In this document: piece after piece, positions 1 through 60,303 of the stretch | Numbering within the stretch: the first letter of the stretch is position 1 | Layout of the letters: each line of letters opens with the position of its first letter | Assembly: GCA_003173855.1 (NCBI GenBank) | Contig: PPGI01000010.1 | Location: forward strand, 1 to 60,303 | Origin: Candidatus Zambryskiibacteriota bacterium | GTDB lineage: Bacteria > Patescibacteriota > Minisyncoccia > Phycocordibacterales > DATDWN01 | Length of the DNA stretch: 60,303 bases | Reading direction: 5' to 3' | Translations under genes and position numbers: made by a program | The notes under the pieces: model-generated | What the model was told of the DNA's origin: nothing | Seen by the model: only the letters and a program-made list of their open reading frames with translations | The model's database searches: none

Positions 1-70
1 CGAGGAGACGTACAATAGTACGTTGACGAGAATTTTTCGAAGTCCAACAACGAAATGCGCCAGTTTTGGA
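1..70 (-). repeat. Partial palindromic intergenic element, family 1 (cut by window edge)
   Basis: Reverse complement cgttgttggacttcgaaaaattctcgtcaacgtactattgtacgtctcctcg aligns with 7592-7645; lies just after the rnj stop. Confidence 0.7.
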
Positions 71-76
71 AGTTTT

Positions 77-1864
77 CTACACTCCTAAGATTACAGGGAT
101 GACTATAGGTTTCTTCGCAGTTTTTTGGAACAAGAATCTAGCCACTTCGTCAGCAAGTGTTGCTTTAACTAGATCAAAATCGATTGGATTCATGCCAGCT
201 GTGGTGTTTTCAACTGTTTTTTTGATAATCATTCGGGCGTGATTTAGAAGTTCCTGTGATTCACGAAGATAAACAAAACCTCGAGAAATAATATCTGGAG
301 ATTTTTTCAATTTTCCTGTTTTAGTATTGATTGAAACAACGACAAGAAAGATTCCGTCTTGAGCAAGCATTTTTCTGTCTCGCATAACCATTTCCTGAAC
401 ATTTCCAACAGAGAAACCATCAACAAGTACCAGATTTGAAGGCACTTTTTCTTTCAGCATTCGGATTTTCTGGCCTTGGTCATAAATTTCTACGATTGAA
501 CCATTGTCTGGAATAACAATATTTTCTTTTGGATGTCCGAGCGATTGGGAAAGTTCAGCATGCTGGCAAAGCATGTAGTGGTTTCCGTGAACTGGCATAA
601 AGAATTTGTAAGGAATTTGTTGGTGAATCCATTTAAGTTCGTCTCGGTTTCCGTGTCCTGAAGCATGAATGTCAGAATCAAGATATGTAACAATTTTAGC
701 ACCAGATCGGTAAAGGTTGTCTTTCAGATTAATAACTGACCTGTAGTTTGTTGGAATAACAGAAGAGGAGAGGAGGACAGTGTCAGTTGGTTTTAAGTGA
801 ACATATTTGTGAGTTTTATTTGCAATACGCATTAGAGCTGCAAATTCCTCACCTTGGGCACCAGTTACAAGCATAACAATCCTATCTGGCGGATAATTTT
901 CAATATCTTCAAGAGGAATGATGTTTGTTACTTCAGCAAGTTTTAAATGTTTAATGATTTCAATGTTTGATTTCATTGAACGGCCTTCAATCACCATTTT
1001 CTTTCCGTATTTTTCTGCAGCCTTTATGATAGCGATGATTCGTTCAACTTGAGAAGCAAACGTAGCAATGATCAATCGGCTTTTGGTTTCTTTGATAAAA
1101 CGATCAATGTTTTCGATAACCACATCTTCTGAAAGTGAAAACCCGGGTTTTTCAATCGAAGTTGAGTCCATCGTAAGCAAAAGCACATTCATGTCTTTAA
1201 ACATTTTGTACTGCTCGACTTCTTCTTCCGTTGGAACACCTTTGACGTTATCAACACGAACATCTTCAATGAAAACAATATTTCCATAAGGAGTCTCAAT
1301 GATTAATCCCATTGAATCGGGAATAGTGTGTGAAATAGGAAATGTTTTTACTCGAAGTTGTCCGACTGTGATAGCTTCGTTGCCATCAATAATTGCGATA
1401 TCGAGTGGTTTTAAGTGAGGAAATTCTTCCTGGCGTTTTTTAATCATCACTGCACCGAATTGTCTTGTATAAATTTTTGGATAGCCAATTCGATCAATGA
1501 TAAATGGAATGCCGCCAATGTGATCTAGGTGACCATGAGTTATAAAAAGAGCCCGAATTCGATCTTTATTATCTTCAAGATATTTAGTGTTTGGCAAAAT
1601 GTAATCAATTCCAGGAGTATCTTCGTCTTTAAATTGAAAACCAGCATCAATAATGATGATATCGTCTTTATATTCAATAGCTGTCATATTTCGGCCGACT
1701 TCCTCAACTCCTCCAAGCGGAATAACTCGAATACTGTCTCCGATAGGCGGGATAACATCCTCAGTTTTTTTAGTCATTTTTAACGGAATGTCTCGACGAC
1801 CAAATTGTCTCCTAGGTCGGGGACCGCGCGCATGATGTCTTGATTCTTGTGTTTGATTTTCCAT
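77..1864 (-). CDS. rnj: Ribonuclease J
   Basis: GGVEEVGRNMT start, THGHLDHIG metallo-beta-lactamase motif, HASGH, MPVHG, SRGFVY C-terminal motif. Confidence 0.95.
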   Translation of the reverse strand: MENQTQESRHHARGPRPRRQFGRRDIPLKMTKKTEDVIPPIGDSIRVIPLGGVEEVGRNMTAIEYKDDIIIIDAGFQFKDEDTPGIDYILPNTKYLEDNKDRIRALFITHGHLDHIGGIPFIIDRIGYPKIYTRQFGAVMIKKRQEEFPHLKPLDIAIIDGNEAITVGQLRVKTFPISHTIPDSMGLIIETPYGNIVFIEDVRVDNVKGVPTEEEVEQYKMFKDMNVLLLTMDSTSIEKPGFSLSEDVVIENIDRFIKETKSRLIIATFASQVERIIAIIKAAEKYGKKMVIEGRSMKSNIEIIKHLKLAEVTNIIPLEDIENYPPDRIVMLVTGAQGEEFAALMRIANKTHKYVHLKPTDTVLLSSSVIPTNYRSVINLKDNLYRSGAKIVTYLDSDIHASGHGNRDELKWIHQQIPYKFFMPVHGNHYMLCQHAELSQSLGHPKENIVIPDNGSIVEIYDQGQKIRMLKEKVPSNLVLVDGFSVGNVQEMVMRDRKMLAQDGIFLVVVSINTKTGKLKKSPDIISRGFVYLRESQELLNHARMIIKKTVENTTAGMNPIDFDLVKATLADEVARFLFQKTAKKPIVIPVILGV

Positions 1865-1869
1865 ATGAA

Positions 1870-3615
1870 TTAATTATTATTTTGTTTTGCAAAAAATTTC
1901 CAAACGTTATTTGTCTCAATGTACCATTTATATACATTTCCAAACCGCTCATTTGCAGTTGTAAGAGTTCCTAATTCCACACCGTGGACTTTATTTGGAA
2001 CAATGTAGATAAAATATGGAGCGTAGGTGAATACTGCCGGTACGTCGTTTGTTATTTCATTGTTTATACCAGATAAGTTATCCTTTTGTAAATCCGGATC
2101 ATTTGTTTTTCTAAAATTTTCAAGCATTTTGTCAGCACGAAGATTCGTATAAAGTGCAATATTTAATCCTGGACTGACACGTTCTGAAGAATGCCAAAAT
2201 GGATAAAGATCAAGATCTCGTCCGACCACTTCGCCAAAAAGAAGCGAATCGTATTTTCGATTTCGAATAATATTTTGATTTAAATCTCCGAGTTCAAAAA
2301 TTTTTACTTCAACTAAAGCTCCGATTTTTTCCCATTGTTTCTGGAGCAAATAGGCTGCAGCTTTTAATTCAGGTGCGTCACCTGTGGAAATTGAAAATGA
2401 GAGGGTTGTTGTATTTCCTTTTTTATCTTTTTTTTCAAAAATTCCCGAATCATTTTGCTTCCAGCCTGCGCGAGTAAGTATTGCTTCGGCAAGAGTAACT
2501 CTGTCTTCTGAAGATGTCGCTTTATTGCCCAAATTTTGAGGTGGAATAGGAGAATCGATCGGTTCACCATAACCTTGGAGCACAGAATTAATGATTTCCT
2601 GCTTGTCTGTAGCTTTATTTAGAGCGAGTCTTACTTCTTTATTAACCAAAACAGGCGCAACATTTTGATTGAAGAAAACGCCGAAAATTCTCGGCAATGG
2701 TGAAAGCAAAACAATTTCGTTGTCGATTTTTAAATTTGGAAGTTCTTTAGGAGTTACTCCGTGAATACTTTCAACATTTCCGTCTTTAAAGTTTGAAATT
2801 AGATTTTCCATATCAGGATATGATTTGATAACCAAATTTGTGATGTAGGGTTCTCCCAAAGCATATTTATTGAAAGCTTTTAAATGGTATTCAGATGGTA
2901 AACCGCTTCCGTTGTAAGTTATGTAATCTACTTTGTATGGTCCAGAACCAATTGGTTTTGTGTTGTATTGGCTAAATGGAAATTCTTCGTTTGTTGCTTT
3001 GCTCCAAATATGTTTTGGCAATATTCCTGTTGTTAGATTCTCAATAAATGGTGAATAAGCTTGACTTAATGTAAATCTTACAGTTTTATCATCAACTTTT
3101 GTGACTTTTACACCTTGCCAGTTTGCTTCGCGTGGACTCTTAAGGCTTGGGTCTTGTGCTCGCTCCACTGTAAAAACCACATCATCTGCTGTCACTTTTA
3201 TACCATCATGGAATGTGGCATTTTTTAATGTAGCTGTGTATGTTAGGCCATCTTCAGATATGTTGTATGTTTCTGCAAGATCAGGGATCAATTGTCCCGA
3301 TGGGTCAACACGCAAAAGGCCTGAATAAATTAATGTTGAGAGATCTTTATCTGTATCAGATGATGCAAGAATTGGGTTAATGAAACGGGGTGATCCTATA
3401 ACACCTTCAGTCAAAGTTCCTCCATAATCCGGAACTGCTACAAGAAATAATTTATTAACTTGGTAAAGAAGGACAAGCGCACTTATTCCAAATACAAAAA
3501 CCAGAAAATAAAATACAGCTTTTTCTGTTACTGAAAATGACTTGATTACTCGAAGGATTTTGTCCCCGTATGGAATACGCCATCTCTTTTCCTTAAATTC
3601 AAAATTATTATTCAC
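1870..3615 (-). CDS. Peptide ABC transporter substrate-binding protein (family 5, OppA/DppA-like), membrane anchored
   Basis: YGGTLTEG, LIYSGLLR, PDLAE, FHDG..VTADDVVFT, PIGSGPY motifs; N-terminal TM helix. Confidence 0.9.
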   Translation of the reverse strand: MNNNFEFKEKRWRIPYGDKILRVIKSFSVTEKAVFYFLVFVFGISALVLLYQVNKLFLVAVPDYGGTLTEGVIGSPRFINPILASSDTDKDLSTLIYSGLLRVDPSGQLIPDLAETYNISEDGLTYTATLKNATFHDGIKVTADDVVFTVERAQDPSLKSPREANWQGVKVTKVDDKTVRFTLSQAYSPFIENLTTGILPKHIWSKATNEEFPFSQYNTKPIGSGPYKVDYITYNGSGLPSEYHLKAFNKYALGEPYITNLVIKSYPDMENLISNFKDGNVESIHGVTPKELPNLKIDNEIVLLSPLPRIFGVFFNQNVAPVLVNKEVRLALNKATDKQEIINSVLQGYGEPIDSPIPPQNLGNKATSSEDRVTLAEAILTRAGWKQNDSGIFEKKDKKGNTTTLSFSISTGDAPELKAAAYLLQKQWEKIGALVEVKIFELGDLNQNIIRNRKYDSLLFGEVVGRDLDLYPFWHSSERVSPGLNIALYTNLRADKMLENFRKTNDPDLQKDNLSGINNEITNDVPAVFTYAPYFIYIVPNKVHGVELGTLTTANERFGNVYKWYIETNNVWKFFAKQNNN

Positions 3616-3654
3616 GAAATTAGAAAGCGGAAAAATCCGCCAAATTTGAAAATA

Positions 3655-3888
3655 TTACAAAAGTAGCAAGCTAAATGAGGTAGCAGCAAAAAGTATTGCA
3701 ATAATTATGGTTCCTATAAAAATTGTCCTTTCAGATCCTCTTTTTGTGTGATGGCCAGAAGAAAATCCATCTCCGCCACCGAAAGCAGTACCCAAACCAG
3801 CTTCTGTCTGCTGTATTAGGATGCCTCCCATAAGTAGGATAGACAATATGATTTGAACGTATGGTATGTAGGCAGTAATGCCACTCAT
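3655..3888 (-). CDS. secG: Preprotein translocase subunit SecG
   Basis: Two TM helices with ILIQQ..AGLG.AFGG loop and TKRGSE; start moved to MSGITAY. Confidence 0.9.
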   Translation of the reverse strand: MSGITAYIPYVQIILSILLMGGILIQQTEAGLGTAFGGGDGFSSGHHTKRGSERTIFIGTIIIAILFAATSFSLLLL

Positions 3889-3945
3889 CGTTTGATTATC
3901 ATAGCAAGATTGCAAAAATTTGCAAATTACTATATTGTAACGGCG

Positions 3946-5956
<2,011 letters not shown>

Positions 5957-6001
5957 AAAACTAGTGATATAATTTTTGCGTTACAAACTAATCTAAAACA
6001 A

Positions 6002-6580
6002 ATGCCTGAACAATCATTTTTTGCTCGAAATAAAGTTTTAATTATAGTTTTACTTGTGATTGTAGTTCTAGTTTGGTGGGGAGTTGCTACATACAACTCA
6101 TTTATAAGAGGAGGAGAGCAGATTACTGCACAATGGGCACAAGTTGAAAATCAATACCAAAGGCGTTTTGATTTGATTCCAAATGTTGTAAACACTGTAA
6201 AAGGTGTTGCAAAGCAGGAACAAGCTGTGTTTGGTGAAATTGCTGAAGCTAGAACACATTACGCAGGTGCTGTTACTCCAGACCAAAAAGCAGCTGCGGC
6301 AAGCCAAGTCGAGTCAACACTCGGAAGATTGTTAGTTATTGCTGAAAATTATCCAACCTTGCAATCAAGCCAAGCATATAGGGATTTAATTGTGGAACTC
6401 GAGGGAACAGAAAACAGAATTTCAGTTGAGAGAATGAAATACAATGATCTAGTACGTTCGTACGATACGAAAGTAAAAACTTTCCCAACTTCAGTTTTAG
6501 CAAAACTGTTTGGAGTTAGTGCGCATGAGTACTTCAACGTACCTGAGTCCAATCAACAAGCTCCTCAAGTCCAGTTTTAA
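6002..6580 (+). CDS. lemA: LemA family protein
   Basis: N-terminal TM, WAQVENQYQRRFDLIPN, AENYP.L, ENRISVER..YN, FP...LA..FG. Confidence 0.93.
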   Translation: MPEQSFFARNKVLIIVLLVIVVLVWWGVATYNSFIRGGEQITAQWAQVENQYQRRFDLIPNVVNTVKGVAKQEQAVFGEIAEARTHYAGAVTPDQKAAAASQVESTLGRLLVIAENYPTLQSSQAYRDLIVELEGTENRISVERMKYNDLVRSYDTKVKTFPTSVLAKLFGVSAHEYFNVPESNQQAPQVQF

Positions 6581-6582
6581 TT

Positions 6583-6706
6583 CTTTGTAATTTCTTTTTC
6601 GTCATATTTTTCAGAGAGTACGCGATTTTTCTTCTGAAAAATCGCTCAAGTCCTCGGCCGTCGCCTGCGGAGCCTCTCTTCAAAACATGACTCAACGAAA
6701 TTAAAG
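6583..6706. repeat. Palindromic intergenic element, divergent member of family 2
   Basis: Imperfect inverted ends; terminal catgactcaacgaaatt resembles catagctcaacgagact at 33223-33239; immediately after lemA stop. Confidence 0.5.
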
Positions 6707-7569
6707 TGAAAAAAATATTACTCACATCTCTTCTTTTGTTACCAGCAATTTCTTTTTCTTTTACAGTACCCCAAAAACCAACTGGTTTTGTAAATGATTA
6801 CGCGCACATGCTTAATGCTGATCAAGTTAATCAGCTTGAAGCAAAACTTGATGCATATGAAAAACAAAGTACAAATGAAATTGCAGTCGTTACAATACCA
6901 TCGCTTGATGGAGATACGATTGAAAATGTTGCGCAAGAAATATTCACACAATGGGGAATTGGGAAAAAAGATAAAAATAATGGAGTTTTACTCCTAATTT
7001 CTCTTGCAGATCGTAAGACAAGAATTCAAACGGGATATGGAGTTGAAGGAGAGCTAACTGATATTGAAACATCTTATATTCAAAGTGATGTAATTCGTCC
7101 AGCATTTCAGTCGGGTGATTACTATGGAGGAATAAATAATGCGGTTGATAAAATAATAACCGCGCTGGGTGGAAATAATATTGTTCCAGAAAATTATTCA
7201 AACACGAAGATTGATTTTCCATTTCAGCTTGTATTCTTTTTTATCATTATTTTCTTTCAAATAGTTGTTTCAATTTTGGCACGATCAAAATCTTGGTGGG
7301 GAGGAGGTGTGGTTGGAGGAATTATTGGATTAATAATTTGGCATTTCTTTATTGCTTCGCTTTTATTTGCTATTCCACTTATTTTTATTTTGATTGGATT
7401 TGGATTATTCATTGACTATCACGTCTCACGAAGTTATGACAAATATAAAAATTTTGGTGGTAGGCCACCCTGGTTTTTAGGTGGCGGCGGTGGTTTCGGA
7501 GGCGGCGGTGGGTTTGGGGGGTTTGGGGGAGGTGGATCAGGCGGCGGTGGTTCTAGCGGTTCTTGGTAA
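6706..7569 (+). CDS. TPM-domain (YgcG-like) membrane protein with Gly-rich tail
   Basis: GFVNDYA..L, EIAVVTI.SL, WGIG.K.KNNGVLLLI, RIQTGYGVEG; GGGSGGGGSSGSW tail; canonical lemA neighbour; GTG start. Confidence 0.9.
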   Translation: MKKILLTSLLLLPAISFSFTVPQKPTGFVNDYAHMLNADQVNQLEAKLDAYEKQSTNEIAVVTIPSLDGDTIENVAQEIFTQWGIGKKDKNNGVLLLISLADRKTRIQTGYGVEGELTDIETSYIQSDVIRPAFQSGDYYGGINNAVDKIITALGGNNIVPENYSNTKIDFPFQLVFFFIIIFFQIVVSILARSKSWWGGGVVGGIIGLIIWHFFIASLLFAIPLIFILIGFGLFIDYHVSRSYDKYKNFGGRPPWFLGGGGGFGGGGGFGGFGGGGSGGGGSSGSW

Positions 7570-7687
7570 ATCAACAAAATCACCTCATCTGCGTTGTTGC
7601 AGTTCGATTTTTCTCATTCACCGTACTACTTGTACGACTCACTCGCAAAATCTCCTGCGCCTAGCATCTGAGGCAATTTAGTTGATT
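7569..7687 (+). repeat. Palindromic intergenic element, family 1
   Basis: Ends aatcaacaaaatcacctca / tgaggcaatttagttgatt are inverted repeats; core ccgtactacttgtacg; highly similar to 35648-35752. Confidence 0.85.
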
Positions 7688-7717
7688 TTAAATTGTTGAT
7701 ATAATTTAATGTGAAGT

Positions 7718-8311
7718 ATGACTGATGATTTAAAAGCAAAAATTGCTGAACTAGAGAACCAAGTTCACGAGCTTGAGAAAGATTTAATTCACGACTCACT
7801 TACTGGATTAAAAACTCGTGCTTTTTTTGAAGAAGAAACAAATACCTATCTCGCAACTATTTCAAAGGCAGTAGAAGGTGGACCACGAAAAAATTGGTTT
7901 GGTTTCAGAAATTTAAGCATTTTATTTTTTGATATTGATCATTTTAAAAAAATAAATGATACGTACGGACATGATGTTGGGGATATGGTTTTAAAAAAAG
8001 TTGCAAATAAAATTAATAAAAATGTTAGAGAAGGTGATACTGTTGCAAGATGGGGAGGAGAAGAAATGGTGGCGTCGCTTTTAGGCGCAAATGAGGAGGA
8101 TGCTAAAGATAAAGCTGAAAGAATTAGAAAAAAAATAGAACAGTTAGAGTTTGAAGGAAAGCCTGATTTAAAAGTAACAATAAGCATAGGAATAGCTAAA
8201 AATTTCGAAAATTCTACGGCAAAAGATTTGCTTAAAAATGCTGATCTTGCTTTATATGAAGCCAAGCGAAGTGGTAGAAATAAAGTAGTGGCATTTTCAC
8301 AACTTAAGTAG
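7718..8311 (+). CDS. Diguanylate cyclase (stand-alone GGDEF domain)
   Basis: HDSLTGL, FFDIDHFKKINDTYGHDVGD, RWGGEE active site, REGD I-site, TISIG, AKRSGRN. Confidence 0.92.
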   Translation: MTDDLKAKIAELENQVHELEKDLIHDSLTGLKTRAFFEEETNTYLATISKAVEGGPRKNWFGFRNLSILFFDIDHFKKINDTYGHDVGDMVLKKVANKINKNVREGDTVARWGGEEMVASLLGANEEDAKDKAERIRKKIEQLEFEGKPDLKVTISIGIAKNFENSTAKDLLKNADLALYEAKRSGRNKVVAFSQLK

Positions 8312-8336
8312 TATTGTTTCAATAGAAAGGAGAAAC

Positions 8337-8846
8337 ATGATAAAACGCTTTGAAGCGATTGAGGCTTCTCTAGTTTTTCTCATGAGGGATAACCAAATTT
8401 TACTTGCAAATAAAGTTAGAAAAATAGGGAAAGGATACCTTAATGGGTATGGGGGTAAACTAGAAAAAGGAGAAACGCCGGAAAGTAATGCTTCACGAGA
8501 AGTTTTTACTGAAGCACAGACCATCGTTCTAGAAAAAGATCTTGAGAAGGTTGCAATTGCTTATTTTTGGAATGTGCGTGAAGAGCAAGAAGATCTTCTT
8601 GTGAGAGTTCATGTATTTGTTAGTAAAAAATGGTACCGTGATCCTGTTTCAACAGAAGAAATGTCCGATCCGGAATGGCATGAGATTTCTTCCCTCAATG
8701 AGCTTCCGCTAATGCTTGCTGATTACCAGTGGTTACCTGTAGCTCTTTCTGGAAAGAAAATCTATGCCGAAGCGTGGTATGGTCCCGAACAAAAAACTTT
8801 ACTACGTGATGTAAGAATCACTGAAGTAGAGAAATTTGAAGAGTAG
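8337..8846 (+). CDS. NUDIX hydrolase (8-oxo-dGTPase MTH1/MutT-like)
   Basis: LNGYGGKLEKGETPESNASREVFTE NUDIX box; TEEM.P.W and M..AD..WLP features; SD aggag. Confidence 0.8.
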   Translation: MIKRFEAIEASLVFLMRDNQILLANKVRKIGKGYLNGYGGKLEKGETPESNASREVFTEAQTIVLEKDLEKVAIAYFWNVREEQEDLLVRVHVFVSKKWYRDPVSTEEMSDPEWHEISSLNELPLMLADYQWLPVALSGKKIYAEAWYGPEQKTLLRDVRITEVEKFEE

Positions 8847-8863
8847 CGCAAGCTACTCTTTTC
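8840..8863 (+). terminator. Intrinsic terminator-like hairpin
   Basis: AGAGTAGC-GCAA-GCTACTCT followed by T run. Confidence 0.65.
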
Positions 8864-8883
8864 GTTTCTGATATAATTTAGTT

Positions 8884-9393
8884 ATGACTATTCCTCAAAT
8901 TAAAAACAAAGAGCTACACAGAATTACAACAACTACTCTTATTTATAAACCTTATGGAAAAGATTTTAAATATTTAATTACAAAAAGGGCAATGCACAAA
9001 AAAGCTCATCCGGGTATGTGGACTATTCCAGGAGGCGGACTTTCAGTTGATGACTATATAAATACACCTATGAGCGAGCATGGAGAAAACCTTTGGTACA
9101 ATGTACTGGAAAAATCTCTGCATCGGGAAATTAAAGAAGAAGTTGGTTTAGAAATTGGTACACCAAAACTTATTGTTGATCTAACATTTATCAGACCCGA
9201 TGGTATTCCTGTTATTTGTTTTAGTATGTACACACCGTACGTTTCTGGAGAAGTTGATATCGGAAATGATCCTGAGGGAGATACGACAGATTTTGCTTGG
9301 GTGACATTGGAAGAAGCGAAAAAATATGATTTGATACCTGGGATTTGGGATGAAATACGTCAGGTAGATGAAATCCTAAAAAATAATAAATAA
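8884..9393 (+). CDS. NUDIX hydrolase
   Basis: PGMWTIPGG...SLHREIKEEVGLEI. Confidence 0.85.
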   Translation: MTIPQIKNKELHRITTTTLIYKPYGKDFKYLITKRAMHKKAHPGMWTIPGGGLSVDDYINTPMSEHGENLWYNVLEKSLHREIKEEVGLEIGTPKLIVDLTFIRPDGIPVICFSMYTPYVSGEVDIGNDPEGDTTDFAWVTLEEAKKYDLIPGIWDEIRQVDEILKNNK

Positions 9394-9394
9394 A

Positions 9395-9479
9395 GGAGAG
9401 ATGCGAGAGTGGTTTAATCGGCAGTCCTGGAAAGACTGTGTAGGGAAACTTACCGAGGGTTCGAATCCCTCTCTCTCCG
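9395..9479 (+). tRNA. tRNA-Ser (GGA)
   Basis: GGAGAGA/TCTCTCC acceptor, CAGTC-CT-GGA-AA-GACTG anticodon arm, long variable arm, GGTTCGAATCC T arm; CCA not encoded. Confidence 0.95.
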
Positions 9480-9509
9480 CAAAGTTAGCTAATGCTATAA
9501 TAAAGGCTC

Positions 9510-10439
9510 ATGCTGAAAACTTACAAAATTTTTTTTCTGGTTGCTGTAATCGGCTTTGCTATTTTCTATAGAACAAAATTAGAAAATATTTGGGCTGAAG
9601 CTTACCAGCATTATCTTCCATGTAAAACGCCAATTGCCTATAGCATTGGTACTTTTGATACTCGATTTGGCATATCCAAAGTCGAATTTTTAAGTGCATT
9701 AGCACAAGCTGAATCAATTTGGGAAACTCCAATAAACAAGCAATTATTTAAATATGATCCAAATGGCAATTTAAAAGTAAATTTAATTTATGATAATCGG
9801 CAAAGGGCAACTGATCAATTAAAATCTATGGGACTTGTTGTTAGTGATAACAGAGCATCATATGACGAACTTAAAGCAAAATATGATTCACTTATTCTAG
9901 AGTACAACCAAAAACGTGCAACTTTTCAAGCTGACCTAAGTAATTTTCAACTAGCAAAAACATCTTATGAAAAAGAAGTTCAACAGATAAATGCTCGAGG
10001 TGGAGCAACAAGAGAGGAGTACAACAGACTAAATACTGAAAAAAATGTTTTAAATTCTCGAGTCACTTCGCTCAATTTAGAGCAAGATCAGTTGAATCAA
10101 ATGGTTGACCAAATCAATACTTTGGCTAAAACATTGAATGATTTAGCTTCGACGCTTAATATTAATGTCCAAAAATTTAACACAGTTGGCTCAAGTTTGT
10201 CAGGTGAGTTTGATGAAGGAATTTATAAATCAAGTCCAGATGGCCAGGAGATTGATATTTACCAATTTGAAAACAGAGATAAATTAGTGCGCGTTCTTGC
10301 TCACGAACTTGGACACGCGCTTGGTCTTGAACATGTCGATGATCCAAAAGCGATCATGTACAAATTAAATGTAGGGGAGAATGAAAAATTAACTTCTGCT
10401 GATTTAGGAGAATTAAAAAATCTTTGCGGTATTAAATAA
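9510..10439 (+). CDS. Matrixin-like (M10) zinc metalloprotease with central coiled coil
   Basis: HELGHALGLEH zinc motif plus AIMY Met-turn; N-terminal TM. Confidence 0.88.
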   Translation: MLKTYKIFFLVAVIGFAIFYRTKLENIWAEAYQHYLPCKTPIAYSIGTFDTRFGISKVEFLSALAQAESIWETPINKQLFKYDPNGNLKVNLIYDNRQRATDQLKSMGLVVSDNRASYDELKAKYDSLILEYNQKRATFQADLSNFQLAKTSYEKEVQQINARGGATREEYNRLNTEKNVLNSRVTSLNLEQDQLNQMVDQINTLAKTLNDLASTLNINVQKFNTVGSSLSGEFDEGIYKSSPDGQEIDIYQFENRDKLVRVLAHELGHALGLEHVDDPKAIMYKLNVGENEKLTSADLGELKNLCGIK

Positions 10440-10442
10440 TTT

Positions 10443-11531
10443 ATGAAAAAATTTATTAAAATCTGTTTCTATCTTTTGATCATTCTTTTTGCAGTTACAA
10501 TTTTATCTAAATCATCAATCAAACATAATGTGAATGTAAAGCCATCTCGGGCACTCCATGTTCCAGCTGTTGGAGCGATACGTTGGGATGCGTGGTATTC
10601 AGGAAGTAATTTAAGTAAAACTGAGGAAATCGCTCTGTCGCCAGAGAAATGGCATTATCGTCTGCCTTTTTATGCAGTGATTCCAAAAAAGGGAACTGTT
10701 CAGATTAGATTGGATACACAGGCACAAATGGACTTTGAAATTCGAGCAGCCAAAGCTGGAGGATTAGATTATTGGGCGTTTGGTTATTATGGTGATAATG
10801 ATAAAAATGCTAATGCATTAAAAAAATATTTAAATAGTGCTCATAAAGCTGACATGAGATATGCTCTACTTTTATTTCCACAAGCAATTGGGAAAAGTGG
10901 ATGGCTTGGTCAAGTCGTTGCTCACTTTTCTGATCCACTGTATATGAAGGTTCTAAATGGTCGACCACTTTTATATGTATTTGATGCCGGAGGATCGATT
11001 TCAAAAAATGATTTGGAAAGTGTGAGAAGTGCTGCAAAATCCGCAGGTCTGCCAAACCCATACATTGCTTGGATGACATGGGATGTGCAGGATGGGAAGT
11101 GTGAAAGTCATGACTGCGATGCTATTGCCAATTATGGATTATCACCTACAGGAAATCCCCTGGAAGTTGTGCCGTATCAAAATTTAGCAAATGTGGATCT
11201 TAAATTTTCTCAAGATGCCGAGAATAGAGGCTTAAAAGTTATCCCACCAGTTGGCACTGGTTGGGATCCACGACCTGGGTATGATTATCCGCCGCCATGG
11301 GGAGCAGGTTACAAGACGGCAGTTACAAATGGGACACCTCAGGAGATTGCAGAAAATTTAAATACTGCTATACATTGGGCAAACAGCAATGGATCTGCTG
11401 AATCAAAAGTAATTCTCATATATGCATGGAATGAATTTGAGGAAGGAGGATGGCTAACACCGATGCTACAAGGTGGAGCAGAGAGACTCACTGCGATAAG
11501 CTCTGTTATGAGCACGCTTCCTAAAAAATAA
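10443..11531 (+). CDS. Secreted GH99/GH71-like glycoside hydrolase
   Basis: VGAIRWDAW, LDYWAF, GRPLLYVF, GWDPRP, IYAWNEFEEGGW motifs; N-terminal signal/TM. Confidence 0.7.
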   Translation: MKKFIKICFYLLIILFAVTILSKSSIKHNVNVKPSRALHVPAVGAIRWDAWYSGSNLSKTEEIALSPEKWHYRLPFYAVIPKKGTVQIRLDTQAQMDFEIRAAKAGGLDYWAFGYYGDNDKNANALKKYLNSAHKADMRYALLLFPQAIGKSGWLGQVVAHFSDPLYMKVLNGRPLLYVFDAGGSISKNDLESVRSAAKSAGLPNPYIAWMTWDVQDGKCESHDCDAIANYGLSPTGNPLEVVPYQNLANVDLKFSQDAENRGLKVIPPVGTGWDPRPGYDYPPPWGAGYKTAVTNGTPQEIAENLNTAIHWANSNGSAESKVILIYAWNEFEEGGWLTPMLQGGAERLTAISSVMSTLPKK

Positions 11532-11541
11532 AATTAATATT

Positions 11542-11615
11542 GCGGAATTAGTTAAATGGTAGAACGGCCGCTTCCCAAGCGGCAAATACGAGTTCGATTC
11601 TCGTATTCCGCACCA
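11542..11615 (+). tRNA. tRNA-Gly (CCC)
   Basis: GCGGAAT/ATTCCGC acceptor, GCCGC-TT-CCC-AA-GCGGC anticodon arm, ACGAG-TTCGATT-CTCGT T arm, encoded CCA. Confidence 0.95.
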
Positions 11616-11679
11616 TTGACTTTGTTTAATAACTATGCTAATACGATGGCGTACTTATATTTAAATCAAAGAAATCAAT

Positions 11680-13038
11680 ATGCCGTCTTACTCAAAAATT
11701 GCCTTATTTTCAGCCATTTTATTGGTATTTTTTACTTCGTCAGCTTATGCTCAAGTTGTTTCTTCAACTCCTCCAACAGTTTCAATCGGAGTAGGAAATG
11801 GCAATACTCCAGCAAATACTGGTCCTCAACATGGCTCAATTTTTCATGGAAACATTCCTGTTTATGCAACTGTAAACGATCCAGATAACGATTTAGAAAA
11901 TTATCACTTTCGAGTTGTGAAAGATGGTGGCAGTTTAGGTTTTACTTGCACAGTTCCAGACGGATTATTTTTGCCTGAAAATCAAGGTTATGCATCATCA
12001 ACTCTTGGAAAAGATGCTTGCGGATATGTTTACAATCAGTCAATTTATACTGGAACCAATTTTACAAACTCAATTATTACTACTTTAAACACAATTGATC
12101 TTGGCGCTTATTCTGGTGATGGAAATTATTGGCTAATTCTTGGTGCTCGAGATACTACAGGAAACCGTACAAATCCTGACTATTTGACTGATTCACAAGT
12201 AGAAATCACTGTTGATAATACAGCTCCCATGACAACAAGTTCAATAGGAAACAGGAGAGATTCTGACTTATTTACAATTTTCGGAACGTCAACTGATACA
12301 AATGGTGTGGCAAACACAACTGTTTCATATGCAAATTTTGATGGAACAAATTGCGGAACTTTTTCACAAGCAGGAATTTTAAATGGGGGAAATACGGCAG
12401 TCTTTCCTTGGACATTCGAATTTAATCCAAATACCGACGGAAATTATTGTCTTTCTGTTTCTAGTACTGATCTCGTAGGAAACAAAGAAACTGATAATAC
12501 AATTGAAACTAATATTCCGTTTCTTTCTTCAACAACTCCAACGCCAACACCTACGCCATCACCAAGTCCAAGTCCAGCACCGTCTCCGTCCCCAACTCCA
12601 GCACCAAATTCAGCTCCTGTAGGAGGAAATGGCCCAATTGTTGGCACATTTGGGAAAATTAATGGTCAAGGATCAAATGACGGACAAGTTCTTGGTGAAT
12701 CAACAACAACACTCCCATCGGGCTGTGTACCTGTACTAACTTCTTACCTAATCAGCGGCGGCAAGAATAATAAAGAAGATGTAAAAACACTCCAGAATTT
12801 TTTGAATAAATATTTTGGAACAAATATTCCAGTAAACGGAATTTTTGGTCCGCAAACTCTTGCCGCAGTTTATAAATTCCAGGCAAAAGAAAGTGAAGAA
12901 GTCTTAATGCCTTGGGTCAGAGCTGGATTGTGGAAGAGCGCAAACCCAACTGGTTACGTTTACAAAACTACATCACGACGAATAAATATGCTGAGCTGCA
13001 TTGGTGAAATAAATATCCCAATGCCGCAGCTTCCTTAA
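11680..13038 (+). CDS. Secreted beta-rich (Ig-like) protein with Pro-Thr/Ser linker and C-terminal peptidoglycan-binding-like domain
   Basis: Signal peptide ending AYA, ITVDNTAP Ig-type motif, TPTPTPTPSPSPSP, DVKTLQNFLN..VNGIFGPQTLAAVYKFQ. Confidence 0.75.
   Translation: MPSYSKIALFSAILLVFFTSSAYAQVVSSTPPTVSIGVGNGNTPANTGPQHGSIFHGNIPVYATVNDPDNDLENYHFRVVKDGGSLGFTCTVPDGLFLPENQGYASSTLGKDACGYVYNQSIYTGTNFTNSIITTLNTIDLGAYSGDGNYWLILGARDTTGNRTNPDYLTDSQVEITVDNTAPMTTSSIGNRRDSDLFTIFGTSTDTNGVANTTVSYANFDGTNCGTFSQAGILNGGNTAVFPWTFEFNPNTDGNYCLSVSSTDLVGNKETDNTIETNIPFLSSTTPTPTPTPSPSPSPAPSPSPTPAPNSAPVGGNGPIVGTFGKINGQGSNDGQVLGESTTTLPSGCVPVLTSYLISGGKNNKEDVKTLQNFLNKYFGTNIPVNGIFGPQTLAAVYKFQAKESEEVLMPWVRAGLWKSANPTGYVYKTTSRRINMLSCIGEINIPMPQLP
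12537..12606 (+). repeat. Pro-Thr/Pro-Ser coding repeat
   Basis: cca/ccg + aca/act/agt codon repeats. Confidence 0.85.
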
Positions 13039-13042
13039 TGAG

Positions 13043-13063
13043 AATCGCCTCCGGGCGATTTTT
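13043..13063 (+). terminator. Intrinsic terminator-like hairpin
   Basis: AATCGCC-TCCG-GGCGATT plus T run right after the stop at 13038. Confidence 0.65.
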
Positions 13064-13079
13064 CATTTATAATAAAATT

Positions 13080-14033
13080 ATGGATTTTTTAAAGAAGTGG
13101 TTTGTACCTGGTCAAAAAAATGGCTATAAACCGCATTTATTTTCTGAAACCGGAATAGGTGTTCTTTTTTCTTTGATTATTTTTGTTTTTTTGATAGCTA
13201 GTTTAGGTAATTTTATTATTAGCAGAACTGGTCTAACGGCTTTAGTTTTACCGAATGTTTTAGTTGATGAAGCAAATAGTGATCGACAAGCTCTGCAATA
13301 TAGAGAACTAACAATAAATCCAATACTAGTTCGAGCAGCGCAATTGAAAGCCAATGATATGGCAACTAAAGGTTATTTTGCCCATCAAAGTCCTGATGGA
13401 CATTCGCCATGGTACTGGTTTAGCGAAGCAGGGTATGATTTTAGTTATGCTGGAGAAAACTTGGCAGTAAATTTTACTGATTCAAGTGATGTAAATGCTG
13501 CATGGATGAATTCGCCATCTCACAGAGCAAATATATTAAATAGTAATTTTACTGAAATTGGCATTGCCACTGCAGAAGGAATTTATAACGGAAAAGCCAC
13601 AACATTTGTGGTCGAAATGTTTGGCAGGCCAGCGTTTGAAAATTTGGCTACAAATATAGCTTTAAATGCAGAAACTAAGACAAAAATCGCTACTACAACC
13701 AAAATTGTTCGAACATCGAGTGTTCTTGGTGCTAGTGAGGAAAACGATCTTTATATTGCTGTAAAAAAGGAGAGTGCTGCCACAACTTTTGCCGAAAATA
13801 CAAATTATTCTAATTGGATTGGACGATTGTTCTCTTCTCCAAAAAGAATAATGAGCTTTATTTATATTGTTCTTGCTGTGCTAATTACTATCGGATTAAT
13901 CCTTATGATTGTGATTGAAATAAAAAAACAACATCCAATTTATATTATGTTTGGTCTAGGACTTCTCTTTTTAATGCTTGTTCTTACGTATCTTTATCAA
14001 AATTTATTGTTTGGACCACTTCTCATCGTTTAA
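13080..14033 (+). CDS. CAP/SCP-domain membrane protein
   Basis: AAQLKANDMA..GYFAH.SPDG, YAGENLA, AWMNSPSHRANIL, EIGIA; TM helices at both ends; start moved to MDFLKKW. Confidence 0.9.
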   Translation: MDFLKKWFVPGQKNGYKPHLFSETGIGVLFSLIIFVFLIASLGNFIISRTGLTALVLPNVLVDEANSDRQALQYRELTINPILVRAAQLKANDMATKGYFAHQSPDGHSPWYWFSEAGYDFSYAGENLAVNFTDSSDVNAAWMNSPSHRANILNSNFTEIGIATAEGIYNGKATTFVVEMFGRPAFENLATNIALNAETKTKIATTTKIVRTSSVLGASEENDLYIAVKKESAATTFAENTNYSNWIGRLFSSPKRIMSFIYIVLAVLITIGLILMIVIEIKKQHPIYIMFGLGLLFLMLVLTYLYQNLLFGPLLIV

Positions 14034-14121
14034 GGCAAGGTAAGTTCGTCAAACTTCATCACGTCTTCATTTACAGCCAGGTGGAATTTAACATAACTTT
14101 CTGCTAAGGTAACAAAATACG

Positions 14122-15180
14122 ATGGAAATAAAAAAGATTGTGAAGCCGAAATTCATTATTTTAAGCCTTTTATTTACACTTATTATCCCGTTTTTCCCAT
14201 TTCCTAATATATCAGGGCTGTGGGCTACAGAGGCTAAAACAAAGCAACATGGCAGGTGGGCAACTGACTCTACACCATCTCCAGATCCAAGTCCTAGCCC
14301 AGTGCCAACACCAAGTCCAAGTCCAGCACCAAGCCCAACTCCAACTCCGACGCCTACACCGACACCAGTTACAAGCCCTACGCCAACTCCAGTAGCAGGA
14401 ACAATACAATGGGGAGCTTATGCTGGAGAAACTGTTAGTGAAATACAAAATTTTGAAACTCTTATGGGCAAACAAACAGAAATTGTAAGTGTCTTTTATG
14501 CATTCACTGATGATTTTCCAACAACTTATCAATCAGCAATTGGCGCAAAAGGGAAAACACTTTTAATTTTTTGGGAGCCAACAACCAATCTTGATCAAAT
14601 AAATAATGGAAACCAAGATGCTTATTTACGTGCTTTTGCCGCTGGAGCCAAAGCTTATGGTTATCCAATAATTCTTGCGCCATTCCATGAAGTTAACGGC
14701 AATTGGGATGTTTGGGATGGAACAGTAAGCAATAACTCTCCAGCCAAGTTTCTAACTGCTTGGAAGCACGTTCATGACCTTTTCATTGGTGTAAATAACG
14801 TTAAATTTGCTTTATCTTATAATGCTGGTTCGGTTCCAGATGTTGTCGGAAATCAAATGAGCGATTACTATCCTGGAGATAATTACGTTGATTATCTTGG
14901 ACTTGATGGCTTCAATTTTGGTTCTCCTTGGCAATCATTTGATGCTATTTTTGCCGTTCCAATAATTGAATTAGAAAGTTACCACAAACCAATTTATATT
15001 TTCTCAATGGCTTCAACTGCTGGAGCGGGGAAGGCTGCATGGATTAGTGATTTTGGATCTGAAGTTTATAAATTCCCAATTTCAGGCTGGGTTTGGTTTA
15101 ATCAAAATGGAACTGATGGAAATTGGCTCGTAAACTCTGATTCAGCTTCATTAACTGCATTCAAGCAAATTTTGCCTTAG
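14122..15180 (+). CDS. GH26-like (beta-mannanase/endoglucanase H family) protein with Pro-Thr linker
   Basis: LLIFWEP, FHEVNGNW, YYPGDNYVDYLGLDGFN, KPIYIF, GWVWFN. Confidence 0.8.
   Translation: MEIKKIVKPKFIILSLLFTLIIPFFPFPNISGLWATEAKTKQHGRWATDSTPSPDPSPSPVPTPSPSPAPSPTPTPTPTPTPVTSPTPTPVAGTIQWGAYAGETVSEIQNFETLMGKQTEIVSVFYAFTDDFPTTYQSAIGAKGKTLLIFWEPTTNLDQINNGNQDAYLRAFAAGAKAYGYPIILAPFHEVNGNWDVWDGTVSNNSPAKFLTAWKHVHDLFIGVNNVKFALSYNAGSVPDVVGNQMSDYYPGDNYVDYLGLDGFNFGSPWQSFDAIFAVPIIELESYHKPIYIFSMASTAGAGKAAWISDFGSEVYKFPISGWVWFNQNGTDGNWLVNSDSASLTAFKQILP
14272..14392 (+). repeat. Pro-Thr/Pro-Ser coding repeat
   Basis: TPSPDPSPSPVPTPSPSPAPSPTPTPTPTPTP. Confidence 0.85.
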
Positions 15181-15330
15181 TCAAGTAGACAAATCAAAAA
15201 AAATAACTAGTATCGGTTAAGAATTTTCTTTTACATAAGCCTCGTTGCAAATTAGTTGCAGCAGGCTTGCTTTTTTTAAGAAAATGTGTTTATATTAGCC
15301 GGTCAAATTGGGGCTATAAACATATACAAT

Positions 15331-16341
15331 ATGCGAATTTCAATAGTCATTCCATGTCATAACGAAGAGAAGTCGATTGCTAAATGTATCGATTCTTGTC
15401 TTGCGCAGACCAGAAAAGCTGATCAGATTTTAGTTATTAACGATGGAAGCACAGATAATTCTCGAAAAATTTTGGAAACTTACAAAAAAGATATTGAAGT
15501 TTTAACAATTCCAGTAGCAACAGGTAATAAAAGCCGTGCTCAAGAAAAAGGTCTCTCTTATGTAACAGGTGATATTTTTATTGCAACTGACGGAGATACT
15601 TTGCTTGATAAAAATTTTGTAAAACGAATCGAAGAAGATTTTAAAGATCCAAAAGTCATTGCCGTTGGAGGATATGTTAAAAGTCTTCGCTACAATTGGC
15701 TGACTGCATGCCGCGCTCTCGATTATACAGTTGGACAAAATATCGATAAGCTTGCCCAAGACTATGTAAATTACATGCTTGTTATTCCTGGCGCAGCAGG
15801 AGCATTTCGAACTAACATTTTTAAAAAGCTTGGTTTTGACCACGACACCCTAACAGAAGATTTGGATTTTACTTATAAACTCCATAAACTAGGCCATAAA
15901 ATTAAATATGATAGGGAAGCCATTTGCTATACTCAGGATCCTGCAGATTTTTCATCTTATGTAAATCAAATGCGAAGATGGTTTGGTGGCGGTTGGCAAT
16001 GTTTTATGAAGCATGCCAGTGTTCCATCTCGACCGGGCATGGCACTTGAACTCTCGCTAATTTACGGAGAAGGCTTGGTTTTCTCTCTTTTAATTTTCCT
16101 TCTTCCGTTTATAAATATCTTTTTTGCTCTGACATTGCTATTTTCAAATCTTGTTATTGTTCTTGCACTTGCAATCTTTGCCGGCGCTAAAGAAAAGCGA
16201 TGGGATTTTCTCTTAATTCTTCCACAATACTTATTTTTAAAATATGTAAACGCTTGGATTTATCTTGAACAATTCACAAAAGAAGTTGTTTTAAAAAGAA
16301 AAAATATGGCCTGGTTTCATCCAGACAGAGTAAGAATATAA
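15331..16341 (+). CDS. Processive GT2 polysaccharide synthase (IcaA/PgaC/NodC-like)
   Basis: IVIPCHNEE, INDGSTD, TDGDT (DxD), PGAAGAFR, TEDLD, QMRRW; C-terminal TM helices; start moved to MRISIV. Confidence 0.9.
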   Translation: MRISIVIPCHNEEKSIAKCIDSCLAQTRKADQILVINDGSTDNSRKILETYKKDIEVLTIPVATGNKSRAQEKGLSYVTGDIFIATDGDTLLDKNFVKRIEEDFKDPKVIAVGGYVKSLRYNWLTACRALDYTVGQNIDKLAQDYVNYMLVIPGAAGAFRTNIFKKLGFDHDTLTEDLDFTYKLHKLGHKIKYDREAICYTQDPADFSSYVNQMRRWFGGGWQCFMKHASVPSRPGMALELSLIYGEGLVFSLLIFLLPFINIFFALTLLFSNLVIVLALAIFAGAKEKRWDFLLILPQYLFLKYVNAWIYLEQFTKEVVLKRKNMAWFHPDRVRI

Positions 16342-16345
16342 ATTT

Positions 16346-16447
16346 ATGCCAACAGTACCATTTGTAGGACTATCGATGATCATAAACCTCGTAATCGTAA
16401 CGAGCGTTAAATTAGGCCGTAAAATGTTCGAAATTTTGAGCGAATAA
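16346..16447 (+). CDS. 33-aa single-TM peptide (not in ORF track)
   Basis: MPTVPFVGLSMIINLVIVTSVKLGRKMFEILSE; begins 4 nt after the GT2 stop and ends 1 nt before the next ATG. Confidence 0.65.
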   Translation: MPTVPFVGLSMIINLVIVTSVKLGRKMFEILSE

Positions 16448-16448
16448 T

Positions 16449-16814
16449 ATGAAATTTATCTCAGTCACAATTGTTATAGCAGTCTTTACGATGGTTCTTA
16501 TGGGATCGTATTTAATCCTAATTCAGAGTTTTCGAAGTGATACTTCAAATTACAGAATCGTAAAAGAAATCATTTCAAAACAATTTGATATTGTCAGAGC
16601 CGACAGCTTAAAAGAAAAATTAACTTGCTTAACAACTTCACAAAATTATTCGATTGTCGATTTTATGAAAGCAAATAATATTGATAGTTCTTTTGAAGCC
16701 AGAGCTGTCTTAGCAAAAAAAATTAATATAAATGATTACGATGGTACTCCGGATGAAAATTCTAAGCTAATTAAATATTTAATTAGTCAAAAATGCCAAG
16801 AAACAGTTACATAA
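16449..16814 (+). CDS. Membrane-anchored protein with DUF3597-like cell-wall-binding module
   Basis: N-terminal TM; SIVDFMKANNIDSSFEARAVLAKKININDYDGTPDENSKL resembles the SIVD..DSSF..R..LA module of Firmicute endolysins. Confidence 0.6.
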   Translation: MKFISVTIVIAVFTMVLMGSYLILIQSFRSDTSNYRIVKEIISKQFDIVRADSLKEKLTCLTTSQNYSIVDFMKANNIDSSFEARAVLAKKININDYDGTPDENSKLIKYLISQKCQETVT

Positions 16815-16888
16815 TGTTTTTTGCTTGCATTATATAAAGGGTTATGGCAAGGTTTAAAAAATTTAATACAGAATTAATAGAAAAGAAT

Positions 16889-19312
16889 ATGAAAACGAAA
16901 ATTACAAAAAAAATGATGAAAAGAAAGGATTTGATAGATGTCCACTTTTTAATAAGCTCGGCATTGTTTAGTGTTTTAGTTGTATTTTCCACTGTTGTCT
17001 TACAGCCTCTTTCACTTAAAGCCGAAGATGTAAATTTAATTCCTAACGCAGATTTTCTAAATCAAACGATCCCTGGTATTCCAGATAATTGGTTTCAAGG
17101 CGGTTACGGAGTAAGCACTTCAACATTTGCATTTCCGGTTATAGGTTCAACAGGAGCTCCCACTGATAACGCAGTAAACGTTACAATCACAAATTATCAA
17201 AGTGGTGACGCGAAGTGGTACTTTTCTCCAGTTCCCGTAACAGCAGGACGAACTTACGTTTTTTCAGATTCATATAAATCAGATACGCAATCACAAATAA
17301 TTGCAGAGTATTTTGATACAAACTTAGTTCCACTATCACCAACAGATCCGGGAACAAGAGGGTGGTTTGGAGTAGTCCCAGCATCAACCGAATGGGCAAC
17401 AACGACAAACAGCTTTACACCTCCAGCCGGTGCAGCTTACATGACTGTTTTCCATTCTCTACAAGGCAATGGCTCGCTTACAACAGATGACTCTAAGCTT
17501 ATATTGCTTCCGCCTCCACCGCAGTTTGCTAATGGGGTAGTGACACTTACATTCGATGATGGTTGGGAATCACAATATATAAATGCTTTTCCAGCACTAA
17601 AAAACGCGGGATACAAAGGATCATTCTATTTAATTTCAAGCACACTAATTCCTGGTGCAGAAGTTGATCCAAATATTCTTTGCCAAAACGTTCAATCTTA
17701 TTGTGATCAAGGCGTAATTTCTGAAACCCCAAGCTCTTGGATGGCAGCCGGACAATATCCAGATCCAAACACTGACACTTACACATTTGCTGACACATTT
17801 GATGCAAGTGCAACAAGCACAATTACAGTTAGTTACTTTGATCAAAATAATAATCCAATAGATGGCGAGCAAAATATTGTCCTTCAAACTCTTGAGTCGG
17901 GAACAGGACAAAATGTTTCAGTGAAATTTACAATTCCTCCAGCAGTTTTTGCCCTAACCAGTACATCATCTCCAGTAGGCCCATCATTTGCTATTGTTCA
18001 TTTCGTTCCAGATGGAGAGACTATTCATGTAACAAGTCCAAAGGTAACAAAAAAACAAAGCGGAGCTGACACCTACATGGTTCCGTCGCAAATTCTTGAT
18101 ATGCAGGCAAATGGCATGGAAATCGGGGCTCACACAGTAGATCACTGCAACCTTGCACTTCTTGATCAAGATAACAGCTCATCTTTAACAGGAGCATGTG
18201 CTTCAAATCTTTTAGTTCCAGTAACACCTGAATACGAAATCAATACTTCTCGATCAACAATACAGTCGTTTGGAGCAACACCTGTTGATACATTTGTTTA
18301 TCCATACGGAGGATTTAATGCTCATGTTGAGTCATTAATAAACCAAGCAGGATTTATTTCTTCGCGAACAGTAAATGTCGGATTCAATACAAAAAATTCT
18401 GATTTGTACGCTCTTAACACACAGTTAGTTGATAAGCCGCTTACTGATAATCCAACTGGTTTAAATACAGTTGAGTCTTGGATTGATACAGCCCTAAACA
18501 ATAAATCATGGCTCATTCTTACATTCCACAATGTTCAAACTCCAGAACAAATGGCTGCTAATCAATCAGCTCGACCAGGAAGTGTTGATGAATCAACGAC
18601 CTCGGTATTCTTTCAAGCGGTTGTTGATTATTTAAAGGCACATAATGTTTGTGTAGCAACAATGCATGATGCAACCAATGCTCTTAAATCTGATCAAGAT
18701 CCATGTAATTCCCAAACAAATACACCGCCTCCAACACCGACACCTACACCTACACCTACTCCAACTCCTACGCCCACTCCAACTCCAACACCAACTCCTG
18801 ATCCAACTCCAACACCAACACCAGCACCATCAGGAGGTGGCGGAGGAGGTGGAGGTGGTGGTCCAACAATATATGAAATTATTGCAAGATCAGCTTCGTC
18901 GACATCTTCATCATCAACTGGCCAAGTTTTGGGAGAAAGCACAAGTTCTCCATTAACAGGCATGGATCTTCTAAATGCACTTAAAGTAAAACTTGCTTCT
19001 CTATATAAGCAGCTAGTTACACTTCAATTCAAAGCTTCTGGTTGTTCATATGTCTGGACTACAGATCTATCATTTGGCTCGTATTCATCTGATGTAAATA
19101 GTCTTCAAACAACATTAAACTCAAGTTCTCTGACTGAAGTTGGGAACAAAGGATTTGAAACATCATTCTTTGGACTTTCAACAAAAGCGGCAGTTATTAA
19201 ATTCCAAAATATTTTCCTTGAGGAAACTATGAAACCATTGGGATTAACTTCTGGAAATGGAATTGTTGGATCTACAACACGCGCAGTCTTGAATACCATT
19301 TGTTCCAAATAG
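16889..19312 (+). CDS. Secreted CE4/NodB polysaccharide deacetylase with CBM-like domains, Pro-Thr linker and peptidoglycan-binding-like C-terminus
   Basis: LTFDDG, EIGAHTVDH, FVYPYG, LILTFH CE4 motifs; NLIPNADF..W CBM4/9-like N-terminus; FFGLSTKAAVIKFQ..GNGIVGSTTR. Confidence 0.85.
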   Translation: MKTKITKKMMKRKDLIDVHFLISSALFSVLVVFSTVVLQPLSLKAEDVNLIPNADFLNQTIPGIPDNWFQGGYGVSTSTFAFPVIGSTGAPTDNAVNVTITNYQSGDAKWYFSPVPVTAGRTYVFSDSYKSDTQSQIIAEYFDTNLVPLSPTDPGTRGWFGVVPASTEWATTTNSFTPPAGAAYMTVFHSLQGNGSLTTDDSKLILLPPPPQFANGVVTLTFDDGWESQYINAFPALKNAGYKGSFYLISSTLIPGAEVDPNILCQNVQSYCDQGVISETPSSWMAAGQYPDPNTDTYTFADTFDASATSTITVSYFDQNNNPIDGEQNIVLQTLESGTGQNVSVKFTIPPAVFALTSTSSPVGPSFAIVHFVPDGETIHVTSPKVTKKQSGADTYMVPSQILDMQANGMEIGAHTVDHCNLALLDQDNSSSLTGACASNLLVPVTPEYEINTSRSTIQSFGATPVDTFVYPYGGFNAHVESLINQAGFISSRTVNVGFNTKNSDLYALNTQLVDKPLTDNPTGLNTVESWIDTALNNKSWLILTFHNVQTPEQMAANQSARPGSVDESTTSVFFQAVVDYLKAHNVCVATMHDATNALKSDQDPCNSQTNTPPPTPTPTPTPTPTPTPTPTPTPTPDPTPTPTPAPSGGGGGGGGGGPTIYEIIARSASSTSSSSTGQVLGESTSSPLTGMDLLNALKVKLASLYKQLVTLQFKASGCSYVWTTDLSFGSYSSDVNSLQTTLNSSSLTEVGNKGFETSFFGLSTKAAVIKFQNIFLEETMKPLGLTSGNGIVGSTTRAVLNTICSK
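18721..18857 (+). repeat. Pro-Thr repeat followed by poly-Gly
   Basis: (PT)n then SGGGGGGGGGG. Confidence 0.9.
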
Positions 19313-19337
19313 ATTCTAAGTTTGTGGAAATTTTAAC

Positions 19338-19362
19338 AAAAGTCAGCTTAAGGCTGGCTTTT
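19338..19362 (+). terminator. Bidirectional terminator-like hairpin
   Basis: AAAAGTCAGC-TTAAG-GCTGGCTTTT. Confidence 0.6.
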
Positions 19363-19381
19363 GTGTTATCTTTAGTTTGTC

Positions 19382-19468
19382 GGAGAGGTGGCTGAGTGGT
19401 TTAAAGCACTGGTTTCGAAAACCAGCATTCCTTAATTGGAATCGCGAGTTCGAATCTCGCCCTCTCCG
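19382..19468 (+). tRNA. tRNA-Ser (CGA)
   Basis: GGAGAGG/CCTCTCC acceptor, CTGGT-TT-CGA-AA-ACCAG anticodon arm, long variable arm, GCGAG-TTCGAAT-CTCGC T arm. Confidence 0.95.
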
Positions 19469-19618
19469 CAGTGAACGTAGTGAAAACTGCGAAGAGGCGG
19501 ACTAGCTTTCGAAGAAAGCGTAAGTCGATTCGAAACCCGATTGAGATATTTTGGAGCTTGCGAGAAAATATCCAATTGGGGTACTGAAACTGTAAGTTTC
19601 GAATCTCGCCCTCTCCGC
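19449..19618 (+). repeat. tRNA 3'-end direct duplication (21 bp) bracketing a ~130-bp palindromic insert
   Basis: ttcgaatctcgccctctccgc at 19449-19469 and 19598-19618. Confidence 0.9.
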
Positions 19619-19670
19619 TATTTGATTTTAAATATCAACTATAGTATTTTTAAAATAGAAAGGAGCACTT

Positions 19671-19901
19671 ATGGGACATACGTGGAGAGAATTGGATCCA
19701 GCTGGGGCTGAGGCTCACAACAAAAGAATAGAAAGGTTGTTAAATCTGCAGAAAAAAATTGGCGATTCGCCTCTAAGCGAATTCACAGTAAATGAATTCG
19801 GTTCTATTATGAGAATCATGGGTTGGCAACATAATTCTGCAGGACAAGTAGAACCTTATGAATCCGACTTCGTACGCCTTGAGAGCAAAGTCATAAAATA
19901 A
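19671..19901 (+). CDS. Hypothetical protein (orphan)
   Basis: SD aggag; followed by perfect 16-bp inverted repeat 19912-19949. Confidence 0.6.
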   Translation: MGHTWRELDPAGAEAHNKRIERLLNLQKKIGDSPLSEFTVNEFGSIMRIMGWQHNSAGQVEPYESDFVRLESKVIK

Positions 19902-19989
19902 AAACTTAGTTCTTTTAAAATCCATTGATTAATTTCAATGGATTTTAAAATTTATGGACAGAAAAGTTTTTTTAATAGATAATGGCCGA

Positions 19990-20679
19990 ATGAAAAATAT
20001 TTTTTTGAGCATTATTGTGGTCGCGATTGTGATTGTTGGAGGATACTATTTGTTTCGAGACAAAAAACCACCAGTTGATAATTCTGGGCTACTTTCAAAT
20101 GTAAATTCGTATGGAACGACAACGGAATCGACTCAAACACTTCAAGCGACAACAACAAACCAAACTACAACAACACCATCAACACCATCTCCAACAATTA
20201 ACAATAAAAAATCACATATGATAACAATCAAAACAAATTACGGAACAATAGTTTTTGAAACATATGATAATGACGCGCCAAATACCTCTGCAAACTTCGT
20301 AAAGCTTGCAACAAAAGGATTCTACGATAACCTTACATTTCACAGAGTAATCAAGGGTTTTATGATCCAAGGAGGGGATCCAAATGGAAATGGAACAGGT
20401 GGGCCAGGGTATCAATTTGCAGATGAGTTAAATCCAAATACTCCATCTTACAAAGCAGGTTATAAAAAAGGCGTTGTGGCGATGGCTAATGCTGGTCCAA
20501 ACACAAATGGTAGTCAATTTTTCATAATGACTGCAGATTATCCTCTTCCAAATCAGTACACAATTTTTGGTCATGTAGTTTCTGGTCAAGATGTAGTTGA
20601 TAAAATCGCAAATGTTCCAACTGGCCAAAATGACAAGCCAATTTCTCCTGTTAAGATGGAAAAAGTGACAGTAAATTAA
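19990..20679 (+). CDS. Cyclophilin-type peptidyl-prolyl isomerase, membrane anchored
   Basis: FHRVIKGFMIQGGDP, GTGGPGY.FADE, AMANAGPNTNGSQFFI; Thr-rich linker. Confidence 0.95.
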   Translation: MKNIFLSIIVVAIVIVGGYYLFRDKKPPVDNSGLLSNVNSYGTTTESTQTLQATTTNQTTTTPSTPSPTINNKKSHMITIKTNYGTIVFETYDNDAPNTSANFVKLATKGFYDNLTFHRVIKGFMIQGGDPNGNGTGGPGYQFADELNPNTPSYKAGYKKGVVAMANAGPNTNGSQFFIMTADYPLPNQYTIFGHVVSGQDVVDKIANVPTGQNDKPISPVKMEKVTVN

Positions 20680-20692
20680 ATTTACTTTAAAG

Positions 20693-20722
20693 TTGACTTT
20701 CTGTATTGATTAATGCTATAAT
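20693..20722 (+). promoter_or_regulatory. Sigma70 promoter of the RRM gene
   Basis: TTGACT-18 nt-TATAAT with TG extension. Confidence 0.7.
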
Positions 20723-20828
20723 GCGACCAATGTAAGTATCTCGTAGGTTTCGAGGCGCAAGCTAAGAAAAGAAGAGAGCTAGTCGCCTTACAGCATTTAA
20801 TAAATAGAGACTAGGTAAAAAATTAGCT

Positions 20829-21140
20829 ATGGCTAAGAAGTTATATGTAGGAGGTATTTCTTATGGCACAACAGAACAAGGCCTAAGAGATGCTTTCGCA
20901 CAAGTTGGTGAAGTTGCTTCAGCTTCAATTATCATGGACAGAATGACAGGCAGATCAAAAGGATTCGGTTTCGTCGAAATGGCAAGTGATGCAGATGCTG
21001 AAAAAGCTATCCAAAAGTGGAATGGTCAGGAACTAGATGGACGAAAGCTTACAGTAAATGAAGCTCGTCCAATGGAACCTCGAGCACCACGATCTGGCGG
21101 ATTTGATCGAAATAACGATCGAGGAGGCCGAACTTGGTAA
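20829..21140 (+). CDS. RRM (RNP-1) RNA-binding protein
   Basis: KLYVGG RNP2, GRSKGFGFVEM RNP1, VNEARP, Gly/Arg tail. Confidence 0.95.
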   Translation: MAKKLYVGGISYGTTEQGLRDAFAQVGEVASASIIMDRMTGRSKGFGFVEMASDADAEKAIQKWNGQELDGRKLTVNEARPMEPRAPRSGGFDRNNDRGGRTW

Positions 21141-21269
21141 ATTTTTGATCTTTTTAAATAATTTCTGCGTTGCTCGTTTGCGTTTGCTTCCGTGCAGTAC
21201 TACTTGTACAACCTGGTCGCAATACGCACTCGCGCCTTGAAATTAATTAAAAATTTTCAAAAATTAATT
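21139..21269 (+). repeat. Palindromic intergenic element, family 1 subgroup
   Basis: cgtttgcttccgtgcagtactacttgtacaacctggtcgcaatac is near-identical to 25890-25945; AT-rich inverted ends. Confidence 0.8.
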
Positions 21270-21330
21270 CAAACAAAAAACACCAATTGTGGTGTTTTTT
21301 GTTGTCCAATACTCTGTTAATATTATATAT

Positions 21331-21795
21331 ATGAATTATCGTCGGGCGACTCTTGAAATTTTTGCATTTGCCGCTTTTTTTATCGCTATTGTTGTTGTTC
21401 TTGCAAATTATTCTTATCCATCGCAAGTAATTTTGGGTGGAAAAGTTTTCCGAGTTGAAGTTGTCGATACCGAAGCTTTGCTTCAAAAAGGTTTATCGGG
21501 CCATGCGCCACTTCAAAACAATGAAGGAATGTTTTTTGTTTTCCAAACTCCTGATAATTACGGCTTTTGGATGAAGGATATGACATTTCCTATCGATATT
21601 ATTTGGATGGACCAAAATTTTAAAATTACTCACATCGAAAGTCGAGTTTCGCCTGACACATATCCAAAAATTTTCTATCCAAATGCTAATTCACTATATG
21701 TTTTAGAGATTTCGGCTGGCGAGGCTAGTTCTTTGGGTGTTGGAGTGGGGGGTATGGTAACTTTTGTCAGAAATTCAGGTAGATTCGGCTTATAA
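21331..21795 (+). CDS. DUF192 family protein
   Basis: GLS...L..NEGMFFVF, FWMKDM.FPIDIIW, YVLEISAG. Confidence 0.9.
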   Translation: MNYRRATLEIFAFAAFFIAIVVVLANYSYPSQVILGGKVFRVEVVDTEALLQKGLSGHAPLQNNEGMFFVFQTPDNYGFWMKDMTFPIDIIWMDQNFKITHIESRVSPDTYPKIFYPNANSLYVLEISAGEASSLGVGVGGMVTFVRNSGRFGL

Positions 21796-21850
21796 ATTGT
21801 ACATTTTTTGACATGTAATTTTTTTTATTTTTAAGTATTAAATTTGTATG

Positions 21851-21859
21851 TTATCCACA
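21851..21859 (+). promoter_or_regulatory. DnaA box upstream of nrdA
   Basis: Perfect TTATCCACA 75 nt before nrdA. Confidence 0.55.
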
Positions 21860-21933
21860 TGGTTTTGATTACTTATATTATGTACAATTAGATAAATAAA
21901 TCCGGATGTTTTAATTATTTTCTAAATTTCGAA

Positions 21934-24675
21934 ATGGCATTAACAGTAACAAGACATGATGGTAGAAAAGTTCCGTTCAATGCGGATGAAATCAACCGAT
22001 CTATTGAACGAGCTTGTTACGGACTATTTGATCCAGTTTCAAAAGTGACACAAATTGCAACAGAAACCCAATTAACCATTTACGATGGTATTACTACTTA
22101 TGAAATGGACCAAGCCACAATCAATGCTGCCGTTCAAAATATAAAAGATGATCCAGAATACGATATTGTTGCTAAAAGATTGCTTCTAAAAACTGTTTAT
22201 CGACAAGTTATACCAGAATTTCACTCCCATGAACCATACGAGACATTTGTTCTAAAACATAAACTGGGTTTTATTGACTATATTAATAAACATGTAGCTT
22301 CTGGAATTCTACACCAGAACATGAAAGAGAAATTTGATCTCCAAGCTTTATCTCAAACTCTTGATGTTACGCGTGATGAGCTCTTTCAGTACGCTGGACT
22401 TGATGGATTGATCAATCGCTACTTAATTAAAGATCCAAAACAAAATCCAATCGAAACTCCGCAATATTTTTTCATGCGAATTGCCATGGGACTTTCTTAT
22501 AACGAGAAAAATCCTACAGAAATGGCAATGAAGTTCTACAAAAAAATGTCGCGACTCGAGTATATTGCCGGCGGCTCGACAAATTTGGCAGCTGGGAAAA
22601 TAAAACCAGCTCTTTCTAATTGTTATTTGCTCGAAATTCAAGACGACATGGGCAATATTGCAAAATCAGTTTCTGATGTGATGCTTTTGTCCAAAGGTTC
22701 AGGTGGAATTGGTGCATCGGTTACAAAACTTCGTGCTTCTGGATCACCTCTGAAGTCTGCTGGAGGAGGAACTTCAACTGGCCCAACTCCATTTGCCAAA
22801 ATAATTGATACTGCAATCCGTGCAATTCAACGCGGAGGCAAGAAAAAAGGCGCACTTTGTTTCTATATGGAAAATTGGCACTACGATTTTCCAGAATTCT
22901 TGGACTGGAAGCACAATGCTGGAGATGACTACATGAGAATGAGAACAGCTAACACCGCCTGCTTCCTATCTGATGAATTTATGAAGCGAGTTTCTCACGG
23001 GGAAGATTGGTATATGTTTGATCCAGCGGAAACTATGGATCTGTCGGAAATTTATGGTCAAGCTTTTTCCAAGAGATATGCAGAATATATTGAAAAAGCT
23101 GAACGAGGGGAGCTTCGAGTATATAAGAAAGTGCCAGCAACGGAACAGTATAGGCAAATTTTGGTTGCTCTTCAGACAACTTCACACCCATGGTTAGTTT
23201 GGAAAGATTCTATAAATCTTCGGGCTTTAAACAACAATACCGGTACGATTCACATGTCGAATCTTTGTACGGAAATCTGTCTGCCACAAGACAGAGAAAA
23301 TATCGCTGTATGTAATCTAGCATCTCTTAATCTTTCTGCTCATATAAAAAATCGGGAAGTTAATTGGGCTCGACTTGAAGAATCTGTCCGTTTAGCAATC
23401 CGCCAACTTGATAACTTGATTGATATAAATGTTCTTCCAATTCCAGAAGCTGCAAAATCAGACAGAGAAAACAGGGCAATTGGTCTCGGAGTGATGGGTT
23501 TTTCTGACACGATCGAGCAACTTGGTATGTCGTATGACTCACCGCATGCTTGGGATTTTGCTGATCGCATTTTTGAATTTATTTCTTATATGGCAATTGA
23601 CGAGTCAGCTAACCTTGCGGCAGAACGTGGAAGCTACATGAATTTTAATGGTTCAGAATGGTCAAAAGGTCATGTGCCAGTAGATACTTTGGCAAAATTG
23701 GAACTTGAGCGTGGAAGAGAACTTACAGTTTCAAAAGTTTCAAAGCATAAGGGTCTAAATTGGGATATTTTGCGTGAAAAAGTTAAAAGAGGGATGCGAA
23801 ATGCAACTTTAATGGCTGTTGCTCCAAATGCAAACATCGGACTCTTGGCAGCAACTACACCAGGAATTGATGCTCGTTTTGCTCAAGTCTTCTCTCGAAA
23901 TAAAATTTCAGGAAAATATTTAGATATCAATCATAATTTGGTCAAAGATTTAAAAAATATGGGGATTTGGGATGATGTTAAAGATTTGATCATTGAACTT
24001 CAGGGAGATATTAGTTCAATCGAGAAAATTCCTCAGCATATTAAAGATGTCTATAAAACTTCATTTACCACTTCTCCATATGCATATGTTGAAGTAGCTG
24101 CACGAGCTCAAAAATGGATTGACCAAGCACTTTCTCGAAATATGTATCTTGAAACACGCGATGTTGATGAAACAATGAAAATTTATTCAACAGCTTGGGA
24201 AAAAGGTCTTAAATCAACATACTATTTACACATGAAGCCTCGACATACGGCAGAACAATCAACAACAAACGTAAACAAAGCTCAAAAAATCGGAAAAGTT
24301 GGTTTCGGAGTCTTAAATTTCTCAAGCTCTCCAGCTTTTTCGGCACCATTACAAAAATCTTTAACTATTGACGAATCAAATCCAAGTGAGCCCATGTTTG
24401 TACCATCAGAAGCTCCTGCTACAGTAAAAGTTGTTGAAGAAATTAAAGTTGAGCCTACTCCAGTTGCTTCTCAAGTTATAATCAAAGAGACTGTAGCAGT
24501 TGAAACAGTTGCAAATATAGGTGATACAATTCAAATTGAAGAGGAACCAATGGTTTCAGTTAGAATTTCACATCAGATTCCGACACCTGAAGTTAATACG
24601 CCAACTCCTAATGTCTCTTTTGGACCGGAAGATCCGGCAGAGGATGAGGGCAACGTCTGCATCAGCTGTCAGTAG
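21934..24675 (+). CDS. nrdA: Class I ribonucleotide reductase large subunit with ATP cone
   Basis: N-terminal ATP cone, LSNCYL, SNLCTEI, VCNLAS, STYYLH, C-terminal CISCQ. Confidence 0.96.
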   Translation: MALTVTRHDGRKVPFNADEINRSIERACYGLFDPVSKVTQIATETQLTIYDGITTYEMDQATINAAVQNIKDDPEYDIVAKRLLLKTVYRQVIPEFHSHEPYETFVLKHKLGFIDYINKHVASGILHQNMKEKFDLQALSQTLDVTRDELFQYAGLDGLINRYLIKDPKQNPIETPQYFFMRIAMGLSYNEKNPTEMAMKFYKKMSRLEYIAGGSTNLAAGKIKPALSNCYLLEIQDDMGNIAKSVSDVMLLSKGSGGIGASVTKLRASGSPLKSAGGGTSTGPTPFAKIIDTAIRAIQRGGKKKGALCFYMENWHYDFPEFLDWKHNAGDDYMRMRTANTACFLSDEFMKRVSHGEDWYMFDPAETMDLSEIYGQAFSKRYAEYIEKAERGELRVYKKVPATEQYRQILVALQTTSHPWLVWKDSINLRALNNNTGTIHMSNLCTEICLPQDRENIAVCNLASLNLSAHIKNREVNWARLEESVRLAIRQLDNLIDINVLPIPEAAKSDRENRAIGLGVMGFSDTIEQLGMSYDSPHAWDFADRIFEFISYMAIDESANLAAERGSYMNFNGSEWSKGHVPVDTLAKLELERGRELTVSKVSKHKGLNWDILREKVKRGMRNATLMAVAPNANIGLLAATTPGIDARFAQVFSRNKISGKYLDINHNLVKDLKNMGIWDDVKDLIIELQGDISSIEKIPQHIKDVYKTSFTTSPYAYVEVAARAQKWIDQALSRNMYLETRDVDETMKIYSTAWEKGLKSTYYLHMKPRHTAEQSTTNVNKAQKIGKVGFGVLNFSSSPAFSAPLQKSLTIDESNPSEPMFVPSEAPATVKVVEEIKVEPTPVASQVIIKETVAVETVANIGDTIQIEEEPMVSVRISHQIPTPEVNTPTPNVSFGPEDPAEDEGNVCISCQ

Positions 24676-24685
24676 ATTGAAAAAT

Positions 24686-24805
24686 AAATCTCATTGAGCC
24701 ATAATTTTTTCAGCGCATCGCGGAGTGCGTGAAGCACGAGCGCGAGGAAATTTTCGAGTACGAAAATATTCCGGTGATAAAAAAATTATGATGAAAAAGA
24801 GATTT
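24686..24805 (+). repeat. Palindromic intergenic element, family 2
   Basis: tttttcagcgcatcgcggagtgcgtgaagcacgagcgcgaggaaa matches the reverse complement of 33175-33220 almost perfectly. Confidence 0.9.
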
Positions 24806-24851
24806 TTGTTGACCAAAATTAGAAGTCCTGTAAAATGTAATCACTAAACAT

Positions 24852-25862
24852 ATGACACTGATTGGAAAAGCAAGTCCCGAAGATATGAATCTCCACCCAC
24901 TGAACTACAAGTGGGCATACGAACTTTACAATCAAGCAGTTAGAAACACATGGTTTCCTCACGAAATTGCTCTTAAAGAAGATTTAGACGACTTTGCAAA
25001 GATGACAGATGATGAAAAGCATGCAGTGAAATTTTTAATGGCTTTTTTCAATCCTGCAGAGCTAATTGTAAATCGTTCCATTGCACTTGGGATCTATCCA
25101 TATCTAAAATCTCCAGAATGTCATCTTTATTTAGCAAAGCAAATGTGGGAAGAAGCAAATCACTGTGTTGCTTTTGAATATGTGCTTGAGACATTCCCAT
25201 TTGATCGAACTACTGTTTTCAATACTCACCTTGAGGTGCCTTCAATGATTGCTAAGGAAGTTTACATTAACAAGTACATGAAGCGAATGACTGACGACAG
25301 GCTCGATATCTCAACTGTGGATGGCAAAAAAGACTTTATTCGCAATCTTGTAGCAACCAATATTGTTATGGAGGGTGTTTGGTTTTATTCTGGCTTCATG
25401 GTTGCTCTATCATTTCGTCAGAGAAATCAGTTGCGAAATTTTGGTTCGATGATCAACTGGGTGCTACGAGATGAGTCACTTCACCTTAAATTTGGAATAA
25501 ATCTAATTCACAATATTTTAGAAGAAAATACAGAACTTTTGACAGAAGAGTTTGCAGCAGAAATTCGAAACATCATTATTGAAGGAGTGGATCTTGAAGT
25601 TAATTACAACAAAGACCTTTTTCCAAACGGAATTCTGGGATTAAATGCTGATTATGTAAACCAATACGTGCAGTACGTTGCCGACAGGCGATTGCAGGAG
25701 CTTGGAATGCCAAAATATTACAATGTAACCAATCCCGCAAAATGGATGTCAACTGCAACTGATGTTTTTGAATTGGTTAACTTTTTTGAATCGCAAAATA
25801 CAAGCTATGAGGTTGATTCACACGCATCAACTAAGAAAGAAACTCCTAGCGTCGCTGAATAG
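24852..25862 (+). CDS. nrdB: Ribonucleotide reductase small subunit, class Ic-type
   Basis: PAELIV, EEANHCVAF, MEGVWFYSGF, RDESLH, NFFE..NTSY. Confidence 0.93.
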   Translation: MTLIGKASPEDMNLHPLNYKWAYELYNQAVRNTWFPHEIALKEDLDDFAKMTDDEKHAVKFLMAFFNPAELIVNRSIALGIYPYLKSPECHLYLAKQMWEEANHCVAFEYVLETFPFDRTTVFNTHLEVPSMIAKEVYINKYMKRMTDDRLDISTVDGKKDFIRNLVATNIVMEGVWFYSGFMVALSFRQRNQLRNFGSMINWVLRDESLHLKFGINLIHNILEENTELLTEEFAAEIRNIIIEGVDLEVNYNKDLFPNGILGLNADYVNQYVQYVADRRLQELGMPKYYNVTNPAKWMSTATDVFELVNFFESQNTSYEVDSHASTKKETPSVAE

Positions 25863-25981
25863 AACTTCCCAATTTGGCCAATTTCTTTGTCGCAGGCTCC
25901 GTTTGCTCCCGCGCAGTATTTTTTATACAGCTTGGTCGCAATACTCGCTTGCTTCGCGAACTTGTCTCAAATTTGAAAGTT
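25863..25981 (+). repeat. Palindromic intergenic element, family 1 subgroup
   Basis: Inverted ends aacttcccaatttgg / caaatttgaaagtt; core shared with the 21139-21269 element. Confidence 0.8.
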
Positions 25982-26002
25982 TGTGGTGACTTTTAAATTA
26001 AC

Positions 26003-26030
26003 TTGACAGGAAAATTTAACATGCTATACT
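26003..26030 (+). promoter_or_regulatory. Sigma70 promoter
   Basis: TTGACA-16 nt-TATACT with TG extension. Confidence 0.7.
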
Positions 26031-26034
26031 TTGG

Positions 26035-26302
26035 TTGTTCAGGTAGTTCTACCAAGCTTCATCTGAACAATTGAGCCTTCAAAAAGCTTGGTTTCCTAGT
26101 AGACAAATTAGTTTACTAGCCGCGGATTACGATCCACCGGTACCGTGGGCAAGTTGACAGAGTGGTACGTTGGAAGTGGCAACCCCCAACGTAAAAATAT
26201 CTTGTTTCTTGAGGTTCCGGATTTGGTGGAGTTGCCCACGCGAATCCGGAACAGCTGCAGTTCTTTCGTTTCGTTTATCGCTCCGCGCTCCGGAGCTTTT
26301 TT
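26035..26302 (+). ncRNA. Candidate structured non-coding RNA (unassigned)
   Basis: Starts at the predicted TSS, five or more stems, predicted pseudoknot, ends in GCTCCG/CGGAGC + T6 terminator; no SD-led ORF. Confidence 0.65.
26280..26302 (+). terminator. Intrinsic terminator
   Basis: GCTCCG-CGCTC-CGGAGC-TTTTTT. Confidence 0.7.
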
Positions 26303-26360
26303 CTTGACTAAATTTTAATATTAGAGAAGATAAGAAAAGAAAGTTCCGAAAGGAGATGTT

Positions 26361-26524
26361 ATGAGCGAAGGGATGGTCGTCAGCCAGCTGATCCTTACTC
26401 TGAAAAAATCAAAAGACAGATCGCTGAGGAAGATGATTCTGAACTCTTACGTGAGATTGTGAGAGAAAATATTGGCCATGTATCACTTGAGTGTGAGTGG
26501 CCTCCCGAATTTCTCGACGAATGA
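26361..26524 (+). pseudogene. Small orphan ORF, probably frameshifted
   Basis: aggag-ATG frame stops at 26462; the other frame (DGRQPADPY..EFLDE) runs to 26524 just before hairpin GCCTGGTG/CACCAGGC. Confidence 0.4.
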
Positions 26525-26592
26525 ACTACGAGCCTGGTGTATATGCACCAGGCTTCGCTTTTGATATAATTTTTACATAATTAAAAAAATTC

Positions 26593-27612
26593 ATGGCTAA
26601 AATAAAAGTTGCTATAAACGGTTTTGGAAGAATTGGTCGAGCATTTCTCAAAGAATCTTGGGCAAGAGATGAACTTGAGGTCGTCGCAGTTAATGACTTG
26701 GGAAATCTCGAAAATATGGCATATCTTTTAAAATACGACACTGTTTATCGAAATTGGAATCATGACGTTAGAGTTTCTGGCGAAGATCTAGTTATTGATG
26801 GACGCAAAGTAAAATTTGTTTCGGAAAAAGAGCCAACAAAATTGCCATGGCGAGATTTAGGCATTGATGTGGTTGTCGAATCGACAGGACTTTTTACTTC
26901 GTATGACAAAGCTAAAGTTCATATTGATGCAGGGGCTAAACGTGTAGTTATTTCTGCTCCAGCAAAAGGCGAAGGAGATGTAAAAGGTGAGACAATTCTT
27001 TTGGGCATAAACGAGGATAAGTTTGGCACTTGCGAGATTACTTCCAATGCCTCGTGCACAACAAATGCAGCATCGCCATTGCTTTCGATTTTGGACGAAA
27101 AACTAGGAATTGAGAAAGCAATCTTAAATACAGTGCATGGTTATACTGCAAGCCAAGCCCTGGTTGATGGACCATCAAAAAAAGATCTACGTGAAGGTCG
27201 TGCTGCTGCTCAAAATATTGTGCCCTCGTCAACTGGAGCAGCTATTGCTGTAACAAAAGCTTTTACGAAATTGGAAGGTTTGTTTGACGGAATCTCTATT
27301 AGGGTACCAGTTCCTGTTGGTTCAATTGTTGATGTTACGTTTATTTCTAAAAAACAGACTTCTGCCGAAGAAGTAAATAATATTTTACGCGAAGCTGCTA
27401 AAGACTCACGTTGGAAAAATATTTTCTCAGCAACTGATGAAGAGCTGGTTTCCTCTGATATTTTAGGCAGTCATTATGGCTCAATTGCAGATTTGAAAAT
27501 GACACGAGTTGTCGACAAAAATCTGGTCAAAGTTATGGCTTGGTATGACAACGAAGCAGGCTACACCTATACTTTAGTTCAACACGTTATAAAAACAGGT
27601 TCTACAATTTAG
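26593..27612 (+). CDS. gap: Glyceraldehyde-3-phosphate dehydrogenase, type I
   Basis: INGFGRIGR, SNASCTTN, STGAA, WYDNE. Confidence 0.97.
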   Translation: MAKIKVAINGFGRIGRAFLKESWARDELEVVAVNDLGNLENMAYLLKYDTVYRNWNHDVRVSGEDLVIDGRKVKFVSEKEPTKLPWRDLGIDVVVESTGLFTSYDKAKVHIDAGAKRVVISAPAKGEGDVKGETILLGINEDKFGTCEITSNASCTTNAASPLLSILDEKLGIEKAILNTVHGYTASQALVDGPSKKDLREGRAAAQNIVPSSTGAAIAVTKAFTKLEGLFDGISIRVPVPVGSIVDVTFISKKQTSAEEVNNILREAAKDSRWKNIFSATDEELVSSDILGSHYGSIADLKMTRVVDKNLVKVMAWYDNEAGYTYTLVQHVIKTGSTI

Positions 27613-27614
27613 AA

Positions 27615-28061
27615 ATGAAAATCTATATTGCCTCAGATCATGCTGGTTTTGAGCTTAAAAGGGAATTAATTTCATATTTAATTCAAAATAATTTTGATAT
27701 TGTTGATTGTGGGCCAGATAAATTTGATCATGAGGATGATTATCCTGACTATGTTTCCATTGTTGGTGAACATATTTCAAATGACAGCGATTCAAAGGGA
27801 GTTATTATAGGCTATTCGGGGCAAGGAGAAGCAATAGTGGTAAATCGCTTCAGCAATGTCCGTTGCGCGGTTTATTATGGTGGTCCAAAGCATATTTTGA
27901 CGCTTTCTCGAGAGCATAACGATGCAAATGTTCTCTCGCTTGGCTCGCATTTTTTGACGAATCAAGAAGCCAAAGATGCCGTTATCATGTGGTTAAATAC
28001 AGAATTCCCTGGAGAAGAAAGGCATATTCGGAGAATTAAAAAAATTGAAAGATATGATTGA
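27615..28061 (+). CDS. rpiB: Ribose-5-phosphate isomerase B
   Basis: IASDHAG, DDYPD, GYSGQGE (Cys-less, Glu-type active site), REHNDANVL, RH.RRI. Confidence 0.93.
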   Translation: MKIYIASDHAGFELKRELISYLIQNNFDIVDCGPDKFDHEDDYPDYVSIVGEHISNDSDSKGVIIGYSGQGEAIVVNRFSNVRCAVYYGGPKHILTLSREHNDANVLSLGSHFLTNQEAKDAVIMWLNTEFPGEERHIRRIKKIERYD

Positions 28062-28725
28062 AGTCATTCCTGCAATAATTCCAGAAAATTTAGAACAACT
28101 GGAAACTGAAATAAAAAAAGTTTCTCATTTTGCTAAACTCGTGCAAATTGATATTTCTGATGGGCAATTTACACAAACGAAAACATGGCCCTACAACGGT
28201 CGTGACAAAGATTTCTTTGAAAAATTAAAATCTCAAGAGGTTGGCTGGCCTGAATGGGACAATGTTGATATTGAAGTTCATTTGATGGTGAAATCTCCAG
28301 AAAATATAATCGAGGCCTGGATTCAGTCTGGTATTTCCAGTGTAGTTTTTCACATTGAAGCAACAGAAGTTCCTGATCAAATAATTAATATCTGCAGACA
28401 ACACGAAGTTGCGGTTGGTGCAGCAATCAAACCCTCAACTCCTATTTCTCTCGTCGAACCAATAGCTGAAGCCCTAGATTTTATTCAAGTAATGGGAAGC
28501 GATAACTTGGGAAGCCATGGAATTACGCTTCGGCATGAATCAGTAAAAATGATTAAAGAAATTCATGCAAAATACCCAAATAAAAAAATAGCAATTGATA
28601 TCGGCGTAGATGAAGAATCTCGAGATTTGTTGGTTGAAGCGGGAGCGACACGTCTTGTATCAGGCGGAGCAATTTTAAAGGCTTCTAATCCACAACGCGC
28701 TTACGAAATACTTGAAGGGAATTAA
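28054..28725 (+). CDS. rpe: Ribulose-phosphate 3-epimerase (divergent)
   Basis: QIDISDG.F, EVHLMV, FH.EA, AIKPSTP, QVMG, IAIDIG, LVSGGAI. Confidence 0.8.
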   Translation: MIEVIPAIIPENLEQLETEIKKVSHFAKLVQIDISDGQFTQTKTWPYNGRDKDFFEKLKSQEVGWPEWDNVDIEVHLMVKSPENIIEAWIQSGISSVVFHIEATEVPDQIINICRQHEVAVGAAIKPSTPISLVEPIAEALDFIQVMGSDNLGSHGITLRHESVKMIKEIHAKYPNKKIAIDIGVDEESRDLLVEAGATRLVSGGAILKASNPQRAYEILEGN

Positions 28726-28762
28726 ATTGCCTAAGAAATTATAGGGCGTATAATTATTTTAA

Positions 28763-29662
28763 ATGTCCATTAACTTAACTGATGAAAAAATAAAGTTCCT
28801 TGAAGAAAAAGCAAAAGATATTCGCATTTCGATAATCGAAATGCTTGTAGCTGCTGGTTCCGGACATTCTGCTGGACCTCTTGGTATGGCAGATATTTTT
28901 GCCACACTTTATTTTTTTATTTTGCGGCATGATCCAAAAAAACCAGATTGGGAAGGACGCGACAGGCTAATTCTTTCAAATGGTCATATAAACCCAGTTT
29001 TATATTCAACAATGGCCCATGCTGGTTATTTTCCTGTTGCAGAACTTTTGACATTACGGAAATTTGGTACACGTTTGCAGGGTCATCCTCACCGCGAATA
29101 TCTTCCGATGCTAGAGACATCATCTGGCCCGCTTGGTTCGGGGCTTTCACAAGCTGTTGGTATGGCAATTGCTGACAGAATGGATCACGGAAAAACCTCG
29201 GACAGATTTTTTTATTGCTTAATGTCAGATGGTGAGCTAGATGAGGGACAAAGTTGGGAAGCAATGCTTCTTGCTGCGCGAGAAAAACTTGGCAATTTAA
29301 TTGTAATAGTTGACCGAAACAATATTCAAATTGATGGCAACACAGAAGATGTGATGCCTTTGGAAAAATTGTCGCACAAATTCGAAAGTTTTAATTTCCA
29401 TGTCGAAGAAATTGATGGTCATGACTATCGTGCAATTGCTGAAGCTGTTGGCCGAGCTCAAGCGGTTTTTGATGGGCCATCAGTGATTATTGCGAGGACT
29501 ATTCCAGGGAAAGGAGTGTCATTTATGGAACGAGATTACAAGTGGCATGGTTCTCCGCCGGGAACAGAGATGGCAGGTGAGCCGCCAAAAGACGAACAGG
29601 CAAAGATTGCATTGCATGATCTTAGAACTTTAGGAGGACAAATAACAAGTGAACACGAATGA
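28763..29662 (+). CDS. Transketolase N-terminal (TPP-binding) subunit
   Basis: SGHSAG, RDRLILSNGH, LQGHP, SGPLGSGLS, SDGELDEGQSWEA, KWHG. Confidence 0.95.
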   Translation: MSINLTDEKIKFLEEKAKDIRISIIEMLVAAGSGHSAGPLGMADIFATLYFFILRHDPKKPDWEGRDRLILSNGHINPVLYSTMAHAGYFPVAELLTLRKFGTRLQGHPHREYLPMLETSSGPLGSGLSQAVGMAIADRMDHGKTSDRFFYCLMSDGELDEGQSWEAMLLAAREKLGNLIVIVDRNNIQIDGNTEDVMPLEKLSHKFESFNFHVEEIDGHDYRAIAEAVGRAQAVFDGPSVIIARTIPGKGVSFMERDYKWHGSPPGTEMAGEPPKDEQAKIALHDLRTLGGQITSEHE

Positions 29663-30657
29663 TAAATCAATCGCAAAAATTAAATCCGAAACTTTTTGAT
29701 AAAAAAGTCGACGAAGTGCCGATAAGGAAAGGTTTTGGACAAGGTTTGCTTGAAATCGGCGAAAAAAATCCGAAAGTTGTTGGACTTTGCGCAGATTTGA
29801 CTGAATCAACACAGATGCATTTGTTTCGAAATAAATTTCCAAATCGATTTGTGGAAATTGGTGTGGCTGAACAAAATCTTGCAGGTGTGGCAAGCGGAAT
29901 GTCAGCAATGGGGAAAATTCCGTACATTTCAAGTTATGCCATGTTTTCTCCGGGGCGAAACTGGGAACAGATTCGTACGACAATTTGCTATAATGACAGA
30001 CAAGTAATAATTGCTGGATCTCATGCAGGAGTTTCTGTTGGTCCTGACGGCGGAACTCATCAAGCGATCGAAGACATTGCTATTACTCGCGTAATTCCAA
30101 ATATGATTGTTATTTCTCCCTGCGACCATATCGAAGCACGAAAAGCCACTATTGCTGCAGCAGAAACTGGAAAACCAACATACATTCGTTTAGCTCGGGA
30201 AAAAACTCCAGTGATTACAACAAATGAGACTCCTTTTGTTATTGGAAAAGCTCAACTTTTTTATGGAGAACAAAGTGACAGAGCAGACGTAGGAATCGCA
30301 GCAACGGGAGCATTAGTTTACAAAGCACTAAAAGTTGCTGAACAATTATCTAAAGAAAATATAAAAGCTAAATTTCTAAATATTTCAACAATCAAGCCGA
30401 TTGATATTGAACAAGTCGTCTCGCTCGCTAAAACTTGCGGAGCAATTGTTACAGTCGAAGAACATCAAATTCATGGTGGGCTAGGCAGTGCAGTTTCGGA
30501 AGTCGTGACTCAAAATTTTCCAGTTCCAATAGAATTTATAGGGGTCCAAGATAAATTTGGTCAATCCGGTACTCCAGATGAACTTTTAGAGCATTATGGA
30601 ATGGGCGAGTCACATATTTTTGCCGCAGCTAAGAAGGTTATTGGAAGAAAGTCTTAA
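29659..30657 (+). CDS. Transketolase C-terminal subunit
   Basis: ADLTES, EIGVAEQN, GPDGGTHQAIED, VEEHQ..GGLGS. Confidence 0.95.
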   Translation: MINQSQKLNPKLFDKKVDEVPIRKGFGQGLLEIGEKNPKVVGLCADLTESTQMHLFRNKFPNRFVEIGVAEQNLAGVASGMSAMGKIPYISSYAMFSPGRNWEQIRTTICYNDRQVIIAGSHAGVSVGPDGGTHQAIEDIAITRVIPNMIVISPCDHIEARKATIAAAETGKPTYIRLAREKTPVITTNETPFVIGKAQLFYGEQSDRADVGIAATGALVYKALKVAEQLSKENIKAKFLNISTIKPIDIEQVVSLAKTCGAIVTVEEHQIHGGLGSAVSEVVTQNFPVPIEFIGVQDKFGQSGTPDELLEHYGMGESHIFAAAKKVIGRKS

Positions 30658-30685
30658 TTATGGTAGTTTAATCGCGGAGGTTTGT

Positions 30686-31036
30686 ATGACTGGAGTAACC
30701 CCAGGAATCTATCGTCATTTCAAAGGCAATTTGTATTTTGTTTTCGGTCTTATCTTTGATGGTAATGATCCGACAAACGAAGGTAAAGCTTTTGTTCAGT
30801 ATCACCCATTATACCAAGTTGAAAACATTGGATGGAGATACAGAACACCGACAGATTTTACAGAACAGGTTGTGCGAGAAGGATATTCAGGTCCAAGATT
30901 TACAAAAATCGAGGATTTGAAAGAGGTCCCAGATTCAGCTGGAACAATTTTTGATAAATTGGGAATTCGAGGGCCTGGTGGAACTTGGTCAGTCAGTTTT
31001 ACATTCTGGCCTCAATATTCATTGGTTTCTAAATGA
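30686..31036 (+). CDS. DUF1653 family protein
   Basis: GIYRHFKGNLY..V.Y..LY..W.R...F....PRF; SD ggagg. Confidence 0.8.
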   Translation: MTGVTPGIYRHFKGNLYFVFGLIFDGNDPTNEGKAFVQYHPLYQVENIGWRYRTPTDFTEQVVREGYSGPRFTKIEDLKEVPDSAGTIFDKLGIRGPGGTWSVSFTFWPQYSLVSK

Positions 31037-31040
31037 CAAT

Positions 31041-31064
31041 AGGCGCGGAGAGATCCGCGCCTTT
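31041..31064 (+). terminator. Intrinsic terminator-like hairpin
   Basis: AGGCGCGGA-GAGA-TCCGCGCCT-TT. Confidence 0.65.
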
Positions 31065-31214
31065 GACTTTAATAAATTTTAGTATTTAATTAAACCAGAA
31101 CTTTTATTTACCAAAATTCTTTGGTAAATGGTATTTTATTTGGAAGGAGAAAAGATAACAAAAGTATCAGCCTAACAGGTTTGCCGCGCACGAAATATGT
31201 GCGCGGTTCGTCTT

Positions 31215-32204
31215 TTATATTGTCTTTATTTTATAAATTTCAGGAGCCTTGTTTAAAAATTCTTCTAATTTTTCTCTTGATAAGAGGCCTTTTTGAGCAC
31301 CGACTTGAAGCACAACTGACATGGCATTAATTGGTCCCCAAGTTAGAGCTTCTTCGATTGATTTGCCAACAGTAAGTGCTGAAATTATTGTAGAAAAGAA
31401 AGCGTCACCGGCACCAGTTCTCTCAAAAGGTGTGTGAGGGTACACGGGAATAAACAAATATAAGTCCCGATCTTTCTCATATGCATATGCTCCTTCAAAA
31501 CCATCGGTAATAAAAACGTATTTTGGTCCGAGATTGGACATTTCTTTCAGTAGTTTTTTAACATCGCGATCTTTTTCTCCCAGTATTCTTTGCGCTTCCT
31601 CGACATTTATACAAATTGCATTAGCTTGAGAATAAATAAAAGAAAGTTTTTCCTTTCCTTGCTTCATGTCAAAAACTCCTGGTTGAAAAGCAAGATTAAT
31701 ATTTGGATGGGCTTGTAAATATTTTGAAATTTGCTGGTACATTTCAAATGAATGCTCACCAAGAGAGCTTAGATAAATCCATTTTGGTTCACCGATGTCT
31801 CCCAATTGGTAATTGAACTGTTCGTGTTTGACTAGAATTGTTCTGTCAACATCGTACCAGAGCACGTAGTGATAGTTTGTTTTCTTTCCATCTTCTGTTC
31901 GAACAAAATCAAGGTTTACATTGTTTGATTTAAGCGACTCAATACAATCTTTGCCGTTTTGATCATTGCCAACGTATGTTAAAAGCGCTGAATTGAGTCC
32001 AAGTCGTGCTGCTGAAACTGAGGCGTTTGCTGCATTTCCAACGGCATTGCAAATTTCAACAGATTCATATGGGACTTTGTCGCCATATCGAACAGCTAGT
32101 TTGCAGTTTTGTTTATTTTCATCACAGATAACTTCCACATCTTGAAGTTTAATAAATGCATCAATCACTACATCTCCGATAGCCAGAATTTCTAAGTTTG
32201 CCAT
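31215..32204 (-). CDS. PfkB-family carbohydrate kinase
   Basis: VGNAANASVSAARLG, ITDG.EGA, ERTGAGDAF. Confidence 0.9.
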   Translation of the reverse strand: MANLEILAIGDVVIDAFIKLQDVEVICDENKQNCKLAVRYGDKVPYESVEICNAVGNAANASVSAARLGLNSALLTYVGNDQNGKDCIESLKSNNVNLDFVRTEDGKKTNYHYVLWYDVDRTILVKHEQFNYQLGDIGEPKWIYLSSLGEHSFEMYQQISKYLQAHPNINLAFQPGVFDMKQGKEKLSFIYSQANAICINVEEAQRILGEKDRDVKKLLKEMSNLGPKYVFITDGFEGAYAYEKDRDLYLFIPVYPHTPFERTGAGDAFFSTIISALTVGKSIEEALTWGPINAMSVVLQVGAQKGLLSREKLEEFLNKAPEIYKIKTI

Positions 32205-32250
32205 TTAAAAATTATAGCATGATCAAATTTTAATGTGCTACAATAAAACT

Positions 32251-33117
32251 ATGAAAACATTGAGAGAGATTGTTCTGGACGCAAGAAATCGAAAAGTTGC
32301 TGTTGGCCATTTCAATATTTCTAATCTTGAAACATTGTGGGGAATTTTTAACGCTGCAAAGGGCCTCGATGTTCCAGTTATTATCGGAGTTTCGGAAGGC
32401 GAGCGTGATTTTATCGGGGTTCCACAAGTTGTTGCTTTAGTAAAAAGTTTCCACGAGGAATTTGATTATCCGATTTATCTAAATGCTGATCACACATATT
32501 CGTTTGATAAGGTAAAAGTGGCTATTGATGCAGGTTTTGATAGTGTTATTTTTGATGGAGCAAAACTTGAGTTCGAAGATAATATAAAACAAACAAAACA
32601 ATGTGTTGAATATGCTCGAAGTACTGGTCGAGATGTTTTAGTTGAAGGAGAGCTTGGTTTTATAGGAGTTTCTTCAAAAATTTTGGATGCTGTGCCAGAA
32701 GGAGTTGATTTATCAGAAAAATCGCTGACTGATCCGGAAAAAGCTAAACAATTTGTCGAACAAACAGGTATTGATATGTTAGCACCTGCTGTTGGAAACT
32801 TTCACGGCATGCTTCGCGGTGGAGTTGATCCAAAATTAAATATCGAACGTATTAAGGCCATTTCCCAGACTATAGGAATCCCTCTTGTACTTCACGGAGG
32901 TTCAGGAAATCAGGAGGATGATTTTCGTGGAGCAATCGCAAATGGTATGGCGATAATTCACATTAACACCGAAATTCGTGCTGCTTACAAACAGGGATTA
33001 AAAATAGGGTTAAATGAAAATCCTGACGAAATTGCTCCGTATAAATTCCTAAAACCAGCAGTAAAAGCAGTCCAAGATGTGGCTGAGAAAAAACTGAGAG
33101 TATTCAACAATCTTTAA
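32251..33117 (+). CDS. fba: Class II fructose-bisphosphate aldolase
   Basis: FNISNLE, NADHT, DSVIFDG, VEGELG, GNFHG, LVLHGGSG, HINTE. Confidence 0.92.
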   Translation: MKTLREIVLDARNRKVAVGHFNISNLETLWGIFNAAKGLDVPVIIGVSEGERDFIGVPQVVALVKSFHEEFDYPIYLNADHTYSFDKVKVAIDAGFDSVIFDGAKLEFEDNIKQTKQCVEYARSTGRDVLVEGELGFIGVSSKILDAVPEGVDLSEKSLTDPEKAKQFVEQTGIDMLAPAVGNFHGMLRGGVDPKLNIERIKAISQTIGIPLVLHGGSGNQEDDFRGAIANGMAIIHINTEIRAAYKQGLKIGLNENPDEIAPYKFLKPAVKAVQDVAEKKLRVFNNL

Positions 33118-33247
33118 TCAAGTCTCTTATTCACTATGACTTTTTCATCACCGGAATAATTTTTTGCTAAAAATTTTCCTCGCGCTCGTGTCTTCACGCA
33201 CTCCGTGATGCGCTGAAAAAGTCATAGCTCAACGAGACTTGATTAAA
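33113..33247 (-). repeat. Palindromic intergenic element, family 2
   Basis: Perfect 14-bp IR TTTAATCAAGTCTC/GAGACTTGATTAAA overlapping the fba stop; interior matches 24686-24805 in reverse. Confidence 0.9.
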
Positions 33248-33273
33248 TCGATTTTTTCTATTATACTCTCGAA

Positions 33274-33924
33274 ATGTTAACTTTGGATGCTACAAAGCGA
33301 GATAATAAGGAAAACCTAGAAAAACTGCGAAAAGCCGGCAAAATTCCTGCTGTTTTTTACGGTAAAAAGACTCCATCAACGCCGATAACTTTGGCAATGA
33401 AGGATTTTATTAAGGTTTGGCATAAAGCTGGAGAATCATCTGTTGTTACTATAAAAACTCCAGAGGGAAGTGTTGATACATTGATTCATGATGTTGATAT
33501 TGACCCAGTTCACGACACTCCTCGCCATGCAGATTTTTATGTTTTCGAAAAAGGAAAGAAACTTGAAGTTTCTGTTCCTCTTGAATTCGTTGGCACTTCT
33601 CCAGCCGTTAAAGATCTTGGTGGAATTTTAATTAAAGCTTTGCACGAATTAAAAATTTCTGCTGAACCTACAAATATTCCACATAATTTGGAAGTAGACA
33701 TTTCTCCTCTAGCTCAACTTGGGGATACTATCGTGGCAAGTTCGGTTAAATTGCCAGCAGGTGTGACATTAGTTGAAAACGCAGGTGAAGTTGTAGCTTC
33801 AGCAGTTGCTCCAAAGGAAGAAAAAGAAGAGGAACCAGTTGATTTGTCAGCGATTGAAGTAGAGAAGAAGGGTAAAATCGAAGAGCCTAAAGAAGCAGAG
33901 GCCACTCAGGCAAAACAAGAGTAA
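33274..33924 (+). CDS. rplY: 50S ribosomal protein L25 (CTC-type)
   Basis: LR..GKIPAVFYG, DPV.D.P.HADF, VSVPL.FVG.SPAVK.GG, IP..LEVDIS. Confidence 0.93.
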   Translation: MLTLDATKRDNKENLEKLRKAGKIPAVFYGKKTPSTPITLAMKDFIKVWHKAGESSVVTIKTPEGSVDTLIHDVDIDPVHDTPRHADFYVFEKGKKLEVSVPLEFVGTSPAVKDLGGILIKALHELKISAEPTNIPHNLEVDISPLAQLGDTIVASSVKLPAGVTLVENAGEVVASAVAPKEEKEEEPVDLSAIEVEKKGKIEEPKEAEATQAKQE

Positions 33925-33969
33925 TTTAGGTCATTTCAAATCGTCTCTATTTGCGTGTATAATTTAGAT

Positions 33970-35358
33970 ATGCGGAGACGGTTATTTTTATTCCCAAAAA
34001 GATATTTTTTTGTAATTTGTTTAGTGATATTTACGGTTTTAGCGGGTAAGGTCGAAGCCTTAACCCAAGCTGAACAGGAAGCCGAATGGCAGGCAGAACT
34101 ACAACAAACTGAGGCAGATATTGCTAAATGGCAGTCGATTTTGGATAGTACCAAAGCAAACACCAAATCTCTTAAAGGTGAGGCGGCAATTTTGACTGCC
34201 AAAATTAACCAAGCAAAAGCTTTTATTAAGCAAAAAAACATTGAAATTGCCAAACTTGAGAAAGATATTGAGGCAAAAAATGAGCACATCCAGACTTTGC
34301 AGGAAAAAATTAATACCGGGCATGATTCACTAGCCCAGCTTTTGCGAAAGACAAACGAAATAGACAATTTTACTCTTCCCGAAGTGGTTTTAAGCAGGAC
34401 AAATCTTTCAGATTTTTTTAGTGATGTTCAGACTTTTCAATCAGTTAACCGTTCTCTAGATGATTTATTTATTCAAATTCGCGGATTGCAATCGCAAACT
34501 GAACAAGAAAAAGCAGCGCTTGACAAGCAAAAAGATAAAGAAACTGACACAAAAGTCGCTGCTCAACACGAGCAAGCCCAAATTCAAGCTGATGAAACCC
34601 AAAAGGAATATTTGATTAAGGTAAGTCAGACAAATGAAAAAACTTACGCTCAAGTGGTAGCAGATAAGCAGGCTCAAGCAGCAAAAATCCGTGCAGCACT
34701 CTTTGCGTTGCGTGACACGGCCTCGATTTCTTTCGGTGATGCTCTTAAATATGCCCAAGAGGCAAGTGCAAAAACTGGTGTTCGTCCAGCGTTCTTGCTC
34801 GCTATTATTACTCAAGAATCAAATCTTGGACAAAATGTCGGATCTTGTTTTGTTACCAATTCTGATACTGGAGATGGTGTAGGAAAAAATACAGGAACAA
34901 TTTTCCAGCAAGTGATGAAAGCTCCACGCGACACAGTGCCATTTCTATCAATTACAAATAGGTTGGGCAGAGATTGGAAATCCACCCCCGTTTCTTGTCC
35001 GCTTGGTGTAAATTATTCTGCAAGTCGAGGATATGGTGGGGGTATGGGACCATCACAGTTTATTCCGTCCACTTGGGAATTATTTAAGGACGAAGTTGGA
35101 GGTATGCTTGGAATTGCTGCTGATAGTGCTGATCCTTGGAATCCAGAGCACTCATTTATGGCCACAGCAATTTATATGCAGCAACTCGGAGCAGTTTCTG
35201 GATCGTACAGTGCGGAACGAAATGCAGCCTGTAAATATTATTCCGGATCCGCCTGTTCTTCGACAAGGAGACCGCCAAATATTTCTTATGGGAATTCTGT
35301 GATGAGTATTGCCGAGAAGATTCAGACAACCATGATTGACCCTCTACAAAACTTGTAA
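33970..35358 (+). CDS. Secreted coiled-coil protein with C-terminal lytic murein transglycosylase domain
   Basis: Signal peptide, long heptad region, LAIITQESNLG catalytic Glu, GGMGPSQFIPSTW, ADPWN. Confidence 0.85.
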   Translation: MRRRLFLFPKRYFFVICLVIFTVLAGKVEALTQAEQEAEWQAELQQTEADIAKWQSILDSTKANTKSLKGEAAILTAKINQAKAFIKQKNIEIAKLEKDIEAKNEHIQTLQEKINTGHDSLAQLLRKTNEIDNFTLPEVVLSRTNLSDFFSDVQTFQSVNRSLDDLFIQIRGLQSQTEQEKAALDKQKDKETDTKVAAQHEQAQIQADETQKEYLIKVSQTNEKTYAQVVADKQAQAAKIRAALFALRDTASISFGDALKYAQEASAKTGVRPAFLLAIITQESNLGQNVGSCFVTNSDTGDGVGKNTGTIFQQVMKAPRDTVPFLSITNRLGRDWKSTPVSCPLGVNYSASRGYGGGMGPSQFIPSTWELFKDEVGGMLGIAADSADPWNPEHSFMATAIYMQQLGAVSGSYSAERNAACKYYSGSACSSTRRPPNISYGNSVMSIAEKIQTTMIDPLQNL

Positions 35359-35390
35359 AAACAAGTCTTTTTTGGTAGTGTATTTGAGCA

Positions 35391-35654
35391 ATGAAAAAGG
35401 AAATACATCCACAAAATTACAGACCAGTCCTATTTATCGACAACTCAAATGACGCAGAGTTCGTTATTTCATCAACTGTAAATACGACCGAAACTGGTAA
35501 GGCAAAGGATGGCAAAACATATCCACTATATAGGCTTGAAATCACAAGTGCTTCGCATCCATTTTATACTGGAACAGAAAAGGCACTCGACACCGCAGGA
35601 AGAGCAGAACGGTTCCGAGCAAAGCAAGCTAAATCACAGAAATCAAAAAAATAA
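35391..35654 (+). CDS. rpmE2: 50S ribosomal protein L31 type B (Zn-free)
   Basis: MKKEIHP.NY, LEITSASHPFYTG, DTAGR.ERF; no Cys. Confidence 0.95.
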   Translation: MKKEIHPQNYRPVLFIDNSNDAEFVISSTVNTTETGKAKDGKTYPLYRLEITSASHPFYTGTEKALDTAGRAERFRAKQAKSQKSKK

Positions 35655-35752
35655 CCTCATCTACTTTGTTGCAGTTCAATTTTTCTCGTTCACCTTACTA
35701 CATGTAAGGCTCACTCGAAAAATTTCCTGCGCCTAGTATCTGAGGCTATTTT
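35648..35752 (+). repeat. Palindromic intergenic element, family 1
   Basis: cctcat..gttgcagttc..tttttctc.ttcacc..ctcactcg..tcctgcgcctag.atctgaggc, collinear with 7569-7687. Confidence 0.9.
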
Positions 35753-35787
35753 ATTAATTTCTGATTATTACTTGTATAATTAATTGA

Positions 35788-36765
35788 ATGGATCTAGAAA
35801 AATTCCAAAATAATCCAAAAACTTCTTATCTTGTTTCTGAATACAAGCGTCTTTTGACGCAAGAAGAAGAAACAAAGAAAATGATAGAGAGTGATCCGAC
35901 TCTGCGTGATTTGGCGCACGGAGAACTTGAGGAATTACGTGTACAAAAAGAAAATTTGATGCAACAAATGCAAGATATTGTTAGTGACGAAGAAAAAGAA
36001 GATGAATTTCCAAACGAAATTATTCTTGAAGTTCGTGCCGGTGCCGGTGGAGAAGAAGCATCTCTTTTTGCCGAAGAACTTGCCAGTATGTATACAAAAT
36101 ATGCCCAAAACCAAGGTTGGAGAGTCTCAAAAATTGACGAGTCACAAAGTGCAGTTGGGGGATACAAGGAAGCTTCTTTTGAGATTCGTGGCAAGGATGT
36201 TTATAAACAATTACGTTTTGAAACCGGAGTCCATCGTGTTCAACGTGTGCCAGCCACAGAAAAGATTGGTCGGGTGCACACTTCAACAGCATCAGTTGCT
36301 ATTCTTCCAGTTCGAAAGAAAACCTCTGTTGTTATTAGTCCAGCCGATTTAGAAATCGAAACCTCTCGTTCCGGTGGAGCAGGTGGGCAGAATGTAAACA
36401 AAGTAGAAACTGCTGTGCGTATTATTCATAAGCCAACTGGGATTGATGTCCGCTCGACTGCCGAAAGAAGCCAACTTAAAAATCGTGAACGGGCAATGTC
36501 CATTCTCCAAGCCAAGTTAGAGCTGAAAAAAGAAGAAGAAGAAGCAGCAAAATATTCTGCTGACAGGAAAAGTCAGATTGGTACAGCAGACAGGTCAGAA
36601 AAGATTAGGACTTATAATATTTTGCAGGACAGAATTACTGATCATCGCATCAAGCAATCATGGCATAATATTGATCGAATTTTGGAAGGTGGGATTGACC
36701 CTATTGTCGAAGCTCTGGAAAATTTTGATGGAAAGTCGGTTGTAAGTATTGAGGACGAAGAATAA
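35788..36765 (+). CDS. prfA: Peptide chain release factor 1
   Basis: GGQ motif ([11 protein letters not shown]), PAT specificity motif, [11 protein letters not shown]. Confidence 0.95.
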
Positions 36766-36804
36766 TTTGCAACACACAGGTATTTGTGATAAATTGACTC
36801 TTGC

Positions 36805-37524
36805 ATGGCAAAAGCAGAAACAACAGTGAATGGAGAAAACGCCTTGGTTCAAGGCCTTTTTTCTGCTGGGGCACACTTTGGTTTTATAAAATCTCGCCGA
36901 CACCCATCTTCTAAACCTTACATTTATGGAGTTAAAAACAAGATCGAAATATTTGATCTTCTAAAGACCGAGGTCGCTCTTAAAAAAGCTCTAGATTTCG
37001 TTGAATCAATTGCTTCAAAAGGTGGCAAAATTCTCTTAATTTCAGGCAAAAATGAGGCAAAAGAGGCGATTTCGAAGGCTGCAAATGAAATTAGCATGCC
37101 GTATGTTGCAGGACGGTTTATTGGTGGAACTTTGACTAACTTCCCACAAATTAAAAAGCGAGTAGAGAAACTTGAGACACTTGTAGATCAAAAGGAAAAA
37201 GGCGAGCTAAATAAATATACAAAAAAGGAAAGACTTTTGATTGATAGGGAAATTGAAAAATTGAAAGAATTTTTCTCAGGTCTAACTTTAATGAAAAATC
37301 TTCCACACGCTATTTTTGTAGTTGATTCTAAAAAGGAATCAATTGCTGTGAAAGAAGCAAGGACTATGGGTATTCCAGTTATCAGCATTTCTGGAACAGA
37401 TAACAATTTAAATGAAGTTGAATTTCCAATTCCTGGCAATGATTCATCAAAAACATCTATTGAATTTTTCTTAAATCAAATTGTTGAAGCTTACAAGCGT
37501 GGACAATTAAAAAAAGCCGAATAA
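36805..37524 (+). CDS. rpsB: 30S ribosomal protein S2
   Basis: AGAHFG, RFIGGTLTNF, LPHAIFVVD, PIPGND. Confidence 0.96.
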   Translation: MAKAETTVNGENALVQGLFSAGAHFGFIKSRRHPSSKPYIYGVKNKIEIFDLLKTEVALKKALDFVESIASKGGKILLISGKNEAKEAISKAANEISMPYVAGRFIGGTLTNFPQIKKRVEKLETLVDQKEKGELNKYTKKERLLIDREIEKLKEFFSGLTLMKNLPHAIFVVDSKKESIAVKEARTMGIPVISISGTDNNLNEVEFPIPGNDSSKTSIEFFLNQIVEAYKRGQLKKAE

Positions 37525-37527
37525 TTT

Positions 37528-38016
37528 TTGACAAATATGAATATAGGAACAGATCTCGTAAAAAAATTGCGTGACATGACAGGTGTCTCAGTCATGGAAT
37601 GTCGCAAAGCCTTAGAAGAGGCAGCTGGGGATATCGAAAGGGCAAAAGAAGTATTGCTTAAAAAAAGCGCTGGTATGGCCGCTAAAAAGGGCGACAGAAC
37701 TCTTGGGGCAGGTATTGTTGCAAGCTATATTCACACTACCGGAACAGTTGGGGTTATGATAGAATTATTAAGTGAGACAGACTTCGTTGCACAAAACGAA
37801 GAATTTAAAAAACTGGCTCGCGACATAGCAATGCAGATTGCTGCCACTGATCCTCAAGCGATTAGAAAAGAGGATGTAAAAGACGGCAGTGAGGCATTGC
37901 TAGATCAATCATTTATTAAAAATCCACAATTAACGATTGCGAACTTAATTGAAAGTGCGATTCAGAAATTCGGCGAAAGAATAGAAATTGGCAAGTTCGT
38001 TCGTTATTCAATTTAA
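37528..38016 (+). CDS. tsf: Elongation factor Ts (short form)
   Basis: VKKLRDMTG.SVMECRKAL, ELLSETDFVA, MQIAA; 162 aa; follows rpsB. Confidence 0.95.
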   Translation: MTNMNIGTDLVKKLRDMTGVSVMECRKALEEAAGDIERAKEVLLKKSAGMAAKKGDRTLGAGIVASYIHTTGTVGVMIELLSETDFVAQNEEFKKLARDIAMQIAATDPQAIRKEDVKDGSEALLDQSFIKNPQLTIANLIESAIQKFGERIEIGKFVRYSI

Positions 38017-38023
38017 AATTATT

Positions 38024-38392
38024 ATGAATACAGCTATTGTGTTGTTTTTTGCATCTCTAGTAGGAATCTGCGGGATGCTTGCCTGGAAAGCTTTTGAAAT
38101 CAAGGTTAAAAGAATTCACTTTATTTCAAATCTATTCAGAAAAGGAGATGAAATTGTTCACAATTTTGAAAATAAACTAGAGTTAAAATATAAGCGATAT
38201 GAAATGATCGCAAACCTTTTTGTTTTTGATTTCGTGCCAGCTTACGCTTATGAAAAATTAGTCAAAATGAAAGACTATGTGGCTAAGAAATACTATATGA
38301 CTGGTGAAGGCTTTCGTGGCCGACGAGTATTGCGATCTGATGGGTCGGTTTCTTTCTTTCTTGAGCAACTTTCAGACGAAAAAGTTAAATAA
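38024..38392 (+). CDS. Hypothetical membrane protein
   Basis: N-terminal TM, 122 aa, co-oriented with rpsB-tsf. Confidence 0.65.
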   Translation: MNTAIVLFFASLVGICGMLAWKAFEIKVKRIHFISNLFRKGDEIVHNFENKLELKYKRYEMIANLFVFDFVPAYAYEKLVKMKDYVAKKYYMTGEGFRGRRVLRSDGSVSFFLEQLSDEKVK

Positions 38393-38439
38393 TTCCAAAA
38401 TTACCTCATCCTGCATTTGAGGCAATTTTGAAATTATTT
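38387..38439. repeat. Collapsed family 1 element (termini only)
   Basis: aaataattccaaaattacctca / tgaggcaattttgaaattattt, 20 of 22 complementary, same cctca/tgagg junction as 7569 and 35648. Confidence 0.75.
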
Positions 38440-38478
38440 GAAAATTATAGGAAATCGTGCTAACTTTAAAGGGTTTTC

Positions 38479-38551
38479 GCCACCTTAGCTCAGTTGGTAG
38501 AGCAGCCGTTTTGTAAACGGCAGGTCGTCAGTTCAAGCCTGACAGGTGGCT
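38479..38551 (+). tRNA. tRNA-Thr (TGT)
   Basis: GCCACCT/AGGTGGC acceptor, GCCGT-TT-TGT-AA-ACGGC anticodon arm, GTCAG-TTCAAGC-CTGAC T arm. Confidence 0.95.
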
Positions 38552-38639
38552 CACGTAGTGAGCCTACACTGTCAGGCTGCCTGAGAGGTGAGGTCGGGAT
38601 TGGGAAAACCGTGGGTTTCCCAGGTGACAAGGTGGCTCA
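38536..38639 (+). repeat. tRNA-Thr 3'-end inverted and direct duplication element
   Basis: gcctgacag..gctcac-gta-gtgagc..ctgtcaggc hairpin; tgacaaggtggctca at 38625-38639 repeats tgacaggtggctca. Confidence 0.75.
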
Positions 38640-38640
38640 A

Positions 38641-39339
38641 TTATTTCTTCGTGCTTGTGGCATTCGCAGATTCAGCCTTTGCTTTCATTTGAGCCAACTC
38701 TGGAATATTTTTAACTAAATCATCGATAGATTGGAAACCGTAAAATATCTTGTCTTTATAAATAATTGCCGGAAGATTTCTTGTAATTTTATTTGTTGCT
38801 ATCAAAGTATTTACTGCTGAAATGCCAATATTGTAATCGAAAGAATAAATTCGAAATTCTGGATAAGTTTGGCGCAGACTTGTTAGAACGTATCCTTCTC
38901 TCGTACAATCTGCACAATTATTGTCATCAGAATAGAAATAAATTATCGAAAGCGCAGTTTTATGGCATTTGTCAGCAATTTTATTCATCAAAAGATAGTC
39001 TTTAATTTCAAGCAAAGAATAGTACTGTTTTAAAGTTCGAACTTCCGGATCATTTACACCGCGCTGGTCTTCTGTATAAGCGAGCTTATCCTCAAGAGTT
39101 CCAAGTTCTGTTGAAAGTGAGCTTGTAGCGGTAAAATCTTTGCAAGAAGAGTTTTCAAGAAGCGAGTATTGTGTTTCTGAACTAAGCAGGTCAATAGAAA
39201 TTTTGTCTTGAATGTTTCTAATATCATCGAGTTTTTTTTGTCCAAGATAATTTGACACGTAAATAGCAGTTGCAAAAATTATTGCAGTAATTACAAATGA
39301 ATAGATATATTTCTTAAGATCGAGTTGTCGTGGTGGCAT
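38641..39339 (-). CDS. Membrane-anchored hypothetical protein with coiled coil and CxxC (thioredoxin-like) C-terminus
   Basis: TM helix, IIYFYS..NCADC, RIYSFD, LPAIIY; directly downstream of GT2. Confidence 0.7.
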   Translation of the reverse strand: MPPRQLDLKKYIYSFVITAIIFATAIYVSNYLGQKKLDDIRNIQDKISIDLLSSETQYSLLENSSCKDFTATSSLSTELGTLEDKLAYTEDQRGVNDPEVRTLKQYYSLLEIKDYLLMNKIADKCHKTALSIIYFYSDDNNCADCTREGYVLTSLRQTYPEFRIYSFDYNIGISAVNTLIATNKITRNLPAIIYKDKIFYGFQSIDDLVKNIPELAQMKAKAESANATSTKK

Positions 39340-39358
39340 ATAGATTATTCAAAAAGTT

Positions 39359-40606
39359 TTAACGCCAGGTAGTTTTTACTGAGAAAGCAGCGTTCCACAT
39401 CGATTTTGCAATCCAAATAGGCGCGATAAATATATACAAAGTGAAGTAATAAATCAAATCCATACCAGGTTTTACGTGACCTTCTGACATTTTTCGAGAA
39501 GCCATAATCATTGAAAAAGTCCCGATAAAAGTTGCTAGAGTAATTAGTGCCATGATCTGGGTATTTATATAAAACCAATCAAAATTCCAGTGAGGAAGGA
39601 GTGTCGCCCAACCCACAGTTTCCAGTCGAACATAAAGTTTAGAAATATTATTTGCAAAATTAAATATTGAAATACTTGCTACAGAAATTATTGAAATAAC
39701 TGAAATTCCCGCCATAGGTAGAACAAACAATCCTAGATTTCCATATTTTCGATTGAAAAACATATTTCGATAATCAATTGCATTCTTGATAAAGCCATAT
39801 GACCATCGAATACGTTGTCGCAGAAGTTTTTTAATAGTTTTTGGCGGTACTGTATAAACGATTGCGCTATGAGCATGAGCAATTTTGTAGCCATTTTTTT
39901 GCATGCGAAGAGCAATTTCAATATCCTCTGTATTGTGAGCGTGTCTGTAACCTCCTAAATTTTCGAAAACTTCCTTCCTGAAAATAGAGAATGGTCCGGG
40001 AGTAATATAAACTGCCTGCATGTAGTGGAACATTTTGCGAGTAAAGATTCCAAATCCATATTCCACTTTTTGCAAAAGTTCCAAAAAATTTTTTGGTTTC
40101 CAGAGTTTAACTGACGGAGCAACTGCCATAATTTCTTTATTTTGAAAGTAAACAACAATTCGTTTCAGGGCCTCTTTATCAACGTAAGAATCTGCATCAA
40201 GACAGCCAACTAAATCAGTTTCTATTTTTCCTAGTCCAAAGTTAAGAGCTGTAAATTTTCCTCCGTTTTCTTTGCTAAATACTCGGATTTGCGGATGATT
40301 TTCAAATTTTTGGATTTTTTCCCAAGTTTTGTCAGTAGATCCATCATTAACTATTAAAATTTTGAGCTTATCTTTTGGATAGTCAAGATCTAGAAGCGAG
40401 TGGACTGTCTTTGAAACCGTATTTTCCTCGTTCCAGCAGGGTACGATTATTGAGACACTTGGGTAAGTTTTGACCCCAAGCTCGATTAACCGGTCCTCCT
40501 CTTTCATGTAAAAGCGGCTTTCAATATAAGTTATTAATAAAAGGATCTCGAAGTTAAGCGAGGCGAAGAGAAAGAAGTAAGTTATTATGTTGGTAACGCT
40601 TACCAT
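39359..40606 (-). CDS. Processive GT2 glycosyltransferase (PgaC/IcaA-like)
   Basis: IIVPCWNEE, VNDGSTD, NGGK..ALN, LDADS, TPGPFSIFR, TEDIE, RQRIRW. Confidence 0.92.
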   Translation of the reverse strand: MVSVTNIITYFFLFASLNFEILLLITYIESRFYMKEEDRLIELGVKTYPSVSIIVPCWNEENTVSKTVHSLLDLDYPKDKLKILIVNDGSTDKTWEKIQKFENHPQIRVFSKENGGKFTALNFGLGKIETDLVGCLDADSYVDKEALKRIVVYFQNKEIMAVAPSVKLWKPKNFLELLQKVEYGFGIFTRKMFHYMQAVYITPGPFSIFRKEVFENLGGYRHAHNTEDIEIALRMQKNGYKIAHAHSAIVYTVPPKTIKKLLRQRIRWSYGFIKNAIDYRNMFFNRKYGNLGLFVLPMAGISVISIISVASISIFNFANNISKLYVRLETVGWATLLPHWNFDWFYINTQIMALITLATFIGTFSMIMASRKMSEGHVKPGMDLIYYFTLYIFIAPIWIAKSMWNAAFSVKTTWR

Positions 40607-40700
40607 GAATATTAAAACGCAATGAAAATAGTACCTTTTTTATTCACTTTTTACAACTTTTTAGCTATACTAGCTAAATAATTATAGTAATACGAATATT

Positions 40701-41450
40701 ATGAAGATTGGCGAAATTACTCAAAACGCTTCAGGGAAACTCCACCCACTAACTCTTGTTCAAGCCAAAATTGGCGAAATTTTCACCGGTATGGGCTTTA
40801 CGATTGCCGATGGTCCAGAAATTGAGACGGAATTTTACAACTTTGATGCTTTAAATATTCCAGAACATCATCCAGCACGAGATATGTGGGATACTTTTTG
40901 GCTAAAGCCACTAAATCTTCGAAAACTTTTACGCACGCACACTTCGAATGTTCAAATCCGCTATATGGAGAAAAATAAACCTCCAATAAAAATTATTGCT
41001 CCAGGAAAAGTTTATCGTCACGAAGCCACGGACGCCACTCACGAAGCCCAGTTTTATCAACTTGAATGTCTGGTTGTTGGAACAGATGTTTCTCTTGCAA
41101 ATTTGAAGTGGACGCTTGAGACATTCTTTGAAAAATTTTTTGGAAAGAAAACCACAATTCGTTTTCGTCCAAGCTTTTTCCCATTCGTTGAACCAGGACT
41201 CGAGACAGACATGTCATGCTTTAAGTGCTCTGGTATGGGTTGCTCAATCTGTAAAAATACAGGTTGGATTGAAATGGGTGGATCCGGAATGGTCCATCCG
41301 AAAGTACTTCTTAGTGTCGGAATTGATTCGAAAAAATATCGTGGGTTTGCTTTCGGTTACGGTATTGATCGTCTAGCAATGCTTAAATATGGAATTGAAG
41401 ATGTTCGTCTTTTCTATCAAGGAGATCTTCGATTAGTTTCGCAATTTTAA
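40701..41450 (+). CDS. pheS: Phenylalanine-tRNA ligase alpha subunit (N-terminally short)
   Basis: [46 protein letters not shown]. Confidence 0.96.
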
Positions 41451-43354
41451 TGAAAATATCGTACAAATGGTTAAAAGAATATATCGTTGAACCTTTGCCG
41501 CCAATAAATAAGTTGGTCGACAATTTAACAATGCACTCGTTTGAAATTGAAAGTGTTGAAGAGCAAGGTGATGACAAAATTCTAGATGTGAAAGTTCTTC
41601 CAAATCGTGCACACGATTGCCTTTGTCATTATGGGGTTGCTCTTGAAGCGGCAGCTTTAACTGGATTGACTCCGCGCTGGACGCTTCCTCACCAGCCATT
41701 TTCTCCATTTGATGGAATCGAGTTAAATATTGATACAAAAAAATGTAAACGTGCGGTAATGGTCCACATTAAAGATTTGAAAGTCGGTCGAAGTCCAGCG
41801 TGGCTTAAAGAAAAAATAGCAATATACGGACTAAAAAGTATAAATTCTGTTGTCGATCTTACAAATTATTTGATGTATGCCTATGGACAGCCGATGCATG
41901 CTTTTGATGCTGAAAAAATTTCAAAAAATGCAAGTGGCCAATTTGAAATCACAATTCGCAATGCCGAGCCGGGCGAAAAAATTACATTACTTAATAAAAA
42001 AGAATACGCACTTGATCCTTCAATGACGGTTATTGCGGATTCAAAGAACGCACTTGATGTAGCAGGTGTAATGGGAGGACTTTCTTCGGGTGTTACAACA
42101 TCAACAAAAGAAATTATTCTTTCACTTTCGAATTTCAACGCAGTATCGATTCGAAAAACTGCAAAAGCTTTAGGAATTAGGACTGATGCCTCAACACGCT
42201 TTGAAAACGAAATTTCAGAGAGTTTGATTGATCGATCACTTCCGTTTGCACTTAAAATGATTAGTGAAATCGCAAAAGGAAAATTTGTCGGTGGTGTTGA
42301 TATAAATCAAGATCCACAAAAAGAAATAATAGTTCCAACTTCAGTTAGTCAAATAAATAACATTCTAGGTTTAGATTTAAAAAGAGAAGCAATTGTTGGA
42401 ATACTTGGAAAACAGAGATTAATTTCAGATAAAAAAGGTGACGATTTAGAAATCAAAATTCCTCCTGAGAGGCTCGATCTTACTATTCCAGAAGATATTG
42501 CTGAAGAAGTCGGCAGACTTTATGGTTTCGATCAGATCCAATCTTCTGAGCTTAATGTTTTGCAGACCGTGATGGTCAATCGAGAAAATTATTTTTCTTA
42601 TTTCTTGCGAGAATTATTAATAAAGCAAGGATTTTCTGAAGTTTATACTTATGGATTTACCGATAGTGGGGAAGTTGAAATTGAAAATCCTTTAGCTTCT
42701 GACAAAAAATTTGTACGAGCAGATTTAAGGGAAGGTATGGAAGCGTCGCTTGTATTCAATTTTAAATATATAGATTTCTTGGGTCTTAAGGAAATTAAAA
42801 TATTTGAAATTGGAAAAGTCTTTAAAAAATCTGGAGAAGTCTTGCATTTGTCTTTAGGCACAAAGTTTCCTAAAAGCAAAAATAAACATCAAGATGATGA
42901 GGAAGTCGCACGTATCATTCGTTTGATTGACGAAACTTTCGGAGCCCCACTCAAAGGGATTTCAATCGTAGGCGGTGTAGCGGAAATTGATTTTCAAAAA
43001 ATTATTTCCGAGACCAAACTTAAACCCGATCTCAAAAATTTGCCAAAAAGCGAAACGAAAAAAATCGATTACAAACCAATTTCTCCATATCCATTTGCTA
43101 TTCGTGATGTGGCTGTTTTCGTTCCAAAAGAAACTTCAAAATCTCAAATTAAAACTATTATTGAAAAACACTTAACTTCAATTGTGCATAGCTTCTCGCT
43201 TTTTGATGTTTTTGAAAAAGAAGACAAAACCTCATACGCTTGGCGTCTTGTTTTTCAGTCTCAAGAAAAAACTTTAACTGATGAGGAAATAAATTCTGTT
43301 ATGGACTCGATTTACGAAGATCTGAAATCTCAAAAAGATTTTGAAATACGATAA
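41450..43354 (+). CDS. pheT: Phenylalanine-tRNA ligase beta subunit (no B2 domain)
   Basis: [49 protein letters not shown]-terminal FDX-ACB. Confidence 0.95.
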   Translation: MKISYKWLKEYIVEPLPPINKLVDNLTMHSFEIESVEEQGDDKILDVKVLPNRAHDCLCHYGVALEAAALTGLTPRWTLPHQPFSPFDGIELNIDTKKCKRAVMVHIKDLKVGRSPAWLKEKIAIYGLKSINSVVDLTNYLMYAYGQPMHAFDAEKISKNASGQFEITIRNAEPGEKITLLNKKEYALDPSMTVIADSKNALDVAGVMGGLSSGVTTSTKEIILSLSNFNAVSIRKTAKALGIRTDASTRFENEISESLIDRSLPFALKMISEIAKGKFVGGVDINQDPQKEIIVPTSVSQINNILGLDLKREAIVGILGKQRLISDKKGDDLEIKIPPERLDLTIPEDIAEEVGRLYGFDQIQSSELNVLQTVMVNRENYFSYFLRELLIKQGFSEVYTYGFTDSGEVEIENPLASDKKFVRADLREGMEASLVFNFKYIDFLGLKEIKIFEIGKVFKKSGEVLHLSLGTKFPKSKNKHQDDEEVARIIRLIDETFGAPLKGISIVGGVAEIDFQKIISETKLKPDLKNLPKSETKKIDYKPISPYPFAIRDVAVFVPKETSKSQIKTIIEKHLTSIVHSFSLFDVFEKEDKTSYAWRLVFQSQEKTLTDEEINSVMDSIYEDLKSQKDFEIR

Positions 43355-43377
43355 AAGGCGCATCTCGCTGCGCCTTT
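43354..43377. terminator. Bidirectional terminator between convergent genes
   Basis: AAAGGCGCA-TCTCGC-TGCGCCTTT. Confidence 0.7.
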
Positions 43378-43398
43378 AGATGAACCTGTTTGTTTGGA

Positions 43399-43628
43399 TT
43401 AACCCCATTGTCTGGTATGGCCACAGACTTTGCATTTCCAGTAATTTCCACCAACCAATGTGTGCTCAGTGACCTTGAGCATTTCAGTGACTGTTTTTCG
43501 CACGATGCTCATTTGTCCTCACTCATATTGGGTGTTGACATTCCCTTTTCGCGATCATATGCGGAGTACAATTTATTGCACTTTGATCCTTCACAGCAAA
43601 GTTGCACGACTTTTAGAGTTTGGTCCAT
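43399..43628 (-). pseudogene. Small Cys/His-rich protein split into 39-aa and 37-aa ATGA-overlapping ORFs (not in ORF track)
   Basis: ggagg SD; MDQTLKVVQLCCEGSKCN..SEDK* (43509-43628) and MSIVR..HTLVGGNYWKCKVCGHTRQWG* (43399-43512). Confidence 0.55.
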
Positions 43629-43689
43629 GCACCCTCCAATTTTCTTGTAGAAATATATGATTTTCATGTAATTTGTCAAATAAACAAAA

Positions 43690-43740
43690 ACCCCGAACAG
43701 AGGTCGTACAAATTTTCTGTACGAGGTTTCTGTTCGGGAT
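43690..43740. repeat. Long hairpin with gtac core
   Basis: CCCGAACAGA-GGTCGTACA-AATTTTC-TGTACGAGGTT-TCTGTTCGGG. Confidence 0.65.
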
Positions 43741-43748
43741 ATTTCACC

Positions 43749-44054
43749 CTACTTCAACCATGGACTGTTTTCGCCTTCTTTCCAAAAACTGTGGTCAAAG
43801 TCGGATACTCCCAAATTTTCCACGTCCGGATCATCCAAATCGAGCCAAACGTGGAGCATTTCATCTGCTTCAACCCACATTACGTCTTGAACTACGAAAT
43901 TACCATGTTTTTTGTACCTAGAGTCACCACTTGCACCCAAGAGTGCGAATTGGAACGTCATCTTTTCGCTGGGTAGAAAGGAAAGTTCAAGTTCTCTCCA
44001 GAGCCAAACTTCACCAATCTCCTTGTCTAGCCTGACATCTATGATCACTTTCAT
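43749..44054 (-). CDS. Hypothetical protein (orphan)
   Basis: SD gaggtg, upstream TTGACA, acidic globular 101 aa, followed by hairpin. Confidence 0.6.
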   Translation of the reverse strand: MKVIIDVRLDKEIGEVWLWRELELSFLPSEKMTFQFALLGASGDSRYKKHGNFVVQDVMWVEADEMLHVWLDLDDPDVENLGVSDFDHSFWKEGENSPWLK

Positions 44055-44174
44055 TCAGCACCTCTTGTAAAATAATATAATATTCCTTAAAAATGTCAAG
44101 GTATTTTAGACCACAAAATTAGCTGAATTTCTCTTGTGAAGAGAGCCTGAATTTGCTATAATTTAATCAACAAA

Positions 44175-46235
44175 ATGGCTGAAAAAACCGCTAAAAATAA
44201 AGCTTACAGCGCAGAATCGATCCAGGTGCTTGAAGGACTAGAACCTGTAAGAAAACGACCAGGAATGTACATTGGAACAACTGGTACTGATGGACTCCAC
44301 CATTTGATCTGGGAAATTTTTGACAACGCTCGTGATGAAGCAATGGGAGGCTTTGCAAATGATATCGAAGTAACACTTCTCCCTGGTAATCGTGTGCGAG
44401 TAACTGACAACGGACGAGGCATCCCGGTTGATATTCATAAGCAAACAAAAGTTTCTGCGCTAGAAACTATTATGACAACACTTCATGCCGGAGGAAAATT
44501 CGGCGGGGAAGATGGAGGGTACAAAGTTTCTGGAGGTTTGCATGGAGTCGGTGCGTCTGTTGTGAATGCACTTTCAAGCTACTGTAAAGTAACAGTTCAC
44601 AAAGATGGCGGTGAATATGTTCAGGAATACTCTCAAGGCAAGAAAAAAGCCGCTGTTAAAAAAATTGGTTCTACAAAACTATCAGGAACAATTGTTGTCT
44701 TTGAACCAGACAAAGCAATTTTCCCAATCATTGATTTCTCATTTAAACGAGTGGTTGATCATTTGCGTCAACAAGCATATTTGGTCAAAGGTCTTCGCAT
44801 CACTGTAATCGATGCTTCAAAATACGAAGGAAAAATAAAAGAAGAGGATGTTTTTAAAATTTCTGAACTTGGACTTGAGATTCCATCGATGTCATTTTAT
44901 TTTGAAGGCGGTTTGCTTAGCTTAGTGAAGTTTTACAATAGTCCACTTAAACCAATTCACAAAAATATTTTCTATGTTGAGAAAAAAATTAACGAGTATG
45001 AATCAGTGGAAGTGTCACTTCAATATGTTGACGATATTTCTGCTCGAATTTTGGCTTTTGCAAACAACATCCATACTCCAGAAGGAGGTACGCACTTAAC
45101 TGGTTTTAAAACAGCTCTCACTCGAACACTAAACACGTACGGAAGGAAAAATAATTTAATTAAAGAATCAGAAGACAATTTCACCGGTGAGGATGTTTTG
45201 GAAGGTTTAACTGCTGTTATTTCCGTAAAACTTCGAGAAATTCAATTTGAAGGTCAGACAAAAGGCAAACTTGGTACTGTTGAAGCCCAGGGAACAGTAA
45301 ATACAGTTTTCTCTGAAGCATTCACATATTTTCTTGAAGAAAATCCAGACGATGCAAGGGCTATCATAAACAAAGTAGTTCTTGCACTCAAAGCTCGCAA
45401 GGCGGCCAAAGCTGCAAAGGATTCAGTGTTACGAAAAGGAGCACTTGAGGGCATGACACTTCCAGGAAAACTTGCTGATTGTCAGTCAAAGTCAGCTGAA
45501 GATTCAGAACTGTTTATTGTGGAGGGAGATTCTGCTGGTGGAACTGCAAAAACTGGAAGAGATCGACGAACACAAGCGATATTGCCGCTTCGAGGAAAAA
45601 TTCTAAACATTGAACGAGCTCGACTTGATCGAATGCTTGAATCAGAACAAATTAAAAATCTTGTCATTGCATTGGGAACTGCAATAGGAGATACATTTGA
45701 TATTTCAAAACTTCGCTATCACAAAATTATTATTGCAACAGATGCTGACGTTGACGGTGCTCACATACGAACTTTGATTCTAACTTTGCTTTACAGATTC
45801 TTTAGACCTTTGATTGATGGTGGATATATTTACATTGCTCAACCACCACTTTATAAAATCAAAAAGGGAAAAGAAATTCACTACGCATATTCAGATGATG
45901 AGAAAGCAAAAGTTGTAGGAAAAGACGAAGTTGAGGAAGCTACAGAACCACAGCCAGAGGAAGAAGTTGCCGAAGTTGAAGAAGCTGAAAAAGATGAGAA
46001 AAAAACAACGAAGAAATCAAAAGTTTCAATCCAGCGCTACAAAGGTTTGGGTGAAATGAATGCTGAAGAACTTTGGGAGACAACTATGGATCCAGAGAGA
46101 CGAATCCTAAAACAAGTAACAATCGAAGATGGAGTGGCTGCTGATAAAGTCTTCGATATCTTAATGGGAACTGACGTCCCAGCCAGAAAATCTTTTATTC
46201 AAAGCAATGCAACCAAAGCAAATTTGGATGTATAA
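44175..46235 (+). CDS. gyrB: DNA gyrase subunit B
   Basis: LEGLEPVRKRPGMYIG, SGGLHGVGASVVNALS, VEGDSAGG, LPLRGK, TDADVDG, QRYKGLGEM. Confidence 0.97.
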   Translation: MAEKTAKNKAYSAESIQVLEGLEPVRKRPGMYIGTTGTDGLHHLIWEIFDNARDEAMGGFANDIEVTLLPGNRVRVTDNGRGIPVDIHKQTKVSALETIMTTLHAGGKFGGEDGGYKVSGGLHGVGASVVNALSSYCKVTVHKDGGEYVQEYSQGKKKAAVKKIGSTKLSGTIVVFEPDKAIFPIIDFSFKRVVDHLRQQAYLVKGLRITVIDASKYEGKIKEEDVFKISELGLEIPSMSFYFEGGLLSLVKFYNSPLKPIHKNIFYVEKKINEYESVEVSLQYVDDISARILAFANNIHTPEGGTHLTGFKTALTRTLNTYGRKNNLIKESEDNFTGEDVLEGLTAVISVKLREIQFEGQTKGKLGTVEAQGTVNTVFSEAFTYFLEENPDDARAIINKVVLALKARKAAKAAKDSVLRKGALEGMTLPGKLADCQSKSAEDSELFIVEGDSAGGTAKTGRDRRTQAILPLRGKILNIERARLDRMLESEQIKNLVIALGTAIGDTFDISKLRYHKIIIATDADVDGAHIRTLILTLLYRFFRPLIDGGYIYIAQPPLYKIKKGKEIHYAYSDDEKAKVVGKDEVEEATEPQPEEEVAEVEEAEKDEKKTTKKSKVSIQRYKGLGEMNAEELWETTMDPERRILKQVTIEDGVAADKVFDILMGTDVPARKSFIQSNATKANLDV

Positions 46236-46722
46236 GAGAATTCTTATCGTTGGAGATTCAGGTAGAGGTAAGTCTACTTTTGCAAAGATATTATCTGAAA
46301 AGTTGAAAATTCCATTTTATTCAACTGATGATTATTTTTGGAAGTTAAAATACACAGTACCTAATGATAGAGAACAAAGTGTAATTGAAATAAATAAATT
46401 ATATGAACAAGGCAATTGGATAGTAGAAGGTTCTACAAGGCGACTAATTTTAAATGGGCTAGAAAAATCAGATATTATATTTTATTTAAAATTCAGGAAT
46501 ATTTTATTTCAACACCTTTCAATCATAAAGAGAAATTTACTAGCAAAAGATGAAAAATTCAGTGATTTATACCGATTATTGAAACATACAACATATAAAA
46601 AATATAAAAAGGGATATGGTGCACACCTTCCACCGCTTGATGAATTAATTGTTCCTCATATGGACAAAACTAAAGTTCTCCATTCTTACAAAGAAATAAA
46701 TAAATTTTTAGATTCTATTTAG
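46228..46722 (+). CDS. P-loop kinase (FlaR/adenylate-kinase-like)
   Basis: RILIVGDSGRGKST, STDDYFW, WIVEG; overlaps the gyrB stop; more AT-rich. Confidence 0.75.
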   Translation: MYKRILIVGDSGRGKSTFAKILSEKLKIPFYSTDDYFWKLKYTVPNDREQSVIEINKLYEQGNWIVEGSTRRLILNGLEKSDIIFYLKFRNILFQHLSIIKRNLLAKDEKFSDLYRLLKHTTYKKYKKGYGAHLPPLDELIVPHMDKTKVLHSYKEINKFLDSI

Positions 46723-46966
46723 TTTCCTCCTTCTTTTCGGAATATTCGGATTTAGGGATATCGTGAACTCGAGGTTTTTGAGGAACAATTGCGACAGCGA
46801 TAAGATAGGCGATTATAGCTGGGAAAACTCCAGTAGCGATAGTGATTAACACATAAGCAAGTCGGAGAACTGTGGCATCAATGTCCAAATATTCTCCAAC
46901 TCCACCGATTACTCCTGAAAAAACTTGGTTTGTATCACTTTTATATAATTTTTTTGTTGTATTCAT
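46715..46966 (-). CDS. PspC-domain protein
   Basis: KKLYKS..N.VFSGVIGGVGEYLDID.TVLRL, AYLI. Confidence 0.9.
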   Translation of the reverse strand: MNTTKKLYKSDTNQVFSGVIGGVGEYLDIDATVLRLAYVLITIATGVFPAIIAYLIAVAIVPQKPRVHDIPKSEYSEKKEETK

Positions 46967-47007
46967 ATAATTAATATTTTTTATACTTCGATATATCGCA
47001 GTGGTTA

Positions 47008-48252
47008 CTATTTCTTGTTTTTAATTTCGTTTAATAATTTTTGAATTACTTCTTCTTGATTTAGCTGACCTAGCTGACCTTTGTCTCGAGATTCAAGTGT
47101 AACTTTGCCTGATTCAATGTCTTTATCACCAATTACAACCCAGTACGGAACTTTATTTGTCTTAGCATCACGAACTTTTGATCCCATGTTCGCATCTTCT
47201 GTATCAATTTCTGCTCGGATCTCGTTTTCAATAAGTAAATCATAAAACTTTTGTGAAGCATCGTTGTGGTTTGTTCGAACTGGAATGACTTTGACTTGAA
47301 CAGGAGAAAGCCAAAGAGGGAAATTACCCTCATATTTTTCAATAAGAAATGCCATGATGCGCTCGATTGCACCAATTGATGAGCGGTGAATGACAGCTTT
47401 GATTAATTTATCCTTGCCATCTTTATCAGTGTAAGAAAGTTCAAATCGTCCAGGTGCAAGAAAATCGTATTGAACTGTAAAAGCTGTATTTTCAAGTCCG
47501 CGAACATCTTTCATTTGAACATCGATTTTTGGACCGTAAAATGCAGCTTCGTCTTTGGCTTCTTCAAATTTTACATCTTGGTTTTTTAGGACATCACGAA
47601 GAACTTCTTCGGCTGCGTCCCAAGATTTGTCGTCTTTAAAATATTTTTCATTGTTATCACGATCACCAAGAGAAAGTCTGTACCAAAAATCTTCTCCTTT
47701 TTTAAGTCCAAAAACTCCACAGACATAAGTGATTAAATCTAGAGCTTTTTTGACTTCTTCTTTTGCTTGATCATTATCTGTTACAAGAATGTGAGCGTCG
47801 GCAAGGCAAAATGATCTAACCCTAACAAGGCCTGTTAAATTTCCTGAAGCTTCGTATCGATAGAGTTTTGCCATTTCAGCGATTCGCACAGGAAAATCTC
47901 GATAAGAATGTGGTTTTGATAAATAGAGTTCGTAATGATGCGGACAAGTCATTGGGCGAAGCATGAATTCCTCGTCATCAATTGTTATCGGAGCATACAT
48001 TGTGTCTTTGTAATACGGATAGTGACCGGACTTTTTATACAAATCGAGTTTGGCAATATCAGGAGTCGATACATGTTTGTATCCACGCTTTATTTCTTCA
48101 TCAACAATAAATCTCTCAAGTTCACGACGAATTGCTGCACCTTTTTCGGTGTAAAGTGGAAGACCTTTTCCAACGACATCTGAAAAGGTAAATAGATCGA
48201 GTTCTTTGCCCAGCACTCGATGATCGTTTTTGTCCATTTCGTTCTCTGCCAT
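47008..48252 (-). CDS. thrS: Threonine-tRNA ligase lacking N-terminal TGS/editing domains
   Basis: DHR.LGKELDLF, RPMTCPHH, YRYEASG.L.GL.RVR, AAFYGPKID, IHRSSIGAIER, PLWLSPVQ. Confidence 0.95.
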   Translation of the reverse strand: MAENEMDKNDHRVLGKELDLFTFSDVVGKGLPLYTEKGAAIRRELERFIVDEEIKRGYKHVSTPDIAKLDLYKKSGHYPYYKDTMYAPITIDDEEFMLRPMTCPHHYELYLSKPHSYRDFPVRIAEMAKLYRYEASGNLTGLVRVRSFCLADAHILVTDNDQAKEEVKKALDLITYVCGVFGLKKGEDFWYRLSLGDRDNNEKYFKDDKSWDAAEEVLRDVLKNQDVKFEEAKDEAAFYGPKIDVQMKDVRGLENTAFTVQYDFLAPGRFELSYTDKDGKDKLIKAVIHRSSIGAIERIMAFLIEKYEGNFPLWLSPVQVKVIPVRTNHNDASQKFYDLLIENEIRAEIDTEDANMGSKVRDAKTNKVPYWVVIGDKDIESGKVTLESRDKGQLGQLNQEEVIQKLLNEIKNKK

Positions 48253-48305
48253 GAAATTAGCATAGCATGTTTTCATATTTGTGATAATGTTTTCGCAGAG
48301 GGTAT

Positions 48306-48467
48306 ATGAGAGAGCCAAGTTTGGAAGAATCGGTAAGAAGAAGCGAACTTTTTCAGCTCATAAAAGAGAAAATAAAGAAAGGAGAAATGGAACTTATTCA
48401 CTTAGAGTGGTTTACAAAACTTACTCCAAAAGAGCTCAACTTTTTCTTAATAAACTGGAAGAAATAA
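48306..48467 (+). CDS. 53-aa hypothetical protein (not in ORF track)
   Basis: SD gaggg; MREPSLEESVRR..INWKK; followed by AATCCGCAC/GTGCGGATT hairpin. Confidence 0.55.
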   Translation: MREPSLEESVRRSELFQLIKEKIKKGEMELIHLEWFTKLTPKELNFFLINWKK

Positions 48468-48492
48468 TCCGCACTTGTAATGAGTGCGGATT
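48466..48492 (+). terminator. Terminator-like hairpin
   Basis: AATCCGCAC-TTGTAATGA-GTGCGGATT. Confidence 0.55.
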
Positions 48493-48542
48493 CTGTTTGT
48501 AAAAGTTTTGTTTTTATTGCATAATCCGGCCAGAGGTACAAA

Positions 48543-49484
48543 ATGAGAATAACTGTGCGTCTTGCGGCTATTGTTTTCGTCGCGACATCGGCGTACGGTT
48601 GTGACGCTTGCAAGGAAGAACTTGCTCCAACAGAAACTTCTGAAGTGCATCTATCACAGCCGCTTGTTGTAACTTATGCAGCAGGCGATTTGGCGGAGTG
48701 CTTTCCCGGACATCCGAATAGTGCGTACACTGGAGGACGTTACGGTCACGAACTTGTCGCTGATTTACTCGCGACACTTCGACTGGATGGCGTTTCGCGG
48801 ATTTTCCTTGCACTAGGCGACATCGCTTACTATCAAGGAACACCGGAGCAATTTCTCTGCTACGACAAGTCGTTCGGACGGTTCAAGTCTGCAACGAAAT
48901 TCACACCAGGGAATCACGAGTACCAGCAAGACAAAACGGCTGCTGCCTACTATTCCTACACTGGATTACCGCAGTACTACACTTTTAATCCAGTGGGTGA
49001 TTACTGGCACATTGTTTCTGGTAACTCGAACTTTGTTGGAGCTGAGAAACAATCATACCTTGCCTGGCTGGAAGCTGATTTAAGCCAGAACACTCGACCT
49101 TGCACGCTCGTTTTCTTTCACGAGCCGCGATACTCGTCTGGTGATGTAGACATGTCGACAGTTGCGGATGAGTTCTCAATTCTCTACAAGCATCACGTGA
49201 CGCTTTTACTTTCAGGTCATGATCATGCTTTTGAGAAGTTTCGTCCGATGAATGACAATGGACAAATTGACGAAGCAAATGGTGTTGTCCAGTTTGTAGT
49301 CGGAACCGGTGGAGCAGATCGTGGCCAAAAGAAAAGAAGTATGTCGGCTAGTGAGTTCTGGGACGGACAAGTTCTTGGAGTTCTAGAACTTATTCTTGGT
49401 CCGGGAGATTGGAGCTGGAGATTTGTTCCGGTTCCGGAAACTGGATCAGGATATTCTGGACCGCCTGGTAAATGTCATGGCTAA
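48543..49484 (+). CDS. Calcineurin-like metallophosphoesterase lipoprotein
   Basis: AAGD, LGDIAY, PGNHEY, FFHEP, SGHDH motifs; signal peptide with Cys (YGCD); GC-richer than neighbours. Confidence 0.88.
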   Translation: MRITVRLAAIVFVATSAYGCDACKEELAPTETSEVHLSQPLVVTYAAGDLAECFPGHPNSAYTGGRYGHELVADLLATLRLDGVSRIFLALGDIAYYQGTPEQFLCYDKSFGRFKSATKFTPGNHEYQQDKTAAAYYSYTGLPQYYTFNPVGDYWHIVSGNSNFVGAEKQSYLAWLEADLSQNTRPCTLVFFHEPRYSSGDVDMSTVADEFSILYKHHVTLLLSGHDHAFEKFRPMNDNGQIDEANGVVQFVVGTGGADRGQKKRSMSASEFWDGQVLGVLELILGPGDWSWRFVPVPETGSGYSGPPGKCHG

Positions 49485-49488
49485 AAGT

Positions 49489-49514
49489 AGCGCCGCACGC
49501 ACGCGGCGCTTTTA
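49489..49514 (+). terminator. Intrinsic terminator
   Basis: AGCGCCGC-ACGCAC-GCGGCGCT-TTT. Confidence 0.7.
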
Positions 49515-49556
49515 AATTATAAAAAAATTTGCAATAATTACTTACCGGAGGTTCTT

Positions 49557-49817
49557 ATGCGAGAAAAAGATTTTCCGCCGAAGATTAAGGTTCCAGATGG
49601 TGGTGGGTTGGTGTTCATGCTTTATGGTTACCTTCTTGTCATCGTTGGAGCAATTGTCATCTTGGCAATTGTAACTATCGCTCTTGTCATCGCTGGGTTC
49701 AAATATCTTGCACTGTTCGGTGCAGTTTGTGTTGGTGTTGGACTTGCACTTGCCAATGAAGGAGGTAAGAGATTGAAAAAAGCCAAACTAGAAGAAAAAT
49801 CTAGTAAGGCAGCCTGA
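49557..49817 (+). CDS. Small two-TM hypothetical protein
   Basis: SD ggagg; hydrophobic hairpin; basic C-terminus. Confidence 0.65.
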   Translation: MREKDFPPKIKVPDGGGLVFMLYGYLLVIVGAIVILAIVTIALVIAGFKYLALFGAVCVGVGLALANEGGKRLKKAKLEEKSSKAA

Positions 49818-49854
49818 AGCCGTTGTTGCATGAATTCGCAATAACGGCTTTTTA

Positions 49855-49976
49855 AATTCGAAAAATTTTTGCTTAAGTTCGAGGCGGAATGAGAAAATGT
49901 GAGGAGCCTTACAAAATGTTAGGTGACGAGTATTTTTGAAATTCCAACGATGAAATTAAGCAAAAAGATTCGAATT
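49855..49976 (-). repeat. Palindromic intergenic element, family 1
   Basis: IR aattcgaaaaatttttgcttaa / ttaagcaaaaagattcgaatt overlapping the dnaE stop; reverse complement core ctcgtcacc..tgtaaggctc matches 35686-35712. Confidence 0.8.
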
Positions 49977-52900
49977 ACTCCATTAACTTAACTTTGTCGA
50001 TGAGTACAGACTTCTCGCCATTCCTCATTGAAAAAGTTCCTTTAACAACAATGCAGGATTCTGGAGTTAACAAATCTTCGAATTCTTCAAAAACTTTTGG
50101 AAAAGCAACAGCTTCGATCGTGTCCGTGAGGTCAGCGATTGAGAGAAAGATCATTTTTTCGCCTTTTTTTGTCATTACAGATTTTATTCCTTCAACAATT
50201 CCGCCAAAAACTACACTCTCTCTTTCCTTTCCGTTTTCCTTTAATTTTTTTATATTATTTTCTTTATTTTCAAGTTTTTCTTTAAAACTCTCGAGTGGGT
50301 GACCAGAAATATAAAGGCCAAGCAATTCTTTTTCCCACAACAACTTATCTGCCTCGTTTGATTTCGGAGCGGGTTCAAGTTTTATTTCTGCAGCTTCTGT
50401 TTGTCCTCCAAAAAGTGAGTCTTGTTCTGATTCTTTTGACCTTTCTTCTTTATTAAATGTAAGCAATCGGTCGAGATTGTGAAGTAGAAGTGCTCTGTCT
50501 CCAAATGAATCAAGCGCACCAGCTTTAATCAAAGATTCTAGAGATTTTTTATTTAAATTTTTATCTTTAATTCTAGAAAGAAAGTCTGACAAGCTTTTAA
50601 ATGGTCCATTTGCTTTTCTTTCTTCGATAATTGATGTTGCAACTCCTTCACCGAAATTTTTTATAGTCGTTAATCCAAATCGAATGGAATCAACCTTAAC
50701 ATTTCCGGCAGCGGCAATTTTTCTTGCAGCTTCAGTTCCTGCATGAGCGGAAATCACGCTAAATCCCTCAAACGATTGGTTAACATCTGGAGGAAGTATT
50801 GGAATTTGCATTCGCTTACATTCCTGGATTATTTCAGAAATCATTTCAATATTTCCAGATTCAGCCGTAAGCACAGCAGACATATAAATTGCAGGAAAAT
50901 TAGCTTTCATGTATGCCGTTTGATACGCAACTTTTCCGTAGCTTGCCGCATGAGCTTTGTTGAAACCATAACCTTGGAATGGTTCAAACAATTGCCAAAG
51001 TTCTTCAGCTTTTTGTTTACTCATCCCACCGTGTGTTTGGCAGCCTTCGACGAATTTAACATGTTGCTTTGCCATCTCTTCCGGAATTTTCTTGCCAACA
51101 GCTTTTCTAAATTTATCAACTTCAGCCCAATCATATCCAGCAACGTGAATTGCAGTCATCAAAAGGTCGTCTTGATAAACTAGAACTCCATAAGTTCTGT
51201 CCAAAAAGTCTTTCATTTTTGGATGCAAATATATCACTTTTTTCTTGCCATGTTTCCGCTCAATGTACTCTTTGATGTTATCCATTGGGCCAGGACGATA
51301 AAGTGCTACCATCACATTGATATCGTGAATTGTTGTTGGAATAAGTTCTTTTAGTGCTCGTGTCATCCCATCGCCATTTAACTGGAAAAGTCCGACAGTT
51401 TCTCCGCGCGCAAGCATTTCATATGTTTTTTTATCATCGACTGGAATATTTTCAATGTCTATTTTTACTCCTTCAATTTTTTGAGTAATTTTTACTGCAT
51501 CAGCAAGGATTGAAAGGTTTCTAATTCCAAGAAAATCAAATTTCAGAAGTCCGACGCCATCTTCTCCAACAGAGTGCATATCGTATTGGGTGATAATTTT
51601 ATGCTGTCCATTTTCTTGGCCCTTGGTATCGTATTGAAGCGGTACATAGTCTGTAAGCGGCGTAGGAGAAATCACCACGCCTGCAGCATGTACACTGATG
51701 TGACGGGCACAACCTTCGATTTTTTTAGCCATGTCAATAATCGTTTTTACATCAGCTTCTGTCTCATATCGTGATTTTAATTCCGGTTCTTCTTTCATTG
51801 CTCGGTCAATAGTCATTGGAAAACCCTGTGCTCCCATCGGAATAAGTTTGGCAATCGAATCACCGAGTGTATAAGGAAATCCAAGAGCACGAGTAACATC
51901 ACGTACAGATCCGCGAGCCATCATCGTACCGAATGTACCAATTTGGGCGACTTTATCGAGCCCATATTTTGAACGAGCATAATCGATCATTTCGTCTCGG
52001 CGATTATCGGCAAAATCCATATCAATATCAGGAGCTGAAGGGCGAAATGGATTTAGGAATCTTTCAAATGGTAAATTGTATTCAATCGGGTTTACGTTTG
52101 TAATTCCCGCAAGATAGGTGACAAGAGAACCGGCAACCGAACCTCGAATAGTGGTTAGGATTCCGTGCTCATGGGCATAACGGAGAAGATCAGCTACAAC
52201 TAAAAAATAAGTTGCATAACCTTTATCTTCGATAACTTTTAATTCGTACTCCATTCGTTCTATAATTTCAGGAGTTTTTTTTAATTTTCTTTTTTCTAAA
52301 CCATCATTGACGAATTTTCGAAACTCCTTGTCATATGTTGAATTTTTTGGAATCGGAAAGTTTGGCATGAACCATTTGCCGATTGAAATTTCCAAATTAC
52401 ATCTGTCTGCAATTTTTTGATTATTTTCCAGAGCTTCAGGTAAATCCTTAAAATATTCTTTAGCTTTTTTTCCAGATATAAAAGAAAAATCCTCATCTTT
52501 AATTTCTATTTTTTCATCATTTTGAGCTTGAATTGCAATCAATGTTTGTCTTGCCACTCTGTCTTCTGGAGAAATGTAGTAAACATCATGTGAAGCGACA
52601 ACTTGCATTTTGTTTTCTTTTACAAAGATCTGGATCTTTCTCATATCTTCGTCATGACCTTTAATTTCTGGGTGATGTGTAATTTCAAAAAAGAAATTAT
52701 CTTTACCAAAAGTTTTTTTGTACCAAGAAAGTCTTTCATTAGCTTGATCAAAATTTGCAAGTTTAAGGGATTGTAGAATATCGGATGAAAAGGATGGAAG
52801 AATTGCAATTAATCCTTCGTTGTATTTTTCAAGTAATTCTCGATCAATTCGAGGTTTATAATAAAAACCTTCAAGATGTGCCAAAGTCACAAGTTGAATC

Positions 52901-53208
52901 AAGTTTTTATAACCAGTCTCATTCTCTGCTAGCAAAACTAATCTGTAACGCTCTTTATCAATTCCTGCTTGCTTATCAAGGCGTGACCTAGAAGCAAGAT
53001 AAGCATCAATTCCGATAATTGGTTTGATTTCTTTTTTCTTACAAGCTTCAAAAAATTCAATTGCTCCGTATAAATTGCAATTGTCAGTTAAGGCGAGTGC
53101 TGACATTTCATTTTTCTTCGCTTCGTTTACTAATGCATCAATTTTTGGTAGCGCGTTTAAAAGAGAATAGTGGGAATGCACATGTAAATGACTAAACTTC
53201 TTAGACAT
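49975..53208 (-). CDS. dnaE: DNA polymerase III alpha subunit
   Basis: HLHVHS PHP start, RGSVAGSL, PDIDMDF, HAAGVVI, KFDFLG, YGFNKAH, OB-fold C-terminus. Confidence 0.97.
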   Translation of the reverse strand: MSKKFSHLHVHSHYSLLNALPKIDALVNEAKKNEMSALALTDNCNLYGAIEFFEACKKKEIKPIIGIDAYLASRSRLDKQAGIDKERYRLVLLAENETGYKNLIQLVTLAHLEGFYYKPRIDRELLEKYNEGLIAILPSFSSDILQSLKLANFDQANERLSWYKKTFGKDNFFFEITHHPEIKGHDEDMRKIQIFVKENKMQVVASHDVYYISPEDRVARQTLIAIQAQNDEKIEIKDEDFSFISGKKAKEYFKDLPEALENNQKIADRCNLEISIGKWFMPNFPIPKNSTYDKEFRKFVNDGLEKRKLKKTPEIIERMEYELKVIEDKGYATYFLVVADLLRYAHEHGILTTIRGSVAGSLVTYLAGITNVNPIEYNLPFERFLNPFRPSAPDIDMDFADNRRDEMIDYARSKYGLDKVAQIGTFGTMMARGSVRDVTRALGFPYTLGDSIAKLIPMGAQGFPMTIDRAMKEEPELKSRYETEADVKTIIDMAKKIEGCARHISVHAAGVVISPTPLTDYVPLQYDTKGQENGQHKIITQYDMHSVGEDGVGLLKFDFLGIRNLSILADAVKITQKIEGVKIDIENIPVDDKKTYEMLARGETVGLFQLNGDGMTRALKELIPTTIHDINVMVALYRPGPMDNIKEYIERKHGKKKVIYLHPKMKDFLDRTYGVLVYQDDLLMTAIHVAGYDWAEVDKFRKAVGKKIPEEMAKQHVKFVEGCQTHGGMSKQKAEELWQLFEPFQGYGFNKAHAASYGKVAYQTAYMKANFPAIYMSAVLTAESGNIEMISEIIQECKRMQIPILPPDVNQSFEGFSVISAHAGTEAARKIAAAGNVKVDSIRFGLTTIKNFGEGVATSIIEERKANGPFKSLSDFLSRIKDKNLNKKSLESLIKAGALDSFGDRALLLHNLDRLLTFNKEERSKESEQDSLFGGQTEAAEIKLEPAPKSNEADKLLWEKELLGLYISGHPLESFKEKLENKENNIKKLKENGKERESVVFGGIVEGIKSVMTKKGEKMIFLSIADLTDTIEAVAFPKVFEEFEDLLTPESCIVVKGTFSMRNGEKSVLIDKVKLME

Positions 53209-53308
53209 ATTTTGGCTATTATATCACGCAATATTTAAATCAACTTCGATTGACTAAATCGATTTTTTCGGTCAAAATACCTATCAGAACCTCATTCGTG
53301 GAGGACAC

Positions 53309-53530
53309 ATGCTTCGAGTTGTTGAAACAGTGGTTATTACAATCGTTTGGGCAGTTTGGGGTGCTCCAGGTGCAGTGTTTTTTATCCATCTCATTCGTGG
53401 ACCAAAGAAGAAAAAGGAACCTTCGTATTTGTTTCTTTTTGTTCTCTATGTCTTCACGATGATCAGCAGACCATCTGCCTCGAGACCACGCCTAGTGTGG
53501 CCGCCCGAAAAAAGTAAACAGATCCACTAG
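53309..53530 (+). CDS. Small membrane hypothetical protein
   Basis: SD ggagg; two hydrophobic segments; terminator AGAGCCGC/GCGGCTCT at 53537-53559. Confidence 0.55.
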   Translation: MLRVVETVVITIVWAVWGAPGAVFFIHLIRGPKKKKEPSYLFLFVLYVFTMISRPSASRPRLVWPPEKSKQIH

Positions 53531-53579
53531 GATTTGAGAGCCGCGCGTGCGGCTCTTTTCGTTATGATAAAATATTTGT

Positions 53580-54173
53580 ATGAGTTTTATTGTCGGAATT
53601 GATGAAGTTGGACGAGGACCTTTGGCTGGTCCGGTTTCGGTTGGCATTGTTTTGTGTGCAGAAGAAATTTATCCACATCTTCGGCTTCTTCGGTCACTTC
53701 CAAAACAAGGGATAGATTCTAAAAAACTCCTGCCAGAAGAACGTGAAGAGTATTCTCTAGTTTTAAAAAATTTGAGAGACGAAGGAAAAATTTCGTATTC
53801 AATTGTTCATATTTCAAATCAAATTATCGATGAGAAGGGATTAACTTTTGCGATTAAAAAAGCAATTAATACTGGCATTAAACTTTTAAATATTTCTTGT
53901 GATTGCCAAGTTTTGCTGGATGGGGGACTTCGACTTCCAAAAAAATTCAAACTTCAAAAAACAATAATTCGAGGTGATGAAAAAGAGAAAATAATAGCTT
54001 GGGCTTCAATTCTCGCTAAAGTCGCTCGTGACAATATAATGTGTGAACATGCCAAAACATTTCCTCAATATGGCTTTGAATATCATAAGGGTTACGCGAC
54101 TAGACAACACTTCGAAGCTATTTATGAACATGGCCTCTCAGATATACACAGGAAGAGTTGGAAAATCATTTGA
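53580..54173 (+). CDS. rnhB: Ribonuclease HII
   Basis: GIDEVGRGPLAGPV, DSKKL, LDG, IIRGD, ASILAKV.RD, HKGY. Confidence 0.95.
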   Translation: MSFIVGIDEVGRGPLAGPVSVGIVLCAEEIYPHLRLLRSLPKQGIDSKKLLPEEREEYSLVLKNLRDEGKISYSIVHISNQIIDEKGLTFAIKKAINTGIKLLNISCDCQVLLDGGLRLPKKFKLQKTIIRGDEKEKIIAWASILAKVARDNIMCEHAKTFPQYGFEYHKGYATRQHFEAIYEHGLSDIHRKSWKII

Positions 54174-54216
54174 CTTTCATAATATTTGTGTTACCCTTCA
54201 ATCAGAGAGGCAGATA

Positions 54217-54750
54217 ATGTACAGAGAGATTCCGGGGATCGACACCTATGTTTTCAGCATCATTCACCGAGTGAGTGATGCGAGAGAGACAGAGGTTCTT
54301 GTCCAAGCGGAACGCTCTGTAAATGAGCGTTACGCACATATTGGCACACGGATCAAGTTTCCAGGCGGTCGCTACGAAGTTTTTGATGGCGATCTCATCC
54401 AAGCAGTTCGTCGAGAAAATGTCCAGGAAACCGGGCTACTTCTTAAGGAAGATGCCAAAGTTGAGCAACTCATGAAGTACCTTAAGCTGAAACAGCTTCG
54501 GATTTTCTTTCTTATCGAGTTCAATCAGTTCGAGGGAAAAATTCGAACTGGAGAACCGATACGAGACGGGGGGTCCTTAATCGCACCTCCTAAATGGATG
54601 ACGCTTCAGGCTCTCCAGGTGGAGATCCAAGAAAAGCGAATGCAACATACCCACGAACCTGGACTTGTAGCGGCTGCTCGTCGGCTTGCACAGCTTGGTT
54701 TGCTTAAAACAGGATCATCACCTCACCGGACGACATTGAGTCGTCCATAA
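54217..54750 (+). CDS. NUDIX-fold protein (orphan)
   Basis: KFPGGRYE..DGDL..AVRRE..QETGL; SD gagg; GC-richer. Confidence 0.7.
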   Translation: MYREIPGIDTYVFSIIHRVSDARETEVLVQAERSVNERYAHIGTRIKFPGGRYEVFDGDLIQAVRRENVQETGLLLKEDAKVEQLMKYLKLKQLRIFFLIEFNQFEGKIRTGEPIRDGGSLIAPPKWMTLQALQVEIQEKRMQHTHEPGLVAAARRLAQLGLLKTGSSPHRTTLSRP

Positions 54751-54830
54751 CAACGCCGGTCACAATTTGGCTGGCGTTTTTCTTTGCTTAAACTTGATTT
54801 TTTTAGAAGTTTTGGTAATGTAAACACACT

Positions 54831-55058
54831 ATGGTTGTACGAATGCGTAGTACAAAAAGTCACCGAAACAACAGGCGTTCACATGACGCTTTGTCTTTTC
54901 CGTCTGTCACAATGGATAAAAATACTAATGTGCCACATTTACGACACCGAGCATCTCTTGTTACTGGCGAATATCGTGGACGAACAGTTATCGATCTTCA
55001 AGCTAAGTTGGAAAAGAAAGCTAAGAAACAAAAACAAGCTCGTTCAGAGGGAAGATAA
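54831..55058 (+). CDS. rpmF: 50S ribosomal protein L32 (Cys-free)
   Basis: TKSHRNNRRSHDAL, HLRHRA..TGEYRG. Confidence 0.88.
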   Translation: MVVRMRSTKSHRNNRRSHDALSFPSVTMDKNTNVPHLRHRASLVTGEYRGRTVIDLQAKLEKKAKKQKQARSEGR

Positions 55059-55105
55059 TAGTGGAGTTTTTTTGAACTTGGTGTATACTGTGGTCAAGAG
55101 TTCTT

Positions 55106-56017
55106 ATGGCAAACAGGCACCTTTCGAGATCAATAGTTCTCCAGTCACTTTTCGAATGGGATTTTTGTCAAAAAAATTCCAAAGAAGCACATGATATTTT
55201 TGTGCGCAATGCAAAGGAATTCGCTCCAGGGATGAGCGACTTTTCGTTTATGGAAAATCTTGTTAAAGGAGTTTTAGAAAAACAAAAAGATATTGATTTG
55301 ATTATTGAAAAGGCTGCTCCAGATTGGCCGATTGCAAAAATTTCAATAATTGACCGAAATATTTTGAGGATTGGTTTGTTTGAGCTTCTTTTTGCCGACA
55401 GAACTCAAGTGCCGCCAAAAGTTGCCATCAATGAAGCCATTGAACTTTCAAAAACTTTTGGTGGAGAAACTTCTTCGAAATTTGTTAACGGAGTTTTAGG
55501 TGCAGTTTACAAAGAACTTGGTGAACCAGGAAAAGATGAGACATCGAAGGGGAAAACTGCTGGGCCTGTTCCAGTACAATATCTTGGTGGAGCAGTAGTT
55601 TTTGCTCGAGACAAAGATGACATTTATCTTGCGTTAGTTCACGATGTTTTCGGTCGCTGGACTCTATCAAAAGGAAAAATAGAGGAAGGAGAAAATATTG
55701 AAGAGGGTACAATTCGAGAGATTAAAGAAGAGCTAGGAATTGATATTAAAATCAAAGAAAAGTTGGGAGACAATGAGTACGTTGCATATCATCCGGAAAA
55801 GGGAAAGATGAAAAAACATGTTACATACTTTTTGGCTGAATCAAAGTTTGTCGATCTTATACCAGAGAAAAAAGGAGGGCTCGATGACGTGAGGTGGTTT
55901 AAACTTTCTGATATCCTTGACCTTAACTTTTATAATGATATTCTCCCATTAATAACAAAGGCGATTAATATATTAGTGAAGAAAGATGATCAATCGTCAA
56001 AGCGAGCTGTATCTTAA
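55106..56017 (+). CDS. nusB: NusB fused to C-terminal NUDIX hydrolase
   Basis: RHLSR...QSLF, W...I..IDRNILR, VAINEAIELSK.FG, FVNGVLG; then WTLSKGKIEEGE..IREIKEELG. Confidence 0.92.
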   Translation: MANRHLSRSIVLQSLFEWDFCQKNSKEAHDIFVRNAKEFAPGMSDFSFMENLVKGVLEKQKDIDLIIEKAAPDWPIAKISIIDRNILRIGLFELLFADRTQVPPKVAINEAIELSKTFGGETSSKFVNGVLGAVYKELGEPGKDETSKGKTAGPVPVQYLGGAVVFARDKDDIYLALVHDVFGRWTLSKGKIEEGENIEEGTIREIKEELGIDIKIKEKLGDNEYVAYHPEKGKMKKHVTYFLAESKFVDLIPEKKGGLDDVRWFKLSDILDLNFYNDILPLITKAINILVKKDDQSSKRAVS

Positions 56018-56142
56018 AAAGAGACTTCGCAGGCCGAGAGCTCGGTCTTGTCAACGTCCGGCTTGCTGGCTCATTGACAAGTCGGAGAGCCGAGAACAAG
56101 TTAGCAAAGCGCTGGCGGAGCGAACGGTTTCTTTTTAAGATA
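56010..56142. repeat. Palindromic intergenic element (family 3), GC-rich interior
   Basis: IR TATCTTAAAAAGAGAC / GTTTCTTTTTAAGATA (15 of 16) overlapping the nusB stop; internal cttgtcaa/ttgacaag hairpin. Confidence 0.8.
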
Positions 56143-56157
56143 TAGCGAGTGATTTAA

Positions 56158-56850
56158 ATGGAATTATCAGATTTCGAAAAAAAAATAGGAATTAAATTTA
56201 AAGATGAAGGGCTTTTAACTCAAGCTTTTGTTCACCGTTCTTATATAAATGAAAACAAAAGTTCAGGACTAGAAAACAATGAGCGTTTAGAATTTTTAGG
56301 TGACGCAGTGCTTGAACTTGTTATAACTGATTTTTTGTACAAAAAATATCCAAATAAATCAGAAGGTGATTTGACGGCTTACAGGAGCGCTCTTGTTAAT
56401 GCAGATACTTGCGCTGAAATTGCAAAAAAAATTGGCATGGAATCACACCTGCTTTTATCAAAAGGCGAGTCGAAGGACAAAGGTCGTGCGCGACAGTATA
56501 TTTTAGCCAATGCTCTTGAGGCCTTGATTGGGGCAATTTATCTTGATCAAGAATATGATGTTGCAAAAAAGTTTATTGAAAAACATTTTACACCTCTGAT
56601 TGATGAAATAGTTTCCGGAAAAACATTTATTGATGCCAAAAGTTTGTTTCAGGAAAAAGCACAAGAATTTGACGGAGTTACTCCAACATATAAAACTGTT
56701 AAAGAATCAGGACCAGATCATGAAAAAAGATTTACAGTTGGTGTTTATGTTGGCAAAGAGTTGGTAGCGACTGGAGAAGGTGAATCAAAACAGGATGCTG
56801 AACAGCAAGCAGCCCGCGATGCCTTGTTGAAGAGAGGTTGGAGTGTATAA
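56158..56850 (+). CDS. rnc: Ribonuclease III
   Basis: NNERLEFLGDAVLEL signature, EALIGAIYLD, dsRBD (GPDHEK.F). Confidence 0.97.
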   Translation: MELSDFEKKIGIKFKDEGLLTQAFVHRSYINENKSSGLENNERLEFLGDAVLELVITDFLYKKYPNKSEGDLTAYRSALVNADTCAEIAKKIGMESHLLLSKGESKDKGRARQYILANALEALIGAIYLDQEYDVAKKFIEKHFTPLIDEIVSGKTFIDAKSLFQEKAQEFDGVTPTYKTVKESGPDHEKRFTVGVYVGKELVATGEGESKQDAEQQAARDALLKRGWSV

Positions 56851-56865
56851 ATCGAAAGGTCCGCT

Positions 56866-57237
56866 TTACGCGGACCCCTTTCTTGCTTGCCCCATTACAA
56901 GTGCATCACTGATTGAGAGTGGTGTATCGACATGGTGTATTTCGATTTCTACTCCCATTTGAGTTGCAGTTTTAGCAATAGTACGCAAAAACTCATGACC
57001 ACACTGAATGCGATCGCTATAAGCTGCGTCAGTACATGTACCACGAAGAATGCTTATGAATTCTCCAGCGGCAGAACCTGCAAATTCGAGAATATGCAAT
57101 TCTGACAATTCTCGTTCTCTCCACCTTATATCGTGAACTTCGTTTGGCCAAAGATCGAGAAAACTAAGGGCCATGTAGTTTGAATTTTCTTCAACCCATT
57201 TTCCTAGAGCATCGTAAAACTCGCCAAAAGTGGCCAT
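56866..57237 (-). CDS. Hypothetical protein (orphan)
   Basis: SD ggagg; hairpin TCCGC/GCGGA at its 3' end. Confidence 0.6.
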   Translation of the reverse strand: MATFGEFYDALGKWVEENSNYMALSFLDLWPNEVHDIRWRERELSELHILEFAGSAAGEFISILRGTCTDAAYSDRIQCGHEFLRTIAKTATQMGVEIEIHHVDTPLSISDALVMGQARKGSA

Positions 57238-57281
57238 AAACCCTCCGTTTTTAGCTTAGCAAATGATATAATTAACTCCAA

Positions 57282-59525
57282 ATGTATTTAAAATCGATTG
57301 AATTATCAGGATTTAAGTCATTTGCGAAAAAGGTGGAGCTTACATTTAACTCAAAAGTTTCAGCTATTGTCGGACCAAATGGTTCTGGGAAATCAAACAT
57401 TGCTGAAGCCTTTCGATTTGTACTTGGTGAGCAGTCAATCAAATCACTTCGCGGGAAAAAAGGTGAAGATCTGATTTTTAATGGTGCTGGAGATTTGCCT
57501 CGGGCAAATCGTGCGTCGGTTAAAGTAACTTTTGATAATTCATCTAAGTTTTTGCCAATTGATTTTGATGAGGTAACAATTGAACGTGTTGTTCACCGCG
57601 ATTCTGTAAACGAGTATTTAATAAATGGTTCGCAAGTAAGACTTAAAGATGTAGTTGAGCTTTTAGGAAGTGCGCATATTGGTGCATCTGGGCACCACAT
57701 AATTTCGCAAGGTGAAGCAGATCGAATTTTGAATGCATCAATCAAGGAGCGAAAAGCAATGATTGAAGATGCTCTGGGACTTAAAATGTATCAGTACAAA
57801 AAAATTGAAAGTGAAAGAAAGTTAGAAAAAACTCGAGAAAATATTAAGCAAGTTGAAAGTTTGCGAAGAGAAATTGCTCCACATTTAAAATTTTTAAAAA
57901 AGCAGGTTGAGAAAGTTGAGAAATCAATCCAAATGAAAGATGAGTTAACCAAGGAAGCTAAGGAATATTTAAAACGGGAGGATGATTATATTAAACAAAC
58001 TGAAGCACATATTAATAATGAAAAAGCTCCACTTCTAAAAAAGGAAAAGGAACTAGAGAAAGAATTGAACGATGCAAAACATGTTTTAGAAAAAGCGAAA
58101 AATAAAGATGTTAAAAGTGAGGAGTTAATCGAACTTGAAAAAAGTTTGCACAATATACGGGATGAAAAAGATTCACTATCACGCGATTTTGGAAGACTGG
58201 ATGGGGAACTTTCGTCACTCGTGAAAATTGTTAAAAAGCAGGAGGAAATTGCTCATTCAAGTGAACATAAAACAGTAACACTTGTTTCAGTTGAACAACT
58301 ATCGACAAAAATTGAAGATAGAGTAAATAATGCAAAATCATCAAATGATGTTTCTGTATTAATTAAAACTCTTGATGAAGTAGCTCTATTAGTTTCAGAT
58401 TTTATTGATCGAAATAAAGAAAAAATTGATAACTCACTGATCGTAGATGCTCAAAGAGATATCGAAACTCTCAGGAAATCAAAAAAACAAATTGAGAAAA
58501 CACTAGAGGAAATCAGGGAAAAAGAAGAAGAATTTACGACAAGATACAATTCATTAAAATCAGAAATTGAAAAAGAAAAGGATCGTAATAGAGATGCCGA
58601 AAAAGCTGTTTTTCGAATAATGGCCGAATCCCAGGAAGTTCGCTCAAAATTACATGATCTGGATTCAAAACAGAATAATTTAAATTTAGTTAAGGAAGAT
58701 TACAGGCGAGAACTAACAGAGCTCGGACACTTGTTGGGACAATATATTTTGGATTTTAAAAACCTAGATTTTGATTATAACGAGCCAAGATCAAATCAAG
58801 AAGAACGCAGAAGAAAAATTGAAAAAATAAAAATTCGACTGGAGGATTCTGGTGGTATTGGTGCGACAGATGTTATGAAAGAATTTAGCGAAGCGACTGA
58901 CCGAGATCAATTTTTGGAAAAAGAACTTGTTGATTTGGATAAGTCAGCGACATCACTTACTGAATTAATTACTGATTTGGATAATAGATTATCTACAGAA
59001 TTTAAAACGGGAGTTGAAAAAATAAACCATCAATTTCGAGAATATTTTGCTCTTATGTTTGGTGGGGGAGATGCAAAGCTTTCGGTTACAGTTGCTCCAA
59101 AGAAAAAGAAAAAAGATACAGATATTCCACTGGATGAAGATTTGGAAACGGAAGATATTGAAGAATCCGAAGAAGGTATTGATATTGATGTTAATTTGCC
59201 GAAGAAAAAAGTAAAAGGTCTGATGATGTTGTCAGGAGGTGAAAGAGCGCTAACATCAATTGCGCTTCTCTTTGCAATTTCTCAAGTAAATCCACCACCG
59301 TTTATTATTTTAGATGAAACTGATGCCGCGCTTGATGAAGCAAATTCTAAAAAATATGGAGATATGGTTGAAAGCCTTTCAAGTCGTTCTCAACTTATTG
59401 TTATTACTCATAACCGCGAAACAATGTCTCGGGCTGGAATTCTTTATGGTATAACAATGGGTTCGGGAGGAGGGTCGAAATTATTAAGCGTCGCCTTCGA
59501 TGAAGCAGTTGCTGTCGCCAAATAA
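57282..59525 (+). CDS. smc: SMC-family ATPase, short (747 aa)
   Basis: MYLKSIELSGFKSF, GPNGSGKSN Walker A, ISQG Q-loop, LSGGE signature, ILDETDAALD Walker B/D-loop, ITH. Confidence 0.9.
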   Translation: MYLKSIELSGFKSFAKKVELTFNSKVSAIVGPNGSGKSNIAEAFRFVLGEQSIKSLRGKKGEDLIFNGAGDLPRANRASVKVTFDNSSKFLPIDFDEVTIERVVHRDSVNEYLINGSQVRLKDVVELLGSAHIGASGHHIISQGEADRILNASIKERKAMIEDALGLKMYQYKKIESERKLEKTRENIKQVESLRREIAPHLKFLKKQVEKVEKSIQMKDELTKEAKEYLKREDDYIKQTEAHINNEKAPLLKKEKELEKELNDAKHVLEKAKNKDVKSEELIELEKSLHNIRDEKDSLSRDFGRLDGELSSLVKIVKKQEEIAHSSEHKTVTLVSVEQLSTKIEDRVNNAKSSNDVSVLIKTLDEVALLVSDFIDRNKEKIDNSLIVDAQRDIETLRKSKKQIEKTLEEIREKEEEFTTRYNSLKSEIEKEKDRNRDAEKAVFRIMAESQEVRSKLHDLDSKQNNLNLVKEDYRRELTELGHLLGQYILDFKNLDFDYNEPRSNQEERRRKIEKIKIRLEDSGGIGATDVMKEFSEATDRDQFLEKELVDLDKSATSLTELITDLDNRLSTEFKTGVEKINHQFREYFALMFGGGDAKLSVTVAPKKKKKDTDIPLDEDLETEDIEESEEGIDIDVNLPKKKVKGLMMLSGGERALTSIALLFAISQVNPPPFIILDETDAALDEANSKKYGDMVESLSSRSQLIVITHNRETMSRAGILYGITMGSGGGSKLLSVAFDEAVAVAK

Positions 59526-59570
59526 GCCAAAGGGCGGATAAAATTGAATCCGCCCTCTTAATCAAAACCA

Positions 59571-59867
59571 CTAGTTAACAATTTTCTCCACTATTTCGTG
59601 CCTGACGATCGCGAGTACTGAGTCAAGCCAATTATCAAAATATCTTGGCTTGCCACATAACGAACAGATCTGGTGTTCCCACCTTTTGAACCTTGATTTT
59701 TCGATGCAGAGAAGCTGTGACCCTGCCGAGTCCACTTCACTATGCAGGCAAAAAACCCACTGGTGTTGATGTACATCTCCTCTGTGTAAGATGTCCTCGA
59801 CGGTAGACTCACCGTCCTCAAGCACAATTCTTTCGTAGCGAATTATCCTGTGCACGAGATCCTCCAA
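59571..59867 (-). CDS. Hypothetical protein (orphan); true start may be GTG at 59855
   Basis: ggagg precedes GTG; hairpin AGGGCGGAT/ATCCGCCCT at 59530-59555. Confidence 0.5.
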   Translation of the reverse strand: MEDLVHRIIRYERIVLEDGESTVEDILHRGDVHQHQWVFCLHSEVDSAGSQLLCIEKSRFKRWEHQICSLCGKPRYFDNWLDSVLAIVRHEIVEKIVN

Positions 59868-59903
59868 AGAAATCGTAGCAAAATATTGAATTTATACAAA
59901 TAA

Positions 59904-60303
59904 CTAAATCAAAATATAATCCAAAACTCTCTTCTCAAGATCTGCTCCAACAACTTTAAATTTTACAATATCACCCAAAGTATATTTCTTTTTTGATTTT
60001 TGTCCGATGACAGTATAATTTTTCTCATCAAGAGACCAATAATCATCACCCAAATCACGAAGTTTTACCATTCCCTCACATTTTGTTTCTTTCTCTTCAA
60101 TATAGATACCCCATTCCGTTACTCCAGTAATTGTTCCCTCGAATATCTCACCAATATGTTCTTTCATGTACTCGACTTGCTTGTATTTTATCGAAGCGCG
60201 TTCAGCATCAGCCGCCTTTTTCTCAAGCTCAGAAGATTCTAGACAAATTCTTTCAAATTTTTCATATTCGTTTTGTTCAATTTTTCCATCTTTCAATTCT
60301 CGT
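59904..60303 (-). CDS. rnr: Ribonuclease R, C-terminal part (continues past window)
   Basis: A.DAERAS.KYKQVEYM..HIGE.FEG.ITGVTEWG, CEGMV, S1 domain. Confidence 0.88.
   Translation of the reverse strand, partial: RELKDGKIEQNEYEKFERICLESSELEKKAADAERASIKYKQVEYMKEHIGEIFEGTITGVTEWGIYIEEKETKCEGMVKLRDLGDDYWSLDEKNYTVIGQKSKKKYTLGDIVKFKVVGADLEKRVLDYILI

What the first reader, a model, noticed from the sequence alone, without database searches (positions are those of the whole stretch)
24852..25862. R2 lacks the radical tyrosine: class Ic (Mn/Fe) signature
Seen: EEANHCVAF has Phe at the position four residues after the His ligand, and the first ligand is Glu (PAELIV). Known: Chlamydia trachomatis R2c has the same Tyr-to-Phe and Asp-to-Glu changes and uses a Mn(IV)/Fe(III) cofactor. 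Inference: an oxygen-dependent, tyrosyl-radical-free RNR in a presumed fermentative symbiont, implying oxygen exposure and de novo dNTP supply.
Basis: partly seen in the sequence, partly recalled or inferred. Interest (0 to 1): 0.55.

Follow-up and report, generated by a model that had tools for sequence, protein, structure and literature searches.

The report
Tyrosine-less (class Ic-like) ribonucleotide reductase subunit
This gene encodes the small subunit of the only DNA-precursor-making enzyme (ribonucleotide reductase) in a tiny 651 kb Patescibacteria genome. It lacks the usual radical tyrosine, as in the manganese/iron enzyme of Chlamydia, so it is an ordinary new member of a known enzyme type, though from a lineage nobody has tested at the bench.

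Summary
ORF 24852-25862 (+) is a 336-aa class I RNR beta subunit (PF00268, 2e-76). It has all six metal ligands, Glu70 as first ligand and Phe108 at the radical-Tyr site. Trp34 and the C-terminal Tyr319 of the radical-transfer path are kept.

The nearest solved proteins, by sequence and by predicted fold, are the C. trachomatis and 6Y2N R2c structures (251 bits against 123 for the next; TM 0.88). R2lox, class Ia/Ib, Id and Ie fail their defining features.

The catalytic subunit lies directly upstream with every catalytic residue intact. I found no other RNR in the 97%-complete genome: no class III, no second barrel. It does carry a Fe/Mn superoxide dismutase. The oxygen-dependence and de novo dNTP inferences therefore hold.

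Two caveats apply:
- The protein sits in a well-supported all-Glu/Phe clade that is not sister to the Chlamydia lineage (AU p about 0.02-0.03), and I found no structure or study from that clade. Mn/Fe is therefore inferred from the signature only.
- The type is common. It occurs at 74-94% identity, with conserved gene order, in many species of the same order, and this scan flagged the same signature in at least 8 other genomes.

Verdict: new member of a known kind, of modest interest.

The parts
21934..24675 (+). nrdA: class I RNR alpha subunit, 913 aa. It has an ATP-cone, an all-alpha domain, the catalytic barrel, and then a tail of about 125 aa (low-complexity for most of its length) ending in CISCQ.
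   Evidence: Pfam hits: PF03477, PF00317 and PF02867 (4.9e-158). NCBIfam NF005101 scores 1197 bits against a cut-off of 988. The best solved relative is P. aeruginosa NrdA 5IM3, 607 bits. Aligned to E. coli NrdA, it keeps C230, N443, C445, E447, C460, Y763, Y764 and the C-terminal C909/C912.
24676..24851 (+). 176-nt nrdA-nrdB spacer. It holds two promoter-like sites (24677-24705 and 24809-24836) and no terminator-like site.
   Evidence: Sequence read; consensus scan. Promoter-like sites are not enriched over shuffles, so it is undecided whether nrdB is co-transcribed with nrdA or has its own promoter.
24852..25862 (+). nrdB: class I RNR beta subunit, 336 aa, with the class Ic-like signature.
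   Evidence: PF00268 at 257.5 bits. NF007186 at 356 bits against a cut-off of 237. PDB 1SYY/4D8F at 251 bits. AF2 model with pLDDT 89.7; Foldseek top hits are C. trachomatis NrdB at TM 0.88, rmsd 1.4 A.
24951..24953 (+). Trp34 codon, equivalent to Ct W51 and E. coli W48 in the electron/radical relay.
   Evidence: Invariant in all 144 typed R2 sequences.
25059..25061 (+). Glu70 codon: the first metal ligand, which is Asp in Tyr-radical R2s.
   Evidence: Aligns with Ct E89 and with E. coli D84. Glu in all 57 non-Tyr sequences.
25152..25163 (+). Glu101-x-x-His104: the second and third metal ligands.
   Evidence: Aligns with Ct E120/H123.
25173..25175 (+). Phe108 codon, at the radical-tyrosine position (E. 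coli Y122, Ct F127).
   Evidence: Invariant in the 8-row clade and in all 10 query-type loci from other Patescibacteria genomes.
25371..25373 (+). Glu174 codon: metal ligand (Ct E193).
   Evidence: invariant in alignment A1.
25473..25484 (+). Glu208-x-x-His211: the last two metal ligands (Ct E227/H230).
   Evidence: invariant in alignment A1.
25806..25808 (+). Tyr319 codon: the C-terminal radical-transfer tyrosine (Ct Y338, E. coli Y356). It is followed by a 17-aa tail, which I take to be the alpha-binding tail.
   Evidence: Tyr in 93% of Glu/non-Tyr sequences and 92% of Asp/Tyr sequences. The tail is disordered in the model (pLDDT below 50 from residue 304), as expected for a peptide that folds onto alpha.

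Best explanation
nrdB (24852-25862) encodes the radical-initiating beta subunit of a class I ribonucleotide reductase. It works with the alpha subunit encoded directly upstream, and together they are this organism's only route from ribonucleotides to deoxyribonucleotides.

Shown by sequence:
- A complete two-metal carboxylate site: E70, E101, H104, E174, E208, H211.
- Phe, not Tyr, next to metal site 1.
- An intact radical-transfer path: W34 and Y319 in beta; Y763, Y764 and C445 in alpha.
- The reducing cysteines C230 and C460, the C-terminal CxxC shuttle, and an ATP-cone in alpha.

Inferred by analogy with C. trachomatis NrdB:
- The protein binds Mn(II) in site 1 and Fe(II) in site 2.
- It reacts with O2 (or H2O2) to give Mn(IV)/Fe(IV), which takes one electron through W34 and the aromatic residue at 203 to become the stable Mn(IV)/Fe(III) oxidant. 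Residue 203 is Trp here and Tyr222 in Chlamydia.
- During turnover, that metal centre, rather than a tyrosyl radical, reversibly oxidises C445 of alpha through Y319 and Y763/Y764.
- Alpha is re-reduced by a thioredoxin-type system; a TrxB-like gene and a weak thioredoxin match lie elsewhere in the genome.

Because assembling the cofactor needs O2 or a reduced oxygen species, the cell must meet at least traces of oxygen in order to replicate.
For: - Family and residues.
- Nearest solved sequences are the two R2c proteins (1SYY/4D8F at 251 bits, 6Y2N at 247 bits), against 123 bits for the next.
- The nearest solved folds are the same proteins: TM 0.88, rmsd 1.4 A, against TM 0.76-0.83 for others.
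- Strict coupling of Glu with non-Tyr and Asp with Tyr across 134 sequences, with no Asp+non-Tyr case.
- The query sits in an all-Glu/Phe clade (100/99 support), and Phe is kept in every query-type homologue typed.
- The alpha subunit is intact. It lies upstream in 78 of 80 related loci and in all 10 query-type genomes checked.
- This is the only PF00268 and the only PF02867 match in the genome, and there is no PF13597 match.
- SOD and a TrxB-like gene are present.
- Class Ic chemistry as reviewed in PMC8463856.
Against: - No metal can be read from sequence.
- The clade is not the characterised one. The representative of the Chlamydia/Saccharopolyspora cluster (P0130) branches among Asp/Tyr proteins in both trees.
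- Forcing it together with the query clade costs 61 lnL units (AU p 0.022). A D/Y gammaproteobacterial NrdB (P0136, 230 bits) is about as similar to the query as P0130 (247 bits).
- No member of the query's own clade has a solved structure.
- No Nramp transporter and no true FeoB were found. The FeoB_N hits are short GTPase matches, so the metal supply is unexplained.
- The electron-relay Tyr222 of Chlamydia is Trp here.
Confidence: 0.7

Rival explanations
1. It is a tyrosine-less beta subunit with a metal-centred oxidant, but the metals differ from Chlamydia. The cofactor would be a di-iron (Fe(IV)/Fe(III)-type) or di-manganese (class Id-like Mn(IV)/Mn(III)) centre rather than Mn/Fe.
For: - The query clade is phylogenetically separate from the only biochemically characterised R2c lineage.
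- The Glu/non-Tyr state changes at least three times on the 97-row tree, so the chemistry need not be identical in each lineage.
- Class Id shows that a Glu-first-ligand scaffold can run on Mn2 (PMC8463856). Glu+Tyr relatives are interleaved in the tree.
- The C. trachomatis scaffold is itself prone to mismetallation.
Against: - The Glu+Phe pair with an otherwise unchanged ligand set is exactly the combination of the proteins shown to use Mn/Fe.
- Class Id proteins keep the Tyr.
- The nearest solved sequences and folds are Mn/Fe proteins.
Confidence: 0.2
2. The radical is stored on another aromatic side chain, for example Tyr110 two residues after Phe108 or a nearby Trp. The enzyme would then be a displaced-radical class Ia variant.
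For: Tyr110 is invariant in the 8-row clade. It is enriched in Glu/non-Tyr sequences: 84% against 34% in Asp/Tyr sequences.
Against: - The same Tyr is present in P0130, the representative of the Chlamydia/Saccharopolyspora R2c cluster, whose Chlamydia member uses the metal cluster as oxidant (PMC8463856).
- Position i+2 on a helix points away from the site faced by position i.
- No Tyr is specific to the query clade.
Confidence: 0.05
3. [quoted passage not shown]
For: R2lox shares the Glu first ligand, the missing radical Tyr and the Mn/Fe cofactor (PMC3824934). The R2lox NCBIfam models give weak matches (best 80 bits).
Against: - All R2lox models score far below their cut-offs (80 against 194, 56 against 274, and so on), while an RNR beta model scores 356 against 237.
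- An R2lox structure (7QBK) scores only 47 bits.
- The C-terminal Tyr and tail, which R2lox lacks, are present.
- The gene follows nrdA in 78 of 80 related loci.
- It is the only R2 homologue in a genome that has an alpha subunit.
Confidence: 0.02
4. It is a catalytically dead or purely regulatory beta-like subunit, like yeast Y4 or apicomplexan R2_e2, and dNTPs come from salvage.
For: Radical-Tyr-less, non-catalytic beta paralogues do exist (PMC3824934). Most sampled genomes of the same order have no R2 match with this query (103 of 151), which suggests that salvage is enough for many relatives.
Against: - Dead paralogues lose ligands and accompany a working beta. Here all ligands, W34 and Y319 are kept, and there is no second beta.
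- The protein is the most conserved in its neighbourhood: median 88% identity, against 70% for NrdA and 68% for GAPDH. That indicates strong purifying selection.
Confidence: 0.03

Closest known systems
Chlamydia trachomatis NrdB / R2c (class Ic; PDB 1SYY, 4D8F, 4M1I) and the R2c of PDB 6Y2N
   Same: - Same fold: TM 0.88, rmsd 1.4 A.
- About 37-39% identity.
- Identical ligand set with Glu first ligand, Phe at the radical site, Trp34/W51, C-terminal Tyr319/Y338, and a Tyr two residues after the Phe.
   Different: - Not its sister lineage. The Chlamydia/Saccharopolyspora cluster branches among Asp/Tyr proteins of gammaproteobacterial type, and joining it to the query clade is disfavoured (AU p 0.022).
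- The relay Tyr222 is Trp203 here.
- By the NCBIfam model lengths and match offsets, the Chlamydia-type and Pseudomonas-type alpha models carry roughly 150-235 extra N-terminal residues, while this alpha has a single ATP-cone. Burnim et al. report 3 and 2 cones for those two enzymes.
- This alpha also has a long low-complexity tail.
Class Ic-like beta subunits of other clades, as reported by Burnim et al. 2022 (bioRxiv 10.1101/2022.04.23.489257) in the NrdAz and NrdAq groups
   Same: A redox-inert residue at the radical site, in class I enzymes of largely bacterial 'group 3'. My trees likewise show several separate Glu/non-Tyr clades.
   Different: That study does not mention CPR, Patescibacteria or Parcubacteria (0 occurrences). 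I could not assign the RNRdb subclass name of the query clade, because no named reference sequences were available.
Pseudomonas aeruginosa class Ia RNR (NrdA, PDB 5IM3)
   Same: It is the closest solved alpha subunit (607 bits over residues 3-814).
   Different: The Asp/Tyr gammaproteobacterial beta subunits in my set (for example P0136, which I take to be of the Pseudomonas type) carry the radical Tyr and Asp. The Pseudomonas alpha starts matching at its residue 148, so it has extra N-terminal sequence.
R2lox (M. tuberculosis Rv0233, Geobacillus kaustophilus, S. acidocaldarius 7QBK)
   Same: Glu first ligand and no radical Tyr (PMC3824934).
   Different: R2lox has no C-terminal Tyr or alpha-binding tail and is not linked to nrdA. 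The query fails all R2lox models and has the tail, the Tyr and the adjacent nrdA.

Membership tests
Class I RNR beta subunit (PF00268, NrdB) | Ferritin-like R2 domain scoring over the curated cut-off | tested here: met
   PF00268 at 257.5 bits against 33.6. NF007186 at 356 against 237 and NF005550 at 312 against 309.
Class I RNR beta subunit (PF00268, NrdB) | A cognate alpha subunit with the catalytic Cys/Asn/Glu residues, the Tyr-Tyr pair and the C-terminal Cys pair | tested here: met
   The adjacent ORF 21934-24675 has C230, N443, C445, E447, C460, Y763, Y764 and C909/C912.
Class Ic (R2c) | Redox-inert residue (Phe/Leu/Val/Ile) in place of the radical Tyr (E. coli Y122, Ct F127) | tested here: met
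   Phe108 aligns with Ct F127 and E. coli Y122.
Class Ic (R2c) | Complete six-residue metal site with Glu rather than Asp as first ligand | tested here: met
   E70, E101, H104, E174, E208 and H211 align with Ct E89, E120, H123, E193, E227 and H230.
Class Ic (R2c) | Radical-transfer residues kept: the Trp near the metal site and the C-terminal Tyr, which distinguish R2c from R2lox | tested here: met
   W34 and Y319 are present.
Class Ic (R2c) | Mn(IV)/Fe(III) cofactor as the cysteine oxidant, with no tyrosyl radical | not testable with these tools
   Needs metal analysis, EPR/Mossbauer spectroscopy and activity assays on recombinant protein.
Class Ic (R2c) | Common descent with the characterised C. 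trachomatis / S. erythraea R2c. This is not a formal criterion of the class, but it is the basis for transferring the metal assignment. | tested here: inconclusive
   - The best trees place the two apart.
- The exclusive-clade constraint gives dlnL 61, AU p 0.022. One clade of all Glu/non-Tyr rows gives dlnL 57, AU p 0.030.
- The model was LG+F+G4 only, and the backbone supports are weak.
R2lox | Match to the curated R2lox models | tested here: not met
   Best is NF006200 at 80 bits against a cut-off of 194; the others are lower.
R2lox | No C-terminal Tyr or alpha-binding tail, and no linkage to nrdA | tested here: not met
   Tyr319 plus a 17-aa tail are present. nrdA lies upstream here and in 78 of 80 related loci.
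Class Ia / Ib | Radical Tyr four residues after the first His ligand, with Asp as first ligand | tested here: not met
   Phe108 and Glu70. The class Ib model TIGR04171 scores 93 bits against 355, and the class Ia model NF006576 scores 85 against 346.
Class Id | Glu first ligand together with a retained (non-radical) Tyr at the Y122 position | tested here: not met
   The position is Phe. PDB class Id proteins (6CWO, 6SF4, 5OLK) score only 51-58 bits.
Class Ie | Loss of metal ligands (a metal-free DOPA radical) | tested here: not met
   All six ligands are present.

The most novel reading that the evidence does not exclude
The query belongs to a tyrosine-less beta lineage that arose independently of the Chlamydia R2c lineage. 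It is the sole RNR of many members of one order of ultra-small Paceibacteria-type bacteria. Being a separate origin, it may use a different metal pair or assembly route (for example superoxide or H2O2 from a host rather than O2). That would make it a natural replicate for asking why, and how, the radical tyrosine is given up.
Probability: 0.3. Interest if true: 0.55.

Novelty: new member of a known kind. Interest (0 to 1): 0.33.

Why it matters
Class I RNRs need oxygen or a reduced oxygen species to build their cofactor. A CPR bacterium whose only RNR is class I cannot be a strict anaerobe while it replicates. That fits recent evidence that many CPR lineages tolerate or use oxygen (PMC12577380), a study that does not mention RNR.

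In the papers searched here, every class Ic experiment concerns the Chlamydia enzyme, and the only other solved R2c is 6Y2N. A small, highly conserved protein from an uncharacterised Glu/Phe clade would be a useful second test case for what sets Mn/Fe selectivity.

For genome annotation the point is practical. These genes are deposited simply as "ribonucleotide-diphosphate reductase subunit beta", which hides the different cofactor requirement.

Tried and rejected
1. Mixture-model trees did not finish on the single CPU. This applies to the PMSF "careful" tree and to the treekit AU test. A first direct IQ-TREE run timed out and was resumed. I therefore used the quick PMSF trees and an IQ-TREE LG+F+G4 tree with 1000 UFBoot/SH-aLRT replicates.
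2. A first AU test used "-fast" constrained searches. It exaggerated the penalty (dlnL 120, p 0.0007). The thorough searches supersede it (dlnL 61, p 0.022).
3. The listing of cluster members gave almost no organism names. Names came instead from genome contigs.
4. I first read the distribution as recent horizontal transfer into this genome. In the phylum sample, the three same-order genomes with an R2 carry 34-36%-identity R2s of the Asp/Tyr type. A denser sample of the order showed the query type at 74-90% identity in 26 of 150 other genomes across many families. Related loci also share nrdA-nrdB-gap-rpiB gene order. The type is therefore long-established in the order and patchy, not a recent arrival.
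5. Phage origin: the best phage R2 is only 36% identical.
6. Rfam found nothing in or beside the operon. No NrdR is present, so I did not pursue NrdR boxes.
7. The FeoB_N matches are short hits to other GTPases, not FeoB.
8. I could not include named class Id, class Ie or R2lox sequences in the tree, because no tool gave them by reference. Those classes were excluded by HMM scores and residues instead.

Full report
**The thing itself.** The window has one ATG-started ORF at 24852-25862 (+) of 336 aa. It is a ribonucleotide reductase small chain: PF00268 at 2e-76, covering 281 of 281 profile positions. NCBIfam NF007186 scores 356 bits against a cut-off of 237.

In HMMER's alignment to C. trachomatis R2c (1SYY, E 1.4e-73), the correspondences are:
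- E70 = E89
- E101 = E120
- H104 = H123
- F108 = F127
- E174 = E193
- E208 = E227
- H211 = H230
- Y319 = Y338

E. coli NrdB was taken from NC_000913. Against it, the nine key columns read WDEHYEEHY for E. coli and WEEHFEEHY for the query.

**Is the pattern meaningful?** I pooled two sets: the full-length proteins among the best 150 representatives (50% identity clusters) returned by a search of 1.84 billion proteins, and 51 R2 genes cut from Patescibacteria genomes. Among the 144 sequences with a complete ligand set:
- 77 are Asp+Tyr.
- 57 are Glu+non-Tyr (44 F, 9 V, 2 L, 1 I, 1 A).
- 10 are Glu+Tyr.
- None is Asp+non-Tyr.

The sequences are related, so this is not a statistical test. On the 97-row tree, however, the Asp/Tyr and Glu/non-Tyr states change at least three times. 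The two substitutions travel together across several lineages, as expected for a functional signature.

**What it resembles.**
- By sequence, the closest solved proteins are the C. trachomatis R2c entries (251 bits) and 6Y2N (247 bits). The next, the Clostridium botulinum R2 6ZJK, scores 123 bits. E. coli R2 scores about 72, class Id proteins 51-58, and an R2lox 47.
- An AlphaFold2 model built on a 36-row alignment has mean pLDDT 89.7. Only the C-terminal 33 residues are disordered.
- Foldseek puts the Chlamydia NrdB structures first, including the Mn(II)Fe(II) form 4M1I: TM 0.88, rmsd 1.4 A, 37% identity. 6Y2N comes next. All other R2s reach TM 0.75-0.83.
- R2lox shares the Glu and Phe, but it is excluded. 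Its NCBIfam models score 80 bits or less against cut-offs of 194-346. The query keeps the C-terminal Tyr and tail that R2lox lacks (PMC3824934). The gene also follows nrdA.

**The partner and the genome.** The 913-aa ORF at 21934-24675 is a class I alpha subunit with an ATP-cone, an all-alpha domain and the catalytic barrel.
- It scores 1197 bits on NF005101, and its closest solved relative is P. aeruginosa NrdA.
- Aligned to E. coli NrdA, it keeps C225, N437, C439, E441, C462, Y730 and Y731 (here C230, N443, C445, E447, C460, Y763, Y764). It also has a terminal CxxC.

The genome (G000) is 650,933 bp in 16 contigs, 97% complete. Its close relatives are labelled Parcubacteria, Zambryskibacteria, Taylorbacteria, Paceibacterota or Minisyncoccia.
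- Present: one PF00268 match, one PF02867 match (so no class II barrel), a Fe/Mn superoxide dismutase, a thioredoxin-reductase-like gene and a weak thioredoxin match.
- Not found: class III NrdD, NrdR, haem-copper oxidase, Nramp, AhpC-type peroxiredoxin and rubrerythrin.

The enzyme is therefore the only RNR found. The remaining ~3% of the genome is unseen.

**Where it sits in the family.**
- In a quick PMSF tree of 97 rows and an LG+F+G4 tree of 47 rows, the query falls in an all-Glu/Phe clade. The clade holds the query and its close homologues, P0121 and P0122, and as sister group P0135, P0140, P0186 (a Hydrogenobaculum MAG) and P0218. Support is SH-aLRT 100 / UFBoot 99.
- The clade is not next to the characterised R2c. 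P0130 matches 6Y2N at 688 bits and Chlamydia R2c at 459 bits, so I use it as the stand-in for that lineage. It branches among Asp/Tyr proteins of gammaproteobacterial type.
- With thorough constrained searches, forcing query clade plus P0130/P0182 into one exclusive clade costs 61 lnL units (AU p 0.022). Forcing all 24 Glu/non-Tyr rows into one clade costs 57 (AU p 0.030).
- The model is site-homogeneous and the backbone supports are weak, so I treat separate origin as likely but not established.
- It agrees with Burnim et al., who found class Ic-like beta subunits in more than one alpha clade, and with the polyphyly reported by Lundin et al. as cited in PMC3824934.
- The consequence is that Mn/Fe is inferred from the shared signature, not from orthology with a tested enzyme.

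**Other tyrosines.** The only Tyr enriched in Glu/non-Tyr sequences near the site is Y110 (84% against 34%). The Chlamydia/Saccharopolyspora representative has it too, so it offers no lineage-specific alternative radical site. The Chlamydia assembly-relay residue Y222 is Trp203 here. Across Glu/non-Tyr sequences that column is Y 40%, W 35% and F 23%.

**Distribution.**
- In 401 genomes drawn evenly from the phylum, 76 have some R2 match and 115 have class III NrdD.
- Of 50 typed Patescibacteria R2s besides the query, 22 are Glu/Phe. These fall into the query type (56-81% identity over the full query length in that alignment), a second type at 33-37%, and one outlier at 28%. A further 25 are Asp/Tyr and 3 are Glu/Tyr.
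- In 151 genomes of the window's own order, 26 others carry the query type at 74-90% identity, spread over many families. 103 have no R2 match.
- The species-representative collection holds 308 relatives. The best 80 are 82-94% identical. nrdA lies upstream in 78 of 80, gap downstream in 47 of 80 and rpiB in 35 of 80.
- R2 is the most conserved of these proteins: median 88% identity, against 70% for NrdA, 68% for GAPDH and 57% for RpiB.
- The operon is thus an old, strongly constrained and patchily retained feature of this order, not a peculiarity of this genome.

**Prior knowledge.** Class Ic, its signature and its chemistry are textbook (PMC8463856, PMC3824934). I found no paper in the searchable library that discusses class Ic RNR in CPR/Patescibacteria. 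A 2025 study of oxygen-related genes in CPR does not mention RNR. This scan has flagged the same signature in at least eight other genomes, and look-alike stretches occur in 77 windows.

**Verdict.** This is a correct and well-read observation of a known enzyme type in a lineage where it is common but undescribed and untested. Two points are worth keeping:
- It is the sole RNR of a reduced, apparently non-respiring genome, which argues for oxygen exposure.
- It belongs to a Glu/Phe clade distinct from the Chlamydia one, so the metal assignment is still open.

Noticed in passing
window 24290-24675 (NrdA residues ~786-913): NrdA carries a tail of about 125 aa between the Tyr-Tyr region and the terminal CISCQ. 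Most of it is low-complexity, rich in Val, Pro, Glu, Ser and Ile. It lies beyond the end of the curated alpha model (NF005101 match ends at residue 812). Another finding of this scan already notes it (e1-5058627).
   Followed up: partly
window 25863-26592: A 730-nt gap lies between nrdB and gap. It holds the best promoter-like site of the region (26003-26030, 11 of 12 consensus positions, with an extended TG) and a terminator-like hairpin at 26280-26296. There is no Rfam match. In relatives the nrdB-gap distance varies from about 70 nt to over 600 nt. Already covered by e1-5058629.
   Followed up: partly
proteins P0176 and P0181: Two R2 representatives nested inside a Glu/Phe, intein-bearing clade have lost several metal ligands. 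Their key columns read WSGHIEVQY and WSLHFEAHY, yet both keep W and the C-terminal Tyr. They may be metal-poor or metal-free beta subunits outside the known class Ie lineage, or dead paralogues.
   Followed up: no
proteins of 614-755 aa (e.g. P0133, P0139, P0143, P0153, P0162): About 30 of the 150 best R2 representatives are twice the normal length and match the query in two stretches. This is the pattern expected for intein insertions in both the Glu/non-Tyr and Asp/Tyr types. The inserts were not examined.
   Followed up: no
L057, L058, L059 (G079, G315, G028): Three Patescibacteria R2 genes of about 400-415 aa combine a Glu first ligand with a retained Tyr. They are only 17-20% identical to the query. 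This is the class Id-like combination, with extra N-terminal length.
   Followed up: no
L066 (JBEBJM010000038.1) and L108 (DATGWK010000083.1): Contigs in MAGs labelled 'Nitrospira sp.' and 'Candidatus Nanoarchaeia archaeon' carry nrdB that is 94% and 88% identical to the query. For L066 I also saw the Paceibacteria-type nrdA-nrdB-gap gene order. These are most likely mis-binned Patescibacteria contigs.
   Followed up: partly
G000 whole genome: Of the oxidative-stress genes searched, only a Fe/Mn SOD was found. AhpC-type peroxiredoxin, rubrerythrin, NrdR and an Nramp Mn transporter were not found, and neither was a true FeoB. How the cell obtains Mn and Fe and removes peroxide is unexplained. 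ZIP, ABC and P-type transporters were not searched.
   Followed up: partly

Follow-up and report, generated by a model that had tools for sequence, protein, structure and literature searches.

The DNA analysed here, a stretch of 60,303 nt that we call the window, is a Paceibacteria-like chromosome segment of a CPR/Patescibacteria genome with a G+C content of about 37.6%. Its assignment to the CPR, already made in a first-pass annotation, was borne out by our NrdB-based comparison with GTDB loci. Within the window, a 730-nt spacer separates nrdB (24852-25862) from gap (26593-27612), with nrdA lying upstream and rpiB, rpe, and tkt downstream, and it is this spacer that holds the RNA candidate described below. 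No recombinase or mobilisation gene was found near the spacer in the window annotation, and a replication origin at this site was ruled out by a GC skew that is monotonic.

A conserved 25-nt motif, CAAATTTGAAAGTTTGTGGTGACTT, is found on the plus strand at 25968-25992, where it lies upstream of the promoter and is the single copy in the window. The promoter itself (P1, 26003-26030, plus strand) is of the sigma-70 type, reads TTGACA-16-TGcTATACT, and agrees with the consensus at 11 of 12 positions while also bearing the TG of an extended -10, and thus the near-consensus promoter of the first-pass annotation is indeed present. Sites with an 11/12 match occur five times in the 60-kb window as against about 1.9 in shuffles, while the three that also bear the TG are all intergenic and on the plus strand, the other two being located directly upstream of genes. 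The usual promoter form of this genome is TGnTATAAT, and 12-14 operon-first genes in the window have TATAAT-like boxes that end 7-13 nt before the ATG. Because this arrangement is the normal one in this genome, a stretch of 324 nt devoid of any ATG after a consensus promoter is atypical for an mRNA. Shine-Dalgarno (SD)-like sequences of any kind precede 8 of the 50 genes in the window.

The 25-nt motif is also located behind nrdB in two relatives (loci L086 and L085), each time upstream of an extended -10 promoter, and extra copies appear in other spacers of L086 and of a third locus, L003. Common to the window and L086 are the nrdB 3' flank, the 25-nt motif, and a TGCTATA(A/C)T -10 element, with L086 carrying the orthologous promoter TGCTATAAT. 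In that locus, 6 nt separate the end of the -10 from the gap ATG, with gap being driven directly by the promoter and apparently leaderless. L085 shares the motif alone, and its promoter, with the -10 TGATATAGT, leads to a membrane ORF of 69 codons and a terminator, after which comes gap. Judged by this sequence comparison, the promoter of the RNA is a conserved one that lies behind nrdB, orthologous in L086 and L085 and seemingly older than its cargo.

The closest relatives, as identified through GAPDH, share 86-89% identity. In the nearest of them, a fully syntenic 470-kb contig of JGI sample 3300050046, only 122 nt lie between nrdB and gap, and the spacers of other near relatives measure 138 nt and 153 nt. 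Overall, the RNA was found in none of the contigs of the six relatives retrieved via GAPDH. Across 80 GTDB loci, which were gathered through the highly conserved NrdB, the spacer is between 38 and 3289 nt long and contains assorted small protein genes or nothing. DNA similarity between the window and its relatives resumes at about 26560, which places some 560 nt between the conserved promoter and gap. As the short spacers of the near relatives are without the RNA, it belongs to a lineage-specific insert of about 560 nt in a variable spot, the alternative direction being that the relatives have lost this segment. Contained in the insert are the RNA, a terminator (T1), a 33-codon ORF led by an SD, a second terminator (T2), and gap's own promoter. 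No convincing terminal inverted or direct repeats were found flanking the insert. A REP-, BIME- or MITE-type repeat was considered and rejected, as the element is single copy within the 60-kb window and has no convincing terminal repeats.

Composition and fold of the predicted transcript

Transcription is predicted to begin at about G26037, 7 nt after the -10, and to give a non-coding transcript of about 266 nt that runs on the plus strand to the U-tract (26037-26302). This stretch looks non-coding, with no ATG in its 266 nt (4.4 expected, P about 0.009), stop codons in all six frames, no SD, and no match to Pfam or PADLOC for any frame tested. An alternative genetic code was rejected, since TAA and TAG stops persist in every frame. 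Moreover, the G+C content of the RNA is 47.7% as compared with 37.6% for the window, which corresponds to the 98th percentile among 270-nt windows, and the highest 150-nt G+C peak of all intergenic regions in the window falls in the nrdB-gap spacer.

For the region 26031-26305 on the plus strand, the minimum free energy (MFE) is -95.3 kcal/mol with a z-score of -3.79, and none of 200 dinucleotide shuffles was as stable. Perfect inverted repeats are likewise in excess, there being four of 9 nt (0.11 expected) and nine of 8 nt (0.44 expected). When the predicted stability is corrected for G+C by regressing MFE on G+C over sliding windows, however, the region comes only about 23rd among 1335 windows, and several other spacers look more structured. 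The reverse strand gives a z-score of -3.86, the same as the plus strand, meaning that folding does not tell the strands apart and that the assignment to the plus strand is drawn solely from the promoter and the terminator with its U-tract. A fold calculated from one sequence does not amount to evidence of conserved structure, as PMC8250186 expressly states.

Palindromes are also plentiful, with eleven of 6 bp in the 266 nt where 4.0 are expected (P = 0.004). Eight are G+C-rich, which is the window maximum against a mean of 0.8. Some of them stem from stem arms that are themselves palindromic, namely UCCGGA (three times, once in T1) and AAGCUU (twice), while others, such as ACCGGU/GGUACC and CAGCUG/CUGCAG, are located in predicted single strands. 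The palindrome excess could reflect self-association, a signature at the DNA level, or nothing at all. A synthetic construct, as hinted at by the many restriction-type palindromes, was dismissed because the flanks are orthologous to those of natural relatives.

With regard to the fold, all of the helices listed in the first-pass annotation were found in the sequence at the positions given there, together with the promoter and terminator. Among P1 (26035-44/26061-70), CTAGTAGAC/GTTTACTAG, and TACGTTGG/CCAACGTA, the first two include one G-U pair each. Perfect inverted repeats are located at 26214-23/26243-52 (10 nt), 26051-59/26084-92 (9 nt), and 26144-52/26232-40 (9 nt). Five elements (hairpins H2, H3, H4, and H5, and T1) have a pair probability of at least 0.97 each. 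H2 (26096-26119, plus strand) is formed by CUAGUAGAC-AAAUUA-GUUUACUAG and has 9 bp (p = 1.00). H3 (26120-26148, plus strand) is closed by CCGCGG/CCGUGG, with an outer stem at p = 0.99, and holds both the palindromes ACCGGU and GGUACC and an alternative, GGAU-UACG-AUCC. The latter hairpin (26124-35) had been proposed in its own right and is present in the sequence, but its probability is about 0, as it is out-competed by the hairpin that CCGCGG/CCGUGG closes. H4 (26166-26193, plus strand), with UACGUUGG pairing to CCAACGUA, has 8 bp (p = 0.99) and a 12-nt loop with GGCAAC. H5 (26214-26252, plus strand), comprising GUUCCGGAUU/AAUCCGGAAC, has perfect 10-nt arms (p = 1.00), an inner GGUGG/CCAC extension, and a loop that contains GUUGCCCACG.

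The 5' end is less clearly defined. Because of the predicted start at G26037, the helix P1 of the first-pass annotation loses its first two bases, and what is left is H1 (26037-26068, plus strand), a hairpin of 8 bp inclusive of one G-U pair. Its ensemble probability is only 0.16, owing to competition in nested folding with the helix ACCAAGCUU/AAGCUUGGU (26051-26092, plus strand), a perfect 9-nt complement that reaches p = 0.80 in nested folding. As these two compete, they can coexist only as an H-type pseudoknot, which the loop lengths of 6, 1, and 15 nt, as read from the sequence, would permit. It is thus possible that, in the modelled fold, the ACCAAGCUU/AAGCUUGGU helix forms such a pseudoknot with H1 or instead serves as the alternative to it.

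Two further interactions would involve the loop of H5, which is complementary over 9 nt to 26144-52 (-15.2 kcal/mol) and over 6 nt to the H4 loop (-7.8 kcal/mol). For the kissing loop and the GTGGGCAA/TTGCCCAC pairing that had been suggested, the complementarity is real, but the probability in the ensemble is about 0. Moreover, since no more than 2 nt separate 26240 from the 3' arm of H5, the 9-bp pairing with 26144-52 and an intact H5 look to be mutually exclusive. The ideas of a pseudoknot, a kissing loop, a ribozyme, or a riboswitch are as yet unsupported, drawing as they do on complementarity within one sequence. As for the label of ribozyme or ligand-binding riboswitch in particular, nothing points to either, and there was no match to an Rfam riboswitch at E <= 10.

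Terminators, small ORF, and read-through

The predicted transcript ends at an intrinsic terminator, T1 (26280-26302, plus strand), comprised of a G+C-rich 6-bp stem (26280-26296), a 5-nt loop, and T6, and so the terminator with T6 noted earlier at this end is confirmed as a sequence feature. T1 has a pair probability of 0.97 within the 266-nt RNA and resembles the other terminator-like sites in the window with at least five G-C pairs, which are mostly located at gene ends. Beyond it, on the plus strand, are an SD (AAAGGAG) and an orphan 33-codon ORF (26349-26462, with the ORF starting at 26361), which is among the few ORFs with a strong SD in a genome where SDs are rare. The -1 frame of this ORF is open to 26525 across an A6 run (26403-08) and would give 54 codons if frameshifted, which could signify a frameshift, a pseudogene, or an assembly error. 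Being an orphan and maybe frameshifted, the small ORF raises the prospect that the cassette is decaying. In its product, a short hydrophobic segment (about 11 residues) would precede a basic tail. Homologues of the small ORF were found neither by tblastn in the related loci nor by a word search, and it shares no similarity with the small ORFs in the relatives' nrdB-gap spacers. A HMMER search against 1.84 billion representatives returned only a match to a repeat protein, and there was no match in Pfam or PADLOC.

T2 (26530-26555, plus strand), with an 11-bp stem that includes six G-C pairs, closes the inserted cassette. It is followed by gap's own extended -10 promoter, TGaTATAAT (26562-26570, plus strand), which is 22 nt before the gap ATG and has the same TGnTATAAT form as found before gap in the relatives. 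No promoter is predicted between T1 and the small ORF, for which reason the small ORF would be expressed only by read-through of T1.

For the predicted read-through transcript (26037-26562), the folding z-score is -7.4, and the half with the ORF is itself structured (z = -3.3). In this longer fold, T1 drops to p = 0.01 and is replaced by a long imperfect helix, 26272-26306/26331-26375, in which the GGAG of the SD is taken up by CUCC and the opening codons of the small ORF by UCGCUC. The local pairing of T1 to the SD is not significant when taken alone (z = -1.5, with 14 of 200 shuffles as good). Masking of the small ORF's SD and start by the T1 sequence is nonetheless plausible in the modelled fold. 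For the 5' arm of T1, no convincing local antiterminator was found.

Known families and homologues

To find known families of RNA in the window, we searched Rfam 15, whose families include RNase P, SRP, tmRNA, 6S, T-box, riboswitches, ribozymes, raiA, HEARO, OLE, and ROOL. At the gathering threshold, the whole window gave four tRNAs only, and at E <= 1 there was no match in the nrdB-gap spacer. For 25850-26600 at E <= 10, we obtained only noise and no relevant family over the body of the RNA. ARAGORN detected tRNAs only and no tmRNA in the window. The covariance-model search against Rfam that had been proposed as a check thus assigned the RNA to no known family, and the earlier statement that hallmarks of RNase P, tmRNA, SRP, and T-box are missing agrees with the lack of any Rfam 15 match at E <= 10. 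Here, a T-box was set aside in spite of a GUGGUAC string, as no model matched; RNase P, SRP, and 6S were ruled out for want of a closing helix and motifs; and domain V of a group II intron gave no match.

Homologues from CPR genomes had likewise been called for, and none was found in the 84 related CPR loci. The RNA was not found by blastn and nhmmer in the 80 CPR loci, and a single-sequence covariance model of the RNA produced self-matches only in 1.37 Mb of related loci. With filters off, the same model found nothing in three further loci and only itself in the whole window. No second copy exists in the 60-kb window or in the 1.37 Mb of related loci, and no tandem repeats were found in the RNA. 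A distant blastn search against phage and plasmid records gave no match. Pattern scans of IMG/VR yielded nothing apart from one chance 18-mer inside a coding region, and a three-block pattern in JGI metagenomes had two matches, both of which are GC-rich REP-like repeats unrelated to the RNA; as these large scans need exact matches, diverged homologues could have been missed. No description of CPR-specific ncRNAs was found in the literature searched. As no homologue turned up, neither covariation nor purifying selection lends the RNA any support. Taken as it stands, the stretch is a credible orphan RNA candidate, non-coding and outside Rfam.

Interpretation of the element

The hairpin-rich stretch probably represents a genuine small RNA or the leader of an mRNA. 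The account that we favour, though we would put it at somewhat less than an even chance, is of a young, species-specific small RNA that is terminated and also doubles as the leader of the small ORF. RNA polymerase would start near G26037 at the conserved extended -10 promoter behind nrdB and transcribe about 266 nt, which would fold into five stable stem-loops and possibly a 5' pseudoknot. Most transcripts would stop at T1 (26280-26302) and release a stable small RNA free of start codons, with read-through of T1 being the sole route to expression of the small ORF. In the read-through RNA, the T1 sequence would then re-pair with the SD and start codon of the small ORF. The element may thereby have two roles, that of a terminated small RNA and that of an attenuating leader by which translation is masked. 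When compared with other species-specific sRNAs, the candidate shares a stand-alone promoter, a Rho-independent terminator, a length in the 50-300-nt range, and no ORF, in addition to an intergenic position and little or no conservation beyond close relatives. Indeed, a promoter and terminator bracket ORF-free sequence as in a stand-alone sRNA gene, albeit both are sequence predictions. It differs in that at least five stable hairpins and a possible pseudoknot make it more elaborate than typical base-pairing sRNAs, and in that it is predicted to precede a promoterless ORF led by an SD. An independent RNA gene, as first described, is therefore accurate insofar as the stretch has its own strong promoter, a terminator, and no plausible ORF, but less so in that the promoter is conserved and serves gap or a small ORF in the relatives. 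Moreover, because a promoterless SD-led ORF comes after the terminator, the RNA may equally be a 5' leader.

The main sceptical alternative, unlikely in our estimate yet the weightiest of the rivals, is non-functional DNA, recently acquired or decaying behind a live promoter (e.g., the remnant of a mobile element or small-gene cassette), with any transcription being without consequence. In keeping with this are its restriction to one genome and absence from the closest relatives, the nature of the nrdB-gap spacer as a hot spot for variable small genes, the adjacent orphan ORF that looks frameshifted, and the window's densest set of GC-rich 6-bp palindromes, which may be a foreign or DNA-level signature. 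Decay of coding sequence, however, does not yield at least five independent perfect hairpins of 8-10 bp, a clean terminator, and complete ATG depletion, and there are no flanking terminal repeats, no similarity to phages or plasmids, and, unlike for REP and MITE families, no second copy in the window or the 1.37 Mb of related loci. Somewhat more doubtful still is a purely cis-acting riboswitch or attenuator leader, wherein a domain of about 240 nt senses a ligand, protein, or tRNA, decides the fate of T1, and switches the small ORF, with the terminated RNA being a by-product. As in attenuating 5' leaders (riboswitch, T-box, or protein-dependent), the promoter is succeeded by a long structured domain, an intrinsic terminator, an SD, and the ORF without an intervening second promoter, and alternative pairings can be drawn. 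Thus, 26144-52, which overlaps the H3 stem, is a 9-bp partner for the H5 loop, so that this pairing and the stem are mutually exclusive, the 5' arm of H5 (26214-21) can pair with the 3' arm of T1 (26289-96) over 8 bp, CGCGGA (26121-26) can pair with UCCGCG (26282-87), and the terminator sequence can re-pair with and mask the SD in the read-through RNA. Yet these alternatives are at about chance level (an estimated 0.2-0.9 expected) and none is a local antiterminator for the 5' arm of T1. Riboswitch and T-box models gave no match at E <= 10, there is no conservation to define an aptamer or sensor, and what would be regulated is an orphan of 33 codons, maybe frameshifted, and not a metabolic or transport gene.

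It seems very unlikely to us that the element is a toxin-antitoxin-like or defence cassette, with either a type III-like structured RNA, terminator, and small toxic peptide or a type I-like toxin mRNA with a long inhibitory 5' UTR. The layout of promoter, RNA, terminator, and ORF in one transcription unit does recall such systems, as do the predicted masking of the SD and start in the full-length RNA, the hydrophobic stretch and basic tail of the small ORF, and the variable genomic spot. Nonetheless, the RNA is without the tandem repeats that define ToxI-type antitoxins, the ORF (33 codons, or 54 if frameshifted) is far smaller than ToxN-like toxins and has a hydrophobic segment too short for the membrane helix of a type I toxin, no PADLOC or Pfam match places it in a defence family, and no antisense promoter is predicted; type III membership in particular was rejected on the repeats, ORF size, and lack of such matches. 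Even less probable is that the region is a cluster of palindromic protein-binding or recombination sites acting as DNA and not as RNA. While folding z-scores that are equal on both strands and the palindrome excess would fit, the palindromes are all different with no repeated operator, the G-T positions in the stems pair only as RNA of the plus strand, the promoter and U-tract terminator bracket the region in plus orientation, and no recombinase or mobilisation gene is nearby. Last, minimal RNase P RNAs and long SRP RNAs are similar in size to the RNA at about 266 nt, and CPR genomes often carry divergent RNAs, both of which would suit a housekeeping RNA too diverged for the covariance models to recognise (RNase P, SRP, tmRNA, or 6S). 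We regard this as barely conceivable, given that Rfam yields no match at E <= 10, that ARAGORN finds no tmRNA, and that neither a helix closing the 5' and 3' ends nor the motifs conserved in RNase P or SRP are present; nor would such an RNA be missing from this site in sister genomes and undetectable in 84 loci.

The large structured RNAs raiA, HEARO, OLE, ROOL, and GOLLD offer another comparison. Like these, the candidate is a multi-hairpin intergenic RNA enriched for G+C in an A+T-rich genome, with a possible pseudoknot, and its exposed palindromic segments could in principle mediate self-association. On the other hand, those families are defined by wide conservation and covariation, whereas the candidate has no homologue or Rfam match, and it is much smaller than OLE, ROOL, and GOLLD. 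We consider it improbable that the element is a new structured-RNA class confined to one Paceibacteria lineage and serving as a sensor or scaffold to control the adjacent small ORF. Such a class would go together with a fold of 5' pseudoknot and loop-loop contacts, and perhaps with self-association via ACCGGU/GGUACC, CAGCUG/CUGCAG, and AAGCUU. Were it true, the lack of relatives would denote poor sampling and not a lack of function.

For now, the practical value is limited, as the element is in a single uncultivated genome and both its fold and its expression are predictions. The genomes of CPR/Patescibacteria are tiny, and very few regulatory RNAs have been described in this group. Under the favoured account of a terminated small RNA that doubles as a leader, a strongly promoted, structured RNA of 266 nt would, if true, be a rare example of RNA-based regulation in the CPR and would show how insertion behind a conserved promoter gives rise to a new RNA. 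The locus is a convenient natural experiment, in which one promoter leads directly to gap in one relative, to a small membrane protein in another, and to the candidate RNA here.

The nrdB-gap spacer and its small ORF

Among the relatives retrieved for comparison (loci L001-L086, mostly CPR and found chiefly via NrdB), the nrdB-gap spacer varies in length from 38 to 3289 nt. Because the spacers of these relatives carry unrelated small genes that encode membrane or secreted proteins (for example, L014 11014-11405, L085 1-518, and L004 6724-8236), the spacer is, as judged from this gene content, a hot spot for accessory cargo. One of these loci, the 6-kb contig L001 (JBEBJM010000038.1), is filed under a Nitrospira label, has a CPR-type nrdA-nrdB-gap block, and encodes a NrdB that is 94% identical to that of the window; this contig probably comes from Patescibacteria and was mis-binned.

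In the window itself, the spacer contains a 33-codon ORF downstream of the RNA's terminator, and here the -1 frame stays open for 39 more codons past an A6 run (26403-08), the two together covering 26361-26525. A frameshift, a pseudogene, or an error in the assembly could account for this extension. No meaningful homologue of the ORF or of its -1-extended version was found among 1.84 billion representative proteins, the sole match being a 1018-aa protein (E 2.8e-6), which we attribute to low-complexity or repeat sequence.

Palindromes and other regions of predicted structure

When compared across the whole window, G+C-rich 6-bp palindromes are densest at 26037-26302, the stretch of the predicted RNA, and comprise CCGCGG, ACCGGT, GGTACC, TCCGGA (three times), CAGCTG, and CTGCAG, with CCGCGG being absent from the rest of the 60 kb. 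Separately, a repeated palindromic element that is GC-rich, GGGTGGGCAAATTCGCC...GGTGGCAAC...AATTTGCCCACC...GTTGCCCAC, occurs in two contigs of JGI metagenome Ga0209466 (L082 1926-2012; L083 484-578, minus strand); its match to the search pattern for the RNA arose by chance, and it has no relation to the RNA.

GC-corrected predicted structure is stronger than that of the predicted 26037-26302 RNA (down to -4.6 sd) in other long or G+C-rich spacers, at 49485-49974 (plus strand), 35359-35787 (minus strand), 19470-19953, 53209-53579, and 56018-56157. None of these five matched Rfam, and they may be further non-coding RNAs or small genes. On the minus strand at 43350-43680, about 300 nt lie between a promoter matching 11 of 12 positions (43679-43652) and a strong terminator (43377-43354), the only plausible ORF there (43399-43512) having 37 codons and a CxxC motif. 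Another promoter with an 11/12 match (44099-44072) is located 5' of a 101-codon ORF.

Promoter motif and short leaders

A motif of about 25 nt, CTCAAATTTGAAAGTTYGTGGT, recurs in the intergenic DNA of related CPR genomes, usually directly 5' of a promoter with an extended -10, the spacing between the two being variable. Besides the window copy (25968-25992), it was found in the relatives' loci L086 (2954-2978, 4739-4763, and, on the minus strand, about 1703-1727), L085 (about 89-103), and L003 (about 5106-5120, minus strand). The motif could serve as a binding site for a regulator or could be a promoter module that is portable.

In many window genes, the extended -10 (TGnTATAAT) ends just 7-13 nt 5' of the ATG, as at 8859-8886, 28737-28765, 31204-31240 (minus strand), 44140-44177, and 57255-57284, and just 8 of 50 genes carry an SD-like sequence. 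The source organism appears to depend mostly on mRNAs with no leader or a very short one.
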